Part shown: positions 1 to 5,193 of the stretch, piece after piece
Position numbering within the stretch: position 1 is the stretch's first letter
How the letters are laid out: every line of letters starts with the position of its first letter
Origin: Candidatus Iainarchaeum sp.
Lineage (GTDB): Archaea > Iainarchaeota > Iainarchaeia > Iainarchaeales > CSSED10-239
Reading direction: 5' to 3'
Assembly (NCBI GenBank): GCA_028700905.1
Contig: JAQVRT010000048.1
Coordinates: 1-5,193 of the forward strand
DNA length: 5,193 bases
Program-made: the position numbers and the translations under genes
Notes under the pieces: model-generated
What the model was told of the DNA's origin: nothing
The model's input: the letters and a program-made list of their open reading frames with translations, nothing else
The model's database searches: none

Positions 1-3000
1 TAGTTACTTGTTAAAGTATCATTAAAGTTCTGTAAGATTTTTTGATTTAATTGTTCAGAAGTTTCTGAAAACTTCTTAAGGTTAGAACTGAATACTTGAG
101 GAGAAGATCCAAAGTATACATCCATGTTTGCATAAACTATTGCTTTGTTATCAAAAGAATCATAATTTTTTAAGAAATAATCAACAGTTGTATATTGATA
201 ATCACCAATTTCTACAATATTATTTCCATTAGTAGTTAAACCTTTAGTCTTAATGATTGTTATTTCCTTTAAGTCTGTTGGAACAGCATTTAAAACTCTA
301 TTTGCTTGATCTATATAATCATTTAAAGTTTCTTTATCAGAAACATCAAAGCCATCACAAACACCATTTGCACAAAAATCTACTTTTACTTCTGATTTTT
401 TAATAGTATTATTTTCTTTTTCAAAATAAATACCATTAATATTTATATAATTATCATTTGAAGTAACTTCTTTTAATTTATCTGCTTTCTTTGTTAAGAA
501 ATTATAGAATTGTTCTTGATCACAGAAATAATCTTCACAAGAAGAATCTGTAATATCTTCTGGTAAGTAATCAAATAAGATTTTATTAAATCCATATTCA
601 TTATAGGCATTAGAACCTGTATGTCCAAGATTTGTTGAAAGGTCAGGAGCAAGACAAACTAAAGAATCATCTGTTGTTTGAGAAGGATCAGTTTTTCCAG
701 AGTCACCCTCTTCTTTAGAGCCAACTTCTTTTGTTGACACATCAGCTTTTACACCAATTAAAGTACTACCTTGGTATTTACCTTTATTTGTTGTATCTAA
801 AATTCTCCAAATCTCAAAATTTTGGTTTGTAAGAGAATCTTTACTTGTTTTAAATAAATCTAAGATATTATAATTATCATTTATTGCTAAAATATTATCA
901 AATGATTCAACTGGTCTTTCAAAACATAATTTAAAGATGTTTTTATTTTTAGTAATAAACTCAAGACTTACATCTAATGGATCATATTTTTTATTTAAAT
1001 AATATTTTCCTGGATTTTGTATATATGAAGTTTCTACAATACCATTTATAGGGAAGTCTTTTACATATCCATAGAAACATCTTTTACTTGTAGGATCTTG
1101 ATCAATTTGTGTGAATTTATCTGCAGCAAGTTCTCCTTCTGGAACATTGATAATAACTGCATTGTTATTAGGATCAAGGGTATATGTTAATTTTACAGAA
1201 GTATCAATAAATGAAATTTCTTCATCACTAATAGCTTCATCATCTAATAATTCTTTTAAAAGACCTATATTATCAGGATTATCTAAAATTAACCATTGGA
1301 AATTATCCTTAAGTTCCATACCTATATTATTATAGATAAGTGAAGCTTGTCCTGTTGGTGGTTGAAGTCCAACTTGTAAAGAAAACTTTAAGTTAACTGC
1401 GTCTTCAACATCAATTAATATTTTTCTAAATGAAGAAATAACACCAGCAGCTAAAGAATACTCAGAATATTTATTCATATATTCTTTTACAGACTTAGTA
1501 TTTTCAATTTCAGGATTTCTTCTTAATGCAATTTCCCAAACTTCCATTGGTTCATTTGTTGTTGTATTTGTTAAATAATCAACTTTTATTGGTTGAATTC
1601 TTCCTTGCATATCTCCTACATTTAAGAAAGATACACCATCAAAGTCAAGTGAAATTAAATCAAGATAATTTACTTCAACTATTCTATAACCTTGTGCAAA
1701 GCAAGTATTAATTACTTTTACAAGTTGATAGTTAGGATCAATAATATTTGAAAAATCTAATTTTTGAGGAGTTACTTGTATACAATTTGAAGACATAAAA
1801 CTAATTGGTAATGTTAAAGAAAATAATACATCTCCAATTGTTGAATAGTTTTCATTAGATGCAAGAGATGCCTTAGCATTTACAGGTATTTTAAAAGTAC
1901 CCATAGACTCTCCACCTAAAACACTAATTTCTTCTGTATCTCCAGGCTCTATTGTAAATTCTTTATCTGATGTAACTGTTAAACCATATGTTGAATCAAG
2001 TTTAATATCAACAGCTTCAGAACAATTATTTTTAATATAGAAAGGTCTTGTTGGACAATTCATGTTATTTGTAAAGCCCATGTTTCCATAATTACCTTGA
2101 GGATAACCTGTTAAGAAATTATAACTATCATAATTTCCAAAAGTATTTTGGAATTGTGAGGTAGGGAAATTATAAGGGTTAAATACAGAATTTTGATTTC
2201 CTGTATAATTTGTTTGTCCCACTAAATTATATCTAGGATTATAAATACCTTGTTGTTGTGTAAAATAACCAGGACCTTGTTGATAGTAATTTCTAGAATT
2301 GAATTGGTTATTAGGATTATATGTTGCACTAAAATTATTTCCACCAAAATAAGGATTATTAAAAGCTCCTCCTTGGTTTACTCCACCATAATAATTACCA
2401 TAATTATTAAGACCAGAATACCAATTACATGCAAGAGCAGGAATAGTCTCTCTTGGGATCTCAATACATTCTGAATAATCATTAATAATTGTTTTTAAAG
2501 GAAGTCTTGTTTTAACTTCATCAACACCATTAATATTTCCTTTCTTTGAAGTAAAATAAATTATTGGTGTTTTAACATCTGAAACTATTTTATGTGCTTT
2601 AAACTTTAATTGTAAAGTTGTCTTTGATTTCTTTAAAAGAGTTGATAATATTTCAGTTTCAGTTAAATTCTCTAAAATATATTCTTTTCCAGAAACAACA
2701 ATAGATAAAACTCCAGTTTCAGATTCATTACCCCAATCAACCATTGCATTAATAGTTCCTAAATCAACAGAAACATTCTTTGAAGTACAAGTGTTTTCTA
2801 AAGTGAAATCTAATGTTTTTGTTTCTTGAGATTTAGCTCTAATTGTTCCTTCAAGAGGTAGAACTTTTAAACATTCAAGAGAATCAAGAGAATTTCCTAA
2901 AACTATTCTTACAGTTAATGGAACTGTAATAACCCAAGTTTTATTCATTTCTTCACTTTTAATTTTAATTGCAACTTCTGTATTAATTGTTTGTTGATTA

Positions 3001-5193
3001 TAAAGATTAATACCTTTATCTGTTAATGTTGCTGTTAGAGAAATATCATTTTGAGAAACACCATTTATGATATTTTCTTCAATACCTAAATCAAGATCAA
3101 CAAATTCATTATCAGTAAATACTGATGCAGAAACAATTGTTAAAGGAACATAAGATTCATTATATAAACTAAAATTATAAACTTCTCTTATAGCTTTTGA
3201 AGAATCAATTGTTAAATCAATTTTTTCAGGAATTGTTGTTATTAATTTATCATCAATTACAATTTCTGTTTTAACTGTTTTATAATCATCTTTCTTTACA
3301 ACAATCTTTAAAACATCTCCAAGATCAGTTGCAGGAATTACATGCCCAAATAATCCTTCTTGGTTAGTTGAACCTACAGTTAAACTTCTATCATTAATTG
3401 AAAGTTCAACAATTGCATTTGAAATATAATTATTAGAATCATCAGTTACAACAACTAGTAAATCATTTGAAACAAAAGGAACTATTTTCCTTGGAACAAA
3501 CTCTACAAACATTTCTTTTGCAGGATCAATTTCAAGATATATTTTTTTAGAGAATACAACTTCTCCATTTGAAACTATTGAAAAGTCTAAAACATCAGAA
3601 ACATCATCTATTACTTTAAAAGCAAGTTCTCCAGTTATTAAATCATTTGAAACTAAAGAACCTAAATCAATTCCATCATAATCCTCTCCAACTAAAAGAG
3701 AACCAGTTCCTGAAGTAATAGAATAACCATCTAAATCAACAGAACTACCTGAAGAAATTACAAGCATTGAGTTAGGTGCAATTTTTCCATCTAAAACATT
3801 TAAACTAAATGAAAGTCTATAATTATTATCTAATTTAGCTTTATAACTATCTATTATATTTCTTGATAAATTATTTTGTGTGTTTGTCATAATAAATGCA
3901 TAACACATAAGTGAAGTACATTGATTTTGAGTTCCTAAAAATAATTGAACTTGTTTTGCTTGAGCATATAAATTTTGTTTACTTGTTGAAGAACTATAAG
4001 AAGAATCAACAGGTGATCTTATAATACTTGAACCTTGATAAAACTCTGCTCTATAATTTACAGCTTGGTTTGCAAAAGCTGTATCTAAAACAACAACATC
4101 TGCTTCAATTAAATAACTTCCTTGCATTGGATTATTTAAAGTTAAATTAAACCATTTTGCATTTCTTAAAGTTTTATTTGAATAGTCAATACCTTCTCCA
4201 TTACATGGAGTAAAAGTTAATGAACCGATCTTATCAGATTTTGCAAAACGTACATCTTTTATAAAAATTAAATCTTCTAAAACATTATATGTGTTTGAAG
4301 AACATAAAGGACTTGGAACTTCTCCAGTTCTTATATGTGCAACTGCTTTAGAATATTCTTTTGTAACATTTAATAAATATTTAGCAGTAACTTGCATACC
4401 TGCAGCCACTGAATTTATTTTTTCTCCTTCAGCATTATAAAAACCTAAAAATTCAATACCAGATGTTTGTCCAACAGTTCCTGGAATTGTAAAATTCAAA
4501 GTATTTATTTCGTTTGCATTTGTTGAATACTTTGGAGTTATAAATTTAGAATCTAAATTATCAATAACAAAATAAATTTGTTTATCAGCTCTAATCTTTA
4601 TTATTGTAAAACCATCTTGGTTTGTTGTTGTGGTTTTATCTTGCATTAAAGTATCGTTTGTTGCATCATAAACATATACATTTCCTTGATAGAAATCTCC
4701 ATACTCAGAAACTAAATTAATATTAAAAGTTCCTTCACCTATACTCATCTTTATAGTTTCTTCAGTAATTTCTTGTTCTGAGATTCTAAAAGGATTTGTA
4801 GGATTTGAAGTAAATTGATCTTTAGTTGCATCAAGTCTATATTCTTTACCTAAATCTAAATTTGTGAAAACAGCTTTACCATAAACATCAGCTGTAATTG
4901 TTCTAATAATAATATTTTCAGTATCATCCCATAATCTTATGGTTGCAAAATCAACAGGTTTTGCAAAATCATCAACAACAGTTATAACTAAACTTCTTAA
5001 GTTTTCATTTGTTATTGGAGTTAAGGCAATTTGTTTAATAGATTCACTTATTCTTTGATTATTTTCAGTTCTTATTATATAATTAGGATGATTAAATAAA
5101 ACTTTATAAGAAATATTTTCTTCAACACCAAAAGAAACAACTCCTTCTTTATTTGAATTAATTGTTTTTAAAATATCATTTCCTTTGTATATT
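1..5193 (-). CDS. Internal fragment (5' and 3' ends both outside the window) of a giant (>1,730 aa), probably secreted or cell-surface multidomain protein; hypothetical, no family name assignable
   Basis: I translated the reverse complement by hand in the frame with codons at + positions 3k..3k+2. All 1,730 codons from 5192 down to 3 are open: no in-frame tta, cta or tca triplet occurs on the + strand. The translation starts IYKGNDILKTINSNKEGVVSFGVEE and ends SEQLNQKILQNFNDTLTSN. It is protein-like throughout, with alternating beta-strand patterns and domain-sized periodicity. Codon usage is coherently AT-biased: Arg is almost always AGA (about 32 AGA against 1 AGG and 1 CGT), Leu is mostly TTA, and all 8 Trp are TGG. 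No other frame in the track holds an ORF longer than 74 aa. Confidence 0.9.
3..1500 (-). other. C-terminal-ward region of about 500 aa with unknown fold, apparently mixed alpha/beta, carrying two C-x4-C motifs
   Basis: The peptide runs KSVKEYMNKYSEYSLAAGVISSFRKILIDVEDAVN...QWLILDNPDNIGLLKELLDDEAISDEE...CFYGYVKDFPINGIVE...VCLAPDLSTNLGHTGSNAYNEYGF...CEDYFCDQEQFYNFL...VDFCANGVCDGFDV...SEQLNQKILQNFNDTLTSN. It lacks the regular strand periodicity of the upstream modules. I recognise no family. Confidence 0.3.
663..743 (-). other. Acidic, Ser/Thr/Gly-rich hydrophilic linker, probably disordered
   Basis: The peptide is DVSTKEVGSKEEGDSGKTDPSQTTDDS. It has no hydrophobic core residues. It coincides with the locally most GC-rich line I sampled (661-720, 23 G+C in 60 nt). 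Confidence 0.5.
1510..2057 (-). other. Two further Cys-bracketed Ig-like/beta-sandwich modules
   Basis: The first module is CPTRPFYIKNNCSEAVDIKLDSTYGLTVTSDKEFTIEPGDTEEISVLGGESMGTFKIPVNAKASL...LFSLTLPI. The second is CIQVTPQKLDFSNIIDPNYQLVKVINTCFAQGYRIVEVNYLDLISLDFDGVSFLNVGDMQGRIQPIKVDYL. The run F-x-I-x-P-G-x-x-x-x-I-x-V is typical of Ig-like folds. Fold class is inferred only. Confidence 0.35.
2058..2420 (-). other. 121-aa N/G/Y/Q/F-rich, nearly uncharged low-complexity (prion-like) segment within the CDS
   Basis: The peptide is YSGLNNYGNYYGGVNQGGAFNNPYFGGNNFSATYNPNNQFNSRNYYQQGPGYFTQQQGIYNPRYNLVGQTNYTGNQNSVFNPYNFPTSQFQNTFGNYDSYNFLTGYPQGNYGNMGFTNNMN. My hand count gives N 28, G 18, Y 17, Q 12, F 11, T 8, P 7 and S 6. 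Only 2 R and 1 D are charged, and there is no K or E. The flanking sequence is K/E/D-rich. Confidence 0.85.
2484..2879 (-). other. Ig-like/beta-sandwich module (about 130 aa) containing a Cys pair
   Basis: The peptide is LECLKVLPLEGTIRAKSQETKTLDFTLENTCTSKNVSVDLG...GVLSIVVSGKEYILENL...TTLQLKFKAHKIVSDVKTPIIYFTSKKGNINGVDEVKTRLPLKTII. It is strand-rich, with the pattern L-x-F-x-L-x-N-x-C. Confidence 0.35.
2901..3233 (-). other. Ig-like/beta-sandwich module (about 110 aa)
   Basis: The peptide is IPEKIDLTIDSSKAIREVYNFSLYNESYVPLTIVSASVFTDNEFVDLDLG...ISLTATLTDKGINLY...EVAIKIKSEEMNKTWVITVPLTVRIV. The run F-x-L-x-N-x-S-x-x-P-L-x-I followed by further strands is typical of PapD/ASH/CARDB-like Ig folds. 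The fold class is inferred only. Confidence 0.4.
3255..3461 (-). other. Carboxypeptidase-regulatory-like (CarboxypepD_reg/PEGA-type) beta-sandwich repeat
   Basis: The peptide is LLVVVTDDSNNYISNAIVELSINDRSLTVGSTNQEGLFGHVIPATDLGDVLKIVVKKDDYKTVKTEIVI. It has the same V-V-x-D, I-x-x-A-x-V-x-L, T-x-x-x-G-x-F, G-x-x-L-x-I-x-V-x-K-x-x-Y layout as 4773-5000. The DNA of the two repeats shows no obvious identity. Confidence 0.55.
3805..4484 (-). other. Uncharacterised module of about 225 aa with four Cys, inserted between the beta-sandwich repeats
   Basis: The peptide runs PGTVGQTSGIEFLGFYNAEGEKINSVAAGMQVTAKYLLNV ... PLCSS ... TPCNG ... QNQCTSLMCYAF ... YRLSFSL. I recognise no family motif. The Cys residues fall in two close pairs. 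Confidence 0.3.
4485..4757 (-). other. Third, more divergent beta-sandwich repeat of the same general type
   Basis: The peptide is TIKMSIGEGTFNINLVSEYGDFYQGNVYVYDATNDTLMQDKTTTTNQDGFTIIKIRADKQIYFVIDNLDSKFITPKYSTNANEINTLNFTI. It has alternating hydrophobic strands and a T-x-x-D-G-x-F core, followed by an I-Y-F-V strand. Confidence 0.4.
4773..5000 (-). other. Carboxypeptidase-regulatory-like (CarboxypepD_reg/PEGA-type) beta-sandwich repeat
   Basis: The peptide is LRSLVITVVDDFAKPVDFATIRLWDDTENIIIRTITADVYGKAVFTNLDLGKEYRLDATKDQFTSNPTNPFRISEQ. It fits the classical layout of about 75 aa: V-x-V-x-D-x-x-x-x-P-V-x-x-A-x-I-x-L, then T-x-x-D-x-x-G-x-x-x-F-x-x-L-x-x-G-x-Y-x-L. This is a motif-level call from memory of the family. 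Confidence 0.55.
5041..5192 (-). other. C-terminal part of a carboxypeptidase-regulatory/PEGA-like beta-sandwich repeat (protein-domain annotation within the CDS)
   Basis: The peptide is IYKGNDILKTINSNKEGVVSFGVEENISYKVLFNHPNYIIRTENNQRISES. It shows the pattern T-x-S/D-x-x-G-x-x-x-F, then Y-x-V, then a hydrophobic-Y strand, which is typical of the second half of such repeats. This is recognised by eye only, with no HMM run. Confidence 0.35.

Follow-up and report, generated by a model that had tools for sequence, protein, structure and literature searches.

What does a stretch of DNA encode when one of its reading frames stays open from end to end? In the window analysed here, that is, the whole stretch of 5,193 nucleotides, frame 1 of the minus strand runs through 1,730 codons (plus coordinate 5192 down to 3) without TAA, TAG or TGA. 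Each of the five other frames is interrupted by 86-273 stops, roughly 0.093 per codon, and the probability of 1,730 stop-free codons arising by chance with the window's base composition is about 10^-72. A sequence-only reading of this DNA had placed the window wholly inside one large gene, and the open codons bear this out. It had also stated that no other frame exceeds 74 aa, which is right for complete ORFs, but the longest stop-to-stop stretch in those frames is 89 codons. The gene is indeed absent from the ORF list, since its frame is still open at either edge of the window; its start codon and its stop codon both lie outside. Programs that discard ORFs open at both ends hide genes of exactly this kind.

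How long is the whole protein? The sequence-only reading had expected it to be longer by an indefinite and possibly large amount. The window is colinear with two contigs, L027 (21006-26198, 98.7% nucleotide identity) and L001 (11074-16266, 96.9%), and the enclosing genes of these near-identical contigs encode 2,322 and 2,323 aa. The window therefore misses 358 residues at the N-terminus and about 235 at the C-terminus and covers the central three quarters of a genuine gene of 2,322 residues. Nor is the gene hidden, as both GenBank (GW835_02520, NCP79419.1) and the complete genome CP045477.1 have it annotated. Short-read assembly does not fragment it either: internal repeats are absent, and contigs of up to 839 kb carry it intact. 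There is next to no chance that the frame is a pseudogene, an assembly chimera or an accident of composition. Such an origin could appeal to the lack of a start and a stop codon within the window itself, and has no other support; it is refuted by the chance probability given above, by the same gene being intact in many independent assemblies, one of them a curated closed genome, by a gene-wide dN/dS of 0.15-0.22 against two close relatives, and by orthologues that are full-length in at least 8 of 21 GTDB loci and present as fragments in other loci whose contigs are shorter. The GC content of the window is uniform throughout at 26.6%. Rfam and tRNA scans of the window gave no matches, and a TRF scan found no tandem repeats, only four chance two-copy matches of 12-17 nt; BLASTP of the protein against itself gave no off-diagonal match at E <= 10.

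The gene belongs to a strain of Ca. Forterrea multitransposorum (Iainarchaeota/Diapherotrites, DPANN). A full-length homologue, P0001, is 96% identical to the window protein and 100% identical to the product of CP045477.1 243298-250266; its 90% cluster comprises 32 contigs, and it is listed in 79 index blocks from JGI, NCBI, ENA and Logan assemblies, with 24 contigs read. Thirteen proteins of 30-96% identity span 77-100% of the window protein, and their alignment was the basis of the search for related loci, while conserved columns were taken from 22 sequences. Orthologues at 57-64% identity are 2,307-2,341 aa long, and the scan of GTDB species representatives gave one match per genome. In the genome of a sister strain, the gene sits inside a cluster of proteins of 2,671, 2,323, 1,867 and 2,466 aa. 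[quoted passage not shown] Thus the gene was noticed already in 2018; its architecture, the superfamily defined by its N-terminal motif, the conserved operon, the association with genes for type IV filaments and archaeosortase and the hot spot at its tip are absent from that paper. The archaeon is tiny, metabolically minimal and dependent on a host. The gene and its paralogues occupy about 5% of its 0.84-Mb genome, which implies that they are important to the cell.

How is the protein built? The full-length product is predicted to be an acidic single-pass protein (N-in, C-out) of 261 kDa and pI 4.6, with 22 cysteines, most of them in conserved pairs. It comprises, in order, a cytoplasmic motif of 40 aa, one transmembrane (TM) helix, about 13 beta-sandwich domains, a linker of 125 aa and a head of about 1,000 aa. 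The parts that fall in the window are as follows, with the support for each in brackets.

3..5192, minus strand: internal part of one protein-coding gene, residues ~359-2088 of 2,322-2,323 (1,730 open codons, colinear relatives, dN/dS)
4482..5192, minus strand: three predicted beta-sandwich stalk domains, window aa 1-237 (AF2 tile A all-beta, pLDDT 78-92)
3513..4466, minus strand: the family's most conserved module, predicted all-beta, window aa 243-560 (AF2 strands, pLDDT 62-93)
2433..3512, minus strand: three to four more predicted beta-sandwich domains, window aa 561-920 (AF2 tile A, pLDDT 82-94)
2058..2432, minus strand: low-complexity linker rich in Asn, Tyr, Gly and Gln, from stalk to head, window aa 921-1045 (composition)
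723..2057, minus strand: proximal head with predicted PapD/ASH-like beta-sandwiches, window aa 1046-1490 (AF2 tile B, mean pLDDT 72)
618..722, minus strand: acidic spacer rich in Ser, Thr and Lys, predicted disordered, window aa 1491-1525 (pLDDT below 50, tile B residues 453-485)
3..617, minus strand: predicted alpha/beta head domain extending past the window edge, window aa 1526-1730 (AF2 helix and strand, pLDDT 70-91)
3..521, minus strand: candidate binding surface, window aa 1558-1730 (dN/dS about 1-2)

According to the models, about 13 non-repetitive beta-sandwich domains form the stalk. The modelled stalk tile (tile A) is all-beta with a mean pLDDT of 85. Of the three domains in aa 1-237, the first is truncated where the window begins to be read. 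The second, at aa 66-150, resembles CarboxypepD_reg/prealbumin domains: PF13620 matches aa 70-149 of the window protein with a sub-threshold 27.7 bits, and full-length P0001 with 73.9 bits. In the module at aa 243-560, AHIRTG, KWFN and YRAEF stand out as motifs, together with the cysteine pair C425-x4-C430; R288, G290, K346, W347, R381, R392, P394, Y409, C425 and C430 are invariant in 22 sequences, and the module has no Pfam match and no PDB sequence match. Further along, aa 561-920 hold the conserved cysteines C774, C802 and C909 and a weak Big_1 match at aa 575-613. Profile positions 1-1273 of the orthologue HMM match the paralogue g1867, and positions 5-1034 match g2671; judging from these alignments aa 561-920 are the end of the stalk portion common to the paralogues. 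Of the Pfam families suggested for checking by the sequence-only reading, CarboxypepD_reg was thus found, while CARDB and PEGA did not match; Pfam and NCBIfam gave only sub-threshold sandwich matches for the window protein. One match to IscA at E 0.03 is spurious. The window protein and the family profile match only beta-sandwich modules in the PDB, NOMO2, a beads-on-a-string Ig-like spacer protein, being among the matches of the profile.

The linker is 61% N, Y, G and Q, compared with 24% in the whole protein. It is 78-137 aa long in the closer orthologues, keeps 47% of these residues even in the GC-rich relative P0014, and has an alignment occupancy of 0.55-0.68. It leads to a head of about 1,000 aa with paired cysteines. 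In the proximal head the conserved pairs are C1046/C1057 and C1137/C1164, and a helix-rich insert (about aa 1227-1330, partly of low confidence) is followed by another beta-rich domain. In the PDB, Foldseek matched the head tile best to pilus subunits and to sandwich arrays of the ASH/PapD type, but the TM-scores reach only about 0.1-0.2, and the similarity is therefore generic. Conservation and occupancy are low in the spacer. The alpha/beta domain carries the motif G-x-TG...YGF...C-x4-C-D-Q-x-Q-F, in which C1552 and C1557 are invariant and D1558 and Q1561 nearly so; it has no sequence or structural match other than sandwich domains. Foldseek compared both tiles with PDB structures and the head tile also with viral models, and returned only Ig/MG/ASH/PapD-type arrays (TM about 0.1); the fold of an enzyme, a toxin, a lectin or the tip of a phage fibre was not among them. 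No lectin, protease or other binding fold is recognisable in the head. A hydrophilic chain of beta-sandwiches and unfamiliar modules, as first described from the sequence, therefore agrees with the models of both tiles (pLDDT 85 and 72), and the absence of any recognisable enzyme or toxin module was likewise confirmed in Pfam, NCBIfam and PDB-profile searches.

Is the protein under the same selection along its whole length? Purifying selection acts on the gene, the distal head excepted. The dN/dS of aa 1558-1730 is 1.02 against L001 (23.5 nonsynonymous and 5.5 synonymous) and 2.15 against L027 (9 nonsynonymous versus 1 synonymous), values that come from few substitutions in two strain pairs and that relaxed constraint would produce as well. 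The nine other segments of the window give 0.03-0.26 and 0-0.33, respectively, and the difference between the hot spot and the remaining segments has a Fisher p of 3.5e-5. In the whole gene the hot spot covers about aa 1950-2250, and the final ~70 aa are identical. A similar hot spot is carried by the paralogue g2671.

There is a further question of how the protein is held at the cell. The only hydrophobic anchor lies just outside the window, where a conserved motif of 40 residues is followed by one TM helix; the motif is 358 aa upstream of the window and was hence checked on the full-length gene. Its pattern is Y-x3-E-D-K-[YW]-[YF]-x-[FL]-L-D ... K-G-I-P-V-Y ... D-P-[IL]-[ED]-x2-[GN]-[IV]-P-[ST]-F, with the TM helix directly after, and the N-termini of P0001 and L027, MGLRSFYFKQEEKYFNFLDRMEKKGINLYKI[IV]DPLEKNGIPTF followed by the helix, carry it. 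All family members examined have a single N-terminal TM helix, and the most distant one, P0021, has also a weak hydrophobic segment in mid-protein. A profile search with the motif found 1,037 clusters, in every one of which the motif is N-terminal. Among the best 146 matches, 69 are at least 1,500 aa long (median 2,468 aa) and the remainder are mostly short, apparently fragments at contig ends; full-length proteins with the motif have mostly 1,500-3,000 aa, a range into which the 2,322-2,323 aa of this gene fit. CarboxypepD_reg/Ig-like sandwiches at the start of the ectodomain are a further trait by which these giants are delineated here, and P0001 has them. In 164 members, Gly (64%) or Asn (34%) mostly precedes the hydrophobic stretch, the leader residues Y8, E12, D20, Y30 and D34 are conserved in at least 94%, and Pro stands at +2 in 96%. 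By its sequence, the N-terminus of the giant does not look like a canonical class III signal, which has a short basic leader with [KR]-[GA] at its end and then about 20 hydrophobic residues; here the leader is conserved and about 40 aa long. The giants of DPANN archaea with this motif appear to make up a superfamily, delineated here, which had no name. P0001 lacks LPXTG, GGxGxD, PGF and PEF motifs, and its other end, the hydrophilic C-terminus, has no TM helix; of the anchors proposed for the termini, the TM helix is thus present at the N-terminus, and LPXTG, PGF-CTERM and a C-terminal helix are missing. N-glycosylation sequons are not enriched (35 observed versus 35.9 in shuffles).

What are the partners of the gene? 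It is the third member of an operon composed of a giant of about 2,650 aa, a pilin-like protein of about 560 aa with KKGF(N/T)LFTALISL, the gene itself, a giant of about 1,600-1,860 aa and a secreted protein of about 965 aa. The genes lie on the same strand with gaps of 15-130 bp, and the order is kept in 11 Iainarchaeota-type loci at 30-64% identity. The third position is held by the gene across loci L003-L018, colinear over the stalk, the NYGQ linker and its specific C-terminal head; the paralogous giants resemble it in the N-terminal half only. KKG-FNLFTALISL is invariant in 11 orthologues of the pilin-like neighbour, which has a weak match to the minor pilin ComGF (E 0.0085). Pilin-like proteins of the Forterrea and Micrarchaeota lineages (the latter signature being 'RGFSLF') align over the N-terminal 44 aa only. 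In Micrarchaeota-type loci (L019/L020, L021, L033 and L034), a giant with the same N-terminal motif adjoins a T2SSE/FlaI ATPase, a platform protein, pilins and a protein of the archaeosortase family, which matches TIGR04178 at 35-49 bits (cut-off 23). In L019, L021 and L037, the 'RGFSLF' gene lies immediately upstream of the giant, and in L033 a protein of 159 aa with the N-terminal motif stands between them. Genes for an ATPase, a platform protein or an archaeosortase are missing from the 10 kb upstream of the first giant in the Forterrea-type operon. Where giants and pilin-like proteins adjoin the mini-archaeosortase, they have no C-terminal TM helix, their C-termini being hydrophilic and Cys-rich; the motif-plus-TM element which the neighbours of this enzyme share is N-terminal only, with a topology opposite to that of archaeosortase substrates. 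A literature search found no description of the N-terminal motif or of a link between giants, type IV filaments and archaeosortase.

Then what does the protein do? We favour, with moderate confidence, an attachment fibre on the cell surface that is tied to the machinery of type IV filaments, and the protein probably helps the cell to attach to its host. A role as surface fibre in attachment, which the sequence-only reading had raised, is the most plausible one, and the same was proposed by the genome authors. The stalk, about 50 nm if extended, would carry the head beyond the cell envelope, and the fast-evolving tip would bind a variable partner, most likely the surface of the host cell. The giants may be deployed by, or cooperate with, machinery like that of type IV filaments, the cytoplasmic N-terminal motif serving as a docking or sorting element. 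A bolder version, which we put forward only tentatively, is that the motif and the TM helix are an undescribed sorting or docking signal and the more than 1,000 protein clusters which carry it, mostly giants where full-length, are clients of a DPANN-specific machine that deploys fibres of ~50 nm with fast-evolving, host-recognising heads; its putative parts would be the type IV filament ATPase and platform, the pilin-like partner, the mini-archaeosortase and small membrane proteins.

A less likely alternative is a structural component of the envelope, in which the giants would be struts or scaffolds of fixed length between membrane and S-layer, or would form a lattice with the 965-aa secreted protein. 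Tightly conserved orthologue length, the lack of repeats, a single match in each GTDB species representative, strict synteny at 30-64% identity, strong purifying selection on the stalk and the spacer protein NOMO2 among the PDB-profile analogues all agree with a strut; indeed, fixed length, strict synteny and no repeats make the giants look more like a part of a structural machine than a fast-changing adhesin. But Pfam and NCBIfam scans gave no S-layer family for the giant or for its 965-aa neighbour, and the known S-layer protein of Micrarchaeota, a related DPANN phylum, is a different one of 101 kDa with the S-layer domain PF05123. The stalk would also be twice as long as the pseudoperiplasm of Micrarchaeum, measured at 20-25 nm, and a fast-evolving distal tip is unexpected in a strut.

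The same genomic link to type IV filament ATPase, platform and pilins could be explained if the giant were itself a modular pilin, its 40-aa motif being a long class III leader cut by prepilin peptidase after the conserved Gly; the hydrophobic helix would then be packed in a type IV filament, and the ectodomain of 2,280 aa would sit at the tip or side of the pilus together with the ~560-aa pilin-like protein. The giant's 'KKG-IPTF + ~24 hydrophobic residues' is similar to the 'KKG-FNLF...' of that neighbour, and prepilin peptidases of the PibD/FlaK type cut at the cytoplasmic face, which is compatible with an N-in leader. We consider this improbable: Asn takes the -1 position in 34% of the 164 members and other residues take it in the paralogues g1867 and g2466, the prevalent Pro at +2 is unusual in the alpha-1 helix of pilins, and the leader is highly conserved at the five positions listed above, which therefore suggests a retained functional domain, not a discarded peptide. 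Still more remote is a protease trap of the alpha-2-macroglobulin (A2M)/thioester type, or another enzyme-bearing surface protein, effectively refuted as both the thioester motif and its domain are missing. The stalk does match bacterial and human A2M, CD109 and complement C5 in Foldseek with E of about 1e-15 to 1e-16, and there are faint Pfam bMG3/MG4 matches (bMG3 below cut-off). However, the TM-scores are just about 0.1, so what is shared is only the generic array of sandwiches; the protein has neither a CGEQ nor a C[GA]EQ motif, the stalk lacks the helical thioester domain because it is all-beta, and no Pfam or NCBIfam enzyme domain was found anywhere in the protein.

How does such a fibre compare with known systems? 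Giant bacterial adhesins with Ig repeats (SiiE, LapA, Bap/Ebh type) are long, acidic, extracellular beta-sandwich rods with a distal functional region, which act in attachment. The protein would share with them the long acidic rod, a distal functional region and a proposed attachment role. Yet its architecture is not the usual one of giant adhesins, contrary to the sequence-only reading: unlike them, it has no near-identical tandem repeats, no RTX/T1SS or LPXTG signal and no C-terminal anchor, and it is archaeal, with an N-terminal TM signal-anchor and a conserved rather than variable length. Nanohaloarchaeota possess giant SPEARE proteins, reportedly described by Hamm and colleagues in 2019, which are said to carry serine-protease, adhesion and restriction-endonuclease domains and for which host interaction was proposed. 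Here too a DPANN archaeon that depends on a host has giant proteins at its surface, but these are reportedly far larger, and none of those domains was found in our protein by Pfam or NCBIfam. Accessory proteins of the DUF2341/PilY1-like type occur at Methanococcus-type 'system 1' pilus loci, and system 1 and 4A type IV pilus loci have been reported in some DPANN (Makarova et al. 2016, PMC4858521; bioRxiv 10.64898/2026.04.22.720090). Like them, the giants are large non-pilin proteins adjoining pilin-like genes, and in Micrarchaeota-type genomes they have the ATPase and the platform protein of such a filament system next to them. In contrast to them, the giants have their own cytoplasmic motif and TM anchor, are several-fold larger and come in up to five paralogues; neither DUF2341 nor PilY1 was matched by Pfam in P0001, in the paralogues or in the giant from Micrarchaeota. 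MG-domain arrays (A2M/complement), hydin ASH arrays and NOMO Ig-like rods are strings of beta-sandwiches like the stalk, a generic likeness at TM about 0.1, and unlike MG arrays the protein has no thioester domain or motif and a different cellular context. It differs from archaeal S-layer glycoproteins by lacking a PF05123/TIGR01564-type domain, PGF-CTERM and a C-terminal TM anchor, and the giants differ from exosortase/archaeosortase substrates by lacking the C-terminal tripartite signal of short motif, TM helix and basic cluster.

If the bolder version is true, the machine would be the core apparatus for host attachment in Iainarchaeota and Micrarchaeota, among DPANN archaea which are abundant, mostly uncultured and host-dependent. 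A 'hypothetical protein' is turned into a testable model of a membrane-tethered rod with a variable tip and a conserved partner set, that is, the pilin-like protein and, in sister lineages, also the type IV filament motor and the archaeosortase-family enzyme. The short N-terminal signature can be used for finding the whole superfamily in metagenomes.

The sequence-only reading had placed the whole window inside a giant gene missed by the ORF track, and this was confirmed. In the 5,193 nt (26.6% GC, base composition uniform throughout), the minus strand is open from the codon at plus coordinates 5192-5190 for 1,730 codons with 0 stops, and each of the other five frames contains 86-273 stops. 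With a stop probability of 0.091 per codon calculated from window base frequencies, the chance of 1,730 stop-free codons is about 10^-72. The ORF lister returned eight short ORFs only, and the omission of the giant gene is a by-product of the lister, because it drops ORFs running off both ends. The maximum of 74 aa claimed for the other frames holds for listed ORFs, while the longest stop-to-stop stretch outside the main frame is 89 codons. Scans for tRNAs, Rfam matches and real tandem repeats found none in the window. Nei-Gojobori counting against the reference strain (86.5 synonymous and 73.5 nonsynonymous differences) yields a dN/dS of 0.22, and against the near-identical Forterrea-type locus L027 it yields 0.15. 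The window gene is a working gene.

How far does the gene extend? A protein search with the window product gave 21 relatives of 2,222-2,636 aa. The top one, P0001 (2,323 aa, 96% identity; GenBank GW835_02520/NCP79419.1, annotated 'hypothetical protein'), is 100% identical to CP045477.1 243298-250266 in the closed genome (839,632 bp) of Candidatus Forterrea multitransposorum, for which a host-dependent lifestyle was inferred by the genome's authors. The window is colinear end to end with minus strand 11074-16266 of the reference locus L001 (96.9% nt; enclosing gene 10001-16972) and matches L027, whose gene encodes 2,322 aa, at 98.7% nt. By these alignments, the first 358 codons of the gene and about 235 codons at its 3' end lie outside the window. 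Thus the gene is bounded, at 2,322-2,323 aa in L027 and P0001, and the protein is not longer by an unknown, possibly large amount as had been supposed. The gene was previously on record: it has an annotation, and its product has been described in print as a large protein anchored in the membrane. The concern that short-read assembly could fragment it can also be dropped. The P0001 gene is found on 32 contigs in its 90% cluster (79 index blocks, four sources; 24 contigs read), and no internal repeats were found in P0001 or the window protein, so that fragmentation and chimerism are of no concern. At least 16 GTDB species, with the labels Iainarchaeum, Diapherotrites or 'archaeon', have full-length or partial orthologues of 30-64% identity, and the length of these is nearly constant (2,307-2,341 aa among those with 57-64% identity).

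The protein is of 261 kDa with pI 4.6, and most of its 22 cysteines are in conserved nearby pairs. As for an anchor, which had been suggested for a check, a strong hydrophobic segment lies at residues ~13-74 in each family member examined (37-68 in P0001), while the C-terminus is hydrophilic and LPXTG, PGF/PEF-CTERM, RTX and thioester motifs were not found. An additional weak mid-protein hydrophobic segment is seen only in P0021, the most distant member. A predicted N-in/C-out signal-anchor with a disulfide-stabilised ectodomain fits the protein. Two AlphaFold2 models were built with a 22-sequence alignment. Window aa 1-925 is modelled as essentially all beta with about ten sandwich domains (mean pLDDT 85). 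The model of window aa 1040-1730 (mean pLDDT 72) comprises sandwiches, an insert rich in helices, an acidic spacer that is disordered, and an alpha/beta domain that bears an invariant C-x4-C-D-Q-x-Q-F motif. If extended, the stalk would reach about 50 nm, taking ~13 sandwiches of ~4 nm each. Between the two models is a linker:

Window 2058-2432, minus strand, aa 921-1045: linker of 125 aa, 61% Asn/Tyr/Gly/Gln against 24% in the whole protein.

The linker composition is kept at 47% in a GC-rich relative, so it is under selection and does not simply follow from AT bias; its sequence is not kept. An elastic or cohesive role is conceivable for this low-complexity stretch. Conserved cysteines lie on both its flanks.

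Beta-sandwich modules with no recognised enzyme or toxin had been read from the sequence, and the all-beta stalk model and the database searches bear this out. Among the families named for a Pfam search, CarboxypepD_reg was found; otherwise only SdrD_B and SpaA-type sandwiches matched, all above threshold in the full protein and below it in the window. NCBIfam gave zero matches, and sequence profiles matched only scaffoldin X-modules, NOMO2 and transthyretin-like domains. Foldseek against PDB and viral models returned only generic sandwich arrays at TM-scores of ~0.1 (hydin ASH domains, alpha-2-macroglobulin/complement MG domains, PrgB Ig domains, PapD-like pilus subunits). With Pfam, NCBIfam, profiles and Foldseek alike, no module of an enzyme, toxin or lectin could be detected. 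An alpha-2-macroglobulin reading was excluded, as the thioester motif was not found and the region resembling MG arrays is all beta.

The hydrophobic segment is preceded by a conserved hydrophilic N-motif of 40 aa, MGLxSFYxKxEEKYFxFLDxLEKKGINLYKIxDPLEKxGIPTF, for which Pfam and NCBIfam have no model. When a profile built from the first 76 residues was run against 1.84 billion representative proteins, it matched 1,037 clusters at E <= 1e-3, of which 505 reach E <= 1e-10, essentially always at the extreme N-terminus. Among the best 146 matches, 69 are of 1,500 aa or more, with a median of 2,468 and a maximum of 3,046. Short matches look mostly like contig-end fragments; a few, of ~155 aa, are real proteins made of the N-motif and one sandwich:

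L033 9462-9941, plus strand, and L037 6460-6921, plus strand: mini-proteins of 153-159 aa with N-motif, TM helix and single sandwich domain.

The presence of the N-motif in these mini-proteins makes it a portable module beyond the giants. Y8, E12, D20, Y30, D34 and P42 are 94-99% conserved in 164 aligned members.

The distal head evolves differently from the rest. Between strains (L027/L029), whole-gene dN/dS is 0.09-0.23 N-terminal of residue ~1,800. Residues 1951-2100 reach 1.28 (29.2 nonsynonymous, 5.8 synonymous) and residues 2101-2250 reach 1.21 (21 nonsynonymous against 4 synonymous), and the final ~70 residues are identical. Part of this hot spot is in the window:

Window nt 3-521, minus strand, aa 1558-1730: dN/dS 1.02 and 2.15 against two relatives.

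The other window segments have dN/dS 0.03-0.33 (hot spot against rest, Fisher p = 3.5e-5), and the 2,671-aa paralogue has a similar hot spot at its own residues 1951-2100. The substitution pattern is as expected of a surface that binds a partner and is under diversifying selection; given the few substitutions, relaxed constraint is also compatible with it and has to be kept in view.

In Forterrea, six genes on the same strand form an array with gaps of 15-130 bp. They encode a 2,671-aa giant, a 559-aa protein, the window protein in third place, a 1,867-aa giant, a 964-aa protein bearing a signal peptide, and a 2,466-aa giant. The order of the first five genes is kept in 11 Iainarchaeota-type loci. 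In the orthologue HMM, profile positions 1-1273 match the 1,867-aa paralogue (E 1.5e-88) and positions 5-1034 the 2,671-aa paralogue (E 2e-30). Since these matches cover the N-terminal part only, anchor and stalk are common to the giants and the head is individual. The neighbour just upstream is the following:

L001/L003 8191-9870, plus strand: pilin-like protein of 559 aa (~560 aa in orthologues, L004-L017).

Its N-terminus is MLRNKKGFNLFTALISLMLLSITLVF, in which G7, F8, L10, F11, T12 and A13 do not vary among 11 orthologues (pattern KKGF[NT]LFTALISL). With these residues, and with ComGF (minor pilin) matching weakly, the N-terminus is type IV pilin-like. The large Cys-containing globular part has zero family matches, and the protein resembles a Micrarchaeota 'RGFSLFTPL' protein at the same position only in the N-terminal 44 residues.

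In Micrarchaeota-type loci where the region upstream of the single giant is visible (L019/L020, L021, L033, partly L034), the gene order is always ATPase, platform and pilins, then an archaeosortase-family protein, the 'RGFSLFTPL' pilin-like protein and the giant; in L037 the same type of pilin-like gene is directly upstream of the giant. The ATPase is of FlaI/T2SSE type (PF00437 E 6e-19 and 1.9e-11; FlaI model 1e-42), the platform protein beside it resembles T2SSF, and the pilins are several short 'KGQAFT' proteins. The archaeosortase-family protein has 170-190 aa (PF09721 E ~1e-9; TIGR04178 signature 35-49 bits, cut-off 23):

L019 8417-8989, plus strand: archaeosortase/exosortase-family protein.
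L021 3073-3597, minus strand: the same.
L033 7399-7929, plus strand: the same.
L034 1733-2242, plus strand: the same.

No C-terminal sorting signal for it was found in the adjacent giants and pilin-like proteins. The only motif-plus-TM element common to its neighbours is the giants' N-terminal 'GIP[ST]FP' plus helix, of opposite topology.

What might the giant do? We have high confidence in a rod-and-head architecture tethered to the membrane, which would form a fibre at the cell surface. Its variable tip may bind a partner, most likely the host, and for this attachment function the scales are roughly level. The giant, its paralogues and the pilin-like protein would act jointly as part or client of a type IV filament-like machinery, with the cytoplasmic N-motif as putative coupling element; this coupling is somewhat more doubtful than attachment. 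In CPR bacteria, an analogous ultrasmall group, type IV pili drive episymbiosis, which makes the analogy with filament-driven attachment reasonable. Against the model, the 10 kb upstream of the Forterrea-type operon holds nothing comparable and no motor genes, and the fixed length and strict synteny are machine-like. A structural envelope strut would also fit these last two features.

Two other readings were considered. That the giant's own N-terminus is a canonical pilin is disfavoured, because the leader is strongly conserved and the -1 position is Asn in a third of members (just ahead of the hydrophobic stretch, Gly 64% and Asn 34% of 164). An S-layer protein has no family support: no S-layer family matched, and the known Micrarchaeota S-layer protein differs. 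The proposed membrane-tethered fibre is of the same general kind as other fibrous proteins of surface attachment and not a separate category; its anchor and genomic context are unusual. As far as the searched literature shows, the domain map, the N-motif superfamily and the conserved pairing with the pilin-like protein are new, as are the tip hot spot and, in sister lineages, the neighbourhood of type IV filament motor and mini-archaeosortase.

The region upstream of the giant-gene cluster is strain-variable. Upstream of the first giant (L027 5466-8224 against L029 6393-8188), a small secreted pair (~139 and ~450 aa) is duplicated and diverged in one of the two Forterrea strains, which also carries an extra ~257-aa gene. 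Downstream of the giants, ten Micrarchaeota-type loci have a run of six to nine membrane proteins, all of them small (80-135 aa) and multi-pass:

L019 16237-19283; L021 14757-17111; L024 18662-20825; L026 17376-19089: downstream membrane-protein run.
L031, L032, L033, L035, L037 and L038: the same run.

After the run come a protein of ~190 aa encoded on the opposite strand, two of ~490 and ~170 aa, and finally DNA polymerase B. The proteins of this conserved run match no Pfam families. In several related loci (L035 24890-26996, L037 20588-24463, L038 14621-18220) the polymerase gene is interrupted by an intein that contains a homing-endonuclease domain of the LAGLIDADG type.

What the first reader, a model, noticed from the sequence alone, without database searches (positions are those of the whole stretch)
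2058..2420. Prion-like N/Q/G/Y/F low-complexity domain embedded in an apparently extracellular beta-sandwich chain
N, G, Y, Q and F make up 86 of the 121 residues. There are only three charged residues and no K or E, whereas the rest of the protein is K/E/D-rich. Strings such as QGPGYFTQQQGIYNPRYN and YPQGNYGNMGF resemble the Q/N/G/Y composition of yeast prion domains (the Sup35 N region) and of FUS-type phase-separating segments. A degenerate (F/Y)-N-P-(Y) or Y-N-P motif recurs four times (NNPYF, TYNPN, IYNPR, FNPYN), but with irregular spacing. Apart from a shared 10-mer (taggattata), there is no tandem DNA repeat. The bias is therefore compositional and not a recent slippage expansion, which argues that it is maintained. 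The segment is bracketed by Cys pairs: ECIE...ALAC just upstream and NCP...NNCS just downstream. Possible roles, all inferred, are a self-associating or amyloid-nucleating patch for matrix or fibre assembly, a cohesive Tyr-rich adhesive pad, or a flexible spacer. Such a domain inside a giant surface protein of a prokaryote would be unusual.
Basis: partly seen in the sequence, partly recalled or inferred. Interest (0 to 1): 0.72.

Follow-up and report, generated by a model that had tools for sequence, protein, structure and literature searches.

The report
Sticky disordered loop on archaeal surface giant
A 123-residue, charge-free, tyrosine/asparagine/glycine-rich disordered loop sticks out of one immunoglobulin-like domain of a giant membrane-anchored surface protein of a tiny symbiotic (DPANN) archaeon; over a hundred distant relatives keep such a loop, so it is probably a selected "sticky pad" for cell-surface cohesion and not compositional junk.

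Summary
Window 2058-2426 (minus strand) encodes aa 923-1045 of a 1730-aa partial ORF. N, Q, G, Y and F make up 87 of these 123 residues, with 3 charged residues and no K or E.

The window is a contig of a Candidatus Iainarchaeum/Forterrea-type DPANN archaeon. The protein is one of five clustered giant membrane-anchored proteins already proposed to mediate cell-cell interaction.

The segment is not a linker. It is an insertion in the A'-B hairpin of a beta-sandwich domain, between Cys922 and Cys1046. Across the family these two cysteines are gained and lost only as a pair, so they probably form a disulfide staple. AlphaFold2 models the flanks confidently and the loop as disordered.

115 non-redundant relatives carry a 37-203-aa loop at this site: about 20% aromatic, about 5% charged, with aromatics spaced more evenly than chance. 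A relative from a 53%-GC locus keeps it. A sister subfamily has a plain 25-residue hairpin instead.

Best reading: an extracellular prion-like/"sticker-and-spacer" cohesive pad. Amyloid formation is untested. The spacer reading is contradicted by the topology, and AT-driven drift by the conservation. This is a new variant of a known kind, of moderate-to-high interest.

The parts
3..5192 (-). Partial ORF, 1730 aa, corresponding to aa 359-2088 of the 2323-aa full-length orthologue P0001. It is a giant N-terminally membrane-anchored protein made of beta-sandwich domains. The window is identical to NCBI MDD4050109.1, 'hypothetical protein, partial [Candidatus ainarchaeum sp.]'.
   Evidence: No stop codons in this frame. 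96% identity to P0001. Exact cluster member P0024, 1730 aa on a 5193-bp contig. P0001 has a single hydrophobic segment, about aa 40-68.
2058..2426 (-). Low-complexity loop, aa 923-1045 (123 aa). Composition: N 24%, G 15%, Y 14%, Q 10%, F 9%. It has 29 aromatic residues and 3 charged residues, and is predicted to be disordered.
   Evidence: AlphaFold2 pLDDT is 23-28 for exactly these residues, against 85-95 for the flanks.
2427..2429 (-). Cys922 (C2), at the N-terminal base of the loop. Inferred disulfide partner of Cys1046.
   Evidence: Invariant in alignment A2. Family members have either 2 or 0 cysteines between C1 and C4 (54 against 59; two have 3; none has 1).
2055..2057 (-). Cys1046 (C3), at the C-terminal base of the loop. 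Inferred disulfide partner of Cys922.
2466..2468 (-). Cys909 (C1), at the start of strand A of the host domain. It is the canonical domain cysteine, inferred to pair with Cys1057.
   Evidence: The neighbouring domains carry the same pair (C774/C802 and C1137/C1164), invariant in A1 and A2. The sister subfamily has C1-x25-C4.
2022..2024 (-). Cys1057 (C4), at the end of strand B of the host domain.
1788..2480 (-). Host Ig-like/PapD-like beta-sandwich domain, about aa 905-1135, carrying the loop in its A'-B hairpin.
   Evidence: In the AF2 model, strands at aa 917-920 and 1048-1055 flank the loop and are followed by the rest of a sandwich. Foldseek matches ASH/PapD-like Ig arrays, pilins and integrin legs.
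2397..2426 (-). Loop entry motif NWYSGLNNYG. The family consensus is (C)-P-[YWF]-N-[TL]-G-[YF]-G-x-Y. This is the only positionally conserved part of the loop.
   Evidence: Column counts over 113 members: G 94, N 66, G 66, Y 61.
2481..2885 (-). Preceding beta-sandwich domain, about aa 770-904, with the plain hairpin C774-x27-C802. It serves as the internal reference for the uninterrupted fold.
1443..1784 (-). Following beta-sandwich domain, from aa 1137, with C1137/C1164.
2385..2409 (.). 12-nt x2.1 microduplication encoding part of NNYGNYYGG. It is the only tandem repeat in the segment.

Best explanation
What it is (shown or strongly inferred). The segment is an intrinsically disordered, essentially uncharged, aromatic-rich low-complexity loop. 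It is inserted into the A'-B beta-hairpin of one Ig-like domain, halfway along a giant surface protein of about 2300 aa. That protein is N-terminally membrane-anchored and belongs to a Forterrea/Iainarchaeum-type DPANN archaeon. The base of the loop is closed by a Cys922-Cys1046 disulfide (inferred from paired gain and loss). The loop is therefore a lateral appendage and does not lengthen the chain.

How it most likely works (inferred). Tyr and Phe residues occur about every 3-5 positions and act as 'stickers'. They are separated by Asn/Gln/Gly/Ser/Thr/Pro 'spacers', as in prion-like domains of the Sup35-N, FUS and hnRNPA1 type. This gives a multivalent, low-specificity cohesive pad held at a fixed height above the membrane. 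Many weak aromatic and amide contacts could let neighbouring copies cluster on the same cell. They could also let the protein stick to partner giant proteins of the same gene cluster or to the surface of the host cell. Either would raise the avidity of cell-cell attachment, on which this metabolically minimal symbiont depends. Three features would keep the pad dynamic and limit runaway amyloid formation: the even aromatic spacing, frequent Gly/Pro, and the closed-loop topology.
For: The composition statistics far exceed both the protein's own background and the local 26.5%-GC background.

AF2 gives pLDDT 23-28 with no secondary structure for aa 923-1045, between beta-sandwich domains at pLDDT 85-95. 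FoldIndex is below 0.

Topology. The neighbouring domains and about 35 sister-subfamily proteins have C-x25-27-C hairpins. Here the same two cysteines lie 147 residues apart, and two extra cysteines sit at the loop base. The number of cysteines inside the hairpin is 2 in 54 members, 0 in 59 and 3 in 2, and never 1.

Conservation. 115 non-redundant relatives, drawn from 312 representatives at 50% clustering, carry a 37-203-aa loop here. Aromatic content is 19.6±4.5% (8.4% elsewhere in these proteins), charged content 5.1% (22.8% elsewhere), and I/L/V 6.9% (22.8% elsewhere).

Sequence drift. Identity in the loop equals flank identity among close relatives and falls to the level expected from composition alone in distant ones. 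Between 96%-identical orthologues dN/dS is 0.29, there are no indels, and the changes are F/Y and S/N/T swaps.

Not AT-driven. N and Q content tracks an AT-richness proxy, G and P vary inversely, and aromatic content does not track it (rho -0.09). The locus of P0014 is 53% GC and keeps the loop.

Aromatic spacing. In the window the variance of gaps between aromatics is 4.9, against 12.0 for shuffles (P=0.003). It is below the shuffle mean in 109 of 115 members (sign test 1e-25). Spacings of i+3 to i+5 are enriched 1.3-2x and i+1/i+2 spacings are depleted to about 0.5-0.7x of expectation. The same metric gives similar ratios for Sup35-N, FUS and hnRNPA1. Evenly spaced aromatics are the published hallmark of liquid-like, aggregation-resistant PLDs (PMC8638251).

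Context. The gene lies in a conserved cluster of giant membrane-anchored paralogues plus a pilin-like gene. [quoted passage not shown] Forterrea (PMC5905446).

Precedent. Adhesins are known to cluster through aromatic bands or cross-beta segments (PMC10144551).
Against: No experiment bears on this. Self-association, the disulfide and even surface exposure are all inferred.

AF2 used a shallow alignment of 17 sequences, and low pLDDT does not prove disorder. I could not obtain model coordinates to measure the Cys-Cys distance.

The loop contains Sup35-like zipper-type stretches (NNQFNSRNYYQQ, YFTQQQ). Among close relatives its sequence is conserved as well as that of the folded flanks, which would also fit a specific structure or a specific partner.

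Arg is nearly absent, unlike in FUS-type domains. Aromatic density (24%) is above that of typical phase-separating PLDs and could favour collapse or solid assemblies.

Half of the family lacks the cysteine staple. The other four giant paralogues in the cluster lack such a loop.
Confidence: 0.48

Rival explanations
1. Functional amyloid or prion-like nucleator. The loop converts to cross-beta structure and stacks with loops of neighbouring molecules, locking the giant proteins into plaques or fibres, as Als/Flo adhesins and Sup35-N do.
For: Composition is closest to Sup35-N (JSD 0.124). Q+N per 80 aa is 29 in the window and 31 in the 96% orthologue, against the classic threshold of 30. The PAPA-style score is 0.137, above 0.05. 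The loop has G/P-free Q/N/Y stretches of up to 12 residues. Archaeal candidate prion domains rich in Tyr/Phe did form amyloid in 6-8 of 16 tests (bioRxiv 10.1101/2020.07.20.212902). Fungal adhesins use cross-beta clustering.
Against: Aromatics are evenly spaced and adjacent aromatics are depleted, which in studied PLDs disfavours aggregation. Gly+Pro make up 20% of residues, about one every five. Both ends are fixed to a rigid domain inside a 2300-aa membrane-anchored chain, which hinders in-register stacking at 4.7 Å. There is no repeat ladder as in curli. Distant homologues shift towards G/S/T/P-rich, low-Q/N compositions that are less amyloid-like.
Confidence: 0.17
2. Specific recognition element. 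The loop folds upon binding a defined ligand, such as a host S-layer protein or glycan, a partner giant paralogue, or the membrane interface. It would not then be a generic cohesive pad.
For: Among relatives with 55-70% identity, loop identity (0.54-0.70) equals flank identity. The entry motif P-[YWF]-N-x-G-[YF]-G-x-Y is conserved across the family. Tyr/Asn/Gln-rich surfaces are typical of carbohydrate and protein recognition (general knowledge). The organism is a host-dependent symbiont.
Against: Beyond about 45% flank identity the loop sequence is no more similar than shuffled versions. Loop length ranges from 37 to 203 aa. Only composition and spacing are conserved, which is atypical of a defined binding site. 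AF2 sees no structure.
Confidence: 0.18
3. Passive element: an in-line flexible spacer or spring, an entropic bristle, or a steric or protease shield with no adhesive role.
For: It is predicted to be disordered. Its composition recalls elastomeric Gly/Gln/Tyr/Pro proteins (general knowledge).
Against: Both ends emerge from adjacent antiparallel strands and are stapled in half of the family, so the loop cannot extend the chain or bear load. A bristle or shield would not need 20% evenly spaced aromatics or near-total exclusion of Lys and Glu (0.3% and 0.8% in 11,101 pooled residues). One relative does carry a T/P-rich mucin-type insert at this site, which shows that a different solution exists for a passive role.
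Confidence: 0.07
4. Neutral, AT-driven compositional drift or slippage junk tolerated in a surface loop.
For: The genome is 26.6% GC and the loop is Asn-rich. Loop N and Q content correlates with an AT-richness proxy (rho 0.36 and 0.43).
Against: The loop's GC content equals that of the rest of the gene. No comparable segment occurs in about 6,500 neighbouring residues at the same GC. Lys, Ile and Glu, which AT-rich genomes also favour, are excluded. The loop is conserved at one site in 115 relatives, including one from a 53%-GC locus. dN/dS is 0.29 with no indels. There is essentially no tandem DNA repeat.
Confidence: 0.03

Closest known systems
Yeast prion domain of Sup35 (N region) and other Q/N-rich PrDs
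   Same: Q/N/G/Y-rich and almost charge-free, with about 20% aromatics. It has 'YNP'- and 'QQG'-type motifs and is predicted to be disordered. The composition distance is small (JSD 0.124). The ratio of aromatic gap variance to shuffles is 0.41, against 0.52 for Sup35-N (Sup35 sequence recalled from memory).
   Different: No sequence homology (BLASTP E=46) and no oligopeptide repeats. N exceeds Q, and F accompanies Y. The segment is an internal closed loop in an extracellular Ig-like domain, not a cytoplasmic terminal tail. Relatives replace N/Q by G/S/T/P. Prion behaviour is untested.
FUS/hnRNPA1-type prion-like low-complexity domains (stickers-and-spacers)
   Same: Evenly spaced aromatic stickers in polar G/S/N/Q spacers, with depletion of aliphatic and charged residues. 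Composition and spacing are conserved while the sequence is not (PMC8638251).
   Different: Extracellular and archaeal. Aromatic density is higher (24% against 13-15%). There is almost no Arg. The segment is tethered at both ends. No RNA-binding context. Phase behaviour is untested.
Archaeal candidate prion domains found by PLAAC (Zajkowski et al., bioRxiv 10.1101/2020.07.20.212902)
   Same: Q/N-rich segments in archaeal proteins, DPANN included. They are enriched in adhesion and outer-surface GO terms, and Tyr/Phe content distinguishes those that form amyloid.
   Different: That survey does not describe this protein family, the hairpin insertion, the cysteine staple or the aromatic spacing. 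I did not find this protein in its lists; the supplements were not searched.
Fungal adhesins: Flo11 aromatic bands and Als/Flo cross-beta cores
   Same: Cell-surface proteins built on Ig-like domains. They use homotypic Trp/Tyr stacking or short aggregation-prone segments to cluster on the surface and to bond cells, raising avidity (PMC10144551).
   Different: Flo11's aromatics lie on a folded domain. Als cores are short (about 7 aa) hydrophobic I/V/T segments. In the window the element is a 123-aa polar disordered loop. There is no homology.
Cohesive GLFG-type FG-nucleoporin domains
   Same: Uncharged N/Q/S/T/G-rich disordered regions with regularly spaced aromatic motifs that form cohesive meshworks (general knowledge).
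   Different: Only 3 FG dipeptides in the window's loop. Tyr, not Phe, dominates. The aromatic density is much higher. The cellular setting is different.
Curli CsgA and archaeal sheath amyloids (MspA)
   Same: Extracellular, Q/N/G/Y-containing prokaryotic proteins that self-assemble (general knowledge; PMC7582709 was listed).
   Different: These are whole-protein repeat-ladder amyloids. The window's loop shows no repeat periodicity at the DNA level, and only a 3-5-residue aromatic spacing at the protein level.

Membership tests
Q/N-rich prion-like domain (Michelitsch-Weissman / PLAAC / PAPA definitions) | At least 30 Q+N in 80 consecutive residues | tested here: inconclusive
   The maximum is 29 per 80 aa in the window and 31 per 80 aa in the 96%-identical orthologue. 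It is 13-22 in other proteins and orthologues of the cluster. More distant family members fall well below (loop N+Q averages 19%).
Q/N-rich prion-like domain (Michelitsch-Weissman / PLAAC / PAPA definitions) | Predicted disorder plus prion propensity above threshold (PAPA > 0.05 with FoldIndex < 0) | tested here: met
   My re-implementation gives PAPA-like 0.137 (segment mean 0.111) and FoldIndex -0.10. The propensity table was recalled from Toombs et al. 2010, not taken from the official tool. AF2 pLDDT is below 30.
Q/N-rich prion-like domain (Michelitsch-Weissman / PLAAC / PAPA definitions) | PLAAC HMM core of at least 60 aa with a positive score against a proteome-matched background | not testable with these tools
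   PLAAC and the full proteome of CP045477.1 were not available. As a surrogate, no comparable segment occurs in about 6,500 neighbouring residues.
Q/N-rich prion-like domain (Michelitsch-Weissman / PLAAC / PAPA definitions) | Forms self-templating amyloid (ThT/Congo red, SDD-AGE, Sup35 replacement) | not testable with these tools
   This requires experiments.
Sticker-and-spacer prion-like low-complexity domain (FUS/hnRNPA1 type) | Aromatic residues enriched and more evenly spaced than random in a polar, low-charge, low-aliphatic context | tested here: met
   In the window, aromatics are 24% and gap variance is 4.9 against 12.0 for shuffles (P=0.003). The variance is below the shuffle mean in 109 of 115 relatives. 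Charged content is 2.4% and I/L/V 5.7%.
Sticker-and-spacer prion-like low-complexity domain (FUS/hnRNPA1 type) | Composition and patterning conserved while sequence diverges | tested here: met
Sticker-and-spacer prion-like low-complexity domain (FUS/hnRNPA1 type) | Undergoes concentration-dependent phase separation or gelation | not testable with these tools
   This requires experiments.
Repeat-ladder functional amyloid (curli CsgA-like) | Several imperfect sequence repeats forming a beta-solenoid ladder | tested here: not met
   TRF finds only a 12-nt x2.1 repeat. Direct repeats are short 2-copy families of 10-19 nt.
FG-nucleoporin-like cohesive domain | Multiple FG/GLFG/FxFG motifs as the aromatic units | tested here: not met
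   [YF]G occurs 5 times, and only three of these are FG. Tyr is the main aromatic: Y 14%, F 4.2% and W 1.3% in pooled loops.
Inter-domain linker / in-line spacer | Connects the C-terminus of one folded domain to the N-terminus of the next | tested here: not met
   The loop lies between strands A' and B of one domain. The homologous hairpin is 25-27 residues long in neighbouring domains and in the sister subfamily.
Ig-like/PapD-like beta-sandwich surface array (host protein) | Tandem beta-sandwich domains, a membrane anchor and an extracytoplasmic cysteine pair in some domains | tested here: met
   AF2 flanks have pLDDT 85-95 and are all-beta. Foldseek E-values reach 1e-13 to ASH/PapD-type arrays, pilins and integrin legs. 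Pfam matches are CarboxypepD_reg, SdrD_B and SpaA. There is a single N-terminal TM segment. Cysteine pairs are invariant.

The most novel reading that the evidence does not exclude
Archaea evolved, independently of eukaryotes, the same 'sticker-and-spacer' molecular grammar for use outside the cell. A family of giant DPANN surface proteins displays disulfide-stapled, aromatic-patterned disordered loops, sometimes two or three per protein. These loops would condense into a gel-like cohesive zone at a fixed height above the membrane. Such a zone would hold the symbiont's giant adhesins together, or weld the symbiont to its host. If so, this would be the first extracellular, condensate-type adhesion layer described in a prokaryote.
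Probability: 0.25. Interest if true: 0.82.

Novelty: new variant of a known kind. Interest (0 to 1): 0.58.

Why it matters
DPANN archaea depend on physical attachment to hosts, yet the molecules that mediate attachment are almost unknown. The five clustered giant proteins of Ca. Forterrea take up 5% of its genome and have no annotated function.

This analysis gives one of them a concrete and testable feature. It is a conserved, patterned, charge-free aromatic loop with a defined topology and a clear set of mutants to make:
- aromatic-to-Ser substitutions;
- re-patterning of the aromatic positions;
- Cys-to-Ser substitutions at the staple;
- replacement by the plain hairpin of the sister subfamily.

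It would also extend the prion-like/low-complexity 'grammar', so far studied almost entirely inside eukaryotic cells, to the extracellular face of archaea. And it provides a natural series of more than 100 divergent sequences with which to test which features are under selection: aromatic spacing, exclusion of Lys/Glu, and the staple.

Tried and rejected
- **Sequence search of solved structures.** Neither the whole ORF nor the loop alone gave any hit.
- **Pfam and NCBIfam.** Only weak Ig-type domain matches, nothing in the loop, and nothing informative for the neighbouring genes except a weak ComGF-like pilin signal.
- **BLASTP of the loop against Sup35-N.** No homology, E=46.
- **AF2 plus Foldseek of the C-terminal 600 aa, to infer a function for the protein.** The model was mediocre (pLDDT 69) and gave only generic PapD/Ig-like hits.
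- **Genome scan with the broad alignment A2.** It failed because no stretch was conserved enough. The narrower alignment A4 returned only 5 close loci, so the taxonomy of the distant family members remains unknown.
- **N-glycosylation as the reason for the Asn-richness.** Rejected: the loop has only 2 sequons, and sequons in the ORF as a whole are not enriched (20 against 25.7±4.4 in shuffles).
- **Even spacing of Gly/Pro.** Not significant (P=0.08).
- **Recent slippage expansion.** Rejected.
- **The antisense ORF at 2250-2474 (74 aa).** Regarded as a by-product of the AT-rich coding strand.
Full report
**1. What is in the window**

The 5193-nt window is 26.6% GC. It has one frame without stops, on the minus strand (window:3-5192), which gives a 1730-aa protein open at both ends. 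This sequence is identical to NCBI MDD4050109.1, 'hypothetical protein, partial [Candidatus ainarchaeum sp.]', on a 5193-bp contig.

The full-length orthologue P0001 is 96% identical and 2323 aa long. It lies on the 839,632-bp complete genome of Candidatus Forterrea multitransposorum, CP045477.1. P0001 has one hydrophobic segment, at about aa 40-68, preceded by a conserved and slightly basic 39-aa N-terminus. No other membrane segment is present. The remaining ~2250 residues are therefore most simply read as extracytoplasmic.

**2. Check of the observation**

- N, G, Y, Q and F make up 86 of 121 residues.
- The charged residues are R2 and D1, with no K or E.
- The quoted strings, the four N-P motifs and the duplicated 10-mer TAGGATTATA are all present.
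- The Cys brackets are as described.

The natural limits of the segment are Cys922 and Cys1046, so the loop is aa 923-1045, window 2058-2426. The only tandem DNA repeat is a 12-nt x2.1 microduplication at 2385-2409. GC content is the same as in the rest of the gene.

Against the rest of the protein the bias is extreme:

| Residue group | Loop | Rest of protein | P |
|---|---|---|---|
| N+Q+G+Y+F | 87/123 | 0.259 | 4e-25 |
| K+E+D+R | 3/123 | 0.229 | 1e-10 |
| I+L+V | 7/123 | 0.251 | 2e-8 |

I also compared it with the other proteins encoded in the same 27-kb, 26.5%-GC locus, about 6,500 further residues. Nothing similar occurs there. Their maximum Q+N per 80 aa is 13-19, against 29 in the window's loop and 31 in the orthologue. 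Their minimum charged count per 80 aa is 6-12, against 1 in the orthologue's loop, which is 91% identical to the window's.

**3. Anatomy**

AlphaFold2 was run on aa 655-1250 with 16 homologues. It models beta-sandwich domains with pLDDT 85-95 on both sides of the loop. It gives pLDDT 23-28 and no secondary structure for exactly aa 923-1045. Foldseek places the flanks among ASH/PapD-like Ig arrays, chaperone-usher pilins, integrin legs and an S-layer protein.

The domain before the loop and the domain after it each carry one invariant cysteine pair, C774-x27-C802 and C1137-x26-C1164. These sit at the start of strand A and the end of strand B. In the loop-bearing domain the equivalent cysteines are C909 and C1057, which lie 147 residues apart. 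Strand A' (aa 917-920) ends two residues before C922. Strand B (aa 1048-1055) starts two residues after C1046.

The low-complexity segment therefore replaces the tight turn of the A'-B hairpin. It is a lateral loop of one domain, not a linker between domains.

**4. Relatives**

A profile of this region found 312 representatives (one per 50%-identity cluster) with E<=1e-3, and 140 with E<=1e-30. Most are 2300-2700 aa long and match at about residues 1000-1550.

After alignment to the profile, 115 non-redundant members have C1 and C4 separated by 61-227 residues. Their loops are 37-203 aa long, mean 97:

| Property | Loop | Rest of the same proteins |
|---|---|---|
| Aromatic (Y+F+W) | 19.6 ± 4.5% | 8.4% |
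| Charged (K+E+D+R) | 5.1% | 22.8% |
| I+L+V | 6.9% | 22.8% |

The pooled composition over 11,101 loop residues is G 16%, Y 14%, N 11.5%, S 10%, Q 8%, P 7% and T 6%, with K 0.3% and E 0.8%.

About 35 full-length members of a sister subfamily have a plain hairpin, C-x25-C, at the same place. One has a T/P-rich insert there instead. The loop is thus a derived insertion that a large clade has kept.

Only the first ten or so residues are positionally conserved, with consensus (C)-P-[YWF]-N-[TL]-G-[YF]-G-x-Y.

**5. The cysteine staple**

Among the 115 members, the number of cysteines strictly between C1 and C4 is 2 in 54, 0 in 59 and 3 in 2. It is never 1. Paired presence or absence is what a C2-C3 disulfide closing the base of the loop would produce. 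Loops with and without the staple do not differ in length or composition.

**6. Selection, not drift**

- *Close relatives.* Among relatives with 55-70% overall identity, the loop is as conserved as the flanks (0.54-0.70), 8-10 SD above shuffled loops. Beyond that distance, loop identity equals what composition alone predicts, while the flanks keep 30-50% identity.
- *Substitution pattern.* Between the window and its 96% orthologue, dN/dS in the loop is 0.29, against 0.13 for the flanks and 0.20 for the rest. There are no indels. All 11 replacements stay within the loop's repertoire: F/Y, S/N/T, I/V and the like.
- *Genome composition.* Across the family, loop N and Q content rises with an AT-richness proxy of the host protein (rho 0.36 and 0.43). 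G and P fall (rho -0.32 and -0.36). Aromatic content is independent of it (rho -0.09). The relative P0014 sits in a 53%-GC locus and still has a 109-aa loop with 20% aromatics and 5.5% charged residues.

What is conserved is therefore the combination of aromatic richness, polarity, lack of charge and lack of aliphatics. Asn-richness as such is not conserved.

**7. Patterning**

Aromatic residues are spaced more evenly than in shuffles. In the window the gap variance is 4.9 against 12.0 (P=0.003). It is below the shuffle mean in 109 of 115 members (sign test 1e-25) and individually significant at P<=0.05 in 56.

In pooled loops, spacings of i+3, i+4 and i+5 are enriched 1.3-2x. Spacings of i+1 and i+2 are depleted to about 0.5-0.7x of expectation, and gaps above 12 are halved.

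With the same metric, sequences of Sup35-N, FUS-LC and hnRNPA1-LCD (recalled from memory) give ratios of 0.52, 0.27 and 0.35, against 0.41 for the window's loop. The loop's composition is nearer to Sup35-N (JSD 0.124) than to its own protein (0.238).

The literature links evenly spaced aromatics in prion-like domains to liquid-like, aggregation-resistant assemblies, and clustered aromatics to solid ones (PMC8638251).

**8. Context**

The gene is third in a same-strand cluster with products of 2671, 559, 2323 (the window's protein), 1867, 964 and 2466 aa. The 559-aa product has a pilin-type N-terminus. The same order recurs at only ~31% protein identity in another lineage.

This is the region described for Ca. 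[quoted passage not shown] That organism lacks most biosynthesis and is inferred to be host-dependent (PMC5905446).

None of the other cluster proteins has such a loop. Other family members, however, carry second and third loops of the same type 200-280 and 410-530 residues further on.

**9. Interpretation**

*Shown.* The segment is a real, strongly biased, conserved insertion, predicted to be disordered, at a defined hairpin of an Ig-like domain in a giant membrane-anchored protein.

*Inferred.* It is extracellular, stapled by a disulfide, and acts as a multivalent cohesive pad of the sticker-and-spacer kind. It would cluster the giant proteins or stick them to partners or to the host surface. 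I give the mechanistic part about 0.45-0.5.

The rivals, with my estimates:

| Reading | Confidence | Main consideration |
|---|---|---|
| Cross-beta/amyloid clustering | 0.17 | Sup35-like composition and zipper-like stretches speak for it; patterning, Gly/Pro frequency and double tethering speak against it |
| Specific fold-upon-binding recognition | 0.18 | Supported by conservation among close relatives and by the entry motif |
| Passive spacer or shield | 0.07 | The topology excludes an in-line role |
| AT-driven drift | 0.03 | Contradicted by the evidence in section 6 |

**10. Comparison with what is known**

PLAAC surveys already report candidate prion domains in 69% of archaeal proteomes and about 0.1% of archaeal proteins. 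DPANN are included, adhesion terms are enriched, and Tyr/Phe content predicts amyloid formation (bioRxiv 10.1101/2020.07.20.212902). The kind is therefore known.

Several features appear to be new: the protein family, the insertion into a beta-hairpin with a co-varying cysteine pair, conservation across more than 100 divergent lineages and across GC contents, and the even aromatic patterning in an extracellular archaeal setting. I found none of these described.

Formal membership of the Q/N-rich prion class is borderline: 29-31 Q+N per 80 aa in this lineage, and much lower in relatives. The sticker-and-spacer description fits the whole family better.

Verdict: a new variant of a known kind, interest about 0.58.

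Noticed in passing
L001:66-26972; L004/L005:1-27401: A conserved same-strand cluster encodes products of about 2700, 560-605, 2320-2470 (the LCD bearer), about 1850, about 965 and about 2470 aa. The ~560-605-aa product has a pilin-like class-III-type N-terminus, 'MLRNKKGFNLFTALISL', and a weak ComGF hit. The gene order is kept at only ~31% protein identity. It corresponds to the '42-kbp region' of five giant membrane-anchored proteins noted for Ca. Forterrea (PMC5905446).
   Followed up: partly
P0001 aa 1-68 and the N-termini of the L001 paralogues (L001:66-, 17000-, 25551-): The paralogous giants share a conserved ~40-aa cytoplasmic N-terminal motif directly before their single TM helix: Y..LEdKYf.FLd.LE.KGI.lYKI.DPLEk.GIPtF. 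It may be a sorting or assembly signal. No family match was found.
   Followed up: no
Family members P0014, P0017, P0050, P0054, P0087, P0089, P0115 and others: Many relatives carry a second and sometimes a third aromatic-rich, uncharged low-complexity insertion, 200-280 and 410-530 residues after C1. Several of these are again bracketed by cysteines. The window protein has only the canonical loop.
   Followed up: partly
P0019 aa ~1292-1378: One sister-subfamily protein has a Thr/Pro-rich, mucin-like 86-aa insert at the very hairpin where the aromatic loop sits in the window protein.
   Followed up: no
P0016, P0018-P0021 (about aa 1450-1750): The distant, loop-less subfamily has a mid-protein stretch of Gln-rich coiled-coil-like sequence, followed by Gly/Ala-rich hydrophobic segments. 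This is possibly an additional membrane or fusion-like element. It is absent from the window protein.
   Followed up: no
window 2385-2409: A 12-nt x2.1 microduplication (ACCATAATAATT on the + strand) encodes part of NNYGNYYGG at the start of the loop. It is the only trace of slippage in the segment.
   Followed up: yes
L003 (JBFOMO010003894.1), 53% GC: A higher-GC relative (P0014, 2613 aa) keeps the loop. It is followed by a NYN-domain gene, a 160-aa gene and another 2687-aa giant whose least-charged 80-aa window (from about aa 1794) has only 3 charged residues. That may be another low-complexity loop in a paralogue.
   Followed up: no
window 2250-2474 (+ strand): A 74-aa antisense ORF overlaps the loop-coding region. 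It is Ile/Leu/Thr-rich, has no support, and is most likely a by-product of the AT-rich coding strand.
   Followed up: no
window ORF, whole length: N-x-S/T sequons are not enriched (20 observed against 25.7±4.4 in shuffles). The 19 cysteines fall mostly into closely spaced (i to i+5) or domain-type (i to i+27-51) pairs, consistent with extracytoplasmic disulfides.
   Followed up: partly
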